Shown: one piece after another, positions 1-64,000 of the stretch
How positions within the stretch are numbered: the stretch's first letter is position 1
Layout of the letters: every line of letters begins with the position of its first letter
Assembly (NCBI GenBank): GCA_021781455.1
Contig: JAJXWV010000041.1
Span: 75,484 to 139,483, forward strand
DNA length: 64,000 nucleotides
DNA from: Acidobacteriota bacterium
GTDB lineage: Bacteria > Acidobacteriota > Thermoanaerobaculia > Gp7-AA8
Reading direction: 5' to 3'
The notes under the pieces: generated by a model
The model's input: the letters and a program-made list of their open reading frames with translations, nothing else
What the model was told of the DNA's origin: nothing
Database searches by the model: none
Translations under genes and position numbers: made by a program

Positions 1-91
1 AATGCACCCGCCAGAATTGTGGGGCCACGGCGAAGAGACTCGAGGCGAAAGTGAGAAAGACCGTGATCAGTAGCGCGGTACGGAAGCGCAT
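1..91 (-). CDS. 5' end of a secreted hypothetical protein (partial; continues beyond the left edge)
   Basis: Minus-strand ATG at 91..89. It is followed by MRFRTALLITVFLTFASSLFAVAPQF, a hydrophobic signal-peptide-like N-terminus. The reading frame is open to position 1. Confidence 0.35.
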   Translation of the reverse strand, partial: MRFRTALLITVFLTFASSLFAVAPQFWRVH

Positions 92-101
92 GCACACCCT
101 T

Positions 102-178
102 CTGAGTGCTGAGTCCTGAGTGCTGGGTCCTGAGCGGTGTTCTCCACACTCAGGACTCAGGACTCAGGACTCAGGACT
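102..178. repeat. Family A inverted heptamer array, copy A1. Left arm CTGAGTG/CTGAGTC units, 14-nt spacer, right arm four CTCAGGA units.
   Basis: ctgagtgctgagtcctgagtgctgggtcctgag cggtgttctccaca ctcaggactcaggactcaggactcaggact. The arms are reverse complements of each other. Confidence 0.8.
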
Positions 179-184
179 CTCTTT

Positions 185-2056
185 TCAGATTTTCGGTTTG
201 ATGTCGAGGTCGATCTTCAGCGCGCCGTCGACGATGTAGTCGAGCGAATGCGCCTGATGCGCGGCGGCGAAGTATTTCACCGGAGCCTGGGCGGAATTCG
301 AAGTGTCGCCGCTTACAACGGCATTCATCGTCGGCGGCAGCATCGGCAGATAGGCGCCAGCTGCGACCGCACCTTCGCCCGACGAGTACAGCCCCACGGT
401 CAGATCCGTCGAAGGGCGCAGCCTTTTCAGGACCGCCAGCACCTGTTCGAGCGTCCGCGGATCGGGCGGGACGAGCGAGAAGTCGACCTGGTTGAGCACC
501 GTGCCACTGCCGATCAGCAGATAGGCGCTCCCGGTCGACTGATTCTCCGGGATCTTCACGTCGAACGTCTCCACGAACGGATCGCCGCGGAACGGCTTGA
601 GCGTGGCCCGGACCTTCACCGTGTCGCCCGGCGAGATGCGGCCGTTGTCGGGCGGGATGAGCGAGGCGTCCATGAGCCTGGCGGTGCGAAGGTGGTCGTC
701 GTGATGGAGATGGAGCTTGATCCCTTCGATCCGCACGTCGCGGAACTCGTTGGACATCAGGTAGCCCGAGACCACGGCCAGGTACGCCGGGATGGCGCTG
801 CGCGCCTGAGCGCCCGCCCATCCTTCGCGAAGGTGGATCGGAGGGAAACCCTTCAGGTCGATTTCCGAGTCCATCATCACGGTCCGCTCGCCGGCTGCTT
901 TCTGGGCATTGGCAACGACCGTGTCGGCGGCCATGGCCAGGATCAGCGGCGAGAGCTGGGAATGGCGAACGACGTTGACGTGATAGGTCTTTTCGGGGCC
1001 CGATCCGTCGACGGTGAGAGTCACGGGAATCGTGTGCGCCTTCTTCCCCACCTCGCCCATGATGCCGCTGGAGCGGTCCTGCTCGATCTCGCCGATGACC
1101 GGACCGGTGTTGGCCACCTTGAACGAGCTGGCCAGGCTGGGCATCACCGTGACGATCTCGGACTCCGCCATCGGGAAGCTGATCTCGCCGATGTCGAGGA
1201 AGGGATGGCCGAATGCGTAGACGTGGTCGCCGTCGATGTGCGTGACGGTTCCGGTGGCCGCGACGGTGAAGTCGCCGTCGAGCAGCACGGCGGCGATGGA
1301 GTCGCCGGGGGCGAAGCCCTTGCCTGGGGCGGGCGTGGTCGTGGCGCCCGTCGACGTGACGCCGCTCGGCACCGCCACGAATCCCATCTGATCGAGGTAA
1401 CGCCCGAACCTCTGGACGGTTTCCGGAGCGAAGCTCGACAGCGAGAGAGGCACGGCAATCGGTTTCGCGCCGGAAAGTGTGCTCATCTCCGTCGCGCCGA
1501 AGCTCGTGGCGATCTTGTCGAACACGGCGTCCGGCTTCGCGCTGGCCATCGCCTCGAGGAACTCAGGCGCTGAGATGCGCGGAGTGGCCGCGGCGAGGAC
1601 CCCGGAGGGCGTGCCGGCGCTGGCGATCTTGAGCATCTCGTCGATCGGGGTGATGCCGGCGATGGGCTCCTTGGCGAACTGCCAGCCATAGGCCAGCGCA
1701 CCGATGACCTTGCCGTCGATGTAGATCGGCGATCCGCTCATTCCGGCGATCACGCCGGAGCGCCGGACCTCGGGCGAGTCGACCTTGGCCAGGATGATGT
1801 TCTGGTCCGGGCCGATGTTGCGGAGGACGCCGATGATCTCGACATCGAAGCGCACCACCTTACTGCCTTCGAAGACGGTCAGGCCGTAGCCCTTCATGCC
1901 CTTCCGCACCTGCGAGAGGGGCATGGTCGAATCGGCCGTTGCGGCTGTGGCGATCAGGAAGAGGGCACAGATTGTCGGGATGAGCTTGCGCACGGAAGGA
2001 TCAACAGGTGCTCGAGAACGCGCGATTCCCGCCCGTTCCGTCGGCGTTCTGCGCAT
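185..2056 (-). CDS. Secreted serine peptidase (SpoIVB/S55-like GMSGSP active-site motif) with an N-terminal signal anchor
   Basis: The 664-aa minus ORF contains GMSGSPIYIDGKVIGALAYGW, which resembles the catalytic-serine motif of SpoIVB-type peptidases. Start is set at the internal Met (MRRTPTER...LIPTICALFLIATAATA signal) at 2056; the ORF-track start is 2179. This gene is last in the same strand block as the efflux operon. Confidence 0.55.
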   Translation of the reverse strand: MRRTPTERAGIARSRAPVDPSVRKLIPTICALFLIATAATADSTMPLSQVRKGMKGYGLTVFEGSKVVRFDVEIIGVLRNIGPDQNIILAKVDSPEVRRSGVIAGMSGSPIYIDGKVIGALAYGWQFAKEPIAGITPIDEMLKIASAGTPSGVLAAATPRISAPEFLEAMASAKPDAVFDKIATSFGATEMSTLSGAKPIAVPLSLSSFAPETVQRFGRYLDQMGFVAVPSGVTSTGATTTPAPGKGFAPGDSIAAVLLDGDFTVAATGTVTHIDGDHVYAFGHPFLDIGEISFPMAESEIVTVMPSLASSFKVANTGPVIGEIEQDRSSGIMGEVGKKAHTIPVTLTVDGSGPEKTYHVNVVRHSQLSPLILAMAADTVVANAQKAAGERTVMMDSEIDLKGFPPIHLREGWAGAQARSAIPAYLAVVSGYLMSNEFRDVRIEGIKLHLHHDDHLRTARLMDASLIPPDNGRISPGDTVKVRATLKPFRGDPFVETFDVKIPENQSTGSAYLLIGSGTVLNQVDFSLVPPDPRTLEQVLAVLKRLRPSTDLTVGLYSSGEGAVAAGAYLPMLPPTMNAVVSGDTSNSAQAPVKYFAAAHQAHSLDYIVDGALKIDLDIKPKI

Positions 2057-2182
2057 GGTGTCTTTCTCTCCACGGCGGACGGGAAGCATAACGGCTGCCC
2101 AGGGAACCGCGTCCGGCATCGAGCCGGACCGAAGCCGCCGGGCTGGAAGGCCGCTGGCCGGCGGGCAGGATGCCCGCACTCC

Positions 2183-3406
2183 TCACTCGTAGCGGAGCGC
2201 TTCGATCGGGTCGAGCTTGGAGGCTTTGGCGGCTGGATAGATTCCGAAAAGAATGCCGAGAAAAGCGCAGAAGCCGAAGGCCAGGGCGATCGCCCAGATG
2301 GGCGTGTGCACCGGAGGCAGCTCGACGAACTTCTTCAGACCGAACCGGGCAGCTGTTGCCAGGCCGTAACCGCCGGCCACGCCAATGACGCCGCCGAGGG
2401 CCGAGAGGGCGATGGCTTCGATGAGGAACTGCACGAGCACGTCGCGCCGACGCGCCCCGATCGACTTGCGGATTCCGATCTCCCGGGTCCGTTCGGTGAC
2501 CGAGACCAGCATGATGTTCATGATCCCGATGCCGCCGACGAGCAGCGCGATGCCGACCACTGCGGCCATGATCAGCGTGATGTTCAGCAGCACGGTCGAG
2601 ATCGTCTTCATCAGCTCTTCCTGAGCGATGATGCGGAAATCGTTGGGATCGCCTTTCTTGAGGTGATGGCGGGCGCGAAGCACCTCGGTGACCTGCTCGC
2701 GCGCCAGATCGAGATCGCTGCCGGGGCGCATCTGGAACGCCAGCACGAGCTTGCGCATGTTCTCGCTCCCGAAGATCACCGTGGCGGTGGAGAACGGGAT
2801 CAGGACGATGTCGTCCTGGTTGTTTCCGAACGTGCCACCCTTCTTCTCCATGATTCCCACCACCGTGAAGGTGGTGTTATTGATCTGGATGAGCTTGCCG
2901 ATCGGATTGGTGCCGAGCTTGAGCTTCTCCACGACGTCCAGCCCGATCGTGCAGACGTCTTTGCGGCCATCCTGGTCGATGGGTGTGAAGAAGCGTCCGT
3001 GCTCGACCCAGTGGTTGACGATCTCCTGGTAGACGTCGCTGACCGCATACAACTGCACCTGGTGATGAGCGTCGCCGTACTTGAGCGAGGCGTTGGCGAT
3101 GTAGATGGGGGTGAACTCGCCGATGGCCGTCGTGGCGCGGCGCACGGCATTGGCGTCGTCGATGGTGAGGTCGGGCAGTTTCTGCAGAAACGGGTTCCGC
3201 TGCTCGCCGGGATCGGGATAGACCTCGATGAAGTTCGATCCGATGCCCTGCAGGTTCTGGGAGATGTTGTACTGCATTCCCTGGACGAGCGAAACGACGG
3301 CGATGACCGAAGCCACCCCGATCATGATGCCGAGCACGGTCAGGATCGAGCGGAGCTTGCTGGCCCAGATGGCACGCAGGGCGATCTTTATGTTTTCGAG
3401 GAGCAT
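2183..3406 (-). CDS. macB: MacB-type ABC transporter permease (FtsX fold, MacB periplasmic domain)
   Basis: MLLENIKIALRAIWASKLRSILTVLGIMIGVASVIAVVSL ... DPIEALRYE, the typical MacB/LolE permease architecture. Start is moved to Met at 3406 because the upstream 30 codons of the ORF-track model are the family A repeat translated (STQHSVLSTKK). The start is 5 nt after the stop of the four-helix-bundle gene. Confidence 0.85.
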   Translation of the reverse strand: MLLENIKIALRAIWASKLRSILTVLGIMIGVASVIAVVSLVQGMQYNISQNLQGIGSNFIEVYPDPGEQRNPFLQKLPDLTIDDANAVRRATTAIGEFTPIYIANASLKYGDAHHQVQLYAVSDVYQEIVNHWVEHGRFFTPIDQDGRKDVCTIGLDVVEKLKLGTNPIGKLIQINNTTFTVVGIMEKKGGTFGNNQDDIVLIPFSTATVIFGSENMRKLVLAFQMRPGSDLDLAREQVTEVLRARHHLKKGDPNDFRIIAQEELMKTISTVLLNITLIMAAVVGIALLVGGIGIMNIMLVSVTERTREIGIRKSIGARRRDVLVQFLIEAIALSALGGVIGVAGGYGLATAARFGLKKFVELPPVHTPIWAIALAFGFCAFLGILFGIYPAAKASKLDPIEALRYE

Positions 3407-3410
3407 CTTT

Positions 3411-3818
3411 TTAGTGCTGAGTACTGAGTGCTGAGTACTGAGTGTGATTGCGCGGGCCTGCAATCGAGGCCCGTAAACCGCCGATGATCCGGCCAACTTC
3501 TTCAGCTCGTTCGAGGAGCACTTTCAGCGCCGGTTCGCTGATGTAGTCGACATCGAAGGCAATGTAGAGCTGTGTTCTCAGCTCGGCACAGGAGCCCTTC
3601 GCCACCGAAAGGAACTGGTGAAATTCCGAGCGGCGTGCGCGCTCGAATCCCTCCGCGATATTGGAAGGAATGGAGACGGCTGCTCGCCGAATCTGATCCT
3701 GCAAAGAACGGTCAGTCCAGAACGGCCTGCGGCGAGTGACGACGTAGACATCGCGCACGAGCGTTCGGGCCTTTTGCCATGCGATGAGATCCTCGAAGCG
3801 ATCAACTCGTTTTGCCAT
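3411..3818 (-). CDS. Four-helix-bundle protein (TIGR02436 / 23S rRNA intervening-sequence protein family)
   Basis: 135 aa. MAKRVDRFEDLIAWQKARTLVRDVYVVTRR...IPSNIAEGFERARRSEFHQFLSVAKGSCAELRTQLYIA matches the conserved core of the family (IPSNIAEG, GS..EL..QL). The gene sits between the macB ATPase and permease genes and is flanked on both sides by family A arrays. Confidence 0.8.
   Translation of the reverse strand: MAKRVDRFEDLIAWQKARTLVRDVYVVTRRRPFWTDRSLQDQIRRAAVSIPSNIAEGFERARRSEFHQFLSVAKGSCAELRTQLYIAFDVDYISEPALKVLLERAEEVGRIIGGLRASIAGPRNHTQYSALSTQH
3413..3445. repeat. Family A heptamer array, copy A2, CTGAGTA/CTGAGTG orientation. Left arm of the pair that brackets the four-helix-bundle gene.
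   Basis: gtgctgagtactgagtgctgagtactgagtg. It overlaps the 3' end of the four-helix-bundle CDS (encoding ...YSALSTQH). Confidence 0.8.
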
Positions 3819-3873
3819 GAGTTGATTGTCCCTCGGTCTACGAGAATCGGCGAAAACTCTACCCCGCGAAGAC

Positions 3874-3937
3874 TCACTCAGTACTCAGCACTCAGTACTC
3901 AGCACTCAGTACTCAGCACTCAGTACTCAGTACTCGG
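3874..3937. repeat. Family A heptamer array, copy A3, CTCAGTA/CTCAGCA orientation. Right arm of the pair around the four-helix-bundle gene.
   Basis: ctcagtactcagcactcagtactcagcactcagtactcagcactcagtactcagtactcgg, nine tandem heptamers that end at the macB ATPase stop codon. Confidence 0.85.
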
Positions 3938-3938
3938 C

Positions 3939-4631
3939 TCAGACGATCTTCCCATCCCGAATGTGGATGATCCTCTTCGCTTCGTGGGCCACGTCGTCTT
4001 CGTGGGTGACCATGATGATCGAGTTCCCGCGGTTGTGGAGCTCGCGGAAGAGGTCGAGGATCTCGCGGCCCGTCTTGGAATCGAGGTTTCCGGTGGGCTC
4101 GTCCGCCAGCAGCAACGACGGGCGATTGACGAGAGCTCGGGCGATGGCCACGCGCTGGCGCTGACCGCCGGAGAGCTCGTTCGGCTGGTGGTTCATGCGT
4201 TCGCGCAGGCCGACCGCCGCCAGAGCCTCTTCGGCCAGATCGCGGCGCTCGTGACGCGGGATTTTGGCGTAGATCAGCGGAAGCTCCACGTTCTGCAGGG
4301 CCGTCGTGCGCGGCAGGAGATTGAAGGTCTGGAAGACGAACCCGATCTTCTTGTTGCGGATCGCCGCCAGCTCGTCGTCGTCCATCGACTCCACGGGCGT
4401 GCCGTCGAGCAGGTACTTCCCGTCGGTGGGCCGGTCGAGGCAACCGATGATGTTCATCAGCGTCGATTTTCCGGAGCCTGACGGACCCATGATGGCCACG
4501 TACTCGCCGTTCTCGATGATCAGGTCGACGCCGCTGAGGGCATAGATCTGCTGCGGACCGAGCTCGTACACGCGCTTCAGCCCGTGCATCTCGATCAGGT
4601 TCGCCGGAGCCGATTCTGCGACAGCGCTCAT
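3939..4631 (-). CDS. macB: MacB/LolD-type ABC transporter ATP-binding protein
   Basis: Walker [11 protein letters not shown]-loop, signature [15 protein letters not shown], Walker [14 protein letters not shown]-loop MVTHE. 230 aa. Confidence 0.9.
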
Positions 4632-5858
4632 GATTGGGTGGTTTCCTTCGTCGTGGTGTTTTCTTTCGTGATCTCGACGGCATCGCCGTCGTGCAGCTTC
4701 TTGAGCGTGCGGAACGGGCCGGTCACGATGGAATCGCCGCTCTTGATGCCGGAGGTGATGGCCACGTGCGTGGCATCGCTGATTCCGGTCTGCACCTCGA
4801 CCATACGAACTTTCCCGTCGTTCACCACAAATACGTACTTTTTCCGGGGAAGATTCTCGTCCGAGGAGTCTTCTTCACCTTTTTTTGCTCCCGGGACGCG
4901 CTCGACGACGCTTTGGATCGGCACCGACACCGTGTTCGGGGCCACGTTGGTCACGATCGAGACCTGGGAGCTCATACCCGGCCGGAGGCGGTCGTCGGGG
5001 TTGTCGATCAGCACCTTGACGGTGAAGTAGCGCACGCCGCTGCCGGCGCTCTGGCGGATGTTCGCGGAGCTGCCGATCTCGCTGACGTGTCCCGAGTATT
5101 CCTTGTCCGGCACGGCGTCCACGTGAATTCTGCCGGCCTGGCCGACGCGGATCCCGACGATGTCGGTCTCCCCCACCTCGGCGTTAACCAGGATCTGCGA
5201 GAGATCGGCGATGACGGCGATGACCGAGCCGGGATTGTTCATCGTGCCGGTGATCACCACTTCACCCTCGCGGGCGCTGAGCTGGACCACCTTGCCGTCG
5301 ATCGGCGAGCTGATGGTGGTGTGGGAAAGGTCGGTCTCGGCCTGCACGAGCGCGTCCCGGGCCTGACGTACCCCCTGCTCGGCCGAGCTGTATCCGGCGC
5401 GGGCATTGTCGTAGGCCAGTTTGGCCTGGTCGAACAGCTCCTGCGAGTTGATGCCCTGCTTCTGAAGGTTCACGGCGCGGTCATAGGCGAGTTTGGCGGT
5501 GGCGAGTGCCACGCGGCTGCGCTCCACTTCGATGCGACCGTTCTCGACCATCGATCGCATGCGGTCGCGCGCCGCGACGAACGAGGCGCGCTCGAGATCG
5601 ACGAGCTTCTGCCCCTTCTTCACGTAATCGCCTTCGTTGAAGTAGAGCTTCTCGATCTTGCCGATCACGTAGGCGCTGATGTTGACCTGCAGCTTCGGGT
5701 CGATCTCGCCGGGCGCGGTGACCACGGCCTCGATCTTCCGAGGCACGGCCTTCTCGGCGTAGACCTTTTCGGCGTTGCCGCCTCCGCTGCGGATGCTGAA
5801 ATAAACGATCGCGCCAATGAGGACGACGGCCGCCGCGATGATCAGCGGTCGCTTCACT
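4628..5858 (-). CDS. macA: Efflux periplasmic adaptor subunit (HlyD/MacA family)
   Basis: N-terminal TM anchor ([20 protein letters not shown]), coiled-coil region, beta-barrel and MP domains ([12 protein letters not shown]...[18 protein letters not shown]). Start is set at GTG 5858, overlapping the Yip1 stop by 4 nt. The ORF-track start at 6106 would overlap the Yip1 gene. Confidence 0.8.
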
Positions 5859-6615
5859 TCATCCTCGACGCCTGCAACACCGCGAAGGCCACCTTGACGG
5901 CTACCGCGAGCACCCACAGCGAGATCACGATCGTCGCCGACTTGCTCCTGGACAGCTTCGACATCGCCGCGTAGCCGATGATGAGCAGCACGAGGGCCCA
6001 GATCGTGAAGATGTCCAGTGAGCCGAGGAGCGCCGCCTGGACGGGCTGCAGCCTGTGATCGACGAGGAAGGAAAGGTTCGAGCGGACGGGATTGCTGAGA
6101 TCCCACGCCGTGAGGTCCCTCCGGTTCAGAAGAACGATTGTGGCCACGGCGGCGTGGAGCAGGAGCGGGTACCAGCCGTAAACCAGAATCGAGAAGGCCT
6201 GCTTGTAGTCGCCTTCTCCTCCAAAAAGCCGGAAGGCGATGAGGAAGATGCCCGCCACGATGGCCAGAACGATCAGCTGCAGAACGGGGGACGCGTACGT
6301 GGCGGCCTTGGCGACGGCCGCCCCGAAGCGGACGGCGCGTGCCATCTGGTCGGGCGTCATCTCCGACGCCCGTGGCGACTGTTGGATGCTGTCGCGCGTG
6401 ATGGATGCGAAATCGATGTGCCGGACAAGCAGCACGTTCGCCGTCAGCGAGATGGCGATCAGGATCAGCAGCGGGACGAGGATGTCGGGCCGGCGCGCGA
6501 TCGATTCGAGCGTCTCCACGGGCGAGAAGAACACGCCCATGATCCGCTGAAAAGAGTTGACCTTCGTCCCGGCCGCATTTGGCTGCGGGGCAACCGGCTC
6601 GACGTCTGCCGTCAT
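5854..6615 (-). CDS. Yip1-domain integral membrane protein
   Basis: 253 aa with five hydrophobic segments after an N-terminal soluble segment (FFSPVETLESIARRPDILVPLLILIAISL...), typical of the Yip1 family. It is translationally coupled to the upstream tolC and the downstream macA. Confidence 0.65.
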   Translation of the reverse strand: MTADVEPVAPQPNAAGTKVNSFQRIMGVFFSPVETLESIARRPDILVPLLILIAISLTANVLLVRHIDFASITRDSIQQSPRASEMTPDQMARAVRFGAAVAKAATYASPVLQLIVLAIVAGIFLIAFRLFGGEGDYKQAFSILVYGWYPLLLHAAVATIVLLNRRDLTAWDLSNPVRSNLSFLVDHRLQPVQAALLGSLDIFTIWALVLLIIGYAAMSKLSRSKSATIVISLWVLAVAVKVAFAVLQASRMK

Positions 6616-6616
6616 C

Positions 6617-8326
6617 TCATTGTCCGCCTTCCAGATGGGCGTGACTTGCGTAGTTCAGCCAATTGTATCGGTCCCAACTCGAGAAGATGTGCGGCTCGTC
6701 GACCGGCGCAACGTCGGTCTTGATGCCCTGAACGTCGAGCAGATCGCCGACCTGGCGGTGATAAGCGGCCACGGCCTTGTTGTACCCGACGAGGGCCTGA
6801 AGCTCGTTCGCGCGTGCGGTCGAGAGCTGCTGCTGGATCTGCAGCACTTCGAAGTTCGTGGCCATGCCGTTCTCGTAGCGCTTGCGCTCGGCGGCCAGGT
6901 TCTCCTCGGCCGCCTCGCGCGCGGTGCGCGTCGCCGAGATCTGGCGCGCGGTCGTGTCGATGGCCCGGGCCGTCTGCCGGACGGCCGTGGCGATCGTCTG
7001 CCGGGTCTGGTCCTCGCTGACGCGCGATTCTTCCCAGTCCAGCCGCGAGCGCCTCGCTTCCGCTTTTGCGGCAATGTTGAGGATCGGCATGCCGACGTTG
7101 AACCCCACCGTCCATGCCGGAAAGTCAATGCCGGCAACCTGCGAGAGTGCGTGCGTGTACCCGGTGGTCAGGGTCTGGCCAGTGGGCTGTCCGGTCACGG
7201 GATCGTTCAGGAACTCCGTTCCCGCGAGACCGGAGGCCGAGTAGTTTGCGACGAAGTCGACCCGCGGCAGGACCTGGTTCTTCGCGTAGAGGTACTGAAC
7301 CCGCTTGTTCGCCGTGCCCAGCTGCGTTTCCTTCAGCTCCGGACGGAGATCGTAGGCGCGGGCGACCGCCTGCGCGACATCGACCGTCATCGGAGTGTAG
7401 GTGACGTTGTCGGTAGGGATGATTGGCCGGCCCCAGTCGCCAGGAGCCAGATTCAACAATGCGCGCAGGCGATCCTCTGCATCGCGAACTGCCGCGACCG
7501 CGTTGATCAGGTCTTCTTCGGTCGTGGCGATCTGCACTCGCGGCTGGAGGATGTCCAGCGGCGCAGAGGCGCCCACATTGATCCGGATCTGGGTGATGCG
7601 GGCCTGGTCTCTAGCCAGGAACACCGCCTCCTTCGCCACGTCGACGAACCGCCGCGCGTAGACGAGATCGAGATAGGCCTGCTCGGTCGCGGAAACCGTG
7701 TCCATCAACATGCCCCGGAACGCCTCGCGGCTGATCCCGAGGTTGTTGCGCGCGATCGTGATGCCGCGGCGCGTGATGTCCACGCCGAAGTTCCGCAGCA
7801 ACGGCTGCGTGAACTGGAAGTTCAGCGAGCTGGTGATCGAGGGGTTCACCGTGCTGAATCGGTTGTTCGATCGGTTCCACGCATTCGAAAAGCCGACGCT
7901 ATACGAACCGCCCGTCGGGATCTCCTGCGAGACAGCCGCGTTGGCCACCGTCGCGCTGCTCGATGAAGACTGCACCTGCGACGCGACGGCAGACTTCGTG
8001 CTCGACCGCTGCAGCAATCCGCTGCCCAGCCAGTCGAAGATGCCGTGCGACTCGATGAGGAGCTGGCCGGATTTGTCGTACTCGTACTTCTGCAGGTCGA
8101 CGCCGAGGTTCTGGCGCACCGACGTGTCGATGGCGTCATTCATCGAGAGTTTGATCGCCTGCGGATTGTTGATGTCCTGGTCGGTGTCGGCCGTGACCGG
8201 CGGGGTCTCGCGCGGCACCTCGACCGTGGTGGTCGTTGCGGTAGTCGTCGTCGGCGGCGTCTGCGCAGCCAGAGTTCCGGCCGTAACGGCACAGACGATG
8301 ATCAGCAACCGTCGAAACGCGGTCAT
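6617..8326 (-). CDS. TolC-family outer-membrane efflux protein
   Basis: Signal peptide MTAFRRLLIIVCAVTAGTLAAQ, a Thr/Pro-rich linker, then two repeats of the OEP helical/beta-barrel pattern (...AEENLAAERKRYENGMATNFEVLQIQQQL...). Start is moved to Met at 8326. Confidence 0.8.
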   Translation of the reverse strand: MTAFRRLLIIVCAVTAGTLAAQTPPTTTTATTTTVEVPRETPPVTADTDQDINNPQAIKLSMNDAIDTSVRQNLGVDLQKYEYDKSGQLLIESHGIFDWLGSGLLQRSSTKSAVASQVQSSSSSATVANAAVSQEIPTGGSYSVGFSNAWNRSNNRFSTVNPSITSSLNFQFTQPLLRNFGVDITRRGITIARNNLGISREAFRGMLMDTVSATEQAYLDLVYARRFVDVAKEAVFLARDQARITQIRINVGASAPLDILQPRVQIATTEEDLINAVAAVRDAEDRLRALLNLAPGDWGRPIIPTDNVTYTPMTVDVAQAVARAYDLRPELKETQLGTANKRVQYLYAKNQVLPRVDFVANYSASGLAGTEFLNDPVTGQPTGQTLTTGYTHALSQVAGIDFPAWTVGFNVGMPILNIAAKAEARRSRLDWEESRVSEDQTRQTIATAVRQTARAIDTTARQISATRTAREAAEENLAAERKRYENGMATNFEVLQIQQQLSTARANELQALVGYNKAVAAYHRQVGDLLDVQGIKTDVAPVDEPHIFSSWDRYNWLNYASHAHLEGGQ

Positions 8327-8543
8327 GTTGTAAGTCCTCCTAGACACGCCTCTTGTACGTAAGGCTCAGGGTGAGAGTTTCGAGAGTCGAAGGGGCGGCC
8401 GATTCGAGCGTGCATTGTACCGGCAGCATCCGATTTCAGTACGACACGGGATGGAAAACGTGGAACGGGCGTTCAACGCCGCCCAAAGTGATGACTTCCC
8501 GCCGCTTCCGCGGTTGCGCCGCGTAGGCCCAGGCGCTTCGCGC

Positions 8544-9725
8544 TCAGGCGGGCGCGGCAATCCCTTCTGGATCGACGGCCCGCGCGGTCTCCGGGATCGG
8601 ATCGCCGGCGAAGTGACATGCAGCGAACTGACCAGGGCCGTACCCGACCAGAGGCGGAACCTGGTCGTGGCAGATCGGGAACTGCGCGATCGGACAGCGG
8701 GTGTGGAAGACGCAGCCGCTGGGCGGATTGATCGGCGTCGGGATGTCGCCCTTGAGCAGGATCCGCTTCTTCTTCACGGTCGGATCGGGCACCGGCACAG
8801 CGGACAGCAGCGCCTTTGTGTACGGGTGCAGCGGATTCTCGTACAGGGCCTCGCGGCCGGCGATCTCCATGATCTTGCCGAGGTACATCACGGCCACGCG
8901 CGTGGAGATGTGCTCGACGACCGAGAGATCGTGGGCGATGAAGAGGTACGTCAGACCTAACTCCTCCTGCAGATCCTGGAGAAGGTTGACGACCTGCGCC
9001 TGCACTGAGACGTCGAGCGCGGAGACGGGCTCGTCGAGCACGAGAAACTTCGGATTGGTGGCCAGGGCCCGGGCCACGCCGACCCGTTGCCTCTGACCGC
9101 CTGAGAACTCGTGTGGATAGCGCCTGCGATATTCCGGCTGCAGCCCCACGCGCTCCAGCAGTTGCGCGACACGCTCGTCGCGCTGGGAGCCGTTCATCCC
9201 GCCGTGGATGATCAACGGCTCGGCGATGATCGTTCCCACGGTCATGCGCGGGTTCAGCGACGCGTACGGGTCCTGAAAGACGATCTGCATGTCGCGGCGC
9301 AGGCGGCGCATGCCGCCCGAGTCGAGCGCGATCACGTTCGTGCCCTCGAACTCGATCGTGCCGGACGTCGGCTCGATGAGCCGCAGGATGCAGCGGCCGA
9401 CGGTGGTCTTGCCCGATCCTGACTCGCCCACGAGGCCGAGAGTCTCGCCATGGCCGACTCCGAAGCTCACGCCGTCGACGGCCTTCACCTGTGCCACGGT
9501 CCGGGCAAGCACTCCCCGCTTCACCGGAAAGTATTTCGTCAGGTCACGGACGATCAGCAGCTGCTCGTGGTTTCCCGCCGGGAGGACCGGCGCGGTCTGA
9601 GACTGCGATCGCTCGCGTGGGTCATGCGGCTTTGGGCCGGCCGGCATGTCGCCTGCCGATCCCGCGCGCGCGGGCGCGGAGCCGTCGCCGAAGAAGGGAC
9701 GATCCTTCGCGTCAGGCACGGCCAC
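8544..9725 (-). CDS. Oligopeptide/dipeptide ABC transporter ATP-binding protein (OppF/DppF-like, with C-terminal oligopeptide TOBE domain)
   Basis: Walker [10 protein letters not shown], signature [15 protein letters not shown], Walker [12 protein letters not shown]-terminal [12 protein letters not shown]. The N-terminal ~60 codons are low complexity, so the true start may be internal (for example Met at about 9647). Confidence 0.8.
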
Positions 9726-9752
9726 CGCCCTCCCGAATGTTCAACATCTTTC

Positions 9753-10889
9753 TCATGAGCCCATGCGCTCCGGATCCGCCTCGTCCCCATGCAGATAGCA
9801 CCTCGCGATGTGCCCCTCCCCGACCGCCATCAGGGCCGGTTCATTTCCGAGGCAGATCTCCATCACGTCCGGACAGCGGGGGTTGAACTTGCAGCCGCGC
9901 GGGAGCGCGTCGATCGGAGGCACCATGCCCTTGATGGTCGGCAGCCTTCCCGACGGGGGGTTGTAGCTGGAATCGGCTTCGGCTGCGGTTCCGGACACCT
10001 CGCCCTTTGCCATGCTGGGCAGAGACCTCAGAAGTCCGCGCGTGTACGGGTGGGCCGGACTGGCGAATAGATCGCCGACGGTCGCTTCCTCGACGACGCG
10101 TCCCGTGTACATCACGATCACCCGGCTGCAGAACTCCGCCACCACGCCGAGGTCGTGCGTGATCAGCAGAATGGCCAGCCCGAGCCTGCGCTGAAGCCGC
10201 GCCAGCAGCTCCATGATCTGAGCCTGGATCGTGACGTCGAGCGCGGTGGTCGGCTCGTCCGCGATCAGCAGCTCCGGATCGCAGGAGAGTGCCATGGCGA
10301 TCATGACGCGCTGTCGCATGCCGCCGGAGAGCTGGTGCGGGTAGTCGTCGAGCCGCTTGATCGGGTCGGGAATCGAGACCAGATCGAGCATCTCCCCCGC
10401 CATCCGCCACGCTTCTTTCCTCGACACCTTCTTGTGGATGCGAATCGCCTCGGCCACCTGCGTGCCGATCTTGAACACCGGATTGAGCGACGTCATCGGC
10501 TCCTGGAAAACCATGGCGATGTCGTTGCCGCGCACTTTCCGCATGTCGCGCTCGGACAGCTCGGCGAGGTTGCGGCCGCGAAAGCGAACCTCGCCGCCGG
10601 TGATCTTCCCGGGAGAAGCGACGAGGCGCATGATCGACATCGCGGTGACGCTCTTGCCGCATCCCGACTCGCCGACCAGCGCCACGGCCTCACCCCGCCG
10701 CACGTGGAAGGAGACGCCGTCGACGGCGTGGACGCCGCCTCCGGAAGAGAGGAACGTCGTGCGCAGATTCCGGACATCGAGGAGCGCCTCGTCAGGAGTC
10801 GTATCGAGATCCGCAATTCGCGAACCCGGCATTCCGACGGGCTGACTCGATGTCGGTGGTGCGGCCGTCACGGTCGCGGATGGTAGCAA
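9753..10889 (-). CDS. Oligopeptide/dipeptide ABC transporter ATP-binding protein (OppD/DppD-like)
   Basis: Walker [11 protein letters not shown], signature [15 protein letters not shown], Walker [14 protein letters not shown]-terminal PPSG...RCP motif. The start may be the internal Met near 10832. Confidence 0.8.
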
Positions 10890-10986
10890 GAACGGTGCTG
10901 GTCGAGCTCATCGCGGCGCAGTGAGGAATCAGCGCATCGAAGGAAACCGGCCAGGATTCGCTCCGCCGATCCTCGTACACCCGGCA

Positions 10987-12660
10987 CTAACGCCGGAAAC
11001 GCGAAAGAGTCGCCCGCGCCTCAGGGACACCGAGGACGAGCGCGACCGCGAAGTAGAGGGCACCGAAAATTCCGCAAACGATCAGGCCGTCGCGGACGTG
11101 CGGGAAGATGCGCGGCAGGTGCGCGCCGATCCTTGCGAGGATGTAGTTGTTGAACACGGCCCCGCTGATCCCGGCGACGAGCGCCGCCGTCCAGAGCCGG
11201 GCGAGGTACGAGGATCTCATGTGTACCGATCCGATTCGCTTCGCCAGCGAGTGCCGCAGCAGCGCAAACTCGAGCCATCCCGCCACGCCGGCCGTCGCCG
11301 TGAGCGCGATGACGCCGAGCGCTTTCTGGCCTTCCTTGAGCATCGGCAGCGGAACATGCGCAAAGTTCAAGGCGTCGATCAGCAGCGGTCGGAGCGGGAG
11401 GGCGAAGAGGTATCCGAGGACTCCGGTGAGCGCGACGCGGATCATCGCGTACCGCAGAGGCGTCCGGGTGTCGCGCAGTGCGTAGAAAGCGGAGGAGTAG
11501 AGCCGTCCGAGCGTCACCGTCAGCAGGCCGACGGTCGATCCGATGAGGATGTACCAGACGTAGCGGGTATCGTTCTGGCTGAACCGGCCGCCCTGGTAGA
11601 GCGCGGCGACGATGACGTTGCCGATGCAGATGAAGGCCGCGACGGAAGGCACGACGAAGAAGGCGATCTGGCGCAGTCCGCGCTCCATCCGCCGCCGCAG
11701 GATTGCCTTGATCTCCTCTTCCGTTCCGAGAGCGCTCGACATCTGCGGCAGCTCCGCAGCCGCCACTGACATGCCGAAAAGGCTGATCGGCAGTAACGCG
11801 ATGATCTGCGCATAGGAGAGCGCCGCCACGGCGGCGGTCCCGAGGAGCGATGCCAGGAGGCTGTCGAGATAGGCGCTGAGCTGCACGACGCCGCGGCCGA
11901 CCAGCACCGGCGTGAAGTTCCGCAGTACTTCACGAACCGGCTCCAGGGTCGTGTCGATGACGAAGCGCAGGTGCTTCGCGTACTTGAAAACGAACGGCAC
12001 GAGAATGCCGAATTGCACCACCGCCCCGACGACATAGCCCCAGCAGACCGCGTTCACGAAGGAGAAGGAGCGGTCGCTCATCCGATGACCGAAGACGAAC
12101 ATCGTGGAGATGAGCGTGACGTTCATCAGCACCGGTGCCACGTAGGACAGGAAGAACTTGTGGTGGCTGTTCAGGATGCCCAGGCACCAGGCATAGAGGA
12201 CGAGCAGCCCGATGCCGGGGAAGAGCACGCGCACGGCGGAGATCGTCATGTCGCGAACTTCCCCTTTGAATCCGGGAGCGATGACGAACAACAGCACCGG
12301 CGCGAAGATCACGCCGAGCGCGACCAACGTCACGACTACGACTGCGAGCAGTGCCGCGATGACCCCGGCGACGCGTCCCGCAAGCTTCTCGTCCCCCTCC
12401 GCCAGCAACCGTGCATAGACGGGGATGAAGGACGCAGACAGGACGCCTTCCCCGAGGAGGTTCTGGAGAAAATTCGGAATGCGGACCGCCGCCTTGTAGA
12501 TCCCCGCCGCATCGGTGCTGCCGAAATAGTGCGCAAAAACCTTCTCGCGCACGAGACCGGTCAGGCGGCTCAGCAGAATGCCGGCAGCGACGAGGGCAGC
12601 AAAACCGCCCGCTCTGGCGCGCGGCCTGGCGCTTTCGGTCATCGGAACAGTCTCAGCCAT
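10987..12660 (-). CDS. murJ: Lipid II flippase MurJ (MviN)
   Basis: 557 aa, 14 predicted TM segments. Conserved MurJ N-terminus LSRLTGLVREKVFAHYFGSTDAAGIYKAAVRIPNFLQNLLGEGVLSASFIPVY. Confidence 0.9.
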   Translation of the reverse strand: MAETVPMTESARPRARAGGFAALVAAGILLSRLTGLVREKVFAHYFGSTDAAGIYKAAVRIPNFLQNLLGEGVLSASFIPVYARLLAEGDEKLAGRVAGVIAALLAVVVVTLVALGVIFAPVLLFVIAPGFKGEVRDMTISAVRVLFPGIGLLVLYAWCLGILNSHHKFFLSYVAPVLMNVTLISTMFVFGHRMSDRSFSFVNAVCWGYVVGAVVQFGILVPFVFKYAKHLRFVIDTTLEPVREVLRNFTPVLVGRGVVQLSAYLDSLLASLLGTAAVAALSYAQIIALLPISLFGMSVAAAELPQMSSALGTEEEIKAILRRRMERGLRQIAFFVVPSVAAFICIGNVIVAALYQGGRFSQNDTRYVWYILIGSTVGLLTVTLGRLYSSAFYALRDTRTPLRYAMIRVALTGVLGYLFALPLRPLLIDALNFAHVPLPMLKEGQKALGVIALTATAGVAGWLEFALLRHSLAKRIGSVHMRSSYLARLWTAALVAGISGAVFNNYILARIGAHLPRIFPHVRDGLIVCGIFGALYFAVALVLGVPEARATLSRFRR

Positions 12661-13009
12661 TCGTGGTGAATTCGATCTGCGTGCAGAGGATATCGGAACG
12701 CGGCCGGCAATCGCCTGTCATTCCGAGGCGGCGAAGCGAGGCGAGGAATCCCGCCTTCTTCACCTCCGCCCACTGCTCGACTGAAGTGGCGAGGAAAGAA
12801 ACGGTGACGCGCAATCAGCGGACTGCCTGTCGCCCTGCCGTTTTGTGCAAGGAAATCTTCGCGTGGCGCGCAGAAACTTCGAGCCAGCAGTACAGGGGGT
12901 TCGCAAACTCCGGTACCGTCGCTGTGCTACTAACCACCAAATTCTTCGCGCCGCCAAGAGATTCTGTCGGGCGCTACGTGCCCTCAACACTGATGAACCA
13001 ACGCGAGTT

Positions 13010-13158
13010 CGGCGGCCTGACGGCCGCCGCTAAATTGTGTCGGCGGCTACGCCGCCTGTTCTCGCCCTGACCGAAGAGTCGGCCACGGTCAAAGCCGGCG
13101 AAGCCGGCGACATCATTTAGCGGCGGCCGTCAGGCCGCCGGCGGCCGTCAGGCTGCCG
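13010..13158. repeat. Family I hairpin element, locus 1. Two inverted copies of AATTTAGCGGCGGCCGTCAGGCCGCCG about 80 bp apart, plus a third partial copy.
   Basis: cggcggcctgacggccgccgctaaatt at 13010-13036 and atttagcggcggccgtcaggccgccg at 13115-13140. Each unit contains a GGCGGCC-loop-GGCCGCC hairpin. The region lies between the divergent murJ and FAD-oxidoreductase genes. Confidence 0.75.
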
Positions 13159-13371
13159 AACCGGGAACACGCATTACATGATTGAGGGCGCGTAGCGTCC
13201 GACAGCATTTCGGTTGCGGGCAAGCGCAGCGAGCGGTCTCTGTCTCTCCGTGTTCTCTGTGGTGAATTCTTGCCAGCCTCTCCGGACGACACGCACCTGC
13301 CCCCCGCGCTCTGCTCCGCGCTCTCATTGCGGAATTCGCTCCCGCACCGACGCGATACCATAGCTCTGCCC

Positions 13372-14520
13372 ATGATCGCGGATCGTCCAGTTCGCATTGC
13401 CGGTGCCGGTCCGTCGGGGCTCGCTGCGGCCATCTCGCTCGCCCGCGCAGGACGGGCGGTCGAGGTTCATGAGGCAAAAAGCGACGTCGGAATGCGTTTC
13501 ATCGGCGACCTTCAGATCATCGAAGGCGCCTCCGAGCGCGAGCCCGTCCCCGACTTTCTGGAGCGCATCGGCATCGCCCGCGATTTCTATTTCCGGCCTG
13601 CAGAGTGGGCCACCTTCTACGATCATCGCGGCGTGGCGCGCGTGATCCGCAGCTCCCAGCCGTTCGGCTGGTTCATCCGGCGCGGCGCCGAGGAAGGGAC
13701 GCTCGACCGCGGCCTGCTCGCCCAGGCGCGCAACGCCGGAGCGACGGTCCTCTTCAACAGTAGGCTGGCCGCGGAGAGCGCCGACATCGTCGCTACGGGC
13801 CCGGCCTCGCCCGACGGTCTCGCCCGCGAGATGACCTGGCGAACCGGCGAACCGGAACGGATCGACGTCTTCTTCAATCATCGACTGGCTCCGGGTGGGT
13901 ACTCGTACCTGTTCATCCTCGACGGCATTGCCACGTTCGGCTGTGCGATCGTGGCCGACTTCAAGAGAATCGACGACTACTTTCAGCACTCCGTCGCTGC
14001 CGCGCAGCGGATGCATCGATTCGAGATCCCGGCGGACGCGCGCGTCGGCTACTCGTACATGAACTTCCACCTGAAGCGACACGCCACCGCGAGCGGCGCG
14101 CGCTACGTGGGCGAGGCGGCCGGCTTTCAGGACTACCTCTTCGGCCTCGGCCTTCGCTATGCCCTGACCAGCGGTCATCTCGCGGCTCGGAGCATTCTCG
14201 AGAACCGCGACTTCGACGAGCTCTGGCAGCGCGAGCTCGCCGCCAAACAGGAGACCAGCCTCGTCAATCGCTTTCTGTACGAAGCGGGAGGCAACGCCGG
14301 GCTGTCGATGTTCGTCCGCCAGGCGGGACGCGCACGCGATTTCCATCGTTATCTCAGCGGCTGGCATCAGCGGCGCTGGTGGAAAGCGCTGCTCTCGCCC
14401 ATGATCCGGCGTTTCTGGCGCCACAAAGGCCGCTGCCAGCACAAACCCGCCGAACACTGGTGCCGCTCGCGCGATACCGAGATGAAAGTGCCGCCCCTCG
14501 GGCCGGTCCAGTCGCCATGA
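13372..14520 (+). CDS. FAD-dependent oxidoreductase (geranylgeranyl-reductase-like flavoprotein)
   Basis: Dinucleotide-binding motif VRIAGAGPSGLAAAISLARAG near the N-terminus. Start is placed at MIADRP (13372). The stop overlaps the next gene's ATG (ATGA). Confidence 0.6.
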   Translation: MIADRPVRIAGAGPSGLAAAISLARAGRAVEVHEAKSDVGMRFIGDLQIIEGASEREPVPDFLERIGIARDFYFRPAEWATFYDHRGVARVIRSSQPFGWFIRRGAEEGTLDRGLLAQARNAGATVLFNSRLAAESADIVATGPASPDGLAREMTWRTGEPERIDVFFNHRLAPGGYSYLFILDGIATFGCAIVADFKRIDDYFQHSVAAAQRMHRFEIPADARVGYSYMNFHLKRHATASGARYVGEAAGFQDYLFGLGLRYALTSGHLAARSILENRDFDELWQRELAAKQETSLVNRFLYEAGGNAGLSMFVRQAGRARDFHRYLSGWHQRRWWKALLSPMIRRFWRHKGRCQHKPAEHWCRSRDTEMKVPPLGPVQSP

Positions 14521-15461
14521 TCACGGTCGACGACGCGTATGACCTTTGCCGGAAGACCGCGCACAAACACGGCGCGAACTTCTCGGTGGGCTTTCGGTTT
14601 CTGCCGCGCCTGAAGCGCCGCGCAGTCTATGCCGCGTATGCGTTCTGCCGATGGGCCGACGACATTGCCGACGAGGACGACGATCTCCGCCTCAGCGGAG
14701 CTCCCGGTGCCGAGAGCATCGGGATGCCGTTCAAGGACGGCCGAGTCGTACAGGCCGGGAGCCTCTGCTCCCGAGATCAGTCGCGCATGGAGAATCTCGA
14801 TGCCTGCCGGCGCGAGCTCGACGCCTGTTACGAAGGACGGCCGTCCCACCCGATCACCATTGCCCTCGCCGACGCGCTGCAGCACTTCGCGATTCCGAAG
14901 AGCGCGTTCCTCGCCCTCATCGACGGTTGCCGGCAGGACATGGTCAAGACGCGCTACGAGACCTTCGACGAGCTGCTGCACTACTGCGATCTCGTGGCCT
15001 CGTCGATCTCGGACATCTCGCTGGCCATTTTCGGCTATCGCACTCCCGCAGCCATTGATCACGGCCGCAGCCTCTCGACGGCGCTTCAGCTCACCAACGT
15101 CACACGCGACGTGGGCGACGACCTGGCCCGGAACCGCGTATACCTTCCACAGGAGGAGCTGCGGAGGTTTGGCGTGACCGAGCAGGAACTTTTCGAGCGC
15201 AGAGAGAACCATCGCCTCCGGTCGCTGATCGAGTTCCAGATCGCTCGTGCCGAGGAGTACTTCAGGGCAGCCGAGCCGCTGCTGAAGGAACTGGCCTTCG
15301 ACGCACGCTTTCCCACGTTGCTCATGGGCGGCGTGTATGCCACCGTGCTTGCCAACCTGCGCAAGGACCCGCTGATGGTCATCCGCAAACGATTTTCTCT
15401 GTCGCGCCTGCAGAAGGTGCTCGTGATCACCACTCGCCTGCTGCGGCCGCACTTCGTGTAA
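14517..15461 (+). CDS. Squalene/phytoene synthase family protein (HpnD/CrtB-like)
   Basis: YAFCRWADDIADE (first Asp-rich motif) and LTNVTRDVGDDLARNRVYLPQEEL (second Asp-rich motif) are the trans-isoprenyl diphosphate synthase head-to-head signatures. The ATG at 14517 overlaps the upstream stop. Confidence 0.8.
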   Translation: MITVDDAYDLCRKTAHKHGANFSVGFRFLPRLKRRAVYAAYAFCRWADDIADEDDDLRLSGAPGAESIGMPFKDGRVVQAGSLCSRDQSRMENLDACRRELDACYEGRPSHPITIALADALQHFAIPKSAFLALIDGCRQDMVKTRYETFDELLHYCDLVASSISDISLAIFGYRTPAAIDHGRSLSTALQLTNVTRDVGDDLARNRVYLPQEELRRFGVTEQELFERRENHRLRSLIEFQIARAEEYFRAAEPLLKELAFDARFPTLLMGGVYATVLANLRKDPLMVIRKRFSLSRLQKVLVITTRLLRPHFV

Positions 15462-15470
15462 CGGCCTGCC

Positions 15471-16286
15471 GTGCGAGAACGTCTACAGAACGTGAACATC
15501 CGAAGCCACGGAAGCCGCCGGACCGCAGCCATTACGGCGCTGCTCCTGGGCGCCGCCTGCGGACTGTTCGCGCAGACGCCGGTCATGACGACCGTCGTGG
15601 TGCCGGTGGTCGGCACGGTCGACGGCATGAACGGTTACCGGTGGAAGACCGACATCGAGCTGAAGAACGACCTCCCGACCGAGGCCACGGTCTCTCTGAC
15701 GCTGCCGACCGTCGCCGATCAGCCGGTCATCATCACCACCGTTCCTCCGGGCGAATCGGTCAGCTTTCCAGACGTCATCAATCAGGCATTCGGAATCGAC
15801 ACCGCCCTCTCCCCCCTGGTCGTGCAGACACTGGGAAAACGCTCCATCGGAATCTCGGCGACGGTCTACGGCGTGCGAGGAACCGAGGTGTCGCCCCCGC
15901 AGCCGATCGCGATCGACTACGGCAATTCTTTCTTTCCGCAGCGCGTACTGGCAGGGCTCTCGTTCAGCGATTCCTACCGCACCAACGTCGGCGTCGTGAA
16001 CCTCGGCGATCGCGAGGCGACATTCACTGTCGCCCTGCAGCGAATCCCGGGACGCAATCTCGCCGTCGCGCATGTCACGCTTCCGCCCGACTCGATCTGG
16101 CATCACCCGATCCAGTCGATGTTTCCCCTCATCAGCAGCGGCAGCGATTTCCAGCTCGTCATCGAGACCGGTGACCCGGCGACGTACGTCTACGCGTCGG
16201 TGGTCGAGAACCAGACCAATGTGGCGCGGTTCATCCAGCCGTCGCTGGGCGTGACGTCGATCGAGGCCGCGAGCGTCGGCCACTAG
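15471..16286 (+). CDS. Secreted hypothetical protein
   Basis: N-terminal signal peptide (RTAAITALLLGAACGLFAQTP). No recognisable catalytic motifs. Codon usage is consistent with the host. Confidence 0.5.
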   Translation: MRERLQNVNIRSHGSRRTAAITALLLGAACGLFAQTPVMTTVVVPVVGTVDGMNGYRWKTDIELKNDLPTEATVSLTLPTVADQPVIITTVPPGESVSFPDVINQAFGIDTALSPLVVQTLGKRSIGISATVYGVRGTEVSPPQPIAIDYGNSFFPQRVLAGLSFSDSYRTNVGVVNLGDREATFTVALQRIPGRNLAVAHVTLPPDSIWHHPIQSMFPLISSGSDFQLVIETGDPATYVYASVVENQTNVARFIQPSLGVTSIEAASVGH

Positions 16287-16420
16287 GCTCCGCCTCGCGA
16301 GAGCAGGGACGCGCAGCAGCGCGTCCGCAGCTCTCGTCGTCCCCTCCCCACGGGAGTTGCGAACGCACCTGCTGCCCTCACGCTGGACAGCGCTCTCAGC
16401 CGGATCTATTCTCACCTCCG

Positions 16421-16579
16421 ATGGACGAGCCTGAATACCTGATCTGCCTTCAGTGTGAAACGCCCACGTATCAGTTCGAGTACTTGAACGGGCGCCTCGT
16501 CACGGTCGTCTGCAACACGTGCGGCAACGACGATCCGACGGATTTCATGACTGAAGCGGAGTTCGACCAGGAGGCGTGA
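16421..16579 (+). CDS. Small zinc-ribbon protein (52 aa, CxxC...CxxC)
   Basis: MDEPEYLICLQCETPTYQFEYLNGRLVTVVCNTCGNDDPTDFMTEAEFDQEA. It is too short for the ORF track. It lies immediately upstream of udk on the same strand. Confidence 0.45.
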   Translation: MDEPEYLICLQCETPTYQFEYLNGRLVTVVCNTCGNDDPTDFMTEAEFDQEA

Positions 16580-16671
16580 CCTCTCGCTTCGCCAGGGTCG
16601 CGCGCCGCACCGGGTCACCGGTGGCGGCCGGCTTCCTGCGATCCCGGCGGCCGACCATCCCCGAACTTCAT

Positions 16672-17292
16672 ATGAAAACGACACCCGTCATCATCGGTAT
16701 CGCTGGCGGTACGGGATCCGGTAAGACCACGGTTGCTCGTGCGATCTATGACAAGGTCGGACGCGACCGCATCGAGTGGATCTCCCACGACTCCTACTAC
16801 CGCAACTTCGACGGACTCACACCGGACGAGCGCCACAAGATCAACTTCGACCATCCCGACTCGCTGGAGACGGAGCTGCTGGTGCGCCACCTCGACGTGC
16901 TCTCCAAAGGCTCCTCGGTGGAAGTGCCGGTCTACGACTTCACGACGCATTCTCGAAAAGCCGAGACGCAGAGAGTCGAGCCGCGCAAAGTGATCATCGT
17001 GGAAGGCATCCTCGTGCTCGCGGAAGCCGAATTGCGGAAGCGCATCGACATCAAGCTCTTCGTCGACACTCCGGCAGACATTCGCTTCGTGCGCCGCCTG
17101 ATGCGCGACATCCGCAGCCGCGGGAGAAGCCTCGAGTCGGTCGTCGAGCAATACGTGACCACCGTGCGGCCGATGCACGAGGAGTTCGTGGAGCCGTCGA
17201 AGCGCCACGCCGACCTGATCATTCCGGAAGGCGGTGAGAACCAGGTGGCGCTCGACGCGATCATTTCCAGGGTCGAGCACCTCCTGGTGTGA
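16672..17292 (+). CDS. udk: Uridine kinase
   Basis: MKTTPVIIGIAGGTGSGKTTVARAIYDKV ... FVDTPADIRFVRRLMRDIRSRGRS, the P-loop and uridine kinase signature. The ORF-track start at 16576 is an upstream extension. Confidence 0.9.
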   Translation: MKTTPVIIGIAGGTGSGKTTVARAIYDKVGRDRIEWISHDSYYRNFDGLTPDERHKINFDHPDSLETELLVRHLDVLSKGSSVEVPVYDFTTHSRKAETQRVEPRKVIIVEGILVLAEAELRKRIDIKLFVDTPADIRFVRRLMRDIRSRGRSLESVVEQYVTTVRPMHEEFVEPSKRHADLIIPEGGENQVALDAIISRVEHLLV

Positions 17293-17606
17293 CGAGTGGC
17301 CCACTGCATGGACCCGTGTGGCGCCTCGATACCGGGCGTAGAGGCGTCGTCGGGTCGCAGCAAGCTCGACAATTCGTCGCACGAGAGTTATTGCGAGCTT
17401 AACGGCAGTCGAACTTACGTTAGGCCAACGACTTCCCGCCCGCTGACAAGATGCGGAATGGAGCCCACCGGGAGGCGGTTGAACACGCGTGCGACGCGAG
17501 TCGACACTGTTTCATTGACCCTGCGCGCCCACGACACCTAGAATGGACGGGCCAGGTCAGCCACTCGCATCATTCCACGCAGGAGCAGAAGGGGGGGAAT
17601 TCGGGG

Positions 17607-17813
17607 ATGCCTCTCGTCCACGTCAAAGAAGACGAAAGCTTCGAGAATGCGCTCCGCCGATTCAAGCGGAAATGTGAGAAATCCGGGATCCTCTCGGAAC
17701 TCAAAAAGCGCCAGCATTACGAAAAGCCGAGCACGAAGCGCAAGAGAAAAGCCATCGCTGCCCGCAAGAAAGTGCTTCGCAAGCTTGCAGAAGAGCGTCG
17801 CACTGGCTACTAG
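17607..17813 (+). CDS. rpsU: 30S ribosomal protein S21
   Basis: [48 protein letters not shown]..., the canonical S21 sequence. RBS aggag 10 nt upstream of the ATG at 17607. Confidence 0.95.
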
Positions 17814-17838
17814 CCCCAACAGCACGCAGAACCAAAAA

Positions 17839-17863
17839 GGACTCGCCCCGCGAGTCCTTTTTT
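17839..17863 (+). terminator. Rho-independent terminator after rpsU
   Basis: ggactcg cccc gcgagtcc followed by tttttt. Confidence 0.8.
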
Positions 17864-17876
17864 GTTGGCTGAGACA

Positions 17877-17965
17877 AATGGGACCGATGGGACCACTGGG
17901 ACCGATGGGACGCGTGGGACAGTCTCATAGGTCCCATTCGTCCCATCGGTCCCATTCGTCCCATT
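17877..17965. repeat. Family C inverted nonamer array (GATGGGACC units x5, spacer, GTCCCATYG units x4)
   Basis: atgggaccgatgggaccactgggaccgatgggacgcgtgggacag tctcatag gtcccattcgtcccatcggtcccattcgtcccatt. Confidence 0.85.
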
Positions 17966-18029
17966 TTGTCGACCGCGACACGTTCCTCTCTCGATCCCAA
18001 TTTCGGAATACACACCGCGTACCTCGACT

Positions 18030-20417
18030 TTGATCGGATTGCACGTGTCCACCCCCCGAACCAGCCTCACCACGCTCGAGCTCGATCGCGTGCTGACCCT
18101 CGTGGCTCTCGAGGCGAAGAGCGAGCCCGGCAAGCGGGCCGTCCTGCGGAAACAGCCCTTGCCCACGATCGAAGCATGCGAGCGCGCTCAGGTCGAGCTG
18201 GCCGAAATGGTGCGCTTCTACCTCACCGACGGTCTGCTGCCCCTCGCCGGCCTCACCGAGGTCGAACCGCTTTTTGTCCGGGACACGGTGCTCGAGCTCG
18301 AAGACTCGTGGCAGATCGTGCGCGCCATCCGCGCCACCCAGGCCATTCGCGAGACGTTTCTCCGCGTCGACACCTACCCCCGCCTCACTGCGATTGCGCG
18401 CACCCTCCCCGACCTCGGCGGACTGATCACGAAGACCAACAAGTACTTCACGCGCGACGGCAAGCTGCGCGAGGACGCATCGCCGGAGCTGCGCTCGATC
18501 CGCACTCGCGTCCACCAGAAGCGTTCTGCGATCCAGCGCGTCCTCAACGACGTCATGAACCGCAACGCCGACGCCGTTCAGGAGCCGCTCGTCGTCCAGC
18601 GCGGCGACCGCTACTGCATTCCGGTGCGGAGTGACCACCGGAACTCCGTGCCCGGCATCCTCCACGAGCGATCGGGCTCGGGCGCTTCGTTTTTCATCGA
18701 GCCGATGGCCAGCGTCGAGCTGAACAACGATCTCGCCGAGCTCCTCCTGCAGGAACGCGAGGAGATCGGGCGGATCACGCGGGTGATCGCGCAAATGCTG
18801 CTCGACGAGGCTCAGTCGATCAGCGCGGCCGTCGAATCTGCCGCCGATTTCGACTGCCTGCAGGCTTGCGCGATCTTCCACCGCACCGTCGAGGCCACGC
18901 GTCCCGCGTTCAGCGCCGACCGCCGGCTCCACGTCATCGATGGCCGGCACCCGCTCATCGACGAGCGGCTGATGGACGCGCGCGTCACCGCGTTGGGTGA
19001 AGAGGCGAGCGACCAGAAAGTCGTTCCCATCACGATCAGCCTCGACGCTGATGCGCCTGCCCTCGTCGTCAGCGGACCGAATGCCGGCGGCAAGACCGTG
19101 GCGTTGAAAACGGCCGGACTGCTCGTAGCCATGGCCATGAGCGGCCTTCCCGTCCCGGCATCGGACGGAACGGTCATTCCGATCGTCGACGCCCTGCACG
19201 TCCTGATCGGAGACGACCAGAGCGTGCTCGAGCACCTCTCCACGTTTTCGGCCTATCTGCTGCGCCTGAAACGCGTGCTCGATCGGGCCACGGACCGTTC
19301 GCTGGTCCTTCTCGACGAGCTGGGCTCGGGAACCGATCCCGAGGAAGGCGCGGCGCTCGCGGCCGCGGTCATCGAGCATCTCCTCGCTGCGGGAGCGCTG
19401 CTGATCGCCACGACGCATCTCTCGGCGCTGAAGACTTTCGCCGTCAACGACGGGCGCATCGTGAACGCCTCGATGGAATTCGACTCAGCAACCGGCCATC
19501 CGACTTATCACCTGATCTCCGGGATTCCCGGACGCAGCCGGGCCATCGACGTGGCCCAGATGATCGGCCTTCCCTCCTCGGTCATCGCCAGCGCGCGCGA
19601 GCGCCTCGGCGACCGGTATGGCGAGACCGATCAGCTCCTGGCACAGCTGCAGGCCCGAATGTCCGAGGTGTTGCGGCAGTCGGACGCGCTGGCCGATTCC
19701 AGGCGTGCCCTCGAATCCGAGCAGGTGCGTCTCGCCGCCGCCACCGAAAAACTCGAAAAGGAACGGATGCGCGCCGGCACGGCTTTTCGGGAAGAGCTGG
19801 AGAGATTGCGCGACGACGTCGGCAGGCAGGTCAGCAACGAGCTGCGGCAGCTTCGCGAGCTCGATCGCAATGCGCGCGCGGCCGTGAACACCGCGGAAGT
19901 GCTCAAGAACGTCACGCAGCCGGTCGACAAGGCCATGCAGTTTCTGCCTGCCGAGCAGCGCGAGGTCCGCGCCGGCGAGCGCGCGGAGCATCGCAGATTC
20001 AAGGTGACCGGCGAGATTGTGTCGATCGACGGCAGCAAGGCCGTGCTCAAGGTCAATGGCCGCAAGATGACGGTCGAGCTGCGCGACCTGGTGCCGCTGG
20101 CTTCCGCTCCGCAGCCGAAGAAGCAGTCGAAATACGCGGCCGCCCAGCCCTCTCACGGTGACGACGCCGTGGAGATCTCGGCGGAGCTCAACCTGATTGG
20201 TCAGCGCGTCGAGGAAGCGCTGGACGAGTCCGATCGGTTCCTCGACCGCTCCCTGCTGGAAGGGCGCCAGGCCGTGCGCATCATCCACGGCTTCGGCACC
20301 GGGAGGCTCCGCTCCGCGATTCGCGAGCACCTGCGCAAGCATCCAGCGGTGAAGTCGTGGAGACCTGGAGATGACAACGAAGGAGGAGACGGTGCGACGG
20401 TCGCCGTTCTCGGCTGA
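18030..20417 (+). CDS. mutS2: Endonuclease MutS2 (MutS domain plus C-terminal Smr domain)
   Basis: Walker A VVSGPNAGGKTVALKT, Walker B LVLLDELGSGTDPEEG, C-terminal Smr domain (LNLIGQRVEEALDESDRFLDRSLLEGRQAVRIIHGFGTGRLRSAI). It lies between rpsU and dnaG. Confidence 0.9.
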   Translation: MIGLHVSTPRTSLTTLELDRVLTLVALEAKSEPGKRAVLRKQPLPTIEACERAQVELAEMVRFYLTDGLLPLAGLTEVEPLFVRDTVLELEDSWQIVRAIRATQAIRETFLRVDTYPRLTAIARTLPDLGGLITKTNKYFTRDGKLREDASPELRSIRTRVHQKRSAIQRVLNDVMNRNADAVQEPLVVQRGDRYCIPVRSDHRNSVPGILHERSGSGASFFIEPMASVELNNDLAELLLQEREEIGRITRVIAQMLLDEAQSISAAVESAADFDCLQACAIFHRTVEATRPAFSADRRLHVIDGRHPLIDERLMDARVTALGEEASDQKVVPITISLDADAPALVVSGPNAGGKTVALKTAGLLVAMAMSGLPVPASDGTVIPIVDALHVLIGDDQSVLEHLSTFSAYLLRLKRVLDRATDRSLVLLDELGSGTDPEEGAALAAAVIEHLLAAGALLIATTHLSALKTFAVNDGRIVNASMEFDSATGHPTYHLISGIPGRSRAIDVAQMIGLPSSVIASARERLGDRYGETDQLLAQLQARMSEVLRQSDALADSRRALESEQVRLAAATEKLEKERMRAGTAFREELERLRDDVGRQVSNELRQLRELDRNARAAVNTAEVLKNVTQPVDKAMQFLPAEQREVRAGERAEHRRFKVTGEIVSIDGSKAVLKVNGRKMTVELRDLVPLASAPQPKKQSKYAAAQPSHGDDAVEISAELNLIGQRVEEALDESDRFLDRSLLEGRQAVRIIHGFGTGRLRSAIREHLRKHPAVKSWRPGDDNEGGDGATVAVLG

Positions 20418-20443
20418 GACCCGCTCAGGGCTTGGTTCCGCGG

Positions 20444-20511
20444 TTCCGCGGTTCCGCGGTTGCGCAGTGGACGTCGACCGCGGAACCGCGCAACCGCGCA
20501 ACCGCGCAACC
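20444..20511. repeat. Family B inverted octamer array (GGTTSCGC x4, spacer, GCGSAACC x4), copy B1
   Basis: ggttccgcggttccgcggttccgcggttgcgc agtggacgtcgacc gcggaaccgcgcaaccgcgcaaccgcgcaacc. It lies immediately 5' of the dnaG start. The ORF-track N-terminal extension RNRATAQPRNHA is this repeat translated. Confidence 0.85.
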
Positions 20512-20516
20512 ATGCC

Positions 20517-22256
20517 ATGGCTCTAGTCGATCTCAACGACGCCGTGATCTCCCAGGTCCGCCAGGCGGCGGATCTCGTGGAGTTCGTCTCGCAGGTGACG
20601 CCGCTGAAACTGGCCGGCAAGAGTCACAAGGGGCTCTGCCCGTTTCATCGCGAGAAGACGCCGTCCTTCCATGTCGACCGGGCCAAGGGCTTGTTCTACT
20701 GCTTCGGATGCGGAGTCGGTGGAGACGTCTTCAAGTTCCTCACGCTGACGGAGCGCTTCACGTTTCCGGAGGCCGTCGAGCACGTGGCCGCGCGGGTCGG
20801 GATCGAGCTCCCACGCAAGCGGAGGACGGCTCGGGAGAGCGACAAGGACGACCTGCTGGAAGTCCTGGACGAGGCTTCCGAGGCCTTCCATCAGGCGCTG
20901 CAGTGGACGCCTAACCCGGCCGACGATTACCTGCACAACCGGGGCGTTCCCGAGGCCATCGTAAAGAAGTACGGCTTCGGCTACGCGCCCGATTCGTGGG
21001 ATTACATCTTCACGAGGCTTGCGCGAAAGCACGGCGAGAAGAAACTCGAGGCATCGGGACTGATTCAGCCGCGCAAGAGCGGAGGTGGTTTCTACGATCG
21101 CTTCCGCAACCGGCTCATCATCCCGATCCACTCGGAGACGGGAGCCCTCGTCGGTTTCGGCGGCCGGACGCTCGACGGCAGCGATCCGAAGTACCTGAAC
21201 TCGCCGGAGTCGGAGATCTTCAACAAGTCGCGGCTGCTGTACAACCTGCACCGCTCGAAGGACGCCATGCGGCGCATCGATCGCGCGATCCTGGTGGAGG
21301 GGTACTTCGATGCCATCGCCATCGACCACGCGGGAGTGCCGGGCGTGGTGGCCTCGATGGGGACGTCGCTGACGACGGGCCAGGCCTCCCTGATGCGCCG
21401 CTACGCGCGGCGTGTGGTGATCGCGTACGACGGAGACGACGCCGGGAAGAACGCCACGCTCCGCGCGGCTCCGATCCTGCTCGCCGCCGGCATCGACGTG
21501 CAGGCGCTCGATCTGATGGGCGAAAAGGATCCCGACTCCCTGGTTCAGAAGTTTGGCGTGGACCGCTTTCTGGAGGTCCTCGGAAACGCCACCGACATCT
21601 TCCAGTTCGCGTTGAAGCTGTGGGCGGCCGACCCGGGGCAGCTGACGGGCCGCGAGAAGTCGGAGCGCGTGGAGATGTTCGTGCCACTGCTCAGCGCAGT
21701 AGCCGATCCGGTGGTCCGCAACGACGCCGCCCAGCGGATCGCCGATGCTTTCCGGCTGGAGTTCGACACGGTGTGGTCGCGGGTCCGCGGCAGGTCGCAA
21801 ACGGTGGTGACGGAACGGCAGGCGTCAGCGCCCGGATCGACGGCGGAAAAGATGCTGCTGACGGCGGCCATTCAGGGACGATTGCCGCAGGAGGTGGCCG
21901 GGCGGCTTCGCGAGGAGTACTTCGGGGATCCGGCGTGCCAAACGCTCTTTTCTATCATAAAAACCGGGCTGCTGTCAGGCGATCCTCTTGATTTCGCAGC
22001 GATAGCGACCCATCTTAGGGGCGAAGCCGAGCTTACCCTGCTCTCCGAGCTGACGCTCAGCGAGGATGTCGACGACGCGACCCTTCAAAAGATCGACGAG
22101 AACCTGCGGCCCATGGAGCGGCACTTTCTCGAGCGGAGACAGCTCGAAATCCAAAGAGACATGGTGGAGGCACAAAAGAGAGGTGATGCGCAGCGGCTGG
22201 ACGAGCTGGCCGCCGAGAAGCACGACCTGTCCCGTATCTCCAGCAGGTTGAAATAA
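20517..22256 (+). CDS. dnaG: DNA primase
   Basis: Zinc-binding domain CPFHREKTPSFHVDRAKGLFYCFGCGVGGDVFKF, a TOPRIM domain (EGYFDAIA...DGDDAGKNAT) and a C-terminal helical domain. Confidence 0.9.
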   Translation: MALVDLNDAVISQVRQAADLVEFVSQVTPLKLAGKSHKGLCPFHREKTPSFHVDRAKGLFYCFGCGVGGDVFKFLTLTERFTFPEAVEHVAARVGIELPRKRRTARESDKDDLLEVLDEASEAFHQALQWTPNPADDYLHNRGVPEAIVKKYGFGYAPDSWDYIFTRLARKHGEKKLEASGLIQPRKSGGGFYDRFRNRLIIPIHSETGALVGFGGRTLDGSDPKYLNSPESEIFNKSRLLYNLHRSKDAMRRIDRAILVEGYFDAIAIDHAGVPGVVASMGTSLTTGQASLMRRYARRVVIAYDGDDAGKNATLRAAPILLAAGIDVQALDLMGEKDPDSLVQKFGVDRFLEVLGNATDIFQFALKLWAADPGQLTGREKSERVEMFVPLLSAVADPVVRNDAAQRIADAFRLEFDTVWSRVRGRSQTVVTERQASAPGSTAEKMLLTAAIQGRLPQEVAGRLREEYFGDPACQTLFSIIKTGLLSGDPLDFAAIATHLRGEAELTLLSELTLSEDVDDATLQKIDENLRPMERHFLERRQLEIQRDMVEAQKRGDAQRLDELAAEKHDLSRISSRLK

Positions 22257-22424
22257 TTATTGTCCTCTGATCATTACCAGACTGTCCTCTGCGGACGAAC
22301 CTTTGACGAAGCTGCCGACCAAATCCGGTGATTGCGTCAAGGTCTCGATGCAGACCGTACGTTAGCGTTCGAACCGTAGTGCCGAGGGCGACCTGAGAGC
22401 TGCCCGGAGAGGAGCGTCAACGCC

Positions 22425-24257
22425 ATGACATCACGCCTGCGCACTTCGAACCTCGAACAAGAGACCAACTTTGATGAGGGGGTTGGAGATTTGAGCGTCG
22501 AAGAGAAGTACGCTGAGGTGAAGCAGCTCATTATCATCGGGAAGGAAAAGGGCTTTCTCCTCTACGACGAGATCTACGAGGTCCTCCCGGAAGAAATCAC
22601 GAGCCTCCCCGAAGAGCTCGACGAGATCTACATCCGCTTCAACGATCTGGGCATCGACGTCGTCGAAGATGCCGAGAAACCGCTCCAGACGTCCACCAAG
22701 GGCATCGTCACCATCGACGGGACCATCGAAGAAAAGGAGATGGACCAGCGCGAGGAGGTCCAGCAGGACATCATCGCGGCCTCCAGTGGCATCGTCGACA
22801 AGACCAATGACCCCGTGCGCATGTACCTGCGCGAGATGGGGACGGTCAAGCTCCTCGATCGGCAGGGCGAAGTCGACATCGCCAAGCGCATCGAGAAGGG
22901 CGAACGCCGGGTCTTCAAGGCGCTCTCCGCGAACCGCATCATCCGCGAAGAGATCCTGAAGATCTACGACGCCGCCAAGAAGGACACGCGCGTCATCAAG
23001 GAGACCATCGACCTGGCCATGCCGGACGATGACGGCAGCGTGGCCGTGGAGATGGAGAACGGCGAGCCGAAAATGCCCGCCGCCACCGTCAACAAGATCA
23101 ACGAGATCCTGCTCATCTTCGAGAAGATCGCCAAGCTCGACAAGAAGATCAAGGACGCCAACGGCAAGATCGCCGATCCGAAGAAGCTCAGCCAGCGCGC
23201 CCTGGCCGCCGCGCACAAGAACATCGAGAAGCTGGAGATGGATCTGGCCAACGAACTGCGCCAGATCGACTTCACGCCGCAGACGCGCAATCGGATGATC
23301 AACAAGCTCAAGGACATCGACAACGAGCTGTCGATGGCCTCGTCCATGATCCGCAAGGACGAGCAGGCCTTCAAGCGCGAGAAGGACAAGACCCGCCGCG
23401 ACTTCTACCGCCGCCGCCTGCAGAAGTACCAGGAAAAGCTCGTGGAGCTGGAAGCCTTCTACGGCACCACCCACGACGAGCTGAAGAAGACCATTCGCGA
23501 GATCCGCTCAGGCGAAGAGGAAGCCGATCAGGCCAAACAGGAGCTGATCGTGGCCAACCTCCGCCTGGTGGTCTCCATCGCCAAGAAGTACACCAACCGC
23601 GGGCTGCAGTTCCTCGACCTCATCCAGGAAGGCAACATCGGCCTGATGAAGGCCGTCGAGAAATTCGAGTACCGCCGCGGCTACAAGTTCTCCACCTACG
23701 CCACGTGGTGGATCCGCCAGGCCATCACCCGCGCCATCGCCGATCAGGCCCGCACCATTCGCATCCCGGTGCACATGATCGAGACCATCAACAAGCTCAC
23801 CCGCACTTCCCGCGCCCTGGTGCAGGAGCTCGGCCGCGAGCCGCAGGCCGAAGAGATCGCCCAGCGCATGGACATGCCGGTGGCCAAGGTTCGCAAGATC
23901 ATGAAGATCGCCCAGGAGCCGATCTCGCTCGAGACGCCCATCGGCGAAGAGGAAGATTCGCATCTCGGGGACTTCATCGAGGATCGCGCCGTGGTCTCCC
24001 CCATCGACCACGTCATCGTCTCGAACCTCAAGGAGCAGACCAACAAGGTCCTGCGCACCCTCACCCCACGCGAGGAGCAGGTGCTGAAGATGCGCTTCGG
24101 CGTCGGCGACGGTGCCGAGCACACCCTCGAGGAGGTGGGACGCTCGTTCAACGTCACCCGTGAGCGCATCCGCCAGATCGAGTCGAAGGCGCTCCGCAAG
24201 CTCCGCCATCCGTCGCGCTCGAAGAAGCTTCGTCCCTTCCTCGACGCCACCTTCTGA
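22425..24257 (+). CDS. rpoD: RNA polymerase sigma factor RpoD (sigma-70)
   Basis: Region 1.1 acidic N-terminus, region 2 ([43 protein letters not shown]), region 4 ([28 protein letters not shown]). Confidence 0.95.
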
Positions 24258-24391
24258 TTCTCACGATCCGAAAACGAAACAGGGCGGCCTCCGGGCCGCC
24301 CTTGTTATTGCCTGCCGTTCCCAGCGTTCCTCCAACGATCGCGAAGGAAATCGCCGGCCACACGTCTTTGCATTCGCATCGGGACACGACC

Positions 24392-25150
24392 ATGCGTGAC
24401 CGGCCGCGCTTGCTTCATGATCGTTTTTGTTTACGATGCCCGCAACCAATACCCGTTCTCGAGGCGACTTCCTTGAAACTGCTCGCGAGTGCGCTGTTTT
24501 CTCTCCTGGCTTTGCCTCTCTTCGCGGCCCAGCCCTATCACCTTCAGCTCGAGGCCAACCCGGCCGCTCCGTTCCCCTTCCTCAGCCGGTTCGGGACCGT
24601 GACCATCGACGTCTACGGCGGCGGCGTCCGCGCCGAAACGATCTGGCTGAACGGGTTCAGCCGCAACGGCGGCCAGGCTGTGACGGTCGAGAACCCTCTC
24701 GGCCGGATGTACACCGACCTTCCGCTGCCGGAGATCGCGAAACTGGTGCGAAAGCTCGGCGGCTCGTCGCTGGGGCCGCTCTCCGGCCCTCCGGAGAGGG
24801 TCACCGCCGCAGTCGCCGGTAAAGTTCGTGGCATCGATGCAGAGCGATACCGCCTCGTCTACGGTCCGCAGGCGTGGATCGATGTCTGGACGACGAAAGC
24901 GGTTCCTGACAACCCGCAGTTCCGCGCCATCGCCAACGAGTTCGTGGCCGGCGTTTCGCCCCCCGCCGCGGAGATCGCGCGCAGGCTTCCCGGCACACCG
25001 ATCTACGTCGAGTTGAACTTCCGCCGTTTCCACAAGCTGCCTCTGCTGCGGCTCAAGTCGCTGTCGTTCGAGAATAAGGGCGAGTCCGATGCTCTCAGCG
25101 TCGGGATGCTCTATTTCAAGGCGCTGATGCTCGATGCGCTCTGGAAGTAG
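24392..25150 (+). CDS. Hypothetical exported protein
   Basis: An internal hydrophobic stretch LKLLASALFSLLALPLFAAQP resembles a signal peptide. An alternative TTG start at 24473 would put it at the N-terminus. Confidence 0.4.
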   Translation: MRDRPRLLHDRFCLRCPQPIPVLEATSLKLLASALFSLLALPLFAAQPYHLQLEANPAAPFPFLSRFGTVTIDVYGGGVRAETIWLNGFSRNGGQAVTVENPLGRMYTDLPLPEIAKLVRKLGGSSLGPLSGPPERVTAAVAGKVRGIDAERYRLVYGPQAWIDVWTTKAVPDNPQFRAIANEFVAGVSPPAAEIARRLPGTPIYVELNFRRFHKLPLLRLKSLSFENKGESDALSVGMLYFKALMLDALWK

Positions 25151-25603
25151 CCTTTCGCCTTTGTGCTCTATATGTTACGGCGAGTGCGGCCGCAGCCCCA
25201 GTTCCCTTCCTGACGGGCACGCCGATTGAAATAGTAAATCGCGAGCGTTTTTTCAGTTGTGATTTCGAGAGAAAAACGTATCATATTAACCATGCATGAA
25301 TGGGGAGGCGTCCGGCGGGCTGCAATAATCGCCCGGCGCAGCTGTTTCCATCCGTGTACGCTTCCTGTGCGGCATACGCCGCATGATCTTTAAAAATACG
25401 ACGAGTTCCCGCTCCTCCCCTCTGCCTCGGGGCGAGATGGAGCGGTCGATCCGGTCCGCGACTTCGGCGAGGTGGGTCATGACCATGGACGTGACGCTTG
25501 TCGCGGGTCCGCCGGAAATTCATGGGGGAGGAGGTACAAAAATTCGCATGGATTGTTCTAATACACCTAAGGGGGCTACGACCTCGTAGCTTCCACCCCG
25601 AAA

Positions 25604-25631
25604 GGGCGCCCGTAACACGGCGCCCTTTTTC
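25604..25631 (+). terminator. Rho-independent terminator at the end of an AT-rich non-coding stretch
   Basis: gggcgcc cgtaacac ggcgccc ttttt. Upstream at about 25255-25285 there is a promoter-like TTGTGA-N17-TATCAT. Confidence 0.55.
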
Positions 25632-25752
25632 AATTTCTGAGAGTTTCCGGCGGCGCCTGACGGCGCCGCTTTCTGTTTGGCCGGAGTGCGGACGTCCCGT
25701 CCGCACCCGCGGGACGTCTCGTCCCGCGGTCCTGGCGCGCCATCGACGATGC

Positions 25753-26019
25753 CTAGTCGAGCCGCGGAATGACCACTCGCCCGCCCTCGAGCGGAAGGGA
25801 CGGGCTGGCCGGCCGGAGAATCGCCCTGAGGCGCTCCTGGAGGACTTCCACCGAGGTGAACTCGGAATCGAGCAGCTTGTGGAGCGCCTCGACGCCGGCA
25901 GCACGGATCCGGCTCGGCTTGCGCGTCAGGCAGGCGTTGGTCTTACAGCGCGGCGTGCAGTACTTGCGCGTCGATCGCGTCTTCGGAAAGAGACTGCCGC
26001 AATACGAGCAGGTGCCCAT
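25753..26019 (-). CDS. Small zinc-ribbon protein (88 aa)
   Basis: MGTCSYCGSLFPKTRSTRKYCTPRCKTNACL, an N-terminal C4 ribbon followed by a basic/helical tail. Three 16-bp palindromes lie directly upstream. Confidence 0.45.
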   Translation of the reverse strand: MGTCSYCGSLFPKTRSTRKYCTPRCKTNACLTRKPSRIRAAGVEALHKLLDSEFTSVEVLQERLRAILRPASPSLPLEGGRVVIPRLD

Positions 26020-26043
26020 CCCGTCCTCCCCCCTCCCACGGAC

Positions 26044-26142
26044 TACCGTTGATCAACGATTGGCGGCGGAGCGCCGTGGCCAACGGCCGGTTCTCACGAG
26101 CCGGCCGGTAACCGTTGATTAACGGTTCAACCGTTGATCGGC
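26044..26142. promoter_or_regulatory. Three copies of a palindromic operator-like motif, ACCGTTGATYAACGGT
   Basis: taccgttgatcaacgat (26044-26060), aaccgttgattaacggtt (26110-26127), aaccgttgatcgg (26129-26141). They lie 25-120 bp upstream of the zinc-ribbon gene start. Confidence 0.55.
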
Positions 26143-26586
26143 GACAAAAGTACGCCGGCCGGTCGCGATCGTCAACTAGTGGACGAAGGGGCGGCGTTCG
26201 CAGATTCGCATATTCGCCGCCGCAGTTTTACCCCATGGGCAACAGGCAGGGATCGTACGTTTCTGACAACCACCCGCCAATTTGCGTTGAACGCATGCCG
26301 CAGATTGTTTTCCTCACGCTCTTCCTCGGCCCGACCTCGGGATCAGGGTTGATCGCTGCTGGGCGGCCGGGCCCTGGTGACGCTGGATCGTCCTCCGTGG
26401 TCAGCGCAGGTCGACTTCGGTCCTGAACTGACGCCGCAGGCTCTCGTCGTGATCGGTTTCGACGCGAACGGTGTCGAGATCGCACGCGCGTCGCAGAGCC
26501 TCAATCTTCCGCGCCCGGTCGCAGAAGTCGATTGAGCCGAATTCGTACGATCACTCTTGCTGATCCGTGCCACTTCCGCGTGAGTG

Positions 26587-28899
26587 TTACCGTCGCACCG
26601 GCCGGGATCGGGGCACGGCGTCGAGGTCGCGCAGGAATGCCCGCGGCGCGGCGCCGTACGGGCGCTCGATGCCGAGGCGAACGTACGCCAGGTACGCATG
26701 ATCGCCGGCGATGCAGAGAGAATCGCGGGACAGGACGATGGCGTTGTCGGCTCGTCCATCGAAGCGCAGCGCAATTGTGTCCGACTGCACAATCGACGCT
26801 TGCGCGTCGAGAGTGGCGCGATGGATCTCGATTCCGGTCGTCGTCATGACCGGCCAAGCAATCGTGTACGCCGATGCATTCCAGGCGATCGGAACGACGC
26901 CGGGAGCCACGCCGAAGAAATTCGCCGAGCCGGTCCAGATCGCGTGTCCGTTCTGCTGCGGCGTGCCGTCGAGCAGCTCGCCATTCCGCGAAACAGCGCT
27001 CGAGCGGACCGAGTAGCGTGCGTCCTGCAGCGGTTGGCTCATCCACGTGACGATGGCGCCGTCGCCGTTCGCAGCGATCGAAATGCTCTCCTGATCATCG
27101 GGATCGACCGCGATCGCGATTCCGCCCGGCGCGTCGAGCGGCCGGCCGTCCGCGGCGAATCGCCCGGCGTAGACGTCGCCTTGACTTGCGAGGGGACACT
27201 CGAACGGACAGTGGAGAATTCCGGGCTCGAGCTGCACCCAGCCGATCCAGTACATTGAGCCGTCGAACGCGATCGCGGGCTGCTGATGCCGCTGCGGACC
27301 GACTGTGATCGTGGAGGCATCATCGAGCGTTCCGTTCGCGCGCACGCGCCTGATCCGGATCTGTCCCGAACCGTCGGCAGCCTGCCAGGCCACGACCCAG
27401 TCGCGTCCGTCGCTCGCGACAACCGGGCTGTCCAAGCTCGCGGTCGTCTGCGCCCCCTCGTCGATGACGATGTCCGCCGTATCCAGCGGCACCGCGGATG
27501 TGGAGAAGCGGCGCGCTTTGACGCGGCAATTCTGCTGAGCGCCTTCTTCCCAGACGACGAGGTGCGCTATGCCATTGAATGCCGTCGATACCTGCACCGC
27601 GGTCGAGTTCCACGAGGTCGGGCGCAGGCCGGTCGCGATCCGAATGCCGTTGCCGGTCGCCGGGACGCCCTCCGCCGTCAGGTGGCCGACATACAGATCA
27701 GAATTGGCGAATGGACCATAGGCCGTACTGAATGGACGGTACTCGGACCACGCCGCGAACCATCCGTCAGGATCGCGCGAGATCGCTGGCGCGGTCTGGT
27801 ACGAGGCGCCGCTTGCCGCCGCAATGGCGGTGCCGGTTGTCAAATCGTCGTGCAGCAGTGCGACTCGAAAAATCCGGTCGGTCGACGTGACCCATGTGAC
27901 GAGCCGCGCGTCAGGCGAGATGCCGAACCCGGAGACGTGATCGGCGATGACCACAGGCGCTCCCACGGCAACCAGATTGCTGTCGAGTCTCTGCGCGGTA
28001 ACCGTGGCCTTGCTGTCGACCGAGAACACGGATGCCTCGCCATCTGAAGAGACGAGAGCCGAGACCGGCGGAACCGTAACTCTCGCCATAATCGTCCCGT
28101 CGCGCGCGATGCGGACGAGTTGTGGAGAGCCAGGCGGCCACCCAACCGCTGCTGACGCGATGATCCACGATACGCCGTCGAAAACGATAAGGTTGTTTGT
28201 GGTGCTCGACGCCGCGATCGTGATGCCAAGATTGCTGCCGTCCGGCCGCACGATGGCGCCGAGGGTCGATTGTGTGTCACCGTTCCAGACGACGAGAAAA
28301 TTGGTGCCGTCCGTCGACACTGCCACGCCGTCGCCGATCCACCCCTGCGTCCTTGCGATCGGCACGTCGGGGACGATGACGTTCAGATCGTCGTCGAGAA
28401 TCAGCGCGCTGATACTGTGGTAGAGGCTGTACGCAATCAGCAGCTGGCCGCCATTCCAGGCGATCGCAACACGGTCCTCGGTGCCACTCGCGAGCGGCGG
28501 CAGATAGTCGACGATTGCTCTCCTTTCGGCAACATTTCCCTGCGGCGTGACACGTGCGACCCAGATCTGTGAATCCAACCGGTCGTTCCAGACGACGACA
28601 TAGTCTCTGCCGTTCCACGCAACCGCCGGAGGAACATCGCTGTAGGCCGTCGTGATCGTCAGCGGAATGGGATCGAGGACCTCACCGCCGCCCGAGACGC
28701 GCGTCGCCACGATGGCGTAGCCGCGCGAAACGACGAGGTAGTCCTGCCCGTCGGTGGCGATGGCCGGAGTCAGGCCGGCTGCGACCGGCGCCGGCGCCAC
28801 AGTGGAAATCGGCCATTCGGTGCCCGCCGCGCTCATCGCGGTCGCGATCAGCGCAAAGAGAATCGCCCATCGGATGACCACACGTGGATTGTGGCTCAT
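26587..28899 (-). CDS. Secreted repeat protein, probably a multi-bladed beta-propeller (about 13 repeats of ~55 aa)
   Basis: Signal peptide MSHNPRVVIRWAILFALIATAMSAAG. The body is recurring modules with the motif DG/NG-x-D/N-[YFW]-x-VV-W (DGQDYLVVS, NGRDYVVVWND, DGTNFLVVWNGD, DGRDWVVAWQAADG, FNGIAHLVVWEEG, NGDGAIVTWMS ...). Confidence 0.6.
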   Translation of the reverse strand: MSHNPRVVIRWAILFALIATAMSAAGTEWPISTVAPAPVAAGLTPAIATDGQDYLVVSRGYAIVATRVSGGGEVLDPIPLTITTAYSDVPPAVAWNGRDYVVVWNDRLDSQIWVARVTPQGNVAERRAIVDYLPPLASGTEDRVAIAWNGGQLLIAYSLYHSISALILDDDLNVIVPDVPIARTQGWIGDGVAVSTDGTNFLVVWNGDTQSTLGAIVRPDGSNLGITIAASSTTNNLIVFDGVSWIIASAAVGWPPGSPQLVRIARDGTIMARVTVPPVSALVSSDGEASVFSVDSKATVTAQRLDSNLVAVGAPVVIADHVSGFGISPDARLVTWVTSTDRIFRVALLHDDLTTGTAIAAASGASYQTAPAISRDPDGWFAAWSEYRPFSTAYGPFANSDLYVGHLTAEGVPATGNGIRIATGLRPTSWNSTAVQVSTAFNGIAHLVVWEEGAQQNCRVKARRFSTSAVPLDTADIVIDEGAQTTASLDSPVVASDGRDWVVAWQAADGSGQIRIRRVRANGTLDDASTITVGPQRHQQPAIAFDGSMYWIGWVQLEPGILHCPFECPLASQGDVYAGRFAADGRPLDAPGGIAIAVDPDDQESISIAANGDGAIVTWMSQPLQDARYSVRSSAVSRNGELLDGTPQQNGHAIWTGSANFFGVAPGVVPIAWNASAYTIAWPVMTTTGIEIHRATLDAQASIVQSDTIALRFDGRADNAIVLSRDSLCIAGDHAYLAYVRLGIERPYGAAPRAFLRDLDAVPRSRPVRR

Positions 28900-29073
28900 G
28901 CCTCCGATTTCTACCGCATTCCGGAACGGCGCAGGTGCGAACCGCGTCACGAGACGTCGTGGTTGTCCGGGACGCCGCACACGTGTGCCTCCAAAGCGGT
29001 CCCCGCACCGGTCATCGTGGCCGCGTACTCATCGCTTGTGGTCCCGCTGGGGTTGATCCTGTCCGTGAATTCA

Positions 29074-29149
29074 CGTCGGGAATCTCCGCCTTTTGCGTTG
29101 CGCTATGCTGACGTTCATTGCCTCGGTGGCGGACGCTGCGAACTTACAG
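29074..29149 (+). pseudogene. Degenerate direct copy of the tRNA-Leu upstream region plus tRNA positions 1 to about 38 (att-like repeat or pseudo-tRNA)
   Basis: cgtcgggaatctccgcc-ttttgcgttgcgctatgctgacgttcattgcctcggtggcgga-cgctgcgaacttacag aligns with 33395-33498 (cgacgggaatctccgcgaactctctcaggcttttgcgttgcgttatcctgacgtccgttgcctcggtggcggaatggcagacgctgcggacttaaaatcc). It has one 13-nt and one 9-nt indel and is otherwise about 85% identical. Confidence 0.7.
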
Positions 29150-29229
29150 TAAAAAGCACAGCGCCGTCACGACATGACAGCAAACGCATCCGCTGGTAAT
29201 GGGCGACGCCGTCTTTCCCGTCCCGTCCA

Positions 29230-31620
29230 TCAGTGGAAAACGACTTCGTTTGTTGCGCCGACTCGCAGGTGCGGCAGGCCAGCGACGAGATACGGGACGG
29301 TAAACACGTCTGTGCCTGTGGCAAAGTCGTGCGGAAGGGACGCCGGATCCGGGCCCAGGATTACATCGACGATATCCGTTGTGTAGATGTCGTACACCTC
29401 AACAGCCGCCCGACCAATAAGCATGAACGGAGCACGCCGGAAACGCTGGTGCTGCGCAAACGCTGATTGTGGAATTCTCACACCGTTCACGACAAGCCCG
29501 ATAATCGCTGTCGATTGCTTTAGCGACGGCGCTACAGCGATTCGGATTGCTCTCGTCGCGCTGAGCCCTGGTGGAGCGATTTCAGTCGGGAGCCCGCCTG
29601 GATCAGCAGACACGGCCGGTATTACATAAAGTGGTGATGCACCGACAAGCACGGTGTACTCTGGAGCGCCATGGTTAAGATGAAACCGGATATCGCCGTT
29701 CTCATCGACAGCCGCGTGCTCGGTGACTGTTCCATCGGCCAGGCACCAGTATGCGAGACTGTACTTGCCAGTCCCAACATGGGCGTGGCGTTCGGCCGCA
29801 GGCCGCAAGGCGATGCTCACCTCCTGCACATCCTTAAGGATTTCGACCGTGTCGCACGCGGACTTATAGTTAGCGGCCTCCGCACAGATACGAGTAGTTT
29901 TCCCGGACGGCAGCGAGTCTACGACTACCCGTCCGTTCGAGTCCCGCTCTCCAGGCATCATGTATAGACCTTGGGTGTCACCCTTGTCTCGGAACACGGT
30001 CGCAATCGCTCTGGCGTCCGGGAGCGGTGATCCGGTTACTGCATCTGTGACCGTCACTTCGACCTTGTTGATTGGAACGTCGATATCGTAACCAGCCCCC
30101 GCCGCGACTTCACTTTCAGGAACGTGAATGTACTCGAACGAGTGATCGCAAGCCTTGACCTGAATGTTGGTCTTGCCGGGTGATGCAGTTAGGTAAGCGC
30201 CGTACTCGCCACTCGGTGTGGAAACGGCTGAACCCGTGCGGAATAAGAGTTGTGCGACGACCGGCTTTCCACCCCGCGTTATGCGGCCGGCGACGTAGAA
30301 ACCTCGTCCTGACATCGTCAGCCTGATTGATTCGCCAGGCGCAGTCTCGACGGTGTCCATAGCCGCGGTGTGCGAGCCACGTGAAACGGTGACTAGGTAA
30401 GCGCCGGGCGTCAGTCCAGCAAATTGCGTGACCGCGCTCGAAGCAGTAGCCCAGTCACCTCGCTTCTCCTGAATGACCGTGCACCGCTTCGGTGTATCCA
30501 CGGTCAGCCTGATCGAATGCAGGTATTTTCCGCAGTCGTATACGGCAATGTTCGGCCGCTCCGCCTGATCAGCGTTTGCCCGAAGAGGGTCGGTTACGGC
30601 ATCGCATGAGACTCGATTCGGTTGCGACCACCCAGCTATGTCCGTCACTGTCACGTCTAACGCCGAGCCAACGTGTACAGGTATCAGGTCCGAAATCACT
30701 AGTCCGCCCGGGGTAATACTGACCGGAACCTGCTGCGCAAGCCACCGAGCGCCGCCGATCAGAAGTGTGGCATCCCCGGGTGGAACGTCATCGAATACAA
30801 AGATGTTGTTTAGTAGATTCTGAGAATACATCGGCGCAAGAATTGGCGCGTGTGGACGACCGCGGCCATCCCTGAGTGTCACGTCGGGTACGGCTTGCTT
30901 GCCTAAGAGTGCCAAGAATTGCTGTGAGTAGAGCTGCGCGCACACAACTCCGCCTTCGGTGGTCGCCACCAGTCCTTGTCCTGTGAACGGGTCCACCGGG
31001 CGAAGCGCCGTCATGACGTACTGGGTGTTATTGATGGCGCGTACGAGCAGAGTCTTGCCCGCGCCGACGGTCGCCAAGCTTCCGATCCTCGTCGGCTTTC
31101 CTCCGTGAACGATGACGGGCAATAACGGTGTGTCTGCGGGCACCAGGATTGACGTCGCACCGCGGGGTACTGGAATCACAGCTCCGCGGTTCTTAGCCGT
31201 CTCCCCTTCAAGTATGGCCACGTCATCAGCGGTGGCCAAATCCTTGTTGACCACCGACAGGTCGAGAGTTGCAGCGGCCGCGAGATCGAGGCTGACTCCT
31301 TTCACAGCTTGCGCGTCGGTTGTACCGGTGATGAAACCGTGATTAGCACTGATCAACCCTCGCGGGTGACGCGCGTAAACACCGAAACCGTTAGGCGGAA
31401 TCTCAATGAGCTTATCTGCAGGCAGACAACGCACCTGACCAGCAGTAGCGAAAACGCTGAATGGGTTCGCCAGGTCCATGGGGTAAAAACAGACCTCGGA
31501 ACCCGGTAAACGTTCTCCGGCGTAGCGGATGCGAAAATCGACGCGCCCGTGGACCACGAGAGCGACGAGGGTAATCGCCACGGACATTGCGGATGCTTTG
31601 AGAGCCGTTCGACAGGTCAT
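29230..31620 (-). CDS. Large secreted hypothetical protein (796 aa)
   Basis: N-terminal signal anchor (AMSVAITLVALVVHG). No catalytic motif recognised. Noticeably lower GC than flanking housekeeping genes. Confidence 0.6.
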   Translation of the reverse strand: MTCRTALKASAMSVAITLVALVVHGRVDFRIRYAGERLPGSEVCFYPMDLANPFSVFATAGQVRCLPADKLIEIPPNGFGVYARHPRGLISANHGFITGTTDAQAVKGVSLDLAAAATLDLSVVNKDLATADDVAILEGETAKNRGAVIPVPRGATSILVPADTPLLPVIVHGGKPTRIGSLATVGAGKTLLVRAINNTQYVMTALRPVDPFTGQGLVATTEGGVVCAQLYSQQFLALLGKQAVPDVTLRDGRGRPHAPILAPMYSQNLLNNIFVFDDVPPGDATLLIGGARWLAQQVPVSITPGGLVISDLIPVHVGSALDVTVTDIAGWSQPNRVSCDAVTDPLRANADQAERPNIAVYDCGKYLHSIRLTVDTPKRCTVIQEKRGDWATASSAVTQFAGLTPGAYLVTVSRGSHTAAMDTVETAPGESIRLTMSGRGFYVAGRITRGGKPVVAQLLFRTGSAVSTPSGEYGAYLTASPGKTNIQVKACDHSFEYIHVPESEVAAGAGYDIDVPINKVEVTVTDAVTGSPLPDARAIATVFRDKGDTQGLYMMPGERDSNGRVVVDSLPSGKTTRICAEAANYKSACDTVEILKDVQEVSIALRPAAERHAHVGTGKYSLAYWCLADGTVTEHAAVDENGDIRFHLNHGAPEYTVLVGASPLYVIPAVSADPGGLPTEIAPPGLSATRAIRIAVAPSLKQSTAIIGLVVNGVRIPQSAFAQHQRFRRAPFMLIGRAAVEVYDIYTTDIVDVILGPDPASLPHDFATGTDVFTVPYLVAGLPHLRVGATNEVVFH

Positions 31621-31629
31621 CGGCAGATC

Positions 31630-32136
31630 TCAGCAGTTCTGGCAGAAGCACGCCCCGTGGATCTCGATTCCGTCCCTGCAATAGTTCAGATAGTACACTG
31701 ACTGGCACGAGCGGTTGTCGGGATAGGGCAACGATGGGTTGCACAGCCAAAACGCGTCGCAGGTAGTCGGAAAGCAGTTCGACAGCGGCGTGGCGGAGTC
31801 GGATTGTGGAGTTTGGTTCGCTGCAATGGTCGACCAGACTATATCAGTTTTGGCGGTCTCCGTGACTTTCGTTGAATGCCGCAGCCATACACTAGTGGCC
31901 TGTATTGGTTGAATTGGTACCAGTGGCGCCGGGATCGGCGACGTGAGCGAGGCGCGCCGACGCAGGCATAGCGGTGACTATGCTGAGGAGGCGCAACGAA
32001 GCTCACGGCGTCGAGACCAAGCCAGGTGGTACCAATTCAGCCGATACAGGCCACTAGGTGCGCCAGTCATGGTTGGCGTGACAATCAGAAGTGATATTGA
32101 TATTGCGAGGAGAACCATGATCTGCGATCTGTTCAT
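31630..32136 (-). pseudogene. Secreted Cys-rich protein gene interrupted by a single in-frame TAG (signal peptide 52 codons, TAG, then 115 codons with 10 Cys)
   Basis: RBS aaggaggg then ATG. MNRSQIMVLLAISISLLIVTPTMTGAPSGLYRLNWYHLAWSRRRELRCASSA - TAG (31980..31978) - SPLCLRRR...NCFPTTCDAFWLCNPSLPYPDNRSCQSVYYLNYCRDGIEIHGACFCQNC-stop, all in one frame. Coordinates and codon counts are consistent (507 nt). Confidence 0.5.
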
Positions 32137-32574
32137 GTTTCCCTCCTTGGTATGAGCTAACTGGTTGATGAGCGCTGTACCCCGGGCTGAACACAGTGAC
32201 GGAAGGAGTGCATGCCTGGCTAACGCCCGGCCGCACGCCCACAACATGGGATCTCCACCATAGGAGGATCGTGATACGCCGTACCGGTGGGCGTGAGGTC
32301 GCATGATGATCGCTTGTAGGACTCTCGCGTGGTATCGCCTGGTCGTTACTGTAAGGCATTCGGTGAGGACGCGGCGTGACGTGCTCGGCTGCTTCGGGAG
32401 ATCGGGATAGAGTTCGAAAATCCAACCCGTGAAACGGTTGTTGCCGATGAATTCTCCAACCGCGGACAGCGCCTGAAGCGTCGTCCGTTCGGTCGGAATC
32501 CCTGCCGCCACTCCGAATGACCTGGTGCCGCCGTCCCGCGTTGCAGAAGTCGACAACGCGCTGGGAATCTCGCC

Positions 32575-32964
32575 GTGGCGAACCTCCCGGTCCTCGACCT
32601 GAGCAAGTACCTCCTGACCGTCGAAAACGAGGGTGAGCTCTTCGAGTACGTTCTCCGCATCGCGAAGCATGAGGTGGCTCGTGATGGCGCTGTCGATGTC
32701 GGTGATGCGGAGATGCTCGACATTTCGCGATGGCTGCATCGACAAATTCGCCTCATCGAAAACGCGGAGAAGCCGCTTTCATTCAAACGGCTAAAGTCGA
32801 TCCTCTCGCGCTTCGAATCCACGTTCGCGCACCCGCACAAAGGCAATCGAATCGACATCTACCGCCACGGCAGATGGACGCAGGTTCATTACCGTGGCGA
32901 TGGCAGCGAGGTTCAGCGGAATACGATTCGAAAGATTCGGCAGGATCTCAAGCCTGAGCGATGA
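32575..32964 (+). CDS. Hypothetical protein. The C-terminal ~60 aa loosely resemble HicA-family mRNA-interferase toxins.
   Basis: KRLKSILSRFESTFAHPHKGNRIDIYRHG...GSEVQRNTIRKIRQDL resembles the HicA pattern K..I..L...G......GSH..F.HP.G....V..H.....GT...I.KQ.GL. The true start may be Met at 32713. No HicB-like partner is seen. Confidence 0.3.
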   Translation: MANLPVLDLSKYLLTVENEGELFEYVLRIAKHEVARDGAVDVGDAEMLDISRWLHRQIRLIENAEKPLSFKRLKSILSRFESTFAHPHKGNRIDIYRHGRWTQVHYRGDGSEVQRNTIRKIRQDLKPER

Positions 32965-33459
32965 CGATGGCAACGATTCGATGATCTTCTACGACGCTCG
33001 TGACCGAGTACCCGAATTCGTGCACAGATATCGCCGCACGCTCGACCGTCTCGCAAAGCTGTGAACGAGCAACATGAGCAACGAAGAAATCGTGAATGGC
33101 CCGCTTGCTCGTAGGAACGTCGGCGATTCGCTGCTGGCCGCGTGACCTGAAGGCGCTTTGAGCGGCGCCGGTCCGCCCTGCGACGGCGAATCTGTCATGC
33201 CGATTCTGGGTGAACTGGACCCTTCGCGAATGCTACATGCATTTTCGAGGCCGCCATGCCAATCGCGAGTCCTTGAAAAGCTGGGCATACCCACCTCGTC
33301 ACCGCGTTGTTATTGCGTCGAGTCGAGCGTCTGTACGAACACTGTCCGTGAATTGTTCTTGCTCTCGGCGAAACTCAGCATGAACAGACGCTACTCGCGA
33401 CGACGGGAATCTCCGCGAACTCTCTCAGGCTTTTGCGTTGCGTTATCCTGACGTCCGTT

Positions 33460-33547
33460 GCCTCGGTGGCGGAATGGCAGACGCTGCGGACTTAAAATCC
33501 GCTGCTCCGTGAGGGGCGTGCCGGTTCGAGTCCGGCCCGAGGCACCA
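33460..33547 (+). tRNA. tRNA-Leu (anticodon UAA), with long variable arm
   Basis: gcctcgg tg gcgg aatggcag acgc t gcgga cttaaaa tccgc + 17-nt variable arm + gccgg ttcgagt ccggc ccgaggc a cca. Cloverleaf folds with T-loop TTCGAGT and encoded CCA. Confidence 0.85.
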
Positions 33548-33551
33548 GACG

Positions 33552-33650
33552 AGCGGGAAGCGGGCAGCGGGTAGGACGACGGTGCTCGCCACCATCCGCG
33601 CCTCCTACCCGCTACTCGCTACCCGCTACCCGCTACCCGCTTCGTTATCA
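33552..33650. repeat. Family G inverted heptamer array (GCGGGWA x3, spacer, CGCTACC x5)
   Basis: gcgggaagcgggcagcgggtagga cgacggtgctcgccaccatccgcgcc tcctacccgctactcgctacccgctacccgctacccgc. It directly follows the tRNA-Leu 3' end. A half-copy occurs at 42906-42930. Confidence 0.8.
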
Positions 33651-33686
33651 TTCGCCGCTGCCACTTTCCACCCCACCGGAGGAATC

Positions 33687-34862
<1,176 letters not shown>

Positions 34863-34865
34863 CCT

Positions 34866-34953
34866 CTATTTAGGATCTGAGATTGATGATTGATGAACCG
34901 ATGAAGGAGTGGGCTCATCGGTTCATCAATCATCAATCTCAAATCTCAAATAG
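34866..34953. repeat. Family F inverted heptamer array (TTGATGA-type units)
   Basis: ctatttaggatctgagattgatgattgatgaaccgatga aggagtgggc tcatcggttcatcaatcatcaatctcaaatctcaaatag. It sits between the convergent ACAD and HEAT-repeat genes. Confidence 0.85.
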
Positions 34954-34958
34954 CGGCG

Positions 34959-35567
34959 CTACTCCATCTCCTCGAGCGCCTGACGCGCCTGTTCCCAGAT
35001 CTCCGGCGCCATGCGCTTGACGCGGCTGTCGGCGACGATGCGGCGGAGGGGTGGGACAGCGTCCGGAACGCGGAAGACGTCATCGTCGCGGATGGCCTGG
35101 ACGGCTACGAACTGCACCGGCCCGTAGGCATCGCTCAGGGCCGGAACGAGGGCGGCGGCGGCTTCCGGGGTGTGCAATGCGACCAGCGCGTTGGCGGCGG
35201 CGTAGCGGATGGTGGCGTCCTCGCTCGTGACCATCCTGCCGAGCGCTGCGATGACGGCAGGATCGGGTTTCGCGGAGCCGAGAGCCGAGACGTAGACCGT
35301 GGCGTTCGGCTCGGCAGCATCCAGCCGGGCCAGCAGCGCTCCGGGATCCGCTTTCGCTACTTCGCTCAGGACGTGAGTGAGGGCCTCCACGACCTGGTGA
35401 GGATGGTGGTCGCGTGTCTCGGTGCCGTTCATCGCTTCGGCCACGGCGTCGACCGCATCGGGACCGAGGGAAGCGATCTCGCCGAGGTCCGGATTGTCGC
35501 GGCGCAACGCGTCTACCGGACTGGCCACGATCCGGGCGACGATCTCGCGGGCGCGAGCGCTGGTCAT
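34959..35567 (-). CDS. HEAT/armadillo-like repeat hypothetical protein
   Basis: Alpha-helical repeat composition (AVIAALGRMVTSEDATIRYAAANALVALHTPEAAAALVPALSD). It is the last gene of the three-gene minus-strand block with the M61 peptidase. Confidence 0.45.
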   Translation of the reverse strand: MTSARAREIVARIVASPVDALRRDNPDLGEIASLGPDAVDAVAEAMNGTETRDHHPHQVVEALTHVLSEVAKADPGALLARLDAAEPNATVYVSALGSAKPDPAVIAALGRMVTSEDATIRYAAANALVALHTPEAAAALVPALSDAYGPVQFVAVQAIRDDDVFRVPDAVPPLRRIVADSRVKRMAPEIWEQARQALEEME

Positions 35568-36059
35568 CTACTCCTCTTTCTGCGTCATCCGTTGGCGCCT
35601 GGCGAGACGCTGCAGAAAATCGAATGCAATTCCGCCGCTGGTCTTCTTCAGCGACAGGAGGTAGGTCGCAATCGCCACGGCTCCTCCGATCCATGCCAGC
35701 GCGCCGACTTCGCGCGAATGCGGGAAGAACGGCCAGATCGTAAAGAGCAGGGCACCGACACCACCGACCGCGAGCATCATCACCCGCTGCACTCTCGGCG
35801 CGTCGACGTCTCGGTCGCAGGTCAGGGTGACAGTGGTCTCGGAGTCCTGGTGCGGCAGCCATGAAACGGTGCACTCGACCGAGCCGGTTGCGGCGACGCC
35901 GCGCCTGAGCGGAAGCACGAACCGCCGCCGCCGCTCGCCGGACTCGCGAAGTTGCCCGCCGTACAGGTCGATGAGCTCGGCAATGGACTCGTCGATTCCT
36001 TCTTCCGGGATGCGGTCTTCGGTGAAGCTCACCGGGACTGCGGGGCTCGAGTCTGTCAT
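35568..36059 (-). CDS. Hypothetical membrane protein
   Basis: Two C-terminal TM helices (MMLAVGGVGALLFTIWPFF, LAWIGGAVAIATYLLSL). The start overlaps the upstream peptidase stop. Confidence 0.45.
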   Translation of the reverse strand: MTDSSPAVPVSFTEDRIPEEGIDESIAELIDLYGGQLRESGERRRRFVLPLRRGVAATGSVECTVSWLPHQDSETTVTLTCDRDVDAPRVQRVMMLAVGGVGALLFTIWPFFPHSREVGALAWIGGAVAIATYLLSLKKTSGGIAFDFLQRLARRQRMTQKEE

Positions 36060-37768
36060 TCCGTTCTCCTGAGCCAGGCGGCGCGAATCTCGTTGACCGG
36101 CTCGATGACGCGCAGTTTCACGTCGACACTGCCATCGCGGCGAAGCGTTGCGCGATGCCGCGTCAGCCGTCCGCTCCGCGACGCCGTGATCTCGATCTCG
36201 CTCCCCTCGCCTGCTGCGGCAACGATGCGCTGGACGTCGGCCTCCGAACGCGTGCGCATCGAGTCAATGGCCAGGAGCTCATCCCCCGGCAGGAGACCGG
36301 CGGCCATGGCCGTTCCCCCTCTGACGACCGAATCGACGATCAACGCACCCTCGGCGATTCGAAGTTTTGCGCCGAGCGCCGGATCGCGCGGCGCTGCCTC
36401 GAAGGCAACACCGGCCGCGGCAAACAATTCCTCGTAGGGCGGCCGCTCCGTTCCGTGAACGTAGCGCTGGAAAAATTCATCGAAGCCATTCCCGCCGAGA
36501 AGCCTGACCGCGCACTCGAAGCCGTCCTCCTCGAGGCCACGCCTGCTCTGGCCGTACTCGGACCACAGATGGCGCACGACTTCGTCCAGCGACCTGCCCG
36601 CCCTGGAGCGCAGGGCCAGGTCGAGCATGGCCGCGATCACCTCGCCCTTGTCGTAGAACGAGAACCAGCTGTTTCCCTTGTCATGCGGCCGTGACGGGTC
36701 CTGCAGCCATCCGTCGAAGCTGGCTTGCGCGAGCGACAGGTGGCGCGAGGCGGTCGACGATTCGATCACCCCGATCACCCTGGCGAGATGGTCGAGGTAC
36801 TTCTGCTCGTCGATCACGCCTGCCCGCTCCATGGTCAGCGCCGCGAAATAGGAGGTGACGCCTTCCATCGCCCAGAGCAATCGGGTCGGCGCCTCGGTCG
36901 TGTAGTCATATGGCACGAATGCCGCCGGGACGATCCGCTTGACGTTCCAGAGGTGGAAGAGCTCATGGGCGATGATCGAGAGCAGGTGCTCGTAGCCTTC
37001 GTCTCCCCGCTTCGCTCCGTAGACCGCGTCGCGGCGGGCGACGATGGAGGACGAATCTTCGTGCTCGACACCGTGCCAGCGGTCGCCGACGTGGATGAGG
37101 AAGCGGTACTCCCGCGCGGGGATTTCTCCGAAGATGGCTGACTGGGCACGGGCGATGGCACGCAAGGGCTCGACGTATTGCAGCGTGTCGATCCCCTCGT
37201 CGCCGAGGAAGACCAGGTGGATCGCCGAACCGCAGTCGTCGAACGTGTGATGGGTCATGCGGGGAGCCGCAATCGCAGGCGAGTCGATCAGATGGTCGTA
37301 GTCGCGCGCTTCGAATCGATGCTCGAGGCGATCGCCCCGTGCGGCCGTCGAGAGGTGAGGCAACTGGGTCTCGACTCGCCACTGCCCCGGTGTGCGAACG
37401 AGAAGCACAGCCGGCTCTTCGCGCAGACCTTCGACCATCATGAAGAGGTTCGAGCCGTTGAAGTAGGCCTCGTCCGGGTCGAGGAAGCTCGATCCGGCGT
37501 CGAGCACGCCTGCGTAGTAGCGATAGCGCATTACCACCCGATCGCCGGCACGCACGTCGATCCGCCACGAGGCTTTGCCGTCCTTCCAGACCGCCGCACC
37601 GGCGCTCCATTCGCGCACGTTCATGGCGAAGTTCTCGATCTGGTAGCGCCCCGGCCGCCACGACGGCAGGACCAGCCGTGGACGATCGGCGGGCGCGAGA
37701 AAACGGATCTCGATGTCGTAGAGCCGTTCGGCGGGATCGCTCCACGAGATTTCGTATTCAACGGGCAT
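36056..37768 (-). CDS. M61-family glycyl aminopeptidase with C-terminal PDZ domain
   Basis: Zinc motif HELFHLWNVKRI (HExxH). A C-terminal PDZ-like segment (GDELLAIDSMRTRSEADVQRIVAAAGEGSEIEITASRSG). Confidence 0.8.
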   Translation of the reverse strand: MPVEYEISWSDPAERLYDIEIRFLAPADRPRLVLPSWRPGRYQIENFAMNVREWSAGAAVWKDGKASWRIDVRAGDRVVMRYRYYAGVLDAGSSFLDPDEAYFNGSNLFMMVEGLREEPAVLLVRTPGQWRVETQLPHLSTAARGDRLEHRFEARDYDHLIDSPAIAAPRMTHHTFDDCGSAIHLVFLGDEGIDTLQYVEPLRAIARAQSAIFGEIPAREYRFLIHVGDRWHGVEHEDSSSIVARRDAVYGAKRGDEGYEHLLSIIAHELFHLWNVKRIVPAAFVPYDYTTEAPTRLLWAMEGVTSYFAALTMERAGVIDEQKYLDHLARVIGVIESSTASRHLSLAQASFDGWLQDPSRPHDKGNSWFSFYDKGEVIAAMLDLALRSRAGRSLDEVVRHLWSEYGQSRRGLEEDGFECAVRLLGGNGFDEFFQRYVHGTERPPYEELFAAAGVAFEAAPRDPALGAKLRIAEGALIVDSVVRGGTAMAAGLLPGDELLAIDSMRTRSEADVQRIVAAAGEGSEIEITASRSGRLTRHRATLRRDGSVDVKLRVIEPVNEIRAAWLRRTE

Positions 37769-37935
37769 CGGGGCGGGAATGATACTTCGCGTGAGTGGGA
37801 GCCGCGATTGCGCGACGGCGGCCGCACCAAGCGCAGAATGAAGCGGTTCGAAGGAAGAACAAGTCGCCCACGCCCTTCTTAGTTCTTGGCTCTCCGGGAT
37901 TGGGTCCGGCGAAATTTCGAAGAGGGCACTCCAGG

Positions 37936-38147
37936 CGGCGTAGCCGCCGTAAGAATTTAGCGGCGGCCGTCAGGCCGCCGGAGCAAGCGATCGCATCGGC
38001 GTACGAGGGCACGAAGTGCCCGACAGGAGGCCGGGGAAGCAGACCCGGGATCTGTCGCGCGCTACGCGCGCTCGGACGCTGGGTCGGTCCGATCGGACGG
38101 CGGCCTGGCGGCCGCCGCTAAATTATGCCGGCGGCTCCGCCGCCTCG
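37936..38147. repeat. Family I hairpin element, locus 2. Inverted copies of AATTTAGCGGCGGCCGTCAGGCCGCCG separated by about 115 bp.
   Basis: aatttagcggcggccgtcaggccgccg (37954-37980) and cggcggcctggcggccgccgctaaatt (38098-38124). Like locus 1, a ...ATGCCGGCGGCTCCGCCGCC... extension follows the second copy. The region lies between the divergent M61 peptidase and Ser/Thr kinase genes. Confidence 0.75.
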
Positions 38148-38304
38148 ACAAAGCCCCACTGGCGAGTTAGACGTCAGGCGACTGGGGGTGAGGGGTTCTC
38201 CGCAAACGATCGACTCAGTGGCCATGCAGCAAACGCTCCTTCTCCATGACGGCCCGTCGCGACGGCTAACTCCGGATGCTCGTGTAGAATGCGACGACTC
38301 GCGC

Positions 38305-40761
38305 ATGTCAGATCTTCTGCAGGCGCTCGACCGCTTTGAAATCGTCCGCATCCTCGGAAAAGGCGGCATGGGGACGGTATACCTCGCTCGCGACCCGCGC
38401 CTCGGCCGCTCGGTTGCCCTCAAGGTCCTCAACACCGAGGAGCTCGCCACCGATGAGCAGCGGACGCGGTTCTTGCGCGAGGCCCGCGTGGCTGCAGCCA
38501 TCCGTCACCCAAACGTCGCCACGATCTACGAGGTCGGCGAGACCGACGACGGGCGCCCTTACATCATCATGGAGTACTGCGAGGGCGAAACGCTGGCTCA
38601 GCGGCTGCGGCGCCGACCGCTCGATTCGGGCGAGTTCCTGGCGATCGCGCGCCAGATCACGGCGGGAGTCGCGGCGGCCCACGACAACCACGTCCTGCAC
38701 CGAGACATCAAGGCGGCAAACATCGTCATCGAGCCGACCGGAGCCGTCAAAATTCTCGATTTCGGTCTGGGGAAGCTGCTCGACCGCGATTTCTTTCCGG
38801 GAGAAAAGGCCTCGTTCGAGTCGACCAGCGGGCACTTCTTCGGCACGCTGCACTACCTCGCGCCCGAACAGGCCCGCGGACAGGCCGCGGACGTCCACAG
38901 CGATCTCTTCTCCATCGGCGTCGTCCTCTATCAGATGGCCTCCGGTCACCTGCCGTTCAACGCCGACTCGCCCCTGCTGGTTCTGGAGAAGATTCGCGAC
39001 AGCGAGCCCGAGGCGTTCGTTCCGGTCGATCCGGCGTTTCCTCCTTCCGCTGCGAAGATCATCGGCAGGCTCCTCCAGAAGAATCCTCAGGAGCGGTACC
39101 AGAGCGCGCACGAGCTCCTGGAAGAGCTGGACGGCATCGACGCGCCGACGCTGCGGTACTCGACGCGCCAGACGCGTTCGATGATCGGCCGCACGATCCA
39201 CCGGCCGCACCTCGGCCGCATCGCGCTCATCACCGCCGCTCTGCTGGCCGTGGCCGTCGGCTTCTTCTTCGTCTTCGAGTACGGCAACAAGCCTTCGCTC
39301 GTGACCGTGGCGGCGCCCGCTGCCCCTGGAGTGATCCACTCGATGGCCGTGCTTCCGCTCGAAAATCTCGCCAACAACCAGAAGGACGACTTTCTCTCCG
39401 TCGGTCTGGCAGACGCGCTGGTCACCAAGCTCCAGCAGATTCCAACGCTGCAGGTACGGCCGACGTCCGCAGTGCTGCAGTTCCGTGACGGAAAGACGGA
39501 CGTGAAGACGGCCAGCCAGAAGCTGCAGGTCGACGCCGTCTTGGAGGGTCACTTCCTCGCCGCGGGAGATCTGGTACGAGTGAACCTGCAGCTCACGGAT
39601 GCCAGGACCGGGTACAACGTGTGGGCCGATTCGATCGACGGCAAGCGCGGGAACCTGGTGAAGCTCATCGACGATGTCTCGGCGCGGACTCTCAGCGGCA
39701 TCGACCAGACGCTCGGGCTCGGCGAGCTGCGACAGACGGCCTCCGAGCCGCGCTCGAACAATCCGAAGGCCTTCGAGGCATACCTGAAGGCCCGCGCCCG
39801 CAACGGCACGCTCGTGCCGGCCGACTTCAACGCCGAAGTGGCTTCGCTCAAGCGGGCCATCGAGCTCGATCCGAATTTCGCGGCCGCGTATGCCGACCTG
39901 GCGATCACGCTTTCCCTCGGCACGGCTCGAAGCCTCACCCACGATCCGAACGTGCTGCAGAAAGCGGAGTGGTACGCCCGGCAGGCGGTGCGGCTGGACC
40001 CGAACCTTGCGGAAGCGCATCTCGCGCTGGGACGTGTGTTCGTCCGCTTTCCGGGCCGGTTCCGCGAGTCCGTGCGCGAGAACCTCGCCGCGCTGCGCCT
40101 CAATCCGAGCGAGCCACAGGCTCTCTGGACGATGACCGGCTACTTCGTCTCGACCGGCGAGCTGGAAAAGGCGCAGTGCGTCGGTGAACGGCTGGTGCGG
40201 ATCGATCCGATGTCGAACGAGGCCAAAACGCGTGGCTACTGGTACGTCAACGCGGTCGACCCGGAAGGAGCGCTGGAGAACGCGAAGGCGGCGATGGCCT
40301 CAAAGGACTCGGAACTGGCCGGCCACGACATCCGCGGTGTCGCGTACATCCTGCAGGGAAACATCGTTGCGGCGCAGGCCGAAGCCGATGCCGCTTCGGC
40401 GCTCGTGCCGTCGAGCTATCTGGGAAAGAGTCTGCGCGCCATGACGGCTGCGGCGCGTGGTGACCGTGCAGGGGCCGAGGCGGCCATCCGCTCCTTCGAG
40501 GCAGACGCAGAGCGGAACCACTGGGCGGCCATCCGAGTGGCCCTCTGCTATGCGAAGCTCGGCGACCGCGATCTCGCCATTCAGTGGCTGAAGAAATCAG
40601 CGGAGCTCGGCCACCACAGCTGGTACGAGCTGATCAAACATCCCTGGTTCCAGCCGCTGCAGAGCGACCCCGAGTTCCAGCAGATCGTGGCCGGAATCAA
40701 GGCCGATCTCGACGACGTCCGCGACGACGTGGTCGGCGTGTATCAGCTGATTTGCCACTGA
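38305..40761 (+). CDS. Ser/Thr protein kinase with C-terminal TPR-repeat domain
   Basis: Kinase subdomains GKGGMGTVYLA...VALKVL, HRDIKAANIVI, DFGL, APE. A TM segment (IALITAALLAVAVGFFFVF) and then TPR-like repeats. The start at MSDLL (38305) is one of two candidates; the other is 38224. Confidence 0.85.
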   Translation: MSDLLQALDRFEIVRILGKGGMGTVYLARDPRLGRSVALKVLNTEELATDEQRTRFLREARVAAAIRHPNVATIYEVGETDDGRPYIIMEYCEGETLAQRLRRRPLDSGEFLAIARQITAGVAAAHDNHVLHRDIKAANIVIEPTGAVKILDFGLGKLLDRDFFPGEKASFESTSGHFFGTLHYLAPEQARGQAADVHSDLFSIGVVLYQMASGHLPFNADSPLLVLEKIRDSEPEAFVPVDPAFPPSAAKIIGRLLQKNPQERYQSAHELLEELDGIDAPTLRYSTRQTRSMIGRTIHRPHLGRIALITAALLAVAVGFFFVFEYGNKPSLVTVAAPAAPGVIHSMAVLPLENLANNQKDDFLSVGLADALVTKLQQIPTLQVRPTSAVLQFRDGKTDVKTASQKLQVDAVLEGHFLAAGDLVRVNLQLTDARTGYNVWADSIDGKRGNLVKLIDDVSARTLSGIDQTLGLGELRQTASEPRSNNPKAFEAYLKARARNGTLVPADFNAEVASLKRAIELDPNFAAAYADLAITLSLGTARSLTHDPNVLQKAEWYARQAVRLDPNLAEAHLALGRVFVRFPGRFRESVRENLAALRLNPSEPQALWTMTGYFVSTGELEKAQCVGERLVRIDPMSNEAKTRGYWYVNAVDPEGALENAKAAMASKDSELAGHDIRGVAYILQGNIVAAQAEADAASALVPSSYLGKSLRAMTAAARGDRAGAEAAIRSFEADAERNHWAAIRVALCYAKLGDRDLAIQWLKKSAELGHHSWYELIKHPWFQPLQSDPEFQQIVAGIKADLDDVRDDVVGVYQLICH

Positions 40762-40764
40762 CAC

Positions 40765-40867
40765 GAGTGCTGAGTACTGAGTGCTGAGTACTGAGTGGTG
40801 GAACCGGAAGCAGGCCTTTGTTGTGCTCGTGACACTCAGTACTCAGCACTCAGTACTCAGCACTCAG
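40765..40867. repeat. Family A inverted heptamer array, copy A4
   Basis: gagtgctgagtactgagtgctgagtactgagtg + 37-nt spacer + ctcagtactcagcactcagtactcagcactcag. It starts 4 nt after the kinase stop. Confidence 0.85.
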
Positions 40868-40936
40868 ATCCCTTACTCGCCTCGATTCGTGACAGCCCTT
40901 ACCTCCTCCACCCGGTTCTGCGCCACAATTTGGATA

Positions 40937-41779
40937 ATGTCCCAATCTGCGGAGGAGGATCACGTGACCACGCGAACGATGATCGACTGCGAGACGGCTG
41001 CGGGCACCTGGCTGGAACGGCGATTCGACTGTCGACCGTCTGAAGGCGCCACGTTCGAGGCCGCGGTCCGCGAGCGCTTCGCCGCCGATCCGGCGATGCT
41101 GCACATGGCCGATGTCGTCCATGGAGCGATTTTCCCGGAGGATCTCTCCACGGCCGAGTCCCTCGGCCTGCGCCTCTGCCTCGGTGCCGCTGGAGACCTC
41201 GAGCTCGATTCCGCGGCGGTGTTCGATCACACGTGCTTCATCTTCGACGCGCTGCTGGCAAGCGCCAACGCCAAGATTGCTGCGCAGGAGCCGGTGTCCA
41301 CTGATCCTCTGCTCGAACCGGTCAGCGGACTGCCGAATAGTTTTCTCTTTCACGATCGCCTGGCGCAGGCCATCGCCAACGCTCATCGCCGCGATTCGGA
41401 GCTGGCGCTCTGCAGCGTTCAATTCGATTTCGCGAACACCGGCGAAGACCTGCCGCGAATCCTTCGCGAGCTCGCCGATCGCCTCAAGCACTCCGTGCGC
41501 GAAGTCGACACCGTGGCCCGCGTTGCGCGCGACGAGTTTGCGATCGTCGTCACCTCGCTGCGCCGGAGGCTCGACGCCTCGCATGCCCTGCAGACCATGT
41601 GGGACATGGCCTCGGAGCCGTTCGACGTCGGCGACCGCTGCTACCAGATTCCGGTCCGCATCGGCGTGGCCTTCTATCCGGCTCACGGTCATGACCCCGC
41701 ATCGCTGCTGGAATCCTCGCGCGCGGCCGCAGCGGCAGCGGATCCGGTCAGGGTGTTCGGAGAAGAAGAGGGCGGCTGA
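40937..41779 (+). CDS. GGDEF-domain protein with degenerate active site (RDEF instead of GGDEF), likely catalytically inactive
   Basis: GLPNSFLFHDRLAQAI ... ELALCSVQFDFAN ... VARVARDEFAIVV ... RIGVAFYP follows the diguanylate-cyclase fold order, but the signature residues are replaced. Confidence 0.6.
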   Translation: MSQSAEEDHVTTRTMIDCETAAGTWLERRFDCRPSEGATFEAAVRERFAADPAMLHMADVVHGAIFPEDLSTAESLGLRLCLGAAGDLELDSAAVFDHTCFIFDALLASANAKIAAQEPVSTDPLLEPVSGLPNSFLFHDRLAQAIANAHRRDSELALCSVQFDFANTGEDLPRILRELADRLKHSVREVDTVARVARDEFAIVVTSLRRRLDASHALQTMWDMASEPFDVGDRCYQIPVRIGVAFYPAHGHDPASLLESSRAAAAAADPVRVFGEEEGG

Positions 41780-41821
41780 CCCTCTCGTCACTTTGAGCCG
41801 GCGCGGACGGCGGCCGGGACC

Positions 41822-42832
41822 TCAGCAGTTCGTCTTACCCGGCTTCCCTTCCGTCACTTCGAACATGCGGTGCAGCGCGCGCTCGGCAGGGATGCGGATG
41901 TCTTCCGGCACTTCGATCTCGTACTGCATCTTCTCGAGAGAGTCACGGACGTCTTCGAGCGAGGTGACCTTCATGAACGTGCAGAGCTTGCAGCCCTTCA
42001 CGAATTGCTTGTCCGGCACTTCCATCGCCAGGCGGTCGGAGAGACCGCATTCGGTCACGACGAGGAACCGCTTCGCCGACCGCTCCTTCGCATACCTGAC
42101 CATGCCCGAGGTCGAGAGCACGGCATCGGCCAGCCTGGCCACGTCCGGCCTGCACTCGGGATGAACGAGGATCTCGATCCCCGGGTCTGCCTCCCGAATG
42201 CGGCTGATCTCCTCCGGCGTGATCTGCTGGTGCACGTAGCAGAAGCCGTCCCACGGGATGATGTTCTTCTCCGGCACCTGCTCGGCGGCGTGGCTGGCGA
42301 GGTTCCGGTCGGGAACGAAGAGGATGTTCCTGTTGGGCAACGAGCGAACGACTTTCGCCGCGTTTGCCGATGTACAGATGACGTCCGAGAGCGCCTTCAC
42401 GGCCGCGGTGGTGTTGACGTAGCTGACGACGGCCAGATCGGGATACTGCTTCTTCAGCTCTTCGATGCGTGCGGCCAGATCCTCGGCAGGTGCGGAGTCG
42501 GCGAGCTGGCATCCTGCCAGGAGATTCGGCAGCAGCACCGTGCGCGTGGGGTTGAGGATCTTCGCCGTTTCGGCCATGAAGTGAACGCCGCAGAAGCAGA
42601 TGACATCGGCGTCCTTCACGCGCGAAGCCATCAGCGCCAGTTCCAGCGAGTCGCCGACGAAATCTGCGACCTTCAGGATTTCCGGCCGGTAGTAGTTGTG
42701 CGCGACGATGACCGCGTTCCGCTGTGCCTTGAGCGCGCGAATCTCCACATGGAGTGCCTCGAACTCACGGACGTCTTCGGTGGTGTAGTCGTACGTCTTG
42801 ACGCGGCTCAGTTCTTCCAGGAGCGTCGGCAT
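41822..42832 (-). CDS. nadA: Quinolinate synthase A
   Basis: VIVAHNYYRPEI, CGVHFMAETAKIL, FVPDRNLASH and HPECRPDV are typical NadA type-I motifs, including the three Fe-S Cys. Confidence 0.9.
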   Translation of the reverse strand: MPTLLEELSRVKTYDYTTEDVREFEALHVEIRALKAQRNAVIVAHNYYRPEILKVADFVGDSLELALMASRVKDADVICFCGVHFMAETAKILNPTRTVLLPNLLAGCQLADSAPAEDLAARIEELKKQYPDLAVVSYVNTTAAVKALSDVICTSANAAKVVRSLPNRNILFVPDRNLASHAAEQVPEKNIIPWDGFCYVHQQITPEEISRIREADPGIEILVHPECRPDVARLADAVLSTSGMVRYAKERSAKRFLVVTECGLSDRLAMEVPDKQFVKGCKLCTFMKVTSLEDVRDSLEKMQYEIEVPEDIRIPAERALHRMFEVTEGKPGKTNC

Positions 42833-42922
42833 TGCCGTTCCTCAACGGAAGGCGAACGTCGCGCATTTCAACATGGAAAGCGGACGCGCTTGTCCTTCGA
42901 CTCCCGTCCTACCCGCTGCCCG

Positions 42923-43210
42923 CTACTCGCCACGCGCTTGTCTGAGCAGCACCACCGTCGCTCCCCAACCGCCGCCGGTCGGATCCGCGTCGTGGAATTC
43001 TTCGACGAAGTCGAGCTTCCCCAGCAGTGACTGCACGTTTGCGCGCTGCACGCCGATGCCGCGGCCATGGATCAGACGCACCTGCCGGAAGCCGCGCGCC
43101 CGCGCTTCGCGCAGGTACTCCTCGACGACGTCGCGAATTTCGCCTGGCCTAAACGGATGCAGGTCGAGCGTGTCCTCGATCGGGATCTCGACCGGCTCGT
43201 CGTCGTTCAT
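42923..43210 (-). CDS. Smr-domain protein (small MutS-related nuclease domain, about 95 aa)
   Basis: MNDDEPVEIPIEDTLDLHPFRPGEIRDVVEEYLREARARGFRQVRLIHGRGIGVQRANVQSLLGKLDFV, the Smr fold with a conserved LDLHG-like motif. The ORF-track N-terminal extension is discarded. Confidence 0.7.
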   Translation of the reverse strand: MNDDEPVEIPIEDTLDLHPFRPGEIRDVVEEYLREARARGFRQVRLIHGRGIGVQRANVQSLLGKLDFVEEFHDADPTGGGWGATVVLLRQARGE

Positions 43211-43683
43211 TCGAATTCGCGTTTCGGCGCCGCCTGCTCTCGTCCGACGCGCCCCGCCGAGATGTCGGCCACGAAGTAGTTCTCGCCGCGCATCGGAACG
43301 CCGGCCAGGCGACGCAGCATGGCGATCTGGCCGACGTGCGTCAGCGCATCCGCCACCGGTCCCTGAAAGATCCGCTCGACCGGAGCAACCAGCGGCCTGT
43401 CGGATGCGAGGAAGTCGTCGAACCTCCGCAGCGCGTCGTAGAAGCGGTCGCATTCGATGCTCCACGACTGCGGCGTGGAGTCCCGCCACTCCGGCAGTCC
43501 CGCGGCCATCGTCAGCGCCCACTCCAGCAGATCGGCGATGTGGGCCAGGATCGCTACTGGCGTGCGCGTGCCGCCGGCGAAGGATGCGAACGATTCCGGA
43601 GCGTCGCGCACCGCTTTTCCACCCCTGTACGCGAGCGTGGCCACGGTATGGCGCAACAAGTTACGGCGGGCGTCGCTGGGCAT
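43207..43683 (-). CDS. DinB/YfiT-like (DinB_2 superfamily) protein
   Basis: MPSDARRNLLRHTVATLAYRGGKAVRDAPESFASF...HIADLLEW...ALTHVGQIAMLRRL. Only the C-terminal 158 codons of the ORF-track model are kept. Its start overlaps the Smr gene. Confidence 0.55.
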   Translation of the reverse strand: MPSDARRNLLRHTVATLAYRGGKAVRDAPESFASFAGGTRTPVAILAHIADLLEWALTMAAGLPEWRDSTPQSWSIECDRFYDALRRFDDFLASDRPLVAPVERIFQGPVADALTHVGQIAMLRRLAGVPMRGENYFVADISAGRVGREQAAPKREFE

Positions 43684-43737
43684 CGGAGCGGCAATTCTAT
43701 GCGATACTCTCGGCTTCAGTTCGAAGCTGAGGTCTCG

Positions 43738-44904
43738 ATGGTCCTGTTCAATCACGCCACTCGTGAGATGACCGCCAAGATCGTCTATTACGGTCCCGGC
43801 CTGTGCGGGAAGACGACGAATTTGATGGTCATCTTCGACAAGCTCGATCCCAAGCAGAAGGGAAAGATGCTTTCCCTCGCCACCAAGACGGATCGAACGT
43901 TGTTTTTCGACCTTTTGCCCGTCGATATCGGCAAGGTCGGCAATTTCAACCTCAAGATCCAGCTCTACACCGTCCCCGGGCAGGTCTTCTACAACGAGAC
44001 GCGCAAGCTGGTCCTCAAGGGCGCGGATTCGGTTGTGTTCGTCGCCGACTCGCAGCCCGCCATGGTCGACGCCAATCGCGAGAGCTTCGCCAACCTCATG
44101 GAGAACCTCGAAGCCAACCACATCGACGTCCAGGACACCCCGATCATCATCCAGTACAACAAGCGCGACATCCCCGGCGTGCTCCCGGTCGACCAGCTTC
44201 AGGAGCTCCTGGCGTTCGACGGTTATCCCTTTGCGGAGGCTTCCGCAGTCAAGGGTGAAGGGGTCATGGAGACCTTCAAGCTGGCCTCCAAGATCACCGC
44301 CAAGCACCTCATGAACCGGCTCAAGGGTGGCAAGAACGAGCCCGTTCGCAAGGTCGAGGTCAAGCCGGCGCCCGCACCCGCAGCGGCAAAGGGTAAGAAA
44401 GCCGCGCAGCCGCCCGCGGAAGCGCCCGCCCAGGAGGCTCCGCTGCACGGCCTGGCGTTCTCGGACGAACCGATTCCGACCGAAGCGCCGTCGAACCCCT
44501 TCGCCGACTCCGTTCCGTTCCCGGAGTCCGACGTCAATCCCCTCGACGCCGGCTACGAGAAGATGGAAGAGGTCTCCCTCGAGCAGCTTCTGATGGAAGG
44601 CCGCGAGCGCCCCGCGACGATGTCCGGCGCCGTACCGATTCCGGTCGAAGTCGAGGAAGTAGAAGAGCTCGCAGCCGACGAAATGGTCGCGGTCGTCGAG
44701 GAGTCGCCGGTGGCAGTGATGGAGCAGCCCCCACGGCCACCCCGGAAGGCCTCGGGCGACCGCGTCGAGGCACTGGAAGCCGAGGTCAAGGAGCTCAAGG
44801 CCCGCCTCAGCGCCCTGCGCGACGAGCGGCGCATCGCGCTCGAGGCCATCCTCCAGGACCTGAAGGAGCTGACTGAACGAGTTCGCACCCAGCTCGACGC
44901 ATGA
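43738..44904 (+). CDS. MglA-family Ras-like GTPase (about 195 aa) fused to a ~190-aa low-complexity/coiled-coil C-terminal extension
   Basis: MVLFNHATREMTAKIVYYGPGLCGKTTNL...TDRTLFFDLLP...LYTVPGQVFY...IIQYNKRD is collinear with Myxococcus MglA (P-loop, switch regions, NKxD). This is followed by KPAPAPAAAKGKKAAQPPAEAP..., an acidic stretch, and a heptad-like EALEAEVKELKARLSALRDERRIALEAILQDLKEL. Confidence 0.8.
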   Translation: MVLFNHATREMTAKIVYYGPGLCGKTTNLMVIFDKLDPKQKGKMLSLATKTDRTLFFDLLPVDIGKVGNFNLKIQLYTVPGQVFYNETRKLVLKGADSVVFVADSQPAMVDANRESFANLMENLEANHIDVQDTPIIIQYNKRDIPGVLPVDQLQELLAFDGYPFAEASAVKGEGVMETFKLASKITAKHLMNRLKGGKNEPVRKVEVKPAPAPAAAKGKKAAQPPAEAPAQEAPLHGLAFSDEPIPTEAPSNPFADSVPFPESDVNPLDAGYEKMEEVSLEQLLMEGRERPATMSGAVPIPVEVEEVEELAADEMVAVVEESPVAVMEQPPRPPRKASGDRVEALEAEVKELKARLSALRDERRIALEAILQDLKELTERVRTQLDA

Positions 44905-44968
44905 CCAGACGAAACAAGGACCGCGCGGCCCTCATCTCCGCGCAATGAACATTGGAGGACTGAACGAC

Positions 44969-45760
44969 ATGCGGCGCATTCTCCCCATTGCACTCGCCCT
45001 CTCGGTTGCACTCATCGGTTGTAAGGCCAAGGAGATGATGGACAAGGCGTCCATCGCCAGCGATCTCCACAAGCGCGGCACGGTGGACCTCATGAAAGAG
45101 GTTTCCGAGGACAAGTACACGCCGCCCGCCGACGGAAAGCTCACGGATGCTCAGGTGCAGATGTACCTGAAGGTGCGGGACCACGAGAAGCAGATCGCGC
45201 AGGTCGCAAAACAGGAACTGCAGCAGCATGCCGACGCCGCCAAAAAAGCCGGCGACAAGTCGATCGGCGGAATGATGGAAGGGTTCAAGGGCCTGAGCGC
45301 GCTCGGCGAGCTGGCCACCGCGGACGTCCGCGCCGCGAAGGACCTCAAGTACAACACGCAGGAATACCTGTGGGTCAAAGGCAAGATCCTCGAGGCCAGC
45401 ACCTCGGCGGCCGCGGAGAAGATGACCGAGGCCATGAACGCCAACATGGACGCGTCGTACCAGCAGATGAAGAAGTCCTACGACGAGGCCAAGGACGAGC
45501 AGACCAGGAAGGTCTACGCAGACATGCTCGCCAACTTCGACAAGTCGAAGCAGGAGATGGCCCAGAAGAAGGAGAAGGAAGATCCCGCATTGGCGTACAA
45601 CAGACAGCTCCTTTCGAAGTACGAGGGCGCGCTGAATGCCTGGGCGCAGGAAATGGCGAAATACGAAGACAAGCCCGGCGAAGCGCAGAAGAACGTCGAT
45701 CAGTGGTCGAAGGACGTGGACAAGAGCATCCAGGACGCGAAGGCGAAGGCGAAGCAGTAG
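44969..45760 (+). CDS. Lys/Glu-rich coiled-coil lipoprotein
   Basis: Signal peptide plus lipobox MRRILPIALALSVALIGC. The rest is K/E/A/Q-rich helical sequence. It is followed by a bidirectional terminator hairpin aaaacggcggccgcgggccgccgtttt (45784-45809). Confidence 0.6.
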   Translation: MRRILPIALALSVALIGCKAKEMMDKASIASDLHKRGTVDLMKEVSEDKYTPPADGKLTDAQVQMYLKVRDHEKQIAQVAKQELQQHADAAKKAGDKSIGGMMEGFKGLSALGELATADVRAAKDLKYNTQEYLWVKGKILEASTSAAAEKMTEAMNANMDASYQQMKKSYDEAKDEQTRKVYADMLANFDKSKQEMAQKKEKEDPALAYNRQLLSKYEGALNAWAQEMAKYEDKPGEAQKNVDQWSKDVDKSIQDAKAKAKQ

Positions 45761-45813
45761 GCCTCCCCCAAGCTGGTTTTCGAAAACGGCGGCCGCGGGC
45801 CGCCGTTTTCTCT

Positions 45814-45937
45814 AGTGCTGATTCCTGAGTGCTGAGTACCGAGTTCCGCCGTGCGATCGAGCGCCTCGTTCCGCGTCTCGTACCTGTCGCCCCAATCGCC
45901 GACTCAGTACTCAGCACTCAGTACTCAGTACTAAGAT
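45814..45937. repeat. Family A inverted heptamer array, copy A5 (57-nt spacer)
   Basis: agtgctgattcctgagtgctgagtaccgag ... ctcagtactcagcactcagtactcagtact. Confidence 0.8.
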
Positions 45938-45946
45938 TCGCCCGCC

Positions 45947-47074
45947 ATGACCCACTTCCCTGCTCACCTGGAGTGCTCCGCCTGCTCGACAGCCTTTGCC
46001 ATTCACGACCTGCTGAACCTTTGCCCGCAGTGCAAGGGGCCGCTGCTGGTGCGGTACGACATCAAGCCTGATCCGCAGCTGCGCGCGAGAATTCGCGACC
46101 GTGCCGCCGACATGTGGCGGTATCGCGAGGTCCTGCCTGTCGATGACGATCGCGACATCGTCACCCTCGGCGAAGGCGTGACGCCGGTCCTCCAATCGAA
46201 CGAGTTTTCCAACGTCCTGATCAAGGACGAATCGAAGAACCCCACCCGCTCCTTCAAGTCGCGCGGGATGGCCGCTGCGGTGTCCATGGCCCGCAAGTTA
46301 GGCGCACGCAGCCTGGCCGCTCCCACGGCCGGCAACGCCGGCGCGGCGCTCTCTGCCTATGGCGCCCGCGCCGGGCTTCCCGTCTTCGTGGCCATGCCTC
46401 GTGACACACCGCAATCGATCGTCGACGAGTGTCGCAGCTACGGAGCACAGGTCGAGCTCGTGGCCGGCGTCATCACCGACGCCGGTAAGCGCGTGCAGCA
46501 GTACATCGCCGACAACGGTGGCTTCGACCTCTCGACGCTCAAGGAGCCCTACCGCGTCGAGGGAAAGAAGATCATGGGCTACGAGCTTCTCGACGACCTC
46601 GGCCGCCTGCCGGATGCGATTCTCTACCCCACCGGTGGTGGCACCGGCCTGATCGGAATGTGGAAGGCCTTCGAGGAGATGCAGAAGCTCGGCTGGATCG
46701 GAAGCGAGCGGCCGCGGATGTTCAGCGTGCAGTCGAGCGGCTGCGCTCCGATCGTGCGCGCGTTCCGCGAAGGGCTCGACCACGCGCCGGAATGGGAGTC
46801 GCCGCACACGGGCGCGTGGGGCCTTCGCGTCCCGCGGGCCATCGGCGATCGCCTGATGCTGCGCGCGCTGCGCGATTCGCATGGCGGTGCCGTGGCGGTC
46901 GAAGAGGACTCGATCGAAGCCGCCGCCGCCGCGCTGCGCGAGCGCGAAGGCGTCGATGCCGGTCCCGAGGCAGGGGCGGCCATGCTGGCGCTGAAGACAC
47001 TGCTCGATCAGGGCGTTCTCCGCCGCGACGAGACGGTCGTCGTCTTCAACACGGGCGGAAACAAGTACCACTGA
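45947..47074 (+). CDS. Threonine-synthase-like PLP-dependent enzyme with N-terminal zinc ribbon
   Basis: N-terminal CSACSTAF...CPQCKGPL ribbon. PLP-lysine motif KDESKNPTRSFKSRGM, glycine-rich loop YPTGGGTGLIGMWK. Confidence 0.7.
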   Translation: MTHFPAHLECSACSTAFAIHDLLNLCPQCKGPLLVRYDIKPDPQLRARIRDRAADMWRYREVLPVDDDRDIVTLGEGVTPVLQSNEFSNVLIKDESKNPTRSFKSRGMAAAVSMARKLGARSLAAPTAGNAGAALSAYGARAGLPVFVAMPRDTPQSIVDECRSYGAQVELVAGVITDAGKRVQQYIADNGGFDLSTLKEPYRVEGKKIMGYELLDDLGRLPDAILYPTGGGTGLIGMWKAFEEMQKLGWIGSERPRMFSVQSSGCAPIVRAFREGLDHAPEWESPHTGAWGLRVPRAIGDRLMLRALRDSHGGAVAVEEDSIEAAAAALREREGVDAGPEAGAAMLALKTLLDQGVLRRDETVVVFNTGGNKYH

Positions 47075-47440
47075 GGGGGGCTGATACGGCCGTGGATGCG
47101 CGAGTGGCCAGCGGTGCGCCTGCACGCCGTTCGTCGGCGCGTCGATGGGTGACCTCAATCACCGGCCGGCGCTGACTCCCTCCATACGTTGACAGCACCG
47201 GAAGCGGTCCCGCCCACAATCCCGAACGCGGGACGTTCGGACAGTTCATCCCTGCGATTCCATACTCGCAGTTCATCGGGAAGACATCGGGCAGCACGAC
47301 TCCTGTGCTCACTCTGCAGCAGATCGCGTACAGAGCTTTTCTCCGTGAACTCTATGCCTCTGCGTCTCTGTGGTTGAAACTTTGGACCGAGGCTCGAGTG
47401 GTTGGGGATTTCTGCACAGCCTCGTGACGGTCTCACCATC

Positions 47441-48106
47441 TCACCAGCTGATCGTCCACTCGCATTCCGGGGCGTGCTCGGCCATACACCGGGTGTGGAT
47501 GACCGTCGGCGATACCCCCGTCATTTCGGCGATCTGCTCGATCCAGCCGGTCACTCGTGCGCACATGACCGGCTGCGGCGAGGGAAAGTCCGTCAGCCGG
47601 ATCACGGCGGACGTCGGCGTCTTCTGGTCGGCCGACATCCGCCCGGCGCTGTTCATCGTCGACCACATGGCGGTCGCCTTTCCGAGGACCACGTTCGTGC
47701 TGAGGACGCGGACGAAGACCCGGTACACGCCCTCCACGCCAGCCTTCGCCGAGAAGCGTCCTGCCCGTCGCGCGAACTGCGGCACCGGTTCACCGGCGGC
47801 ACTTGCAGCCTGGATAGTCAACGCGTTGAGCAGCGACATGGGATAGGTATTGGTGGCGAGGATCAGGCGCTTCGAGAGATCGTTGCGGTACGGCTGCGGC
47901 GCAGCCTGCAGAAGAGCCATGACTTTCTCGGGAGGCAGTGCCTGATCGAGAAACTTGAGGAAGCTGATGACTGTCTGCCCCTTCACGGACACTTCATCCG
48001 GCATGCGAGGCCTCTCGATCAAACCGTGAGTATGTTGGACCAGCTGCGATTTTACTCGCGCTGGAGCGCCGAATGTGGAGCGATAAGGATGATGGATGAA
48101 GCTCAT
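47441..48106 (-). CDS. Hypothetical protein
   Basis: 221-aa ORF convergent with the preceding gene. No motif recognised with confidence. C-terminal Cys/His cluster HTRCMAEHAPECEW. Confidence 0.4.
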   Translation of the reverse strand: MSFIHHPYRSTFGAPARVKSQLVQHTHGLIERPRMPDEVSVKGQTVISFLKFLDQALPPEKVMALLQAAPQPYRNDLSKRLILATNTYPMSLLNALTIQAASAAGEPVPQFARRAGRFSAKAGVEGVYRVFVRVLSTNVVLGKATAMWSTMNSAGRMSADQKTPTSAVIRLTDFPSPQPVMCARVTGWIEQIAEMTGVSPTVIHTRCMAEHAPECEWTISW

Positions 48107-48245
48107 CGCAGCGCGACTGGGCAGCCCTCATCCCTCAGACCTCATCCCTCGACATGGTCACTTATAATGCCGCCCGCACGAACCGGGGGGCGCGTGCTTC
48201 CTGCCTGTCACCTCGGCTCGCCGTCTCTGAACGCGGAGGTATTCC

Positions 48246-49646
48246 TTGGCAGACCAGCAATTCGATGTCGTCATCATCGGCAGCGGGCCCGGCGGATACG
48301 TCGGCGCCATCCGCGCCGGGCAGCTCGGCCTCAAAGTGGCCGTCGTCGAGAAGGATCCGTTCGTCGGCGGAACGTGCACCCACCGCGGCTGCATCCCCAC
48401 GAAAGCGCTCCTCGAGAACGCGGACATCTGGTCGAAGATCCAGAAGTCGAAGGAGTTCGGCATCACCGTCGGCGACGCCCATCTCGACTTCGCGGCAGGC
48501 CAGGAGCGCAAGCAGAGCGTCGTCGACAAGAGCGCGAAGGGAATCGAGTTCCTGTTCAAGAAGAACAAGGTCGAGCGCCTGACCGGGTTCGGCCGCGTGG
48601 TCTCACCGGGCATCGTCGAGGTCAAGGGCGCCGACGGAGCGGTGCAGCGCCTGCAGACGAAGGACATCATCCTGGCGATGGGCTCGACTCCCCGCGATCT
48701 TCCCCACATCAAGGCCGACGGAAAGCGCATCCTCAATTCCGATCACATCCTCAAGATCGGCGACGTTCCGAAGTCGATGCTGGTCATCGGCGCCGGAGCC
48801 GTGGGATGCGAGTTCGCCTCGATCTTCGCGCGCTTCGGGACGAAGGTCACCATCGTCGAAGTCCTGCCGCAGCTGCTCCCCATCGAAGACGAGGAGATTT
48901 CGAAGGAGTTCACGCGGCTGTTCAAGAAGAAAGGCATCGACGTCTACACAGACGCGAAAGTCGAGTCTGCAGAAGTGCACGACAACGGGGTTCGTTGTGT
49001 GGTCTCCGCCAAAGGCAAGCAGCTGACGTTCGACGTCGAAGTCGTCCTTTCCGCGACCGGACGCCGCGCCGTCACGGAGAATTGCGGCCTTGAAGCCGCC
49101 GGCGTGAAGGTCGAGCGCGGATTCGTGCAGGTCGACGAGCTCATGCGCACCGGCGTGGCCGGCATCTACGCCATCGGCGACATCGTCCCCACTCCGGCCC
49201 TCGCCCACTGCGCCTCGGCCGAAGGGATTCTCGTCGTCGAGCACATCAAGGGCCTCGAGGTCCGGCCGCTCAACTACGACCACATTCCGAATTGCACCTA
49301 CACGGACCCGGAAGTCGCTTCGGTCGGCCTCACTGAGAAGAAGGCCCGCGAGCGCGGGTACGACGTGAAAATCGGCAAGTTCCCCTTCACCGCCAGCTCG
49401 AAGGCCCGCATTCTCGGCGACGCGAACGGCCTGGTGAAGTACGTCTGCGACGCCAAATACGACGAAATCCTCGGCGTCCACATCGTCGGCCCGCATGCCA
49501 CCGAGCTCATCGCTGAGGCGTGTGTCGCGCTCGAGCTGGAAGCGACGAGTGAATCGATCGCCCGGACCGTCCATGCTCATCCGACACTCTCCGAGGCCAT
49601 GATGGAAGCGGCCGAAGATGTGCAGGGACACGCTATTCACATCTAA
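48246..49646 (+). CDS. lpdA: Dihydrolipoyl dehydrogenase
   Basis: FDVVIIGSGPGGYVGAIRAGQLG, redox-active disulfide GGTCTHRGCIPTKAL, NAD-binding VIGAGAVGCEFA, C-terminal HAHPTLSEA. Confidence 0.95.
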   Translation: MADQQFDVVIIGSGPGGYVGAIRAGQLGLKVAVVEKDPFVGGTCTHRGCIPTKALLENADIWSKIQKSKEFGITVGDAHLDFAAGQERKQSVVDKSAKGIEFLFKKNKVERLTGFGRVVSPGIVEVKGADGAVQRLQTKDIILAMGSTPRDLPHIKADGKRILNSDHILKIGDVPKSMLVIGAGAVGCEFASIFARFGTKVTIVEVLPQLLPIEDEEISKEFTRLFKKKGIDVYTDAKVESAEVHDNGVRCVVSAKGKQLTFDVEVVLSATGRRAVTENCGLEAAGVKVERGFVQVDELMRTGVAGIYAIGDIVPTPALAHCASAEGILVVEHIKGLEVRPLNYDHIPNCTYTDPEVASVGLTEKKARERGYDVKIGKFPFTASSKARILGDANGLVKYVCDAKYDEILGVHIVGPHATELIAEACVALELEATSESIARTVHAHPTLSEAMMEAAEDVQGHAIHI

Positions 49647-49767
49647 GAGTGCTGAGTACTGAGTGCTGAGTACTGAGTGGCGAGTACTGAGTGGCGAGTA
49701 CTGAGTGCTGAGTGGCGACGCCGCCGCTCGGCATTGACTCAGTACTCAGCACTCAGTACTCAGCACT
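49647..49767. repeat. Family A inverted heptamer array, copy A6 (long left arm with GAGTGGC variants)
   Basis: gagtgctgagtactgagtgctgagtactgagtggcgagtactgagtggcgagtactgagtgctgagtggc gacgccgccgctcggcattga ctcagtactcagcactcagtactcagcact. Confidence 0.85.
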
Positions 49768-49772
49768 TCGCG

Positions 49773-50186
49773 ATGACAGAACAGACGACGAGCCCACACG
49801 TCGACACACGGGGCCTGACGCGCGATCAGCTTCTGCAGATCGAGTACTACCTCCGTCTGACGCGTGCGCTGGAGGAGCGGCTGGTGGCGCTGTTCCGGCA
49901 GTCGAAGGTGATCGGAGGCCTCTATCGCTCCCTCGGGCAGGAGGGCGAGTCCGTGGCCGCCGCCTATGCGCTCGATTACAAGCAGGGCGACGTCGTGCAG
50001 CCGCTGATCCGCAACATGGGCGCGATCCTCGTGGCGGGTGCAAGACCTCTGGACATCGTGCGGCAGTACATGGCCAAGGGCGACTCGCCGACTCGCGGGC
50101 GCGAGCTGAACATCCATTTCGGACATCCGGCGCGGGACGGATTCATCGGCCAGATCTCGATGCTCTTGATCAGTGCCGATCACTGA
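49773..50186 (+). pseudogene. Truncated 2-oxoacid dehydrogenase E1 component alpha subunit. Only the N-terminal ~137 codons remain. The 3' part and the E1 beta gene are absent.
   Basis: LTRDQLLQIEYYLRLTRALEERLVALFRQSKVIGGLYRSLGQEGESVAAAYAL...GDSPTRGRELNIHFG is collinear with the first third of PdhA/BkdA1. The frame stops at 50186, where family A copy A7 begins. The E2 gene follows 100 bp later. Confidence 0.7.
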
Positions 50187-50250
50187 GAGCTGAGCACGCG
50201 TCGAATGACTCGGTAACGACACTCAGTACTCAGCACTCAGCACTCAGCAC
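50184..50250. repeat. Family A heptamer array, copy A7 (weak left arm, right arm ctcagtactcagcactcagcactcagcact)
   Basis: ctgagagctgagcac gcgtcgaatgactcggtaacgaca ctcagtactcagcactcagcactcagcact. Confidence 0.75.
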
Positions 50251-50289
50251 TTCGATTGCATATGCTTCTTGTCCTGCAGGAGTGAGCAA

Positions 50290-51723
50290 ATGGCCATAGA
50301 TGTCGTAATGCCCCAGATGGGCGAATCGATCGCCGAAGGAACCGTCTCGCGCTGGCTGAAGAAGCCGGGAGACAAAGTCGATCGCGACGAGCCGCTGCTC
50401 GAGATCTCGACCGACAAGGTCGACACCGAGATCCCCTCGCCCGCCGCCGGGACGCTGGCCGAGGTGCTGGTGCAGGAAGGGCAGACGGTGCCGGTGAACT
50501 CGGTCGTGGCGCGGATCGCCGCGGAAGGCGAGGCGACGGCCCCGGCGCCGAAGCCCGCCTCCGCCCCCCAACCCGCCCCACCCGCCCCCGCCGCCGCTCC
50601 GCCCCGCCCGCAACCAGCGCCGCCGCAGCCCAGCCAGGCGATCCGACAGGAAGTGCGTCAGGAGGCGTTCGCGGCCGCGGCGACTCCGAAGCCCGAGATG
50701 CGCACGCCGCCGCCTCCCACGCCGGCGATTGCGGCGACCGAACCCGGCGAAGACGAGAACGTCACCTCACTCGACGAGCGGCGGAGGACCAGGTCGTCGC
50801 CGCTGGTGCGCAAGATTGCCCAGGAGAACAACGTCGACGTCTCCCAGCTGCATGGCACCGGCGTCTCGGGCCGCGTCACGAAGAACGACATCCTCGACTT
50901 CCTGCAGCAGCCGCGTTCCGCCCAACCAGCCGCCGCAGCTCAGCAGTTGGCGCCGCAGCCTCAGCCGATCGCGCCGGCGCAGCGCGTGCCCGAGCGCGTT
51001 CCCGCGCCGCAGTTCGCCCCCGGGGAAAGCGTTCGCATCGAGCCGCTCTCGGTGATGCGCAAGAAGATCGCCCAGCACATGACGCTTTCGAAGCAGACCT
51101 CGGCGCACGTCACCACGGTGTTCGAATACGACTTCACCGCCATCGAGAAGCTCCGCCGGCAGCACAAGCAGAGCTACGCCGAGCGAGGCGTGAAGCTGAC
51201 CTACCTGCCGTTCATCGTCGACGCCGTGATCGCCGGTCTGCGCCAGTTCCCGATCATCAACGCTTCGATGGACGAGAACAGCATCATCTACCACCGCGAG
51301 CTGAACATCGGGATCGCCGTGGCGCTCGACTGGGGACTCATCGTCCCGGTCGTGAAGCACGCCGACGAGAAGAACATCCTCGGCCTGGCCCGCGCTATCA
51401 GCGATCTCGGTGAGCGGGCGCGCACCAAGAAGCTTTCGCCCGATGAGGTGCAGGGCGGCACGTTCACCATCACGAATCCTGGCATTTTCGGCGGGCTGTT
51501 CGGAACTCCGATCATCAATCAGCCGCAGGTGGCCATCCTCGGCGTCGGTGGCGTGAAGAAGCGGCCGGTGGTCGTGGAGACCGACGACGGTGATTCCATC
51601 GCCATCCATTCGATGTGCATCATGTCCCTGACTTTCGACCATCGCCTGATCGACGGCGCCGTGGCTGACCAGTTCATGGCCTACCTCCGCGACATCCTCG
51701 AAGGCGGCCAGTTCTCGATGTGA
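50290..51723 (+). CDS. Dihydrolipoamide acyltransferase (E2) of a 2-oxoacid dehydrogenase complex
   Basis: Lipoyl domain EISTDKVDTEIPSP (lipoyl-Lys), a Pro/Ala linker, a peripheral subunit-binding domain (SPLVRKIAQENNVDVSQLHGTGVSGRVTKNDI), and the catalytic domain with DHRLIDGA. Confidence 0.95.
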   Translation: MAIDVVMPQMGESIAEGTVSRWLKKPGDKVDRDEPLLEISTDKVDTEIPSPAAGTLAEVLVQEGQTVPVNSVVARIAAEGEATAPAPKPASAPQPAPPAPAAAPPRPQPAPPQPSQAIRQEVRQEAFAAAATPKPEMRTPPPPTPAIAATEPGEDENVTSLDERRRTRSSPLVRKIAQENNVDVSQLHGTGVSGRVTKNDILDFLQQPRSAQPAAAAQQLAPQPQPIAPAQRVPERVPAPQFAPGESVRIEPLSVMRKKIAQHMTLSKQTSAHVTTVFEYDFTAIEKLRRQHKQSYAERGVKLTYLPFIVDAVIAGLRQFPIINASMDENSIIYHRELNIGIAVALDWGLIVPVVKHADEKNILGLARAISDLGERARTKKLSPDEVQGGTFTITNPGIFGGLFGTPIINQPQVAILGVGGVKKRPVVVETDDGDSIAIHSMCIMSLTFDHRLIDGAVADQFMAYLRDILEGGQFSM

Positions 51724-51786
51724 CCAAGTGTCATTCTGACTTCTGACGGGAATGCTCGCCTCTCCTCTCTCCTTAACCCCTTTGCC

Positions 51787-52944
51787 ATGCGCGTTTGCGA
51801 GCTCCACAAGCTTCACCTCGTCACTTACGAGAATGGGATGAAGCTGCAGCAGAAGCTCGTCGAGCTGCGTCAGACCGAGCAGATCCCCGATCAGCTGCTG
51901 CTCCTCGAGCATCCGCCGGTGATCACGCTCGGCCGTGGCGGCAACGCTGCGAACCTGCTCGCGAGCGGCGAGCGGCTGCGAGCCGAACGCGTCCGCTTTT
52001 TCGAGACCACGCGCGGTGGCGACATCACCTACCACGGCCCCGGCCAGGTCGTCGGATATCCGATCATCCACCTCGGCGAAGGCAATCGCGACGTTCGCAA
52101 GTACGTCACCAAGCTCGAGGAAGTGCTGATCCGAACCGTGGCGCACTACGGCATCACCGCCGCACGCGTGGAGGGGAAGCGCGGCATCTGGGTCGGCAAC
52201 GACAAGATCGCCGCGATCGGCGTGCGCATCGCACGATGGGTGACCTCGCACGGTTTCGCCCTCAACGTCGGCACCAATCTCGATCACTTCCGTCTGATCA
52301 CGCCGTGCGGCCTGCACGGCACCGGCGTCACTTCGATCGAGCGCGAGATCGGACGGACCATTCCAATCGAGGAAGTCCGGGATCTCCTGGCTGCAAAGTT
52401 CGCCGAGGTCTTCGAGCGGGAGATGGTCCCGCGGCCGGAGAACATCCGGCTGATCAAGATCGTGCTGCACGACGCCGGCAATCGCGTGCTGCTACTGCAT
52501 CGCAAGCCGGAACGGGGCAATTTCTGGCAACCCATCACCGGGGCAATCGAGAAGGATGAGGCGCCGCTCGAGGCCGCCCGCCGCGAGCTTCTCGAAGAGA
52601 CGGGCACGGCCGGCGAGCCGCGGCCGATGGGCATCACCCAGTCGTTTCTGATCGAGTCGACGTTCCTCTCCTCGCGGCTCGGTGCTCTCGTCATCGCCAG
52701 CGAGGTCGGCTTCGAGATGCCCGTCGACTCTTCGATTCCGATCCGCATCGATCCCGAGGAGCATGACGGCCACGGCTGGTTCACCTTCGGCGAGGCCTAC
52801 GAGAAGATCCGCTGGACCGACGACCGTGAAGCGCTCGAGGAGCTGGAAACGCGGTTGTGCGGCCCCGCGATGGCACAGTTCCGCGATGACGACGAAGAAG
52901 AAACCGCGCAACCGCGGAGCCGCGGAACCGCGCAACCAGTATGA
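51787..52944 (+). CDS. lipB: Octanoyltransferase LipB fused to a C-terminal Nudix hydrolase domain
   Basis: LipB part: HPPVITLGRGG, TTRGGDITYHGPGQVVGYPII, KIAAIGVRIARWVTSHGFALNV (with the catalytic Cys in PCGLHG). Nudix box: GAIEKDEAPLEAARRELLEETG (Gx5Ex7REUxEExGU) at residues about 250-272. The C-terminal tail ETAQPRSRGTAQPV is a family B octamer array translated. Confidence 0.8.
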   Translation: MRVCELHKLHLVTYENGMKLQQKLVELRQTEQIPDQLLLLEHPPVITLGRGGNAANLLASGERLRAERVRFFETTRGGDITYHGPGQVVGYPIIHLGEGNRDVRKYVTKLEEVLIRTVAHYGITAARVEGKRGIWVGNDKIAAIGVRIARWVTSHGFALNVGTNLDHFRLITPCGLHGTGVTSIEREIGRTIPIEEVRDLLAAKFAEVFEREMVPRPENIRLIKIVLHDAGNRVLLLHRKPERGNFWQPITGAIEKDEAPLEAARRELLEETGTAGEPRPMGITQSFLIESTFLSSRLGALVIASEVGFEMPVDSSIPIRIDPEEHDGHGWFTFGEAYEKIRWTDDREALEELETRLCGPAMAQFRDDDEEETAQPRSRGTAQPV

Positions 52945-53819
52945 GCACCGATCCCAAACCACTGAACCGCCGCGCCGGCATCCGCCCGGAGTGGCTGAAG
53001 ATCCGCGTTCCCGGCGATCTCGATCAGCTTCCGGTGTCGAAGCTGATGAGCGACCTGGCCCTCAACACCGTCTGCCAGGAAGCGCGTTGCCCTAACATCT
53101 TCGACTGCTGGAATGCCGGCACCGCCACCTTCATGGTCCTCGGCGAGATCTGCACGCGGCGCTGCACCTTCTGCGCGGTCGGCAAGGGCAAGCCGCTGAG
53201 GTCGGACCAGGATGAGCCGCGGCGGGTGGCCGAGGCCGTCGGCCGGATGGGAATCCGGCACGCGGTCATCACGATGGTCAATCGCGACGACATGCCGGAT
53301 GGCGGCGCCGGGCACGTCGCCAGAACGGTCCTGGCCGTCCGCGACGGCAGCGGTGCGACCGTCGAAGTTCTCGTTTCCGACCTGGAAGGCAATCGCGACG
53401 CCTTACGCGTCGTGCTCGCCTCCCGCCCGGAAGTGTTCGCGCACAACATCGAAACGGTTCCCCGGCTCTATCCCGCCGTAAGGCCGGTCGCGAAGTACGA
53501 GCGCTCGCTCGAAGTCCTGCGCTGGGCAGGCCAGGAACGCTATGAAGGCATGCTCACGAAGTCGAGCCTGATGCTCGGCCTCGGCGAAACCGAGCAGGAG
53601 ATCCTCGCCGTTGCCGCCGACCTGCGCAGCGCCGGCGTCGACGTCTTCACCATGGGCCAGTACCTCGCGCCCACCGGCAACCACCATCCGGTGCGCCGCT
53701 ACTGGTCCCCCCATGAGTTTGCCGAGCTGGGCAGGCGCGCACGCGAGCTCGGCTTCCATCACGTCGAATCCGCTCCGCTGGTGCGCAGTTCCTATATGGC
53801 GCACCGTGCGCTCGCTTGA
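52941..53819 (+). CDS. lipA: Lipoyl synthase
   Basis: Auxiliary cluster CQEARCPNIFDC, radical-SAM cluster CTRRCTFCAV. The ATG overlaps the lipB stop. Confidence 0.95.
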   Translation: MSTDPKPLNRRAGIRPEWLKIRVPGDLDQLPVSKLMSDLALNTVCQEARCPNIFDCWNAGTATFMVLGEICTRRCTFCAVGKGKPLRSDQDEPRRVAEAVGRMGIRHAVITMVNRDDMPDGGAGHVARTVLAVRDGSGATVEVLVSDLEGNRDALRVVLASRPEVFAHNIETVPRLYPAVRPVAKYERSLEVLRWAGQERYEGMLTKSSLMLGLGETEQEILAVAADLRSAGVDVFTMGQYLAPTGNHHPVRRYWSPHEFAELGRRARELGFHHVESAPLVRSSYMAHRALA

Positions 53820-53894
53820 GTCGGTTCCGCCCTGATCCCTCGCCGCTCACGCGGCTCGGGATAAATCCGAAAAGTGCCGTAAAATCGCCCGCCA

Positions 53895-54173
53895 ATGCCG
53901 CGCGTCACATTCGTGGATGAGCAGAAAGCGGCAGAGTTTCCCGCCGGAAAGACCATCCTGTCCTGCGCCGGAGAAATGGGCGTACAAGTCAGTCACGTCT
54001 GCGGCGGAGACGGCGCGTGCGGGACTTGCAGGATCGAAGTCGTTGTGGGTTGGGACAACCTCACGCCGCCGACGCCCGATGAGACATACAAAGAGCTCGA
54101 GCCACCTCACCGCCTCTCCTGCCAGTCGAAACTGGTCGGGGACGTGGTGGTCAAGGTGGCCAAGATTGATTGA
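53895..54173 (+). CDS. 2Fe-2S ferredoxin
   Basis: CGGDGACGTC...C spacing of plant/adrenodoxin-type [2Fe-2S] ferredoxins. 92 aa. Confidence 0.75.
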   Translation: MPRVTFVDEQKAAEFPAGKTILSCAGEMGVQVSHVCGGDGACGTCRIEVVVGWDNLTPPTPDETYKELEPPHRLSCQSKLVGDVVVKVAKID

Positions 54174-54238
54174 GACCAGAGACCGCAGACCACAGACCGC
54201 AGGATCCACTGCGGTCCGTGGTCTGTGGTCTGCGGTCC
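54173..54238. repeat. Family E inverted heptamer array (GACCRCA x4, spacer, TGYGGTC x4)
   Basis: gagaccagagaccgcagaccacagaccgcag gatccac tgcggtccgtggtctgtggtctgcggtc. Confidence 0.85.
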
Positions 54239-54254
54239 ACAAAGGAGTGAACGA

Positions 54255-54764
54255 ATGACCGCAGTGGCATCGACCCCGACCGCCTTACTCGACACGCAGC
54301 AGCTCAGCCTTCTGATGCAGTACACGATCGAGGCCTACAAGATCTTCCAGAAATTCGCCGAAAACCTGCCCAACCCGATGAGCGCGGCGATGTTCAAGGA
54401 CTTCGCCGTGGACGAGCGCCTCGACCGCGACCTGCTCGAAGCGAAGATCAGCTCCGTCGGCAGCCGCGTGCGCACCGCACTCGGCGCCGATCTGCAGTTC
54501 CAGGAAGTGCTGGAAGGCGACCTCTCCTATCGGGAGTCGGCCGAGTTTCTGATCGCCCGCGAAAGGACCATGCAGCGCCGTCTCGAGGAGCTCAGCCGCA
54601 ACGCGGCGGATGCGGACCACAACCTGCTGATCTTCTTCATCGCCGTGAAGCGCTCGCACATCGTCGAGCTCGAGCGTGAGCTGGCGCTGATCCGCAACGA
54701 CCCCGAGTGGTGGCGGCGCGAAGACGCCGAAACGCGCATCGTCCACGGCTCCGCCGGCCGATGA
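54255..54764 (+). CDS. Hypothetical helical protein
   Basis: 170-aa ORF, MTAVASTPTALLDTQQLSLLMQYTIEAYKIFQKF.... Predicted all-alpha. Codon usage is consistent with the host. Confidence 0.45.
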   Translation: MTAVASTPTALLDTQQLSLLMQYTIEAYKIFQKFAENLPNPMSAAMFKDFAVDERLDRDLLEAKISSVGSRVRTALGADLQFQEVLEGDLSYRESAEFLIARERTMQRRLEELSRNAADADHNLLIFFIAVKRSHIVELERELALIRNDPEWWRREDAETRIVHGSAGR

Positions 54765-55048
54765 ACCTCTCCCTCTCCCCCGCGGCAGCCGCGCACCTTC
54801 CCGGCGATCTGGAAGGGCGGCTGCTGCGCATCGCCTTCACCACCGGCTGCGGCGGCAGCGGCTATCGCCTTGGCTACGCCGACGAGCCGGTCGAAGGCGA
54901 CGAGATCGTGAGTGTGGACGGCATTCGAGTGGCACTCGACAGCATGGCCGTCTCGAAGCTCGACGGCGCGGTCATCGACTACGACGCGGAAGAGGACGGC
55001 TATCTTCTGGAGCATCCCGATGCCGTGAGCGTCATCTGGTGCGGCTGA
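54761..55048 (+). CDS. HesB/IscA-family Fe-S cluster insertion protein
   Basis: LLRIAFTTGCGGSGYRL...VDGIRVALD...IDYD, the A-type carrier fold. The terminal ...CG lacks the usual second Cys pair, so it may be a variant. Confidence 0.6.
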   Translation: MNLSLSPAAAAHLPGDLEGRLLRIAFTTGCGGSGYRLGYADEPVEGDEIVSVDGIRVALDSMAVSKLDGAVIDYDAEEDGYLLEHPDAVSVIWCG

Positions 55049-55060
55049 TCGCTTCTTCAA

Positions 55061-55125
55061 CCACAGAGGACACAGAGAGCACAGAGTGAAGAAGCGTCTC
55101 TGTACTCTCTGTGTCCTCTGTGGTG
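55061..55125. repeat. Family D inverted array (CACAGAG-cored 9-mers)
   Basis: ccacagaggacacagagagcacagag tgaagaagcgt ctctgtactctctgtgtcctctgtgg. Confidence 0.85.
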
Positions 55126-55177
55126 AAAAGAAAACGGCGGCCTTCGCCGCCGTTCAAACAAAGACACTCTTTGCGAC

Positions 55178-56183
<1,006 letters not shown>

Positions 56184-56203
<20 letters not shown>

Positions 56204-56405
56204 CGGGTCCAAAATCGTCTTCGAGGTCATCTGTGTCTCCGTAGAAATATCCTCGAGCGCATTCGCTCGAGCAGAATCGGCGGCCGGTGCCGCGGAAAGC
56301 GCAATCGGGACAGAAGTGCTTCTGACAAATCACGCAACGTTCGAGGCGTGCCGTTTCTTCGGTCGCGCCGCACGTGACGCAGACCCGTTCCTGTTCCGCC
56401 GTCAT
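56184..56405 (-). CDS. Small Cys-rich (zinc-ribbon-like) hypothetical protein
   Basis: 73 aa with CVTC...[12 protein letters not shown]...CSSEC and an acidic C-terminus. It overlaps the hemB start by about 20 nt. Confidence 0.4.
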
Positions 56406-56495
56406 ACCGAAATATCCCGTGTACTGCCGTGTTTGAGTATAGCCTTGACGGTCCGCCGGGCTGTCCCTAGAATCCCGGCGCTCACTTCCTCCCCT

Positions 56496-56572
56496 GGCGG
56501 TGTAGCTCAGCTGGTTAGAGCGGGCGTCTCATAAGCGCTAGGTCACTGGTTCGATTCCAGTCACCGCCACCA
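56496..56572 (+). tRNA. tRNA-Met (CAU anticodon, elongator type). The tRNA-Ile(k2C) alternative is not excluded.
   Basis: ggcggtg ta gctc agctggttag agcg ggcgt ctcataa gcgct aggtc actgg ttcgatt ccagt caccgcc acca. Fully paired acceptor stem, CCA encoded. Confidence 0.8.
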
Positions 56573-56625
56573 AATTCGCTTTCCCCACTTCTGTCGCGAC
56601 TGCACCTGTGGTCCGACGGCCACGA

Positions 56626-56705
56626 GGTTGCGCGGTTGCGCGGTGGACGGCGACGATCGTCGGGTCTGACACCGCGCAACCCCGCAACCGCGGAACCGCG
56701 CAACC
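56626..56705. repeat. Family B inverted octamer array, copy B3
   Basis: ggttgcgcggttgcgcggtgg acggcgacgatcgtcgggtctgacac cgcgcaaccccgcaaccgcggaaccgcgcaacc, directly downstream of the tRNA-Met. Confidence 0.85.
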
Positions 56706-56719
56706 GGTTGGGCGGGCGG

Positions 56720-57202
56720 TTACTGGGCGGGGTACGTGATGAACGCGCCGTTCGAGTAGACGATGTCGCAATCGAAGCTGTTGATCGGACCCTGCGTGTA
56801 GCTCGTTTGAAAGACGCCGTCCGCACCTGCTGATTGAATCGCATAGCTCTGCGCCGGCCCGGCGCCGATGCCCTCGTCCAGATTGAATTTCAGCGCGCGT
56901 GTCCATCCATCGACGTGAGGAACCGACCGCATGTAGGTCGGTGTGAGCAGAAGGTCCACGCTGGACGATGGAATCTCGATGGCCGGCAATGTGAACCCGG
57001 CTGCGTTGTAGCCGCGCATATCGGAGTTGCGCGCTTCCCATGCCATGGCAATGCCCCGCATGTCCGCCATGGTCCGTCTCTGCCGGGCGCGCTGAATCCC
57101 GTTGAAGTAGTTGATCATGGCGATGGCCGCCAGGATGGCAATGATCGCGACGACGATCAACAACTCCACCAGCGTGAAGCCGCGCGCATGCTTCGATTTC
57201 AT
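56720..57202 (-). CDS. Type IV pilin / T2SS pseudopilin-like protein (prepilin N-terminus)
   Basis: MKSKHARGFTLVELLIVVAIIAILAAIA, a class III signal with the G/F cleavage site and conserved Glu+5. Confidence 0.8.
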   Translation of the reverse strand: MKSKHARGFTLVELLIVVAIIAILAAIAMINYFNGIQRARQRRTMADMRGIAMAWEARNSDMRGYNAAGFTLPAIEIPSSSVDLLLTPTYMRSVPHVDGWTRALKFNLDEGIGAGPAQSYAIQSAGADGVFQTSYTQGPINSFDCDIVYSNGAFITYPAQ

Positions 57203-57242
57203 CTCTCCTCCGATTCTCTGCGGATGAGACTAATCTTAGGCG

Positions 57243-58583
57243 ATGCTGGTCGAAGTGGTCCGACACTTTTTCGAGGTCCATCGGATCGAGCCCTGTGGAG
57301 TCGTGGCCGCCGTCTCCGGCGGGGCCGATTCCACCGCGCTCCTTCTTACGCTCACACGGTTGCGTGACGATGGATTTCGAATCACGTGCGCTCACGTCAA
57401 CCATCACTTACGCGACGTAGATGCCGATAACGACGAGGCTTACGTCCGCGCCCTCTGTACCAGGCTCAAGATCTCTTTTTCCGTTTCTGACGGGACTCTC
57501 GACCCGGCGGACGTCCGCCGCCACGGCATCGAGGCCGCTGCACGCATGGTCCGGGAGCGCTGTCTCGAGGCGGTCCGGCGCTCCGACGGCGCTCGGTTCA
57601 TCGCCACGGCCCACCAGAAAAACGACCAGGCCGAGACGATCGTCATGCGCCTCTTCACCGGCAGCGGCATCGCCGGCCTCCGCGGTATCCATCCCCTCCG
57701 CGACGACGGCTTCATCCGTCCCCTTCTCGAAGTCTCGCGCAGTGAGATCGAATCCTTTCTGCGCGAGCGAGGGATCGAGCCGCGCGTCGATCGGATGAAC
57801 TCGGATCCTCGTTTCCTTCGCGTACGCGTCCGCCAGGCGCTGCGCGAGTTCGATCCTTCGGTCATCGACAGCCTGGCGTCGGTCGCGGAACAGGCTCGCG
57901 AACAGTGGCCGCTGTTCGAGCGAGCGATTGACGCCGCCGACCGCGACTGTACCGAGGTCGGCGCCCACGGGACGCGGTTTCACCGCTGGCCTGAAAACGC
58001 CTGGCTGCGTCAGGCGTTGCTCCATCGCCACATCCGTCGCCTCGATCCGCACTCGCGCGACGTCTCCGCTGCCGACCTCCGCCGAATTGCCTCCGAGCTC
58101 GAGTCGCTCACCCGGCTTCACGTCACCAAAACGCTGGAGCTTCTCCGCGAGGGGGAAACGATCGTCCTCCAGCGGATCCCGCCACACCAGGAGGTCGAGG
58201 CCTACGAGCTCGCCCTGAAGCTCGACGGCGAGGTCTTCATTCCGGCGGTTCATTCCGTCATTCGGCTCGAACGGACGCCTCACGCACCGCCGGCTGACAG
58301 CGACCGAACGCGCCAGCTCATCCAGTTGCGCCGCGGTACCGCGCCAGACTTCGTCGTTCGGAACCGCCGTCCCGGCGACCGTTTCCGCCCCCTCGGCTTT
58401 CCAGTCGAGAAGAAGCTCAAGGATTTCTTCATCGATCGCAAAATCCCCGCCGCGGAGCGCGATCTCATCCCGCTGGTCGCCTGCGGCGGAGCGATCGCCT
58501 GGATCGCCGGCGTTGAGGTTTCGGAGTGCTTCAAAGTCGACGGCGGTGGGGATCTGTACCTTCTGACTCTGCAGCGGACCTGA
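57243..58583 (+). CDS. tilS: tRNA(Ile)-lysidine synthetase
   Basis: PP-loop VAAVSGGADSTALL, followed by the TilS substrate-binding and C-terminal domains. Confidence 0.85.
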   Translation: MLVEVVRHFFEVHRIEPCGVVAAVSGGADSTALLLTLTRLRDDGFRITCAHVNHHLRDVDADNDEAYVRALCTRLKISFSVSDGTLDPADVRRHGIEAAARMVRERCLEAVRRSDGARFIATAHQKNDQAETIVMRLFTGSGIAGLRGIHPLRDDGFIRPLLEVSRSEIESFLRERGIEPRVDRMNSDPRFLRVRVRQALREFDPSVIDSLASVAEQAREQWPLFERAIDAADRDCTEVGAHGTRFHRWPENAWLRQALLHRHIRRLDPHSRDVSAADLRRIASELESLTRLHVTKTLELLREGETIVLQRIPPHQEVEAYELALKLDGEVFIPAVHSVIRLERTPHAPPADSDRTRQLIQLRRGTAPDFVVRNRRPGDRFRPLGFPVEKKLKDFFIDRKIPAAERDLIPLVACGGAIAWIAGVEVSECFKVDGGGDLYLLTLQRT

Positions 58584-58647
58584 CCGGCTCGATGTTCGCG
58601 CGCAAGGGCCGACCATGTAGAATCGCTGCCGGTCCAGAGACCTAGGC

Positions 58648-59175
58648 GTGACTCTCAAAGAATCGGTCGAACCGCTGTTTACCCAGGAGGCGATCGCCCG
58701 CCGCATCGGCGAGCTCGCCATCGACATCCGCCGTGACGCCGGAGACGGCGAGGTCTTCCTCCTCGGCATTCTCAAAGGCGCCTCCTGCTTCCTGGCGGAT
58801 CTCATGCGCGCCATCCCAGGACCGGTGGGTTATGCCTACATTGACGTGGTCCGCGATCCGGCGGATACCGAGACCGCCACCGCTCTCGAGATCGACTTTC
58901 TCAGCCACACCGATATCTCGGGCCGCTCCGTTTACGTGCTCAAGGACGTGATCTCGACCGGGGTCATCGAGAACTACCTTCTCGCGCAGCTGCGCCTGCA
59001 CAACCCCGCCTCGCTGAAGCTGGTCGCCCTTCTCGACCGGCCGGAACTGCGCACCGTGGACATCGGGCCGGACTACCGCGCCTTCGAAGTCAAGGAAGGC
59101 CTCTACGCCGGGTACGGACTCGAGTTCGAGAATGCCTTCGGCAATCTCCCCTACATCGGCAAGATCCGGCGATAG
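58648..59175 (+). CDS. hpt: Hypoxanthine phosphoribosyltransferase
   Basis: Type I PRT motif VYVLKDVISTG, about 175 aa, in the conserved tilS-hpt-ftsH arrangement. Confidence 0.75.
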   Translation: MTLKESVEPLFTQEAIARRIGELAIDIRRDAGDGEVFLLGILKGASCFLADLMRAIPGPVGYAYIDVVRDPADTETATALEIDFLSHTDISGRSVYVLKDVISTGVIENYLLAQLRLHNPASLKLVALLDRPELRTVDIGPDYRAFEVKEGLYAGYGLEFENAFGNLPYIGKIRR

Positions 59176-59419
59176 ATGACCGGAGGTGCGGCGTTCAGCC
59201 CGCCGCTCGGCAGCCTCCGGACCGGCCAGTGTTCTCCTTCAGCGGCCGGGCAGGATGCCCAGCCGCCGGCCGGCTGGAAGCCGGCACTCCGGTCCGAAAG
59301 CGGATCGGAGTCGGCCGTGCTCAACTCAGAATTCAACGGCTCTGGTCAGCGTTACGGTTCCGCGTTAGTGTACGAATGGCACGCGTGACGCATCGGCGTG
59401 CTCTTCTGGAGGCAATCCG

Positions 59420-61390
59420 TTGAATTCCACTGTCAAAACCGCGCTCCTCTGGGTGGTCATCATCGTTCTGGTGTTCCTCCTGTGGAGTCTGTTCCAGACG
59501 ACCAAGGGGACGAGTGAGCCGATCGCATTCAGCGCGTTCCTCGACAAGGTCAATTCGGGACAGGTCGAGAAGGTCACGATCCGCGGCGACGAAATCCGCG
59601 GCGATACGAAGGCCACCGCTCCGGGCGGCAAGCGTGAGTTCCACCTCAACGCCCCGTCCAACTACCCACAGATGTACGACCAGCTCCGCGCCAAGGGCGT
59701 CATCATGGAGTTCGAGCCGAAGGGCGACGCTCCATTCATCACCGCCCTGATCGGCTGGGCTCCGGTGCTCTTCCTCATCGGCCTCTGGATCTTCTTCATG
59801 CGCCAAATGCAGGCTGGCGGAAACAAGGCTCTGTCATTTGGCAAGTCGAAGGCGAAGCTCCTCACCGGAACCGCCAAAAAGGTTACCTTCAAGGACGTCG
59901 CCGGCGTCGACGAGGCGAAGCTCGAGCTGCACGAGATCATCGAGTTCCTCAAGGAGCCGCAGAAGTTCACGAAGCTCGGCGGCAAGATCCCGAAAGGCGT
60001 GCTGCTGATGGGGCCGCCGGGAACCGGCAAGACCCTTCTCGCGCGCGCCATCGCCGGCGAGGCGAACGCGCCCTTCTTCTCGATCTCCGGTTCGGATTTC
60101 GTCGAGATGTTCGTCGGCGTGGGAGCTTCGCGCGTCCGCGACCTTTTCGAACAGGGCAAGAAGAACGCGCCCTGCATCATCTTCATCGACGAGATCGATG
60201 CGGTCGGACGTCATCGCGGTGCGGGCCTGGGCGGCGGTCACGACGAGCGCGAGCAGACGCTCAACCAGCTCCTGGTGGAGATGGACGGCTTCGAGTCGAA
60301 CGACGGCGTGATTCTGGTCGCCGCCACCAACCGCCCCGACGTCCTCGATCCCGCGCTTCTCCGCCCGGGCCGCTTCGACCGGCGCGTCGTCGTCGATCTT
60401 CCCGATCTGAAGGGGCGCGAAGGAATCCTCCGCGTCCACACCCGAACCATCCCGCTGGCGGAGGACGTCGATCCGAGCATCCTCGCGCGCGGCACGCCTG
60501 GATTCTCGGGCGCCGACCTGGCGAACCTCGTCAACGAGGCGGCGCTCAACGCCGCGCGTTACGACAAGAAGAAAGTGCAGATGGTCGACTTCGAGTTCGC
60601 CAAGGACAAGGTCCTCATGGGCGTCGAGCGCAAGTCGATGGTCATGAGCGATCGCGAGAAGAAGAACACCTCCTACCACGAGTCGGGTCACACCATCGTG
60701 GCGGCGATCCTCCCGGCGGCCGACCCGCTGCACAAGGTCACGATCATTCCCCGCGGCCGCGCCCTCGGCCTCACGCAGCAGCTGCCCACTGAGGACAAGT
60801 ACTCGTATTCGAAGCGCTATCTCGAAGCGATGCTGGCCGTGCTGATGGGCGGACGCATCGCCGAAGAGGTCTTCCTCAACGAGATCACCACCGGCGCCGG
60901 CAACGACATCGAGCGTGCCACCGGCATGGCCCGGCGCATGGTCTGCGAATGGGGCATGTCAGACCTTGGGCCGGTCACCTTCGGAAAGAAGGAAGAGGCC
61001 ATCTTTCTGGGGCGCGAGTTCGCCCAGCACCAGGACTTCTCCGAGGCCACGGCCATCGACATCGACAAGGAAGTGCGGCGCATTCTCGACAAGGCCTACA
61101 CCACGGCCAAGGAGATCATCGTCACGAACAAGACCGCCCTCGACAAGATCGCGCGCAAGCTCCTCGAGCGCGAGACGCTCGAAGGATGGGAAGTCAACCA
61201 GATCCTCGTCGAGGAGACGGGCGTCGACTACATCAAGCAGAAGGAGTACTACCCCGAAGAGGCGGCCCCCGGCGAGAAGATGACCATTGCGCCGGGATCC
61301 GGGCCGTCGACGGACGTGCAGTCGCCTGTTCCGACGCCGCCCGCGAACCCCAGCCCCGCCCCGGCGCCGGCTCCCGAGCGGAAGACTTAG
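59420..61390 (+). CDS. ftsH: ATP-dependent zinc metalloprotease FtsH
   Basis: Two N-terminal TM helices, AAA+ Walker [12 protein letters not shown], zinc site HESGH, Pro-rich C-terminus. Confidence 0.95.
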
Positions 61391-61656
61391 GGCTATCCTT
61401 CGATATCCATGGAACGCCGGCTTCGTGCCGGCGTTTTCATCTTCGGCAATGACCGCCACCAGACCGAGCACGTCTTCTTCGTGATGAAAGACGGGCAGGT
61501 GTACAGAAACAACCGCTGAAGTTCGCTGCGCAGATCCTGAACTTCACTTCCTCACGCCGAAGTATCTGCGGTTCAAATCCGCGGATACTTCCGCTGCTCC
61601 CTCGCTGCGCGCCTCCAGGAGACTTTCAGTGGTTAAGAAGGTTCGCGTGTTCGTTG

Positions 61657-61768
61657 CCCCTCTCCCCGCTGCGGCGGGGAGAAGGTGCCGAAGAGGGAGG
61701 GGTCTCCTTTGAACGCGAACGAAACCCCTCACCCCGGCCCTCTCCCCGCTGCGGCGGGGAGAGGGGGA
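61657..61768. repeat. Family H: two copies of the REP-like hairpin CCCTCTCCCCGCTGCGGCGGGGAGARGG, about 80 bp apart
   Basis: cccctctccccgctgcggcggggagaaggtg (61657-61687) and ccctctccccgctgcggcggggagaggggg (61739-61768). Each forms a ctccccgc/gcggggag stem. Confidence 0.75.
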
Positions 61769-61838
61769 ACGATCGAACATCTCTTCTCGCGGATATCGCG
61801 TCCTCGCGAACCGAGTGCTCGGGATAGACTGAAAACCG

Positions 61839-62906
61839 ATGCGCAAACGCGTCTACGTCGCACACACCGGCGGCACGATCGGCATGCGCCGCACCGAGCA
61901 CGGATACGGCACCGAGCGCGGTTACCTGCAGCAGCAGATGGCGGAGATGCCCGAGCTGCGGAACGAATCCATGCCGGACGTGGATCTCCACGAGTACGAG
62001 CCGCTGCTCGATTCCTCGAACATGACGCCGCGCGACTGGATGAAGATCGCCTACGACATCGAGGAGCACTACGACGGGTACGAGGGATTCGTCGTTCTGC
62101 ACGGCACTGACACGATGGCGTACACGGCATCGGCCCTGCCGTTCATCCTCGGCGGGCTGGCCAAACCGGTCATCATCACCGGTTCGCAGATCCCGCTCTG
62201 CGAGATCAGGAACGACGCGCGAGAGAACCTCATCACCTCGCTCCTCATCGCATCGCAGTACGACATCCCGGAAGTCTGTCTCTATTTCGGCGGACGTCTG
62301 CTCCGCGGCTGCCGCGCCGTAAAGGTCAGCGCCAGCGGGTTTGCCGCGTTCGACTCACCGAACTTTCCGCCGCTCGGAAACGTCGGGATCGGAATCGACG
62401 TCGAATGGAATCTCGTGCGCCGCCCGAAAGAGGCCGAGATGCTCCGGGTCGAGGACCTCGGCGCTCCGGTCGTCTCGACGCTCCGGCTGTTTCCCGGCAT
62501 CTCGCCTGGTCTCGTCCGCAACGTGCTGCGCCCACCGCTGCAGGGGCTCGTCCTGGAGGCCTACGGCGTCGGCAACGGCCCTGATCAGGATTCCGAGTTC
62601 CTGCGCGTCGTGAACGAGGCGACCGCCCGCGGCGTGGTCATCGTCGACTGCACGCAATGCCTGGAAGGCTCGGTCGATCTCACCGAGTACGCCACCGGAT
62701 CGGCGCTGGCGAGCGCTGGCGTGATCAGCGGATTCGACATGACCAGCGAAGCGGCTCTCGCCAAGATGTACTACCTCTTCAGCCGCGGCGACTCACCCGA
62801 CCAGGTGAAGGCGACCATGCAGGATGACTTGCGCGGCGAGCTCACACCACGCGAGGTCAAGCACAGTCCGCACTCGCCAGGACGGTGGAAGACGGGGATC
62901 GCCTAA
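61839..62906 (+). CDS. ansA: L-asparaginase, type I
   Basis: VYVAHTGGTIGM (catalytic Thr motif), VVLHGTDTMAYTASAL, GVVIVDCTQC. Confidence 0.9.
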   Translation: MRKRVYVAHTGGTIGMRRTEHGYGTERGYLQQQMAEMPELRNESMPDVDLHEYEPLLDSSNMTPRDWMKIAYDIEEHYDGYEGFVVLHGTDTMAYTASALPFILGGLAKPVIITGSQIPLCEIRNDARENLITSLLIASQYDIPEVCLYFGGRLLRGCRAVKVSASGFAAFDSPNFPPLGNVGIGIDVEWNLVRRPKEAEMLRVEDLGAPVVSTLRLFPGISPGLVRNVLRPPLQGLVLEAYGVGNGPDQDSEFLRVVNEATARGVVIVDCTQCLEGSVDLTEYATGSALASAGVISGFDMTSEAALAKMYYLFSRGDSPDQVKATMQDDLRGELTPREVKHSPHSPGRWKTGIA

Positions 62907-63355
62907 ATCAGCCCCAGCCTCGTGCAGTGAATGTAATCCGTGTACACCGGCTCTTCTCCCCCGCTGCGGATGAGGCTCGCGATCTGGCCGCGGTGATAAC
63001 TGCCGTGGAGCGGGACATGCCAGAGCACGTCTTCCGCGCGGCTCGTCCACGCTTCGCCGCGCGTGTTGGTGTAGTGGATCTCCGCGTTCAAGTCGGCGGA
63101 AGCGAGAAAATCGCGCCACGCCGCCGGCAGCGGGTCGAGTTGCGCGGCACAGCTCTCCAGCGAGAATGCCGGCCAGACCGACATCTTCTGCGGTTCGCCG
63201 CGCAGACGCGACAGCCAAAGCCACTCGGTCGCCACGATGTGGCCCATGAGCTCCGTGCATCGCCGCGGCGCGTGCTCGGCCGTTCGAAGGCGGACCAGGT
63301 CCTCCCGGTTGGCCCAGTGGTCATAGGCGAGCAGGCGGGCGATGGCGTCTTTCAT
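62903..63355 (-). CDS. DinB-family (DinB_2) protein
   Basis: MKDAIARLLAYDHWANREDLVRL ... LHGSYHRGQIASLIR, the four-helix-bundle metal-binding His pattern of the DinB/YfiT superfamily. Confidence 0.65.
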   Translation of the reverse strand: MKDAIARLLAYDHWANREDLVRLRTAEHAPRRCTELMGHIVATEWLWLSRLRGEPQKMSVWPAFSLESCAAQLDPLPAAWRDFLASADLNAEIHYTNTRGEAWTSRAEDVLWHVPLHGSYHRGQIASLIRSGGEEPVYTDYIHCTRLGLI

Positions 63356-63494
63356 GCTCTACGCATAGTAGCGCCGCCGAGGAAGTCCGGAGTGCTCGGT
63401 CCTGAGTGGGACGAGGCGACTCACGACTCAGGGCTGGCCACTGACAAATGCACCGTGCGTAGAGCCTCGCAGCGCGGCTGCTAGAATCGCGACA

Positions 63495-64000
63495 GTGGCC
63501 AAGAAACCCGCCTCCTTCTTCTCCTGCACCGAATGCGGATCCCAGTCGCCGAAGTGGCTCGGCCGCTGCCCTGACTGCAACGCCTGGAACTCGTTCATCC
63601 AGGAGGAGACCGCTCCGCCGTCGACACAGCCCTTCGCTCTGAGCTCCGCCACGGCGCCCACTCCGATCGACGCAGTGTCCGCGGATTCGGCTCCGCGAAT
63701 CTCCACGAACCTCGCCAACCTCGATCGCGTGCTCGGCGGCGGGCTGGTCATCGGCGGCGTCACGCTCGTCGGTGGAGAGCCGGGCGTCGGCAAGTCGACG
63801 CTCCTGCTGCAGGCCTGCGAAGAGCTGGCGAAACAAGGCCGCGTGCTCTACGTCTCCGGCGAGGAGTCGCCACGCCAGCTCGCCATGCGCGCAAAGCGGC
63901 TCGGCACGACGAATCCCAATATCCATGTCTACACCGAGACTTCGGTCGAGCGCATCGTCGCGGAGATCGAGAAGATGCGACCGGTCGCCGCGATCATCGA
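63495..64000 (+). CDS. radA: DNA repair protein RadA (5' part; continues beyond the right edge)
   Basis: Zinc finger FSCTECGSQSPKWLGRCPDCNAWNSF, then Walker A GGEPGVGKSTLLLQ. GTG start at about 63495. No stop inside the window. Confidence 0.85.
   Translation, partial: MAKKPASFFSCTECGSQSPKWLGRCPDCNAWNSFIQEETAPPSTQPFALSSATAPTPIDAVSADSAPRISTNLANLDRVLGGGLVIGGVTLVGGEPGVGKSTLLLQACEELAKQGRVLYVSGEESPRQLAMRAKRLGTTNPNIHVYTETSVERIVAEIEKMRPVAAII

What the first reader, a model, noticed from the sequence alone, without database searches (positions are those of the whole stretch)
31630..32136. Secreted cysteine-rich protein gene with a single in-frame TAG between signal peptide and Cys-rich domain
A strong RBS (aaggaggg) and ATG start a 52-codon ORF with a textbook signal peptide. 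It ends at a TAG, and the same frame stays open for a further 115 codons.

The last 50 residues contain 8 Cys (NCFPTTCDAFWLCNPSLPYPDNRSCQSVYYLNYCRDGIEIHGACFCQNC), as in disulfide-rich toxins, bacteriocin-like peptides or knottin-like domains. The frame stops 10 nt before the start of the large secreted gene downstream.

It is either a freshly inactivated gene (a nonsense mutation in an island gene), a sequencing error, or a case of stop-codon read-through. The ORF track missed it because the downstream part has no ATG.
Basis: seen in the sequence. Interest (0 to 1): 0.55.

Follow-up and report, generated by a model that had tools for sequence, protein, structure and literature searches.

The report
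Mobile hairpin element interrupting secreted-protein gene
The "in-frame TAG" is not a point mutation or recoding: a 160-base mobile hairpin element (a MITE derived from IS630-type insertion sequences) has jumped into a small secreted cysteine-rich protein gene and carries the stop codon with it, which is an ordinary way for a gene to be knocked out.

Summary
On the minus strand there is an RBS, an ATG at 32136, 52 codons, a TAG at 31980-31978, 115 more open codons and a TGA at 31632-31630. The last 50 residues contain 8 Cys.

The interpretation needs revising. The TAG lies in the loop of a 166-nt near-perfect hairpin (31892-32057; 57-nt inverted arms; dG -103 kcal/mol, z -8.5) with CTAG at both ends. 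About 90%-identical copies lie at unrelated loci in Thermoanaerobaculia MAGs and soil metagenomes, usually directly on the TAG stop codon of a gene.

The element's termini match those of annotated IS630-family insertion sequences. One related locus fuses its left part to the 3' end of an IS630-family transposase gene. IS630 inserts at TA within CTAG.

The net insertion is 162 nt, exactly 54 codons, so the two gene halves stay in frame. Removing it gives a 114-aa protein. Its only three homologues among billions of proteins are uninterrupted 106-107-aa proteins with the same architecture. At least one sits directly upstream of a homologue of the window's 796-aa gene.

Two other assemblies carry the same TAG, and TAG is a normal stop in this window.

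Verdict: a gene disrupted by a MITE. It is a new member of a known kind and of modest interest.

The parts
32141..32148 (-). Shine-Dalgarno-like AAGGAGGG, 4 nt upstream of the ATG
   Evidence: Read directly from the sequence.
32058..32136 (-). 5' fragment of the small gene: ATG and a signal-peptide-like N-terminus (MNRSQIMVLLAISISLLIVTPTMTGAP)
   Evidence: Translation. It aligns with the N-terminal hydrophobic segments of P0002 and P0003. The signal-peptide call is by eye only, from a charged n-region and a hydrophobic core.
31892..32057 (.). Palindromic MITE with its CTAG borders. Under the IS630 model the element proper is 31895-32054 (160 nt), flanked by duplicated TA at 32056-32055 and 31894-31893. 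The net insertion is 162 nt, or 54 codons.
   Evidence: - Inverted repeat.
- Hairpin with dG -103 kcal/mol, z -8.5.
- About 90%-identical copies in L001, L002, L007, L009 and L010.
- Termini align with IS630-family IS ends.
32001..32057 (.). Left arm of the inverted repeat, in gene orientation
   Evidence: 57 nt, 77% complementary to the other arm.
31892..31948 (.). Right arm of the inverted repeat
31978..31980 (-). The in-frame TAG, located in the loop region of the element
   Evidence: The same ...CA(T/G)AGTCACC... TAG occurs in the copies in L001, L007, L009 and L010, and is TAT in L002.
31630..31891 (-). 3' fragment of the small gene: a linker and the 8-Cys domain ending DGIEIHGACFCQNC, with TGA at 31632-31630
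   Evidence: - Homology to P0002 (E 7e-8) and P0003 (E 2e-6) in a library of 1.8 billion proteins.
- All 8 Cys are invariant.
- GC at codon positions 1/2/3 is 0.43/0.52/0.72.
29230..31620 (-). Downstream 796-aa gene for a probable secreted protein (weak CarboxypepD_reg match), the conserved partner of the small gene
   Evidence: - Pfam match.
- A homologue lies directly downstream of P0002 on L003 (tblastn 32% over 523 aa, E 3e-67).

Best explanation
A small operon gene encodes a 114-aa secreted protein: a signal peptide, a linker of about 35 aa and a C-terminal 8-Cys domain. A non-autonomous transposable element, a MITE of about 160 nt, has interrupted it.

The element is a near-complete palindrome. 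Its terminal repeats are those of a subgroup of IS630-family insertion sequences, so it is presumably moved in trans by such a transposase (inferred). As in IS630, it inserted at the TA of a CTAG, here cac-CTAG-tgt, 2-3 codons after the likely signal-peptide cleavage site, and duplicated the TA.

The net gain is 162 nt, or 54 codons. That is why the upstream and downstream parts are in the same frame. The element happens to be open in that frame except for one TAG in its loop.

Translation from the ATG therefore ends after 52 residues. The Cys-rich domain has no start codon or signal peptide of its own, so the gene is most likely a recent pseudogene. All 8 Cys and the conserved C-terminal motif are still intact, and both CTAG borders are perfect.

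Further consequences are likely but only inferred. Translational coupling to the tightly spaced 796-aa downstream gene may be lost. The mRNA also carries a very stable hairpin.
For: Shown:
1. The 57-nt inverted arms and the full-length hairpin.
2. Related copies at unrelated loci:
   - Two Thermoanaerobaculia MAGs and three contigs of one metagenome, about 90% identical, bounded by the same TGGCCTGTAT...ATACAGGCCA termini.
   - In 4 of the 5 other loci examined (three of these copies and the related 350-nt L006 element) the terminal (C/T)TAG is the stop codon of a plausible gene: UspA-like, CBS, DapF-like or S41-peptidase-like.
3. The link to IS630:
   - L009 joins the element's left ~120 nt to the last ~70 codons of a transposase. 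That fragment is 67% identical to an annotated 'IS630 family transposase' and gives a weak sub-threshold Pfam DDE_3 match. Most of its database homologues carry DDE_3.
   - The MITE ends align with both ends of that annotated IS, which is also flanked by CTAG.
   - The preference of IS630 for TA in 5'-CTAG-3' is stated in the title of Tenzen & Ohtsubo 1991, cited in PMC2170065.
4. The arithmetic: 166 - 4 = 162 = 54 x 3 (sequence).
5. The homologues:
   - P0002, P0003 and P0004 are single 106-107-aa ORFs with no stop or insert.
   - P0002 lies directly upstream of a homologue of the 796-aa gene.
6. Identical sequence in other assemblies.
7. TAG is a normal stop in this window.
Against: - No empty-site allele of this locus was found, so the insertion and the TA duplication are inferred, not observed. 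A search with the reconstructed protein found nothing.
- Only one copy of the element lies in the 64-kb window, and no IS630-type transposase is in the window.
- Copy number and presence of an autonomous partner in this genome are unknown.
- Flanks of some other copies are not clean TA/CTAG on both sides (L002 CTGG/CTAG, L010 GGCG/CTAG).
- Only four full-length copies were recovered, because the collection scans need exact patterns.
- Loss of function is inferred from sequence only.
Confidence: 0.87

Rival explanations
1. A simple nonsense point mutation in an otherwise intact gene of about 168 codons.
For: A single TAG is the only stop in a 168-codon frame.
Against: - Homologues are 106-107 aa and lack the 54 codons around the TAG.
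- Those codons are a palindromic repeat found at unrelated loci, and the TAG is part of it in 5 of 6 copies.
Confidence: 0.03
2. Sequencing or assembly artefact: either a wrong base at the TAG, or the element chimerically assembled into the gene.
For: Three short-read contigs all terminate inside the element, which shows that it troubles assemblers.
Against: - L012 and L016 are 100% identical to the window, both include the TAG, and they overlap each other by 113 nt across the element's centre.
- The left junction is confirmed by L016, and the right junction by L011 and L012.
- It is not known whether these assemblies come from independent samples.
Confidence: 0.02
3. The gene is still functional. 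The TAG is read through or suppressed, giving a secreted protein with a 54-residue element-encoded insert, as with Rickettsia palindromic elements that are translated in frame.
For: - The insertion is exactly in frame and lies in a poorly conserved linker just after the signal peptide.
- In-frame translated palindromic elements are known in Rickettsia (review PMC10969869).
- The L002 copy of the element has TAT instead of TAG, so some copies are fully open in this frame.
Against: - TAG terminates ordinary genes in the window, for example the acyl-CoA dehydrogenase gene ending at 34862.
- No recoding signal or machinery was seen.
- A -103 kcal/mol hairpin lies in the mRNA.
- The insert adds two unpaired-looking Cys to an 8-Cys protein.
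Confidence: 0.05
4. The hairpin element is a REP/REPIN-type or other structured regulatory element mobilised by a RAYT/IS200-like enzyme, or a domesticated cis-regulatory RNA, rather than an IS630-derived MITE.
For: - The element is a long hairpin usually found just after stop codons, like REPs.
- One stem position shows compensatory changes among four copies.
- The left flanks of copies are more variable than the right ends.
Against: - The termini align with IS630-family IS ends, and a hybrid with an IS630 transposase 3' end exists.
- There is no Rfam match.
- At 166 nt, conserved over its whole length, it is unlike 20-40-nt REPs.
- No RAYT gene was seen, although this was not searched for specifically.
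Confidence: 0.04

Closest known systems
IS630 / Tc1-mariner-derived MITEs of bacteria (non-autonomous elements mobilised by IS630-family DDE transposases)
   Same: - It is short (160 nt) and non-coding, with terminal inverted repeats and dispersed copies.
- The borders are CTAG, consistent with TA duplication.
- The termini (TA)GTGGnCnGTAA/T... are shared with an annotated IS630-family IS of Caballeronia and with transposase remnants in L009, L013 and L014.
   Different: - The whole element is one long palindrome, not just its termini.
- This particular family is not in Rfam or the plasmid collection.
- No autonomous partner with identical ends was recovered.
Rickettsia palindromic elements (RPEs)
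   Same: It is a palindromic element of about 150 nt inserted in frame inside a protein-coding gene (PMC10969869).
   Different: RPE inserts are open and translated with the host protein. Here the element carries an in-frame TAG that truncates the protein after the signal peptide.
Neisseria Correia elements / enterobacterial ERIC elements
   Same: - These are 100-160-nt imperfect palindromes with TIRs.
- Correia elements show TA duplication (from general knowledge).
- They are usually found in transcribed intergenic regions close to gene ends and form long RNA hairpins.
   Different: No sequence relationship was tested or seen. Those families are high-copy in their hosts, and the copy number here is unknown.
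Small disulfide-rich secreted bacterial proteins (bacteriocin-like or knottin-like)
   Same: The reconstructed protein and its three homologues have a signal peptide and a 45-50-residue C-terminal domain with 8 invariant Cys.
   Different: - There is no Pfam or NCBIfam match.
- The AlphaFold model was unusable (pLDDT 46.8).
- The family has only four known members.
- In three of the four members, and possibly L004, the gene is tightly followed by another gene. That gene is a homologue of the 796-aa gene in the one case where this could be tested (L003).

Membership tests
MITE derived from an IS630-family insertion sequence | Terminal inverted repeats on a short element with no transposase gene | tested here: met
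   The arms are 57 nt long, at 31892-31948 and 32001-32057. The element is 166 nt and contains only spurious short ORFs.
MITE derived from an IS630-family insertion sequence | Multiple copies at unrelated genomic sites | tested here: met
   Copies lie in L001, L002, L007, L009 and L010 with unrelated flanks. The window holds only one copy, and the copy number in the source genome was not measurable.
MITE derived from an IS630-family insertion sequence | Terminal repeats shared with an autonomous IS of that family | tested here: met
   - The ends align with the IRL and IRR of the annotated IS630-family IS on Caballeronia pSBC1_3 and with the transposase-3'-end remnants in L009, L013 and L014.
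- L009 is a MITE/transposase-remnant hybrid.
- A full-length partner with identical ends was not found.
MITE derived from an IS630-family insertion sequence | TA target-site duplication, preferentially within CTAG | tested here: inconclusive
   - The window and L007 copies have CTAG on both sides.
- L002 and L006 differ at 1-2 bases, and L010 does not fit.
- A net length of 162 nt, as required to keep the gene in frame, fits the TA/CTAG model.
- No empty site is available.
MITE derived from an IS630-family insertion sequence | Mobilisation in trans by the cognate transposase | not testable with these tools
   This needs a transposition assay or population data.
Programmed stop-codon read-through / TAG recoding | The stop lies at a conserved position in homologues, or the codon is reassigned in the genome | tested here: not met
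   Homologues have no stop and no corresponding segment. TAG ends 7 of 34 long ORFs in the window.
In-frame translated palindromic elements (RPE-like) | The element length is a multiple of 3 and is open in the host gene's frame | tested here: not met
   The length is 162 nt, or 54 codons (criterion met), but an in-frame TAG lies at 31980-31978.
REP / REPIN elements | Short (20-40 nt) REP palindromes in doublets, very high copy number, and an associated RAYT gene | tested here: inconclusive
   The hairpin form and the position after stop codons resemble REPINs. However, the element is conserved over all 166 nt and its ends match IS630-type IS ends. RAYT genes were not searched for.
Known Cys-rich secreted protein families (Pfam / NCBIfam) | A significant profile match | tested here: not met
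   No family matched at E <= 1 in Pfam or at E <= 0.1 in NCBIfam.

The most novel reading that the evidence does not exclude
Two readings remain open that are more novel than 'a gene broken by a MITE'.

(a) The small 8-Cys secreted protein and its tightly coupled large secreted partner form a previously undescribed two-gene secreted system. The small-protein family has only four known members in about 15 billion proteins. The system could be, for example, a disulfide-rich effector or bacteriocin with its carrier or processing protein, and it is caught here at the moment of being switched off.

(b) This IS630 subgroup and its MITEs are adapted to settle exactly on TAG stop codons. The transposase's own stop codon is the terminal TAG of the element, which makes them near-neutral passengers at gene ends.
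Probability: 0.2. Interest if true: 0.5.

Novelty: new member of a known kind. Interest (0 to 1): 0.25.

Why it matters
- It turns an apparent recoding or nonsense puzzle into a clear annotation: a pseudogene created by a mobile element.
- It documents an apparently undescribed MITE family in Thermoanaerobaculia (Acidobacteriota), with evidence for its IS630 ancestry and CTAG targeting.
- It shows why the locus breaks short-read assemblies.
- It flags a very rare Cys-rich secreted protein family with a conserved large partner gene, which could be worth expressing from the reconstructed sequence.
- None of this challenges current understanding.

Tried and rejected
- Word-index search with the reconstructed 114-aa protein found no hits. 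The exhaustive HMMER search was needed to find homologues.
- P0001, a 610-aa protein with 10 Cys-containing repeats, was the top hit. I judged it compositional or pattern similarity, not a family member.
- Pfam and NCBIfam on the small protein, the 796-aa protein and the 129-aa upstream ORF gave nothing beyond a sub-threshold CarboxypepD_reg match. PDB sequence search on the 796-aa protein gave only noise.
- AlphaFold2 on the mature domain with a 4-sequence alignment gave pLDDT 46.8, so no fold search was run.
- The 796-aa and neighbouring 797-aa ORFs are not paralogues.
- Rfam gave nothing for the element at gathering or E <= 1 thresholds. Plasmid blastn and a viral-contig scan also gave nothing.
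- The promoter/terminator scan of 31400-33500 found no sites.
- Look-up of the 52-aa truncated product found nothing on record.
- The search for an empty-site allele via exact look-ups of the two flanking genes found only contigs that carry the element.
- L008 is probably a chance 22-mer match inside a coding region.
- Stop-codon 'parking' is only weakly supported statistically: 4 of 5 loci versus at most 5 of 15 background CTAG sites, P about 0.045. It could reflect purifying selection rather than targeting.

Full report
**1. The observation**

The feature lies on the minus strand.
- AAGGAGGG at 32148-32141 is followed after 4 nt by ATG at 32136.
- The ORF reads MNRSQIMVLLAISISLLIVTPTMTGAPSGLYRLNWYHLAWSRRRELRCASSA and stops at TAG (31980-31978).
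- The same frame then stays open for 115 codons, to TGA at 31632-31630.
- It ends with ...NCFPTTCDAFWLCNPSLPYPDNRSCQSVYYLNYCRDGIEIHGACFCQNC, which has 8 Cys.
- The ATG of a 796-aa ORF (29230-31620) follows 9 nt later.

So the description is accurate.

**2.

A repeat search shows a 57-nt inverted repeat with arms at 31892-31948 and 32001-32057.
- The whole 166-nt stretch folds as one long hairpin, with dG -103 kcal/mol and z = -8.5 against shuffles.
- It begins and ends with CTAG.
- The TAG sits in its loop.
- The element starts 2-3 codons after the likely signal-peptide cleavage region (...TMTGAP|S).
- 166 minus one CTAG is 162 nt, which is exactly 54 codons. This explains why the frames on either side coincide.
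- Removing it gives a 114-aa protein: MNRSQIMVLLAISISLLIVTPTMTGAPSVWLRHSTKV...CFCQNC.

**3. The element is a dispersed repeat**

Pattern scans of the genome and metagenome collections, followed by nhmmer and alignment, recovered related copies.
- Full-length copies, about 90% identical: L002 (a Thermoanaerobaculia MAG), L007 and L010.
- Truncated copies: L001 (another Thermoanaerobaculia MAG) and L009.
- L006 carries a 350-nt relative with the same termini.
- The flanks of all these copies are unrelated to one another.
- The loop TAG is present in 5 of 6 copies. L002 has TAT.
- In four of five other loci the terminal (C/T)TAG of the element is the stop codon of a plausible gene: UspA-like, CBS-domain, DapF-like or S41-peptidase-like.

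CTAG is rare in the window: 17 occurrences against 46-214 expected, and two of the 17 are the element's own borders. The stop-codon association is only weakly significant against background CTAGs. It may simply reflect survival of harmless insertions.

There is no Rfam match, no plasmid match and no viral-contig match.

**4. Which transposon family**

L009 is informative. There, the left ~120 nt of the element is joined to an ORF fragment...YSSWLNQVEIWFSKIERDVISRGVFTSIPDLRRKLMNYITRYNDQSRPIRWSY...FTGH*, and then to the terminal ...ACAGGCCACTAG.
- That fragment gives only a weak, sub-threshold Pfam DDE_3 match (E 0.005, 17.2 bits against a cut-off of 28.6).
- It has 194 database relatives. Most of those listed carry PF13358, and many are named transposase.
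- It is 67% identical to the C-terminus of an annotated 'IS630 family transposase' on Caballeronia plasmid pSBC1_3.
- That IS is itself bounded by CTAGTGGACTGTAAC... and ...GTTACGGCCCACTAG. These ends align with the MITE ends, CTAGTGGCCTGTAT....

IS630 is known to insert at TA within 5'-CTAG-3' (Tenzen & Ohtsubo 1991, cited in PMC2170065). The element is therefore best classed as an IS630-family-derived MITE: 160 nt proper, at 31895-32054, flanked by duplicated TA.

No transposase of this type is in the window.

**5. The interrupted gene is real**

An exhaustive HMMER search with the 86-aa C-terminal part found P0002 (106 aa, E 7e-8) and P0003 (107 aa, E 2e-6). A profile search added P0004 (106 aa).
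- All three are single ORFs with a signal-peptide-like N-terminus, a variable linker, and the same 8-Cys domain ending DGI(E/Q)IHGACFC(Q/S)(D/N)C.
- All 8 Cys are invariant.
- None has a stop or an extra 54 residues.
- P0002 lies immediately upstream of a homologue of the window's 796-aa protein (32% identity over 523 aa, E 3e-67).
- In L005 another gene follows within 2 nt, but only its first 38 residues are on the contig. In L004 an unannotated ORF with a signal-peptide-like start overlaps the stop (TGATG). Neither gave a tblastn match to the 796-aa protein.
- The family has no Pfam or NCBIfam model, and AlphaFold gave no usable model.
- In the Cys-rich part of the window gene, GC at codon positions 1/2/3 is 0.43/0.52/0.72.

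**6. Error and recoding**

- Contigs from three other assemblies are 100% identical to the window: L011 (Logan SRR17201898), L012 (ENA ERZ27236866) and L016 (NCBI GCA_027325785.1).
- L012 and L016 include the TAG, and together they cover both junctions.
- All three contigs end inside the element.
- TAG terminates 7 of 34 long ORFs in the window, so there is no sign of reassignment.

**7. Mechanism and consequences**

Shown:
- The element, its copies elsewhere and its IS630-type ends.
- The in-frame 162-nt gain.
- The uninterrupted homologues.

Inferred:
- Mobilisation in trans by an IS630-family transposase, with TA duplication.
- A recent event, given that both CTAG borders are perfect, the downstream ORF is intact and all family-invariant residues are kept.
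- Loss of the secreted Cys-rich product. The domain has no own start or signal peptide, and the only in-frame TTG gives a 33-aa fragment.
- A possible polar or uncoupling effect on the 796-aa gene, whose start has no obvious SD and lies 9 nt after the small gene's stop.

**8. Comparison and novelty**

This works like other bacterial MITE insertions. It resembles Rickettsia RPEs in being an in-frame palindromic insert (PMC10969869), but unlike RPEs it carries a stop.

It is a new member of a known kind: an undescribed IS630-derived MITE family in Thermoanaerobaculia, and a gene knocked out by it. The rare Cys-rich protein with its large partner is the only part with some discovery potential.

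The source organism is inferred to be a Thermoanaerobaculia-like acidobacterium, and only from where the related element copies occur.

**9. Verdict**

Interest is 0.25.

Noticed in passing
L009 3863-4188: Hybrid element: about 120 nt identical to the MITE's left part, fused to the last ~70 codons of an IS630-family transposase gene and its terminal repeat. It looks like an internally deleted IS or a recombinant, and it links the MITE to its parent family.
   Followed up: yes
L009 3863-3880; L013 ~3255-3270; L014 ~916-931; L015 1695-1710: In these IS630 relatives the transposase ORF runs through the right terminal repeat, and its stop codon is the terminal TAG of ...CCACTAG. The element's end therefore supplies a stop codon at the very boundary.
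   Followed up: partly
L006 1093-1444: A 350-nt element with the same termini as the MITE but a different, also highly structured-looking, GC-rich interior. It sits directly on the stop codon of a DapF-like gene.
   Followed up: no
window 31919 and 32031 (ends of contigs L011, L016 and L012): Three short-read contigs identical to the window all terminate inside the element, at the GGTACC of one arm. The repeat or hairpin breaks assemblies here, and heterogeneity in the population (with or without the insert) is not excluded.
   Followed up: partly
window 29000-33500; tRNA-Leu(TAA) at 33460-33547: A segment of about 4.5 kb has 58% GC against about 65% around it. It holds the 796-aa gene, the interrupted small gene and a 129-aa orphan ORF (32575-32964, +), and it abuts a tRNA-Leu gene. 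It may be an islet, but no integrase or direct repeat was looked for.
   Followed up: no
window 26587-28980 (-): A 797-aa ORF with no Pfam or NCBIfam match, and not a paralogue of the 796-aa protein. It follows the 796-aa gene in the window and on contigs L011 and L012.
   Followed up: partly
window, whole: CTAG is strongly under-represented: 17 occurrences in 64 kb, against 46 expected from a Markov model and 214 from base composition.
   Followed up: partly
L005 747-1145: In one homologous locus a MerR-family regulator gene lies just upstream of the small Cys-rich gene (P0004). No counterpart was seen upstream in the window.
   Followed up: no
P0001 (610 aa): The top HMMER hit is a protein with about 10 tandem Cys-containing repeats (CNPAHQYPDGQxC...) and a hydrophobic C-terminus, eukaryote-like in appearance. 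The similarity to the window's PYPDNRSC region is probably pattern-level only.
   Followed up: no
alignment A5, columns 18/150: One stem position of the element shows C-G, A-U and U-A in different copies. This is a hint that the palindrome is maintained, but it rests on only four sequences.
   Followed up: no

What the first reader, a model, noticed from the sequence alone, without database searches (positions are those of the whole stretch)
49647..50290. 2-oxoacid dehydrogenase operon with E1-alpha truncated exactly at a family A repeat; E1-beta missing
lpd and E2 are intact. Between them only the first ~137 codons of an E1 alpha subunit remain (good collinearity with PdhA/BkdA N-terminus up to ...RGRELNIHFG). 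The frame terminates at the first unit of array A7, and array A6 sits on the other side.

The remaining ~200 codons of E1-alpha and all of E1-beta are absent. The E2 gene follows 100 bp later with its own RBS. This looks like a repeat-mediated deletion. The complex would be non-functional unless E1 is supplied in trans.

The gene order lpd-E1-E2 is also unusual; lpd is normally last.
Basis: partly seen in the sequence, partly recalled or inferred. Interest (0 to 1): 0.6.

Follow-up and report, generated by a model that had tools for sequence, protein, structure and literature searches.

The report
Deleted E1 genes in dehydrogenase operon
A soil bacterium of the class Thermoanaerobaculia has lost about 1.7 kb from a conserved 2-oxoacid dehydrogenase operon, leaving a dead 137-codon stub of the first enzyme (E1), and one related lineage lost the same genes independently; this is ordinary gene decay, not a new system.

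Summary
Between an intact lpd (48246-49646) and an intact E2 (50290-51723) lies a 137-codon ORF (49773-50186). Its first 131 residues are 84-90% identical to the N-terminus of E1-alpha in related Thermoanaerobaculia. The thiamine diphosphate (TPP) motif, the rest of E1-alpha and all of E1-beta are missing.

Of 98 related loci, 90 of the 91 long enough to judge carry full E1-alpha, and 65 of 66 carry E1-beta. The window therefore has a derived deletion of about 1.6-1.9 kb.

It is not a misassembly. The same junction lies in unique sequence and recurs in five further contigs from five other assemblies.

One relative (L007) has an independent, exactly mapped 1,723-bp in-frame deletion, and its nearest relatives are intact.

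The lpd-first order is the norm in this clade. The heptamer hairpin after lpd is an ancestral feature of these intergenic regions. The right breakpoint does sit 5 nt before a degenerate hairpin arm, but repeat mediation is unproven, and L007's junction has no repeat.

The stub shows no decay, which fits a recent deletion. Whether E2/E3 work with an E1 encoded elsewhere could not be tested. Interest is low to moderate.

The parts
48246..49646 (+). lpd (E3, dihydrolipoyl dehydrogenase), intact, 466 aa
   Evidence: Pfam Pyr_redox_2 and Pyr_redox_dim. NCBIfam TIGR01350 scores 569.5 bits against a cutoff of 408.8.
49647..49714 (+). Hairpin A6, + arm: about 9.7 heptamer units of GAGTRCT, starting directly after the lpd stop codon
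   Evidence: Tandem repeat call. Pairs with 49737-49767, 31 nt at 100% complementarity. The fold has MFE -95.9 kcal/mol, z -11.8. Comparable hairpins sit in the lpd-E1alpha intergenic region of intact relatives.
49737..49767 (+). Hairpin A6, - arm (AGYACTC units), ending 5 nt before the stub's ATG
49773..50165 (+). E1-alpha remnant, codons 1-131, homologous to the N-terminus of full-length E1-alpha (327-367 aa in relatives)
   Evidence: 84-90% aa identity to orthologues, with every match ending at residue 131. Pfam E1_dh scores 19.9 bits, below the cutoff of 22, covering profile positions 4-91 of 300. TIGR03181 scores 38.8 against a cutoff of 411.
50166..50186 (+). Non-homologous tail (LISADH) and TGA stop. 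The deletion junction lies at 50165/50166.
   Evidence: Codon-level comparison with L089. blastx finds no E1-alpha C-terminal or E1-beta remnant.
50171..50196 (+). Degenerate + arm of hairpin A7 (AGTGCCGATCACTGAGAGCTGAGCAC), 21 of 26 bases matching the canonical heptamer sequence
   Evidence: An overlapping stretch, 50171-50205, is listed as a 63% copy. The 21/26 match is my own count on the sequence. The local fold is weak, -36 kcal/mol, z -1.35.
50217..50251 (+). Hairpin A7, - arm (4.6 units of CACTCAG). It is also 94% complementary to the A6 + arm 534 nt upstream.
   Evidence: inverted repeat I1.
50290..51723 (+). E2 (dihydrolipoyl acyltransferase), intact, 477 aa from the ATG, with GGAG 8 nt upstream
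   Evidence: Pfam Biotin_lipoyl, E3_binding and 2-oxoacid_dh, the last at 277 bits. The gene call in identical contigs is 477 aa. The window carries a private A46T variant at 50425.
51787..52944 (+). LipB octanoyltransferase fused to a NUDIX domain, 385 aa
   Evidence: The arrangement is syntenic in relatives.
52941..53819 (+). LipA lipoyl synthase, 292 aa

Best explanation
The region is the scar of a genuine genomic deletion of about 1.6-1.9 kb in a Thermoanaerobaculia chromosome.

The ancestral operon was lpd - [hairpin] - E1alpha - E1beta - E2, with LipB-NUDIX and LipA downstream. The deletion removed E1-alpha from codon 132 onward and all of E1-beta. It joined codon 131 to a point 5 nt upstream of an intergenic heptamer hairpin.

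The remaining 137-codon ORF lacks the GDG...NN thiamine diphosphate (TPP) motif and the beta subunit. It is therefore a non-catalytic remnant, a young pseudogene. lpd, E2, LipB and LipA stay intact.

**Shown:**
- the deletion itself;
- its derived status;
- its presence in every sampled contig of this population;
- an independent parallel deletion in another lineage.

**Inferred:**
- the event was a single illegitimate-recombination or slippage event;
- it is evolutionarily recent;
- the stub has no function;
- E2/E3 persist either because an E1 is encoded elsewhere or because E3 is needed by other lipoyl systems.
For: - **Ancestral state.** Of 98 related loci, 90 of the 91 that could be judged carry the E1-alpha C-terminal part, and 65 of 66 carry E1-beta. 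The distance from codon 131 to the E1-beta stop is 1590-1873 nt, median 1627.
- **Breakpoint.** Every match to the stub ends at residue 131. In L089 the next codons are GGC GAC ATG... (GDMIPVM), whereas the window reads TTG ATC AGT....
- **Loss of function.** The intact orthologue has the TPP motif FIGDGASSTG...ENNGYA downstream of the breakpoint.
- **Assembly.** Five further contigs from five other assemblies (four ENA samples and NCBI MAG GCA_027388875.1) are identical across the junction, differing at most at one position, 50425. No intact allele closer than 90% identity appears among the listed hits of the search of 5.8 billion proteins.
- **Parallel loss.** L007 has a 1,723-bp in-frame deletion joining E1-alpha ...HFGH to E1-beta YLDAPIK.... 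L007 nests within a clade of intact genomes whose lpd is 92-93% identical.
- **No decay.** The stub has 0 private changes at 70 otherwise invariant sites. Its pairwise dN/dS of 0.06-0.11 equals that of intact orthologues, which fits a recent event.
Against: - The complete absence of decay in the stub fits purifying selection on a functional peptide as well as it fits recency. With dS of about 0.6-1.0 to the nearest relatives, the test has little power.
- No intact relative closer than 90% aa identity is available. The ancestral right-hand junction therefore cannot be reconstructed, and a one-step deletion cannot be told from a multi-step one.
- Only 64 kb of the genome was visible. Relocation of the missing E1 parts elsewhere cannot be excluded.
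Confidence: 0.85

Rival explanations
1. Hairpin- or repeat-mediated deletion. The heptamer arrays caused the deletion, either by palindrome-stimulated replication slippage or by recombination between same-orientation arrays that flanked E1-beta. This concerns mechanism only and is compatible with the best explanation.
For: - E1-alpha homology ends 5 nt before a degenerate + arm (50171-50196), which is followed by a perfect - arm.
- The intact relatives L117, L126 and L024 have same-family hairpins in both the lpd-E1alpha and the E1alpha-E1beta intergenic regions. L126 has another hairpin after E1-beta. Direct copies that could recombine therefore plausibly existed.
- The + arm of A7 is unusually degenerate, whereas the other hairpins of the window are near perfect.
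Against: - The left breakpoint lies in unique coding sequence with no heptamer unit.
- No direct repeat spans the junction.
- Hairpins begin 0-5 nt after stop codons at several gene ends here (lpd in the window; lpd or E1-alpha in L117 and L126). Any deletion that spares E2 would therefore end close to one.
- The independent deletion in L007 has no repeat and at most 1 nt of microhomology.
Confidence: 0.3
2. Assembly artefact. The real genome has full E1-alpha and E1-beta, and the assembler collapsed the region at the A6/A7 repeats.
For: - All contigs are short-read k141-type assemblies.
- Two short contigs (L004, L005) end near the arrays, which shows that the assembly graph is tangled there.
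Against: - A collapse needs a shared repeat on both sides, but the left junction is in unique E1-alpha coding sequence.
- The arrays are at most 68 nt long, shorter than k=141.
- The junction is identical in five further contigs from five other assemblies.
- No protein more than 90% identical to the stub that extends past residue 131 appears among the listed hits from public data.
- A second lineage, from a different study, has a similar deletion.
Confidence: 0.02
3. Rearrangement, not loss. The 3' part of E1-alpha and E1-beta were moved elsewhere in the genome by inversion or translocation at a hairpin. The genome would then still carry E1-beta, and possibly a split E1-alpha.
For: Inverted arrays of the same family are scattered through the genome and could support inversions. 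Only 64 kb of the genome could be inspected.
Against: - There is no E1 remnant anywhere in the 64 kb at E<=1.
- The L007 event is a simple, clean deletion.
- A split within the TPP-binding fold would be unlikely to give an active enzyme. This last point is inference.
Confidence: 0.05
4. Functional stub. The N-terminal E1-alpha peptide (at least 113 residues) is kept by selection as a small protein with a new role, for example a regulatory or scaffold role with E2/E3.
For: - Two independent deletions both keep the start codon and the first 113-131 codons in an open frame.
- The window stub has 0 private changes at 70 invariant sites, and its dN/dS is 0.06-0.11.
Against: - Only 2 of about 100 lineages carry a stub.
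- The two C-termini differ (LISADH versus 43 residues of the E1-beta tail).
- Pairwise dN/dS is dominated by evolution before the deletion.
- I see no Shine-Dalgarno sequence in front of the stub's ATG, which sits 5 nt after a -96 kcal/mol hairpin.
- The fragment is an incomplete piece of the TPP-binding fold, not a self-contained domain. This is inferred from the alignment to PDB entry 1UM9.
Confidence: 0.05

Closest known systems
Heterotetrameric (alpha2beta2) E1 of pyruvate/branched-chain 2-oxoacid dehydrogenase complexes (Pfam PF00676 E1_dh; nearest solved structure Thermus thermophilus 2-oxo acid dehydrogenase alpha subunit, PDB 1UM9)
   Same: Residues 1-131 of the stub are collinear with the N-terminus of this family. 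The intact orthologue from L089 matches 1UM9 at E 2.7e-48 over residues 23-329.
   Different: The stub stops before the GDG...NN thiamine diphosphate motif, lacks about 200 residues, and has no adjacent beta subunit. It scores below both the Pfam and the NCBIfam cutoffs. It is a remnant, not a member able to act as an enzyme.
Bacterial pseudogenes formed by deletion (ordinary gene decay)
   Same: A conserved gene pair is truncated by a single internal deletion, and the neighbouring genes are untouched. A parallel independent deletion exists in a related lineage.
   Different: The remnant is still an intact ORF with no further decay. The partner genes (E2, E3 and the lipoylation genes) are retained in both lineages.
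Mycobacterium tuberculosis DlaT (E2) and Lpd (E3), which serve more than one E1 and also support AhpD/AhpC peroxidase activity through direct NADH-dependent reduction by E3 (PMC12995895, which cites Bryk et al. 2002)
   Same: This is a precedent for two things: an E2/E3 pair can be useful with an E1 encoded elsewhere, and it can work without any E1 step.
   Different: No AhpC or AhpD gene, and no other E1, was seen among the ORFs of the 64-kb window that I scanned. Nothing here tests such a role, so this is an analogy only.
REP/BIME-type extragenic palindromes and heptanucleotide short tandem repeats (cyanobacterial STRR, from my own knowledge; TAACTGA repeats of Beggiatoaceae, PMC4679880)
   Same: These are short units of period 7, intergenic, present in many copies per genome, and placed at gene ends.
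   Different: Here the units form paired inverted arrays that fold into long perfect hairpins of up to -96 kcal/mol. The unit sequence differs from genome to genome while the position in the operon is kept.

Membership tests
E1-alpha subunit of 2-oxoacid dehydrogenases (PF00676 / TIGR03181) | Full-length match above the curated family score | tested here: not met
   Pfam E1_dh scores 19.9 bits against a cutoff of 22, covering profile positions 4-91 of 300. TIGR03181 scores 38.8 against a cutoff of 411.35.
E1-alpha subunit of 2-oxoacid dehydrogenases (PF00676 / TIGR03181) | Thiamine diphosphate binding motif GDG-X(~25-30)-NN | tested here: not met
   The motif in the intact orthologue L089 (FIGDGASSTG...ENNGYA) lies downstream of residue 131. 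The stub ends at ...GQISML plus LISADH.
E1-alpha subunit of 2-oxoacid dehydrogenases (PF00676 / TIGR03181) | Orthology of the retained part to bona fide E1-alpha genes at the same locus | tested here: met
   84-90% aa identity over residues 1-131 to E1-alpha genes that lie between lpd and E1-beta in about 90 related loci.
E1-alpha subunit of 2-oxoacid dehydrogenases (PF00676 / TIGR03181) | Partner E1-beta subunit (Transket_pyr and Transketolase_C domains) encoded alongside | tested here: not met
   No E1-beta homologue in the 64-kb window at tblastn E<=1. It is present in 65 of 66 relatives that could be judged.
Complete 2-oxoacid dehydrogenase complex operon (E1 + E2 + E3) | E2 with a lipoyl domain (lipoyl-lysine), a subunit-binding domain and a catalytic domain with the DHRxxDG motif | tested here: met
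   Pfam Biotin_lipoyl, E3_binding and 2-oxoacid_dh. The translation shows TDK and FDHRLIDG.
Complete 2-oxoacid dehydrogenase complex operon (E1 + E2 + E3) | E3 dihydrolipoyl dehydrogenase | tested here: met
   TIGR01350 scores 569.5 bits against a cutoff of 408.8.
Complete 2-oxoacid dehydrogenase complex operon (E1 + E2 + E3) | A catalytically competent E1 encoded in the locus | tested here: not met
   Only the 131-residue remnant is present.
Complete 2-oxoacid dehydrogenase complex operon (E1 + E2 + E3) | An E1 encoded elsewhere in the same genome that could dock on this E2 | not testable with these tools
Repeat-mediated (homologous or slippage) deletion | Direct repeats or microhomology at both ancestral breakpoints | tested here: inconclusive
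   The left breakpoint is unique coding sequence. The right one is 5 nt from a degenerate array arm. The ancestral sequence is unknown because the closest intact relative is only 90% identical at the protein level.

The most novel reading that the evidence does not exclude
Loss of this operon's own E1 is recurrent and tolerated, or even favoured, in soil Thermoanaerobaculia. The reason would be that the retained E2-E3-LipB-LipA module works without it, either by docking an E1 encoded elsewhere or by an E1-independent lipoamide redox role like Lpd/DlaT-AhpD in Mycobacterium tuberculosis. The N-terminal E1-alpha stub might be kept as a translated peptide.
Probability: 0.12. Interest if true: 0.5.

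Novelty: new member of a known kind. Interest (0 to 1): 0.25.

Why it matters
For annotation, this MAG's 'dehydrogenase complex' should not be counted as a working pyruvate or branched-chain 2-oxoacid dehydrogenase in metabolic reconstructions. The 137-aa ORF should be flagged as a remnant.

Biologically, two independent E1 deletions, each retaining E2, E3 and the lipoylation genes, hint that this E1 is dispensable in some soil Thermoanaerobaculia. That would be worth following up only if whole genomes show no replacement E1.

The by-product is probably the more interesting lead. Intergenic hairpins built from inverted heptamer arrays keep their position across genomes while their unit sequence differs from genome to genome.

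Tried and rejected
- **Remnants.** I searched for residual E1-alpha C-terminal or E1-beta coding sequence in 49640-50300 (blastx, all frames, E<=100) and in the whole window (tblastn, E<=1). Only the known N-terminal match appeared.
- **Closer intact relative.** I scanned both genome contigs and metagenome contigs to reconstruct the ancestral junction. Nothing was closer than 90% aa identity.
- **Tests for decay.** I used dN/dS and counts of private substitutions to separate a pseudogene from a functional stub. Both showed no decay, but power is low because dS to the nearest relatives is 0.6-1.0 and the population contigs are nearly identical.
- **Other deletion variants.** I looked up the contigs of two further apparent E1-alpha deletion variants (P0013, P0004). 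Neither is on record, so they remain unverified.
- **Known RNAs.** Rfam at gathering thresholds found only two tRNAs in the window and nothing at the hairpins.
- **Promoters and terminators.** The consensus scan of 48000-52000 found nothing above the shuffle expectation.
- **Script flags.** L124 turned out to be intact. L093 has a frame break in E1-alpha rather than a large deletion.
- **Single shared deletion.** I rejected the idea that the window and L007 share one ancestral deletion. Their endpoints are incompatible: the window keeps E1-alpha codons 114-131, while L007 keeps 43 codons of the E1-beta tail. L007's closest relatives are also intact.
Full report
**What is in the sequence**

The stretch 48.2-53.8 kb encodes five genes on the + strand:
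- lpd (48246-49646, 466 aa);
- a 137-codon ORF (ATG 49773 to TGA 50186);
- E2 (ATG 50290-51723);
- a LipB-NUDIX fusion (51787-52944);
- LipA (52941-53819).

lpd passes the curated dihydrolipoyl dehydrogenase model, at 569.5 bits against a cutoff of 408.8. E2 has the lipoyl, E3-binding and catalytic domains, plus the TDK lipoyl-lysine site and the DHRLIDG catalytic motif.

The small ORF gives only a sub-threshold E1_dh match (19.9 bits, cutoff 22), covering profile positions 4-91 of 300. E2's ATG lies 103 nt after the stub's stop codon and has a GGAG 8 nt upstream.

**The ORF is an E1-alpha remnant and the state is derived**

The stub was used as the query in scans of species-representative genomes and of JGI metagenomes. 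These returned 98 loci of Thermoanaerobaculia type with 77-90% aa identity.

Every match stops at residue 131 (...HPARDGFIGQISML). The last six codons (LISADH) match nothing.

Mapping lpd, the E1-alpha N- and C-terminal parts, E1-beta, E2, LipB and LipA on all loci gave these counts:
- 90 of 91 loci that could be judged continue into a full E1-alpha of 327-367 aa;
- 65 of 66 have E1-beta;
- lpd lies within 450 nt upstream in 49 of 64.

The ancestral operon is thus lpd-E1alpha-E1beta-E2, and the lpd-first order is the norm in this clade, not an oddity. From codon 131 to the E1-beta stop, relatives have 1590-1873 nt (median 1627). That range is the size of the missing piece.

In the closest intact orthologue (L089, 90% identity) the codons after ...ATG CTC are GGC GAC ATG ATC (GDMIPVM). 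Its thiamine diphosphate motif FIGDGASSTG...ENNGYA lies further downstream. The window instead reads TTG ATC AGT GCC GAT CAC TGA.

No trace of the E1-alpha C-terminal part or of E1-beta exists in any frame of 49640-50300, nor anywhere in the 64 kb. The intact orthologue belongs to the alpha2beta2 E1 type. Its best solved relative is the Thermus thermophilus 2-oxo acid dehydrogenase alpha subunit, PDB 1UM9, at E 2.7e-48. Substrate specificity is not resolved. E1-alpha scores below both PDH equivalog cutoffs, and E2 sits at the cutoff of an actinobacterial SucB model.

**It is not an assembly artefact**

The exact 137-aa protein is on record on eight contigs. Five of them were fetched. They come from four ENA assemblies and from NCBI MAG GCA_027388875.1. 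Over up to 12.4 kb, four of them differ from the window only at position 50425, and the fifth, which does not reach that position, is identical. All five span the junction.

The left junction lies in unique coding sequence, and the arrays are at most 68 nt long. A repeat collapse cannot produce such a join. That last step is inference from how de Bruijn assemblers work.

Among the listed hits of the search of 5.8 billion proteins, the next best after the exact match is only 86-90% identical. No intact allele of this population was found.

**A second, independent deletion**

A relative from a different study (L007) also has lpd, a short ORF and then E2. Its 156-aa ORF is E1-alpha up to ...NIHFGH, fused in frame to the last 43 residues of E1-beta (YLDAPIKREAALDVPTPYSPPLE...ELLRY). 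The identity of that tail was confirmed against 40 E1-beta C-termini.

Against L010 the event maps exactly as a deletion of 1,723 bp (8346-10068), with at most 1 nt of microhomology and no repeat at the junction.

In a neighbour-joining tree of lpd plus the E2 catalytic domain, L007 sits inside a clade of intact genomes (L010, L046, L047, L083; lpd 92-93% identical). The window lies on a separate long branch.

The endpoints are also mutually incompatible. The window keeps E1-alpha codons 114-131, and L007 keeps the E1-beta tail. These are therefore two separate losses. One further locus (L093) has a frame break near E1-alpha residue 280, which may be a sequencing error.

**The role of the repeats**

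The heptamer family GAGTRCT is real: 33 matches against 0.04 expected. It occurs as inverted array pairs that fold into long hairpins:
- A6, after lpd: -95.9 kcal/mol, z -11.8;
- 40765-40867: -70.5 kcal/mol;
- 45827-45933: -48.7 kcal/mol.

Intact relatives carry hairpins of the same or sister units (GAGTGCT, GAGTCCT, GAGTGCC, GGGTGCT, each with a matching opposite arm). These lie in the lpd-E1alpha intergenic region, and in L117, L126 and L024 also between E1-alpha and E1-beta. Where the flanking stop codon can be read (window, L117, L126), they begin 0-5 nt after it. Of 41 foldable lpd-E1alpha intergenic regions, 35 fold at -25 kcal/mol or stronger, many with period-7 units that differ between genomes.

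A6 is therefore an ancestral feature of that position, not part of the deletion event.

Downstream of the stub, a perfect - arm (50217-50251) is preceded by a degenerate + arm (50171-50196, 21 of 26 bases). That arm starts 5 nt after the end of E1-alpha homology, and the local fold is weak (z -1.35).

This does not show causation, for three reasons:
- the left breakpoint has no repeat;
- a deletion that spares E2 would end close to a gene-end hairpin in any case;
- the L007 deletion involved no repeat.

I rate repeat or hairpin stimulation as possible (about 0.3) but unproven.

**Age and function of the stub**

The stub has no private substitution at 70 sites that are invariant or differ in a single sequence among 44 sequences. 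L007 has one. Pairwise dN/dS is 0.06-0.11 for both stubs, the same as between intact orthologues at 0.05-0.15.

Because dS to the nearest relatives is 0.6-1.0, these values mostly reflect evolution before the deletion. They fit a recent deletion and cannot exclude selection on the peptide.

Four observations argue against a function:
- only two of about 100 lineages have a stub;
- the two C-termini are unrelated;
- the ATG sits 5 nt after a very stable hairpin, and I see no Shine-Dalgarno sequence in front of it;
- the fragment is an incomplete part of the TPP-binding fold.

E2, lpd and LipB show no excess of private changes; LipA has six, against at most three in any other genome. The only SNP in this population is nevertheless a non-synonymous E2 change, A46T, three residues after the lipoyl-lysine. 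Ala is invariant at that site in 17 relatives. This is a single hint of relaxed constraint and no more.

**Consequences**

The locus cannot make its own E1. Among the ORFs of the 64 kb that I scanned I found housekeeping genes (dnaG, rpoD, mutS2, murJ, ftsH, tilS, nadA, hemB) but no other E1, no 2-oxoacid:ferredoxin oxidoreductase and no AhpC/AhpD.

Whether an E1 elsewhere serves this E2 could not be tested. In Mycobacterium tuberculosis one E2 (DlaT) serves two E1s, and E3 can reduce its lipoate directly to drive AhpD/AhpC (PMC12995895). Both supply in trans and an E1-independent role therefore have precedent, but nothing here demonstrates either.

**Verdict**

This is a real, probably recent deletion pseudogene in a conserved operon, with a parallel loss in a related lineage. 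It is a new instance of an ordinary process. The repeat-mediated mechanism, the 'unusual gene order' and the misassembly worry are, respectively, unproven, wrong for this clade, and excluded.

Noticed in passing
window 49647-49767, 40765-40867, 45827-45933, 3412-3935; loci L117, L126, L012, L112, L027, L024, L021, L037, L031: Intergenic hairpins built from inverted arrays of a period-7 unit are widespread in Thermoanaerobaculia. They often occupy the same operon position (the lpd-E1alpha and E1alpha-E1beta intergenic regions, starting 0-5 nt after the stop codon where that can be read). The unit sequence differs between genomes (GAGTGCT, GAGTCCT, GAGTGCC, GAGTGAT, GATCGGC, TTTTGCA and others), and both arms change together. 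35 of 41 foldable lpd-E1alpha intergenic regions fold at -25 kcal/mol or stronger. No Rfam match.
   Followed up: partly
window 3411-3818 (- strand), flanked by 3412-3444 and 3875-3935: A 135-aa four-helix-bundle protein gene (TIGR02436, 112 bits; the family of 23S rRNA intervening-sequence proteins) sits exactly between a + arm and a - arm of the same heptamer family. It is as if the gene lay in the loop of a hairpin element.
   Followed up: partly
window 50425: This is the only difference between the window and four other contigs of the same population. The change is A (window) versus G, giving E2 A46T, three residues after the lipoyl-lysine. Ala is invariant at this site in 17 relatives. 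It also explains why the window's exact E2 protein is not on record.
   Followed up: yes
L007 8001-8471: A relative carries an independent 1,723-bp in-frame deletion that fuses E1-alpha residues 1 to about 113 to the last 43 residues of E1-beta. Its closest relatives (lpd 92-93% identical) are intact.
   Followed up: yes
L093 about 5800-5980; proteins P0013 and P0004: L093's E1-alpha loses its reading frame near residue 280, through either a real frameshift or a sequencing error. Two short-contig proteins look like in-frame internal deletions of the E1-alpha TPP region, but their contigs are not on record.
   Followed up: partly
window 51787-52944: LipB octanoyltransferase is fused to a C-terminal NUDIX hydrolase domain (385 aa). 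The fusion is conserved across the related loci.
   Followed up: no
window 17878-17965, 20434-20511, 33605-33641, 52902-52937, 56671-56706: Further short tandem arrays with other units are present (ATGGGACCG with GTCCCAT, GGTTCCGC with ACCGCGCA, CTACCCG). Some are in inverted pairs, so this genome carries several families of array hairpins.
   Followed up: no
L016, L018, L022, L023, L036, L044, L092, L099, L101, L105, L128: In several intact relatives, 0.6-3 kb of extra sequence lies between lpd and E1-alpha, or between E1-beta and E2. The intergenic regions of this operon are therefore frequent sites of insertion.
   Followed up: no

What the first reader, a model, noticed from the sequence alone, without database searches (positions are those of the whole stretch)
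51787..52944. LipB octanoyltransferase fused to a Nudix hydrolase domain
Residues about 1-215 are a complete LipB (HPPVITLGRGG, GDITYHGPGQ, catalytic Cys in PCGLHG). Residues about 235-385 are a Nudix domain with an intact Nudix box (GAIEKDEAPLEAARRELLEETG). The ATG of lipA overlaps the stop.

Nudix enzymes hydrolyse nucleoside-diphosphate-X substrates, including CoA and acyl-CoA. A fusion to the octanoyl-ACP:protein transferase suggests coupling of lipoate assembly to CoA/acyl-CoA turnover or to 'sanitising' a thioester by-product. I am not aware of a characterised LipB-Nudix fusion.
Basis: partly seen in the sequence, partly recalled or inferred. Interest (0 to 1): 0.55.

Follow-up and report, generated by a model that had tools for sequence, protein, structure and literature searches.

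The report
LipB fused to NudB-like hydrolase
One gene really does join the enzyme that starts lipoic-acid attachment (LipB) to a second, apparently active Nudix hydrolase, but that hydrolase resembles the folate-pathway enzyme NudB rather than a coenzyme-A hydrolase. The fusion is widespread in two bacterial phyla and I found no paper that studies it.

Summary
ORF 51787-52944 (+) encodes 385 aa: a complete LipB (aa 1-212), a 17-residue junction, a Nudix domain (aa ~222-358) with an intact Nudix box, and a disordered acidic tail. Its stop overlaps the lipA start (ATGA).

It is not an artefact. The identical protein occurs on 10 contigs from independent assemblies. About 236 distinct protein clusters carry both domains, named as Thermoanaerobaculia, Blastocatellia, Myxococcaceae and Archangium.

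The CoA/acyl-CoA idea is not supported. No CoA-type motif is present (0 of 107 fusions). The best family model, best sequence-matched named structure and best Nudix fold match are all E. coli NudB, the dihydroneopterin-triphosphate diphosphatase. The closest unfused genomic relatives checked lie in aspS-nudix-yebC-ruvC, which I recall as the E. coli nudB neighbourhood. One relative is fused to FolP.

The domain is still not a certified NudB. It scores 62.7 bits against a cutoff of 103, the Tyr91-equivalent is lost, and no folate gene lies nearby in seven contexts.

The constant linker length and AlphaFold pTM of 0.89-0.92 suggest a rigid two-domain enzyme.

Best reading: a bifunctional LipB plus NudB-type pyrophosphohydrolase whose physiological substrate is unproven. 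It is a new variant of known kinds, of moderate interest.

The parts
51787..52944 (+). lipB::nudix fusion ORF, 385 aa plus stop
   Evidence: The identical protein is found on 10 independent contigs.
51787..52422 (+). LipB octanoyltransferase domain (aa 1-212)
   Evidence: Pfam LplA-B_cat at aa 14-206. NF010925 at 201 bits, cutoff 155. Foldseek match to 2qhs with TMt 0.95 and 45% identity, and to 1w66 with TMt 0.88.
52204..52206 (+). Codon for Lys140, the predicted catalytic-dyad lysine of LipB
   Evidence: Invariant in 107 fusions. Its correspondence to E. coli K135 comes from my own knowledge.
52306..52308 (+). Codon for Cys174 (in PCG), the predicted acyl-thioester cysteine of LipB
   Evidence: P173, C174 and G175 are invariant in 107 fusions. 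Its correspondence to E. coli C169 comes from my own knowledge.
52423..52449 (+). Inter-domain junction (aa 213-221): variable in sequence, fixed in length, predicted as a beta-strand
   Evidence: The segment aa 206-222 is exactly 17 residues in 106 of 107 fusions, at only 21% mean identity. The model has a strand at aa 211-215 with high pLDDT.
52450..52860 (+). NudB-like Nudix hydrolase domain (aa 222-358)
   Evidence: Pfam NUDIX at aa 225-351. Best NCBIfam match is NF006961 (NudB) at 62.7 bits, below its cutoff of 103. Best Nudix fold match is E. coli NudB (5u7e, 2o5w, 2o1c), TMt 0.78-0.83, rmsd about 1.9 A.
52540..52608 (+). Nudix box G252-x5-E258-x7-R266-E267-L-x-E270-E271-x-G273-T274
   Evidence: G252, E258, R266, E267, E270 and E271 are invariant and G273 is at least 90% conserved in 107 fusions.
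52861..52941 (+). Variable acidic C-terminal tail (aa 359-385), low-confidence in the model
   Evidence: pLDDT is below 50 at aa 373-384. The tail is absent or variable in homologues, 0-55 residues long.
52941..53819 (+). lipA lipoyl synthase; its start overlaps the fusion's stop (ATGA)
   Evidence: TIGR00510 at 334.9 bits, cutoff 310.25. The overlap is visible.
50269..51723 (+). 2-oxoacid dehydrogenase E2 (lipoyl-domain protein, a LipB substrate), 63 nt upstream
   Evidence: TIGR02927 at 425.5 bits, cutoff 423.45. Pfam Biotin_lipoyl, E3_binding and 2-oxoacid_dh.
48246..49646 (+). lpdA dihydrolipoyl dehydrogenase (E3), first gene of the co-directional cluster
   Evidence: TIGR01350 at 569.5 bits.
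53895..55048 (+). Genes downstream of lipA: 2Fe-2S ferredoxin (53895-54173), unknown 169 aa (54255-54764) and A-type Fe-S carrier (54761-55048)
   Evidence: The same set follows lipA in a genome whose fusion is about 75% identical. No + strand terminator-like site was found between 47800 and 55300.

Best explanation
The gene encodes one rigid two-domain enzyme.

The N-terminal half is a canonical LipB. It would transfer octanoate from octanoyl-ACP to the lipoyl domains of E2 and H proteins through an acyl-Cys174 intermediate. The lipA gene that overlaps its stop would then insert the sulfur atoms.

The C-terminal half is a catalytically competent Nudix pyrophosphohydrolase of the NudB lineage. 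Its most likely reaction is release of pyrophosphate from a triphosphate substrate. [quoted passage not shown]

On this reading the fusion ties a NudB-type activity to the gene that starts lipoate assembly. It does not act on CoA thioesters.

How firm each step is:
- Shown: the fusion is real, both folds are present, both sets of catalytic residues are conserved, and the Nudix half has NudB affinity.
- Inferred: both halves are active.
- Least certain: that dihydroneopterin triphosphate is the physiological substrate (about 0.35-0.4 on its own), and why the two halves are joined.
For: The fusion is real and old.
- The identical protein is on 10 independent contigs.
- About 236 distinct 90%-identity clusters have both Pfam domains.
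- 28 of the 131 near-complete Nudix domains among the best 150 50%-identity representatives are attached to LipB, with Nudix identity down to 34%.

LipB half: it scores above the curated cutoffs, matches 2qhs with TMt 0.95, and C174 and K140 are invariant.

Nudix half looks active: the Nudix-box residues, the Glu117 equivalent (E325) and H326 are invariant in 107 fusions.

NudB affinity:
- NF006961 is the best family at 62.7 bits; the next best scores 24 bits.
- E. coli NudB is the second-best sequence hit among solved structures and the best named one; the top hit, 3son, is an unnamed hypothetical Nudix hydrolase.
- NudB is the best Nudix fold match.
- All 10 nearest stand-alone relatives have NF006961 as their best family, and two pass its cutoff. 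IMG names two of them dATP pyrophosphohydrolase and DHNTP diphosphatase.
- Three of the closest unfused genome matches (L002, L003, L008) lie in aspS-nudix-(abhydrolase)-yebC-ruvC. That this matches the E. coli nudB neighbourhood is my own recollection.
- A relative in the same clade is fused to FolP, dihydropteroate synthase.
- The NudB residues R29, F35, W36, Q37, T40, F81, E117 and H118 are essentially fully conserved in the fusions (residue roles from PMC13151061).

Rigid coupling: the junction is 17 residues in 106 of 107 fusions. AlphaFold2 gives pTM 0.89 with pLDDT 92.8 for the window protein, and pTM 0.92 with pLDDT 96.1 for a 41%-identical Myxococcales homologue.
Against: - The Nudix half does not reach the curated NudB cutoff (62.7 bits against 103).
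- The Tyr91 equivalent is Tyr or Phe in all stand-alone relatives examined but is not conserved in the fusions, and the Arg90 loop is shortened. Substrate specificity may therefore have shifted.
- No folate gene lies next to the fusion in any of seven contexts. When a functional neighbour exists it is E2 or lipA.
- The fold match to NudB is only slightly better than to Ap4A hydrolases (TMt 0.78-0.83 against 0.72-0.79).
- Other members of this Nudix clade are fused to AhpC/TSA peroxiredoxins and other domains, so the clade is not tied only to folate.
- A fixed-length junction and a confidently predicted single-body model are unexpected for a fusion that serves only co-expression.
- I could not check whether genomes with the fusion lack another NudB.
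Confidence: 0.45

Rival explanations
1. The Nudix half works inside the lipoylation pathway on a nucleotide-linked species. It would be physically coupled to LipB and would either supply a substrate or pre-empt damage. Two examples: cleaving octanoyl-CoA to octanoyl-4'-phosphopantetheine for LipB, or removing ADP-ribose-type adducts linked to lipoyl proteins.
For: - The fusion has persisted while the Nudix half diverged to as little as 29% pairwise identity.
- The junction has a constant length.
- pTM of 0.89-0.92 suggests a fixed interface.
- When the gene context is informative it follows lipoate genes, not folate genes.
- The specificity loop around the Tyr91 equivalent differs from stand-alone NudB-like proteins.
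- There are precedents. A Nudix domain fused to a thiamin-pathway enzyme was found to be a pyrophosphatase (listed in PMC4921024; that it acts on damaged thiamin diphosphates is my recollection of the cited paper). Lipoylation-dependent ADP-ribosylation of GcvH-L has been described (PMC4518038, found and not read here; its content is from my own knowledge).
Against: - No candidate substrate is indicated by sequence.
- Neither a CoA-type nor an ADP-ribose-type signature is present.
- In Blastocatellia and Myxococcota the gene has no lipoate neighbours.
- I could not inspect the geometry of the predicted interface.
Confidence: 0.2
2. The Nudix half is a general house-cleaning enzyme, for example a (d)NTP, oxidised-nucleotide or Ap4A pyrophosphatase. 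It would have no specific link to folate or to lipoate, and the fusion would be a neutral accident kept by inheritance.
For: - E. coli NudB was first described as a dATP pyrophosphohydrolase and groups with Ap4A hydrolases in the Nudix clan phylogeny (PMC5389931).
- Ap4A hydrolases are close fold matches.
- Relatives are fused to AhpC/TSA peroxiredoxins, and one LipB-Nudix protein also carries a hemerythrin domain, which hints at an oxidative-stress theme.
Against: - A neutral fusion would not be expected to keep a fixed-length junction and a confidently predicted single-body arrangement across two phyla.
- The NudB signature residues, including the pterin-stacking Phe81 equivalent, are invariant.
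Confidence: 0.2
3. One reading: the Nudix half is a CoA/acyl-CoA diphosphatase that couples lipoate assembly to CoA thioester turnover.
For: Some Nudix enzymes hydrolyse CoA and acyl-CoA (own knowledge; CoA pyrophosphatases are listed in PMC5389931). As I recall, LipB can use octanoyl-CoA weakly in vitro.
Against: - The CoA-type motif that ends in FPGG is absent in 107 of 107 fusions; all read x-x-T-G.
- No CoA-diphosphatase family matched at E <= 0.1.
- Every similarity measure points to NudB instead.
Confidence: 0.07
4. The Nudix half is a non-catalytic structural or ligand-sensing module that regulates LipB.
For: Non-catalytic Nudix domains occur in multidomain proteins (PMC5389931). The two domains are predicted to be rigidly coupled.
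Against: All metal-binding and catalytic residues (E258, R266, E267, E270, E271, E325) are invariant in 107 fusions from two phyla. That is the pattern expected of an active hydrolase.
Confidence: 0.05
5. The fusion is an artefact: a frameshift or misassembly joined two separate genes.
For: None found.
Against: - The same protein is found in independent assemblies.
- About 236 clusters of homologues at 41-85% identity keep the single reading frame.
- The junction is well modelled.
Confidence: 0.01

Closest known systems
LipB lipoyl(octanoyl) transferase (E. coli LipB; Mycobacterium tuberculosis 1W66; PDB 2QHS)
   Same: The N-terminal 212 residues pass the curated LipB models. They superpose on 2qhs and 1w66 with TMt 0.95 and 0.88 at 43-45% identity. 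The Cys/Lys dyad is kept. The gene sits beside lipA and an E2 gene.
   Different: Canonical LipB is a single-domain protein of about 210-230 aa. Here a Nudix domain of about 140 aa follows through a short junction of fixed length. No PDB entry covers both halves.
E. coli NudB, dihydroneopterin triphosphate diphosphatase (PDB 2O1C, 2O5W, 5U7E)
   Same: NudB is the best family model, the best named sequence match among solved structures and the best Nudix fold match. R29, F35, W36, Q37, T40, the Nudix box, F81, E117 and H118 are all conserved.
   Different: Identity is only 24-26%. The domain scores below the NCBIfam cutoff. Equivalents of Y91, R90, F84, S135, K4 and K7 are not conserved. It is fused to LipB rather than stand-alone, and it has neither folate neighbours nor aspS/yebC neighbours.
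Nudix-FolP (dihydropteroate synthase) fusion proteins in the same Nudix clade (P0157 and its cluster)
   Same: They carry the same NudB-like Nudix type (35% identity to the window domain, E 5.5e-15) fused to a cofactor-biosynthesis enzyme.
   Different: The partner is a folate enzyme and the Nudix domain is N-terminal. In the window protein the partner is a lipoate enzyme and the Nudix domain is C-terminal.
Nudix domains fused to vitamin-pathway enzymes, such as the Tnr3-type thiamin pathway/Nudix fusion
   Same: A Nudix pyrophosphatase is fused to a cofactor-pathway enzyme. In the thiamin case the fusion led to a functional discovery for that pathway (table in PMC4921024; that the discovery was hydrolysis of damaged thiamin diphosphates is my recollection).
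   Different: The Nudix subfamily and the pathway differ. No damaged nucleotide-linked form of lipoate or octanoate is known that would play the same role.
CoA-type Nudix diphosphatases (NudL, PCD1, NUDT7 type)
   Same: They share the Nudix fold and the Nudix box.
   Different: These enzymes have a CoA motif just upstream of the Nudix box that runs into it as FPGG (own knowledge). It is absent here in 107 of 107 fusions, and there is no HMM match.
Other fusions within lipoate metabolism, such as the bifunctional LplA-LipA protein (NCBIfam NF053790)
   Same: A lipoate-attachment enzyme is fused to a second enzyme, and the architecture is catalogued as its own type.
   Different: That fusion joins two lipoate-pathway enzymes. 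Here the partner belongs to another enzyme family, and no dedicated family model matched the two-domain protein.

Membership tests
LipB lipoyl(octanoyl) transferase | Scores above the curated family cutoffs | tested here: met
   NF010925 scores 201 bits (cutoff 155) and TIGR00214 scores 165.5 bits (cutoff 83.55), both.
LipB lipoyl(octanoyl) transferase | LplA/LipB catalytic-domain fold without the LplA C-terminal accessory domain | tested here: met
   Pfam LplA-B_cat at aa 14-206. Foldseek matches 2qhs (TMt 0.95) and 1w66 (TMt 0.88). LplA entries align over only about 220 columns.
LipB lipoyl(octanoyl) transferase | Catalytic Cys (acyl-thioester) and Lys dyad | tested here: met
   C174 (in PCG) and K140 are invariant in 107 fusions. 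The mapping to E. coli C169 and K135 comes from my own knowledge.
LipB lipoyl(octanoyl) transferase | Octanoyl-ACP-dependent octanoylation of lipoyl domains | not testable with these tools
   Needs an enzyme assay or complementation of a lipB mutant.
Nudix hydrolase superfamily | Nudix box GX5EX7REUXEEXGU | tested here: met
   G252-x5-E258-x7-R266-E267-L268-x-E270-E271-x-G273. The last position is Thr in the window instead of Ile, Leu or Val. The Gly, Glu and Arg positions are invariant in 107 fusions and G273 is at least 90% conserved.
Nudix hydrolase superfamily | Nudix alpha/beta/alpha fold | tested here: met
   Pfam NUDIX at 55.5 bits (cutoff 21.1). The model has high confidence and matches many Nudix structures.
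NudB (dihydroneopterin triphosphate diphosphatase, NF006961) | Reaches the curated equivalog cutoff | tested here: not met
   62.7 bits against a cutoff of 103, although the match covers the whole domain and NF006961 is by far the best family.
NudB (dihydroneopterin triphosphate diphosphatase, NF006961) | Residues that bind metal and dihydroneopterin triphosphate in the E. coli enzyme | tested here: inconclusive
   R29, Q37, T40, E56, E60, F81 and E117 equivalents are 100% conserved. Y91, R90, F84, S135, K4 and K7 equivalents are not. Y91 is Tyr or Phe in the stand-alone relatives but variable in the fusions (residue roles from PMC13151061).
NudB (dihydroneopterin triphosphate diphosphatase, NF006961) | Genomic association with folate genes, or the aspS-nudB-yebC neighbourhood | tested here: not met
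   None was seen in seven contexts of the fusion. The unfused relatives L002, L003 and L008 do lie beside aspS, and L003 and L008 also beside yebC.
NudB (dihydroneopterin triphosphate diphosphatase, NF006961) | Hydrolysis of dihydroneopterin triphosphate to the monophosphate plus pyrophosphate; a role in folate synthesis | not testable with these tools
   Needs an enzyme assay or complementation of E. coli lacking nudB.
CoA-type Nudix diphosphatase | CoA motif upstream of the Nudix box that runs into it as FPGG | tested here: not met
   The four residues that end at the first Gly of the Nudix box are PVTG, PITG, ILTG and the like in 107 of 107 fusions; none has PGG. The motif definition comes from my own knowledge.
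CoA-type Nudix diphosphatase | Match to a CoA pyrophosphatase family model | tested here: not met
   No such model appears among the 16 NCBIfam hits at E <= 0.1.
ADP-ribose / ADP-sugar Nudix diphosphatase | Match to NudE-type or ADP-ribose pyrophosphatase-type models | tested here: not met
   Only NudE at 17.3 bits against a cutoff of 169. ADP-ribose pyrophosphatase chains match only across the Nudix-box region.

The most novel reading that the evidence does not exclude
The NudB-like domain has been recruited into lipoylation itself. It would be rigidly docked on LipB and would hydrolyse a nucleotide-linked compound that feeds or protects the octanoyl-transfer step. Examples are converting an acyl-CoA into an acyl-phosphopantetheine donor, or clearing an ADP-ribose-type adduct connected with lipoyl proteins. 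That would add an unrecognised enzymatic step to lipoate assembly in Acidobacteriota and Myxococcota.
Probability: 0.18. Interest if true: 0.7.

Novelty: new variant of a known kind. Interest (0 to 1): 0.42.

Why it matters
Lipoate assembly (LipB, then LipA) is regarded as a well-understood two-enzyme route. Here a conserved, probably rigid fusion of LipB to an apparently active NudB-type pyrophosphohydrolase is found in two soil and sediment phyla. It is filed in databases simply as 'LipB', so the second domain has gone unnoticed.

If the Nudix half is the dihydroneopterin-triphosphate diphosphatase, the fusion identifies a candidate for the folate-pathway step in lineages where that gene has not been assigned. 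It would also link two cofactors that the glycine cleavage system uses together.

If the Nudix half instead acts on a lipoylation-related nucleotide compound, a new step in a classic pathway would be revealed.

Either outcome can be tested with simple complementation and substrate-panel experiments. For the scan, the practical lesson is that the CoA interpretation should be dropped.

Tried and rejected
1. **Genome survey failed.** Only one of its 75 loci (L009, a Myxococcaceae MAG) carries the fusion. Taxonomy therefore rests on source names.

2. **Tree unresolved.** A neighbour-joining tree of 131 Nudix domains has low resolution. The LipB-fused domains do not form a clean clade: 23 of 28 group together, mixed with stand-alone and FolP-fused members. 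Some of the 'stand-alone' ones are probably gene fragments. I draw no conclusion about one origin versus several.

3. **Few taxon names.** Cluster-member look-ups returned few organism names.

4. **Literature.** Four searches found no paper on the fusion. The fusion-survey paper and its held supplements do not list it.

5. **No model coordinates.** Coordinates and PAE of the models are not available to scripts. I could not measure the interface or the distance between the two active sites. Rigidity is inferred only from pTM and from the junction length. Both models used the same 107 sequences, so they are not fully independent.

6. **Internal start rejected.** Met213 could in principle allow separate translation of the Nudix half. 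I rejected this because Met213 is not conserved (Leu, Pro or Val in most homologues) and the GGGAG before it abuts the ATG.

7. **Second copy in the window.** A search of the 64-kb window with my own HMMs found no other NudB-like or LipB gene.

8. **Signals.** The promoter and terminator scan found no sigma-70-like promoter and no + strand terminator in 47800-55300.
Full report
**Observation.** The window holds a single ORF at 51787..52944 on the + strand, 385 aa, starting with ATG. Pfam finds the LipB/LplA catalytic domain at aa 14-206 (E 1.5e-51) and a NUDIX domain at aa 225-351 (E 7.8e-15). NCBIfam places the N-terminal half above the curated LipB cutoffs: NF010925 at 201 bits against 155, and TIGR00214 at 165.5 against 83.55. 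The lipA start at 52941 overlaps the stop as ATGA, and lipA itself passes TIGR00510. The only correction is to the domain limits. The Nudix domain ends near aa 358, and aa 359-385 are a variable acidic tail that is modelled with low confidence.

**Not an artefact.** The identical 385-aa protein is called on 10 contigs from separate ENA, NCBI (GCA_027388875.1) and Logan assemblies, in the same gene order. All 120 best homologues of the window protein (70-85% identity) carry both Pfam domains in one chain. So do all 120 best hits of a profile built from diverged members. Together these make about 236 distinct 90%-identity clusters. In an exhaustive search of 50%-identity representatives with the Nudix half alone, 28 of the 131 near-complete Nudix domains among the best 150 hits are attached to LipB, and their Nudix identity to the query falls as low as 34%. 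Source names place the fusion in Acidobacteriota (Thermoanaerobaculia, Blastocatellia) and in Myxococcota (Myxococcales, Myxococcaceae, Archangium sp.). The closest named relatives of the window protein are Thermoanaerobaculia.

**The LipB half.** Across 107 diverse fusions the LipB hallmarks are invariant, including R76-G77-G78, the TYHGPGQ core (T81, H83, G84, Q87), K140 and P173-C174-G175. The AlphaFold2 model superposes on LipB structures 2qhs (TMt 0.95, 45% identity) and 1w66 (TMt 0.88). I regard this half as a canonical octanoyl-ACP:protein octanoyltransferase. Activity itself cannot be tested here.

**The Nudix half is NudB-like, not CoA-type.** Several lines of evidence agree.
- The best NCBIfam family is NF006961, dihydroneopterin triphosphate diphosphatase (NudB), at 62.7 bits over the whole domain. 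The next family scores 24 bits, and no CoA-diphosphatase model appears.
- Among solved structures the top sequence hit is an unnamed hypothetical Nudix hydrolase (3son). E. coli NudB is second and is the best named one.
- E. coli NudB (5u7e, 2o5w, 2o1c) is the best Nudix fold match, with TMt 0.78-0.83 and rmsd about 1.9 A. Ap4A hydrolases are only slightly behind.
- All ten nearest stand-alone relatives have NF006961 as their best family, and two pass its cutoff. IMG names two of them dATP pyrophosphohydrolase and DHNTP diphosphatase.
- Three of the closest unfused genome matches (L002, L003, L008) lie directly downstream of aspS, and in L003 and L008 yebC follows, then ruvC in L008. From my own knowledge this is the neighbourhood of E. 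coli nudB.
- One relative is a Nudix-FolP (dihydropteroate synthase) fusion.
- I mapped the fusions onto E. coli NudB. I recalled the NudB sequence from memory and checked it against the residue numbers in PMC13151061 and the segment shown. R29, Q37, T40, the Nudix box, F81, E117 and H118 are conserved in all 107 fusions, and F35 and W36 in 106 of 107.
- The CoA-type motif, which as I recall it ends in FPGG at the start of the Nudix box, is absent in 107 of 107 fusions.

**Why it is not simply 'NudB'.** The domain misses the curated cutoff. The Tyr91 equivalent is Tyr or Phe in every stand-alone relative examined but is not conserved in the fusions, and the adjacent Arg90 loop is shortened. 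In the E. coli model Tyr91 hydrogen-bonds a hydroxyl of dihydroneopterin triphosphate (PMC13151061). No folate gene lies next to the fusion in any of the seven contexts I read:
- In the window lineage the order is lpdA, an E1-alpha remnant, E2, lipB::nudix, lipA, ferredoxin, an unknown gene, and an A-type Fe-S carrier.
- In a genome whose fusion is about 75% identical, the order is E3, E1-alpha, E1-beta, E2, two inserted genes, then lipB::nudix, lipA and the same downstream genes.
- In another lineage the order is E1-alpha, E1-beta, E2, lipB::nudix, without lipA.
- In Blastocatellia and Myxococcota no lipoate or folate gene is adjacent.

So where the context is informative, it follows the LipB function.

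**Signs of physical coupling.** The two halves are joined by a segment whose sequence varies (21% mean identity) but whose length is fixed: aa 206-222 is 17 residues in 106 of 107 fusions. AlphaFold2 predicts a single confident body, with pLDDT 92.8 and pTM 0.89 for the window protein and a beta-strand at aa 211-215 that bridges the domains. For a 41%-identical Myxococcales homologue it gives pLDDT 96.1 and pTM 0.92. Both models used the same 107 sequences, so they are not fully independent. I could not read coordinates or PAE, so the relative position of the two active sites is unknown. Mean pairwise identity is 58% for the LipB half and 45% for the Nudix half. Both halves are therefore conserved, the Nudix half less strongly.

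**Mechanism, with likelihoods.** My best reading (overall 0.45) is a bifunctional enzyme. LipB octanoylates E2 and H proteins. The attached NudB-type domain releases pyrophosphate from a triphosphate substrate, most plausibly dihydroneopterin triphosphate. The separate likelihoods are:
- the fusion is real: about 0.99;
- LipB function: about 0.95;
- the Nudix half is an active NudB-lineage hydrolase: about 0.8;
- dihydroneopterin triphosphate is the physiological substrate: about 0.35-0.4.

The rivals are:
- a lipoylation-linked nucleotide substrate, 0.2. The fixed junction, the changed specificity loop and the lipoate-type context favour it, and there is a precedent of a Nudix domain fused to a thiamin-pathway enzyme (PMC4921024);
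- a general nucleotide or Ap4A house-cleaning enzyme, 0.2. NudB's own history (PMC5389931) and the AhpC/TSA fusions of relatives favour it;
- a non-catalytic module, 0.05, which the invariant catalytic residues contradict;
- an artefact, 0.01.

**Comparison with what is known, and novelty.** Each half belongs to a well-known family, and the proteins are already in public databases, labelled only 'lipoyl(octanoyl) transferase LipB'. I found no paper that describes or tests the fusion. No PDB entry covers both halves. NCBIfam has a dedicated model for an LplA-LipA fusion, but none for this architecture matched the protein. I class it as a new variant of a known kind. It is moderately interesting because it is widespread, appears structurally constrained and is easy to test. 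It does not bear on a long-standing open question.

**Limits.** I could not scan whole genomes for a second NudB or for the folate pathway. The domain tree is unresolved. Taxonomy rests on the names of metagenome-assembled genomes.

Noticed in passing
window 49647-50251 (ORF 49773-50186): The gene between lpdA and E2 is a 137-aa remnant of the E1-alpha subunit. It matches residues 2-127 of a 338-aa E1-alpha in a related 5.89-Mb genome at 85% identity. The rest of E1-alpha and all of E1-beta are missing from the 64-kb window. The same remnant is called in independent assemblies, so this 2-oxoacid dehydrogenase locus appears to have lost its E1.
   Followed up: yes
window 49647-49767 and 50220-50251: Arrays of the heptamer GAGTGCT/GAGTACT (about 10 copies) start right after the lpdA stop and are followed by their reverse complement. 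Together they form a very stable hairpin (-95.9 kcal/mol, z = -11.8). A third array of the same heptamer family (CACTCAG, 4.6 copies) lies just after the E1-alpha remnant, so repeats flank the apparent deletion. Their function is unknown.
   Followed up: partly
window 53895-55048: lipA is followed by a 2Fe-2S ferredoxin, an unknown 169-aa protein (a weak DUF2383 hit in a relative) and an A-type Fe-S carrier. The same set follows lipA in a genome whose fusion is about 75% identical. This would fit a dedicated supply or repair set for the Fe-S clusters of lipoyl synthase; that is inference only.
   Followed up: partly
proteins P0157, P0158, P0200, P0246, P0266, P0197, P0238, P0219 (no window coordinates): The same NudB-like Nudix clade occurs fused to FolP, to AhpC/TSA peroxiredoxins (three representatives), to GrpB, to a GT87 glycosyltransferase and to an alpha/beta hydrolase. 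One protein is a triple LipB-Nudix-hemerythrin fusion of 571 aa.
   Followed up: partly
L082 6988-9074; L086 5931-8062: In Myxococcota the fusion gene's start overlaps by 4 nt the end of a gene for a protein of about 340-357 aa with a ClpX-type zinc finger. A convergent trio (Lactamase_B_2, GTP cyclohydrolase II, MoeA) lies downstream. The arrangement is conserved between an Archangium MAG and another long contig.
   Followed up: no
L001 5001-5771: In Oceanirhabdus sp., the gene just upstream of the NudB-like Nudix gene encodes a protein with both an inorganic-pyrophosphatase-like region and a second NUDIX domain.
   Followed up: no
protein P0270 (364 aa), Nudix half: About 30 residues in the middle of its Nudix domain align poorly and read like an out-of-frame stretch, before the sequence returns to the family pattern. 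This could be a local double frameshift or a sequencing error in that contig.
   Followed up: no
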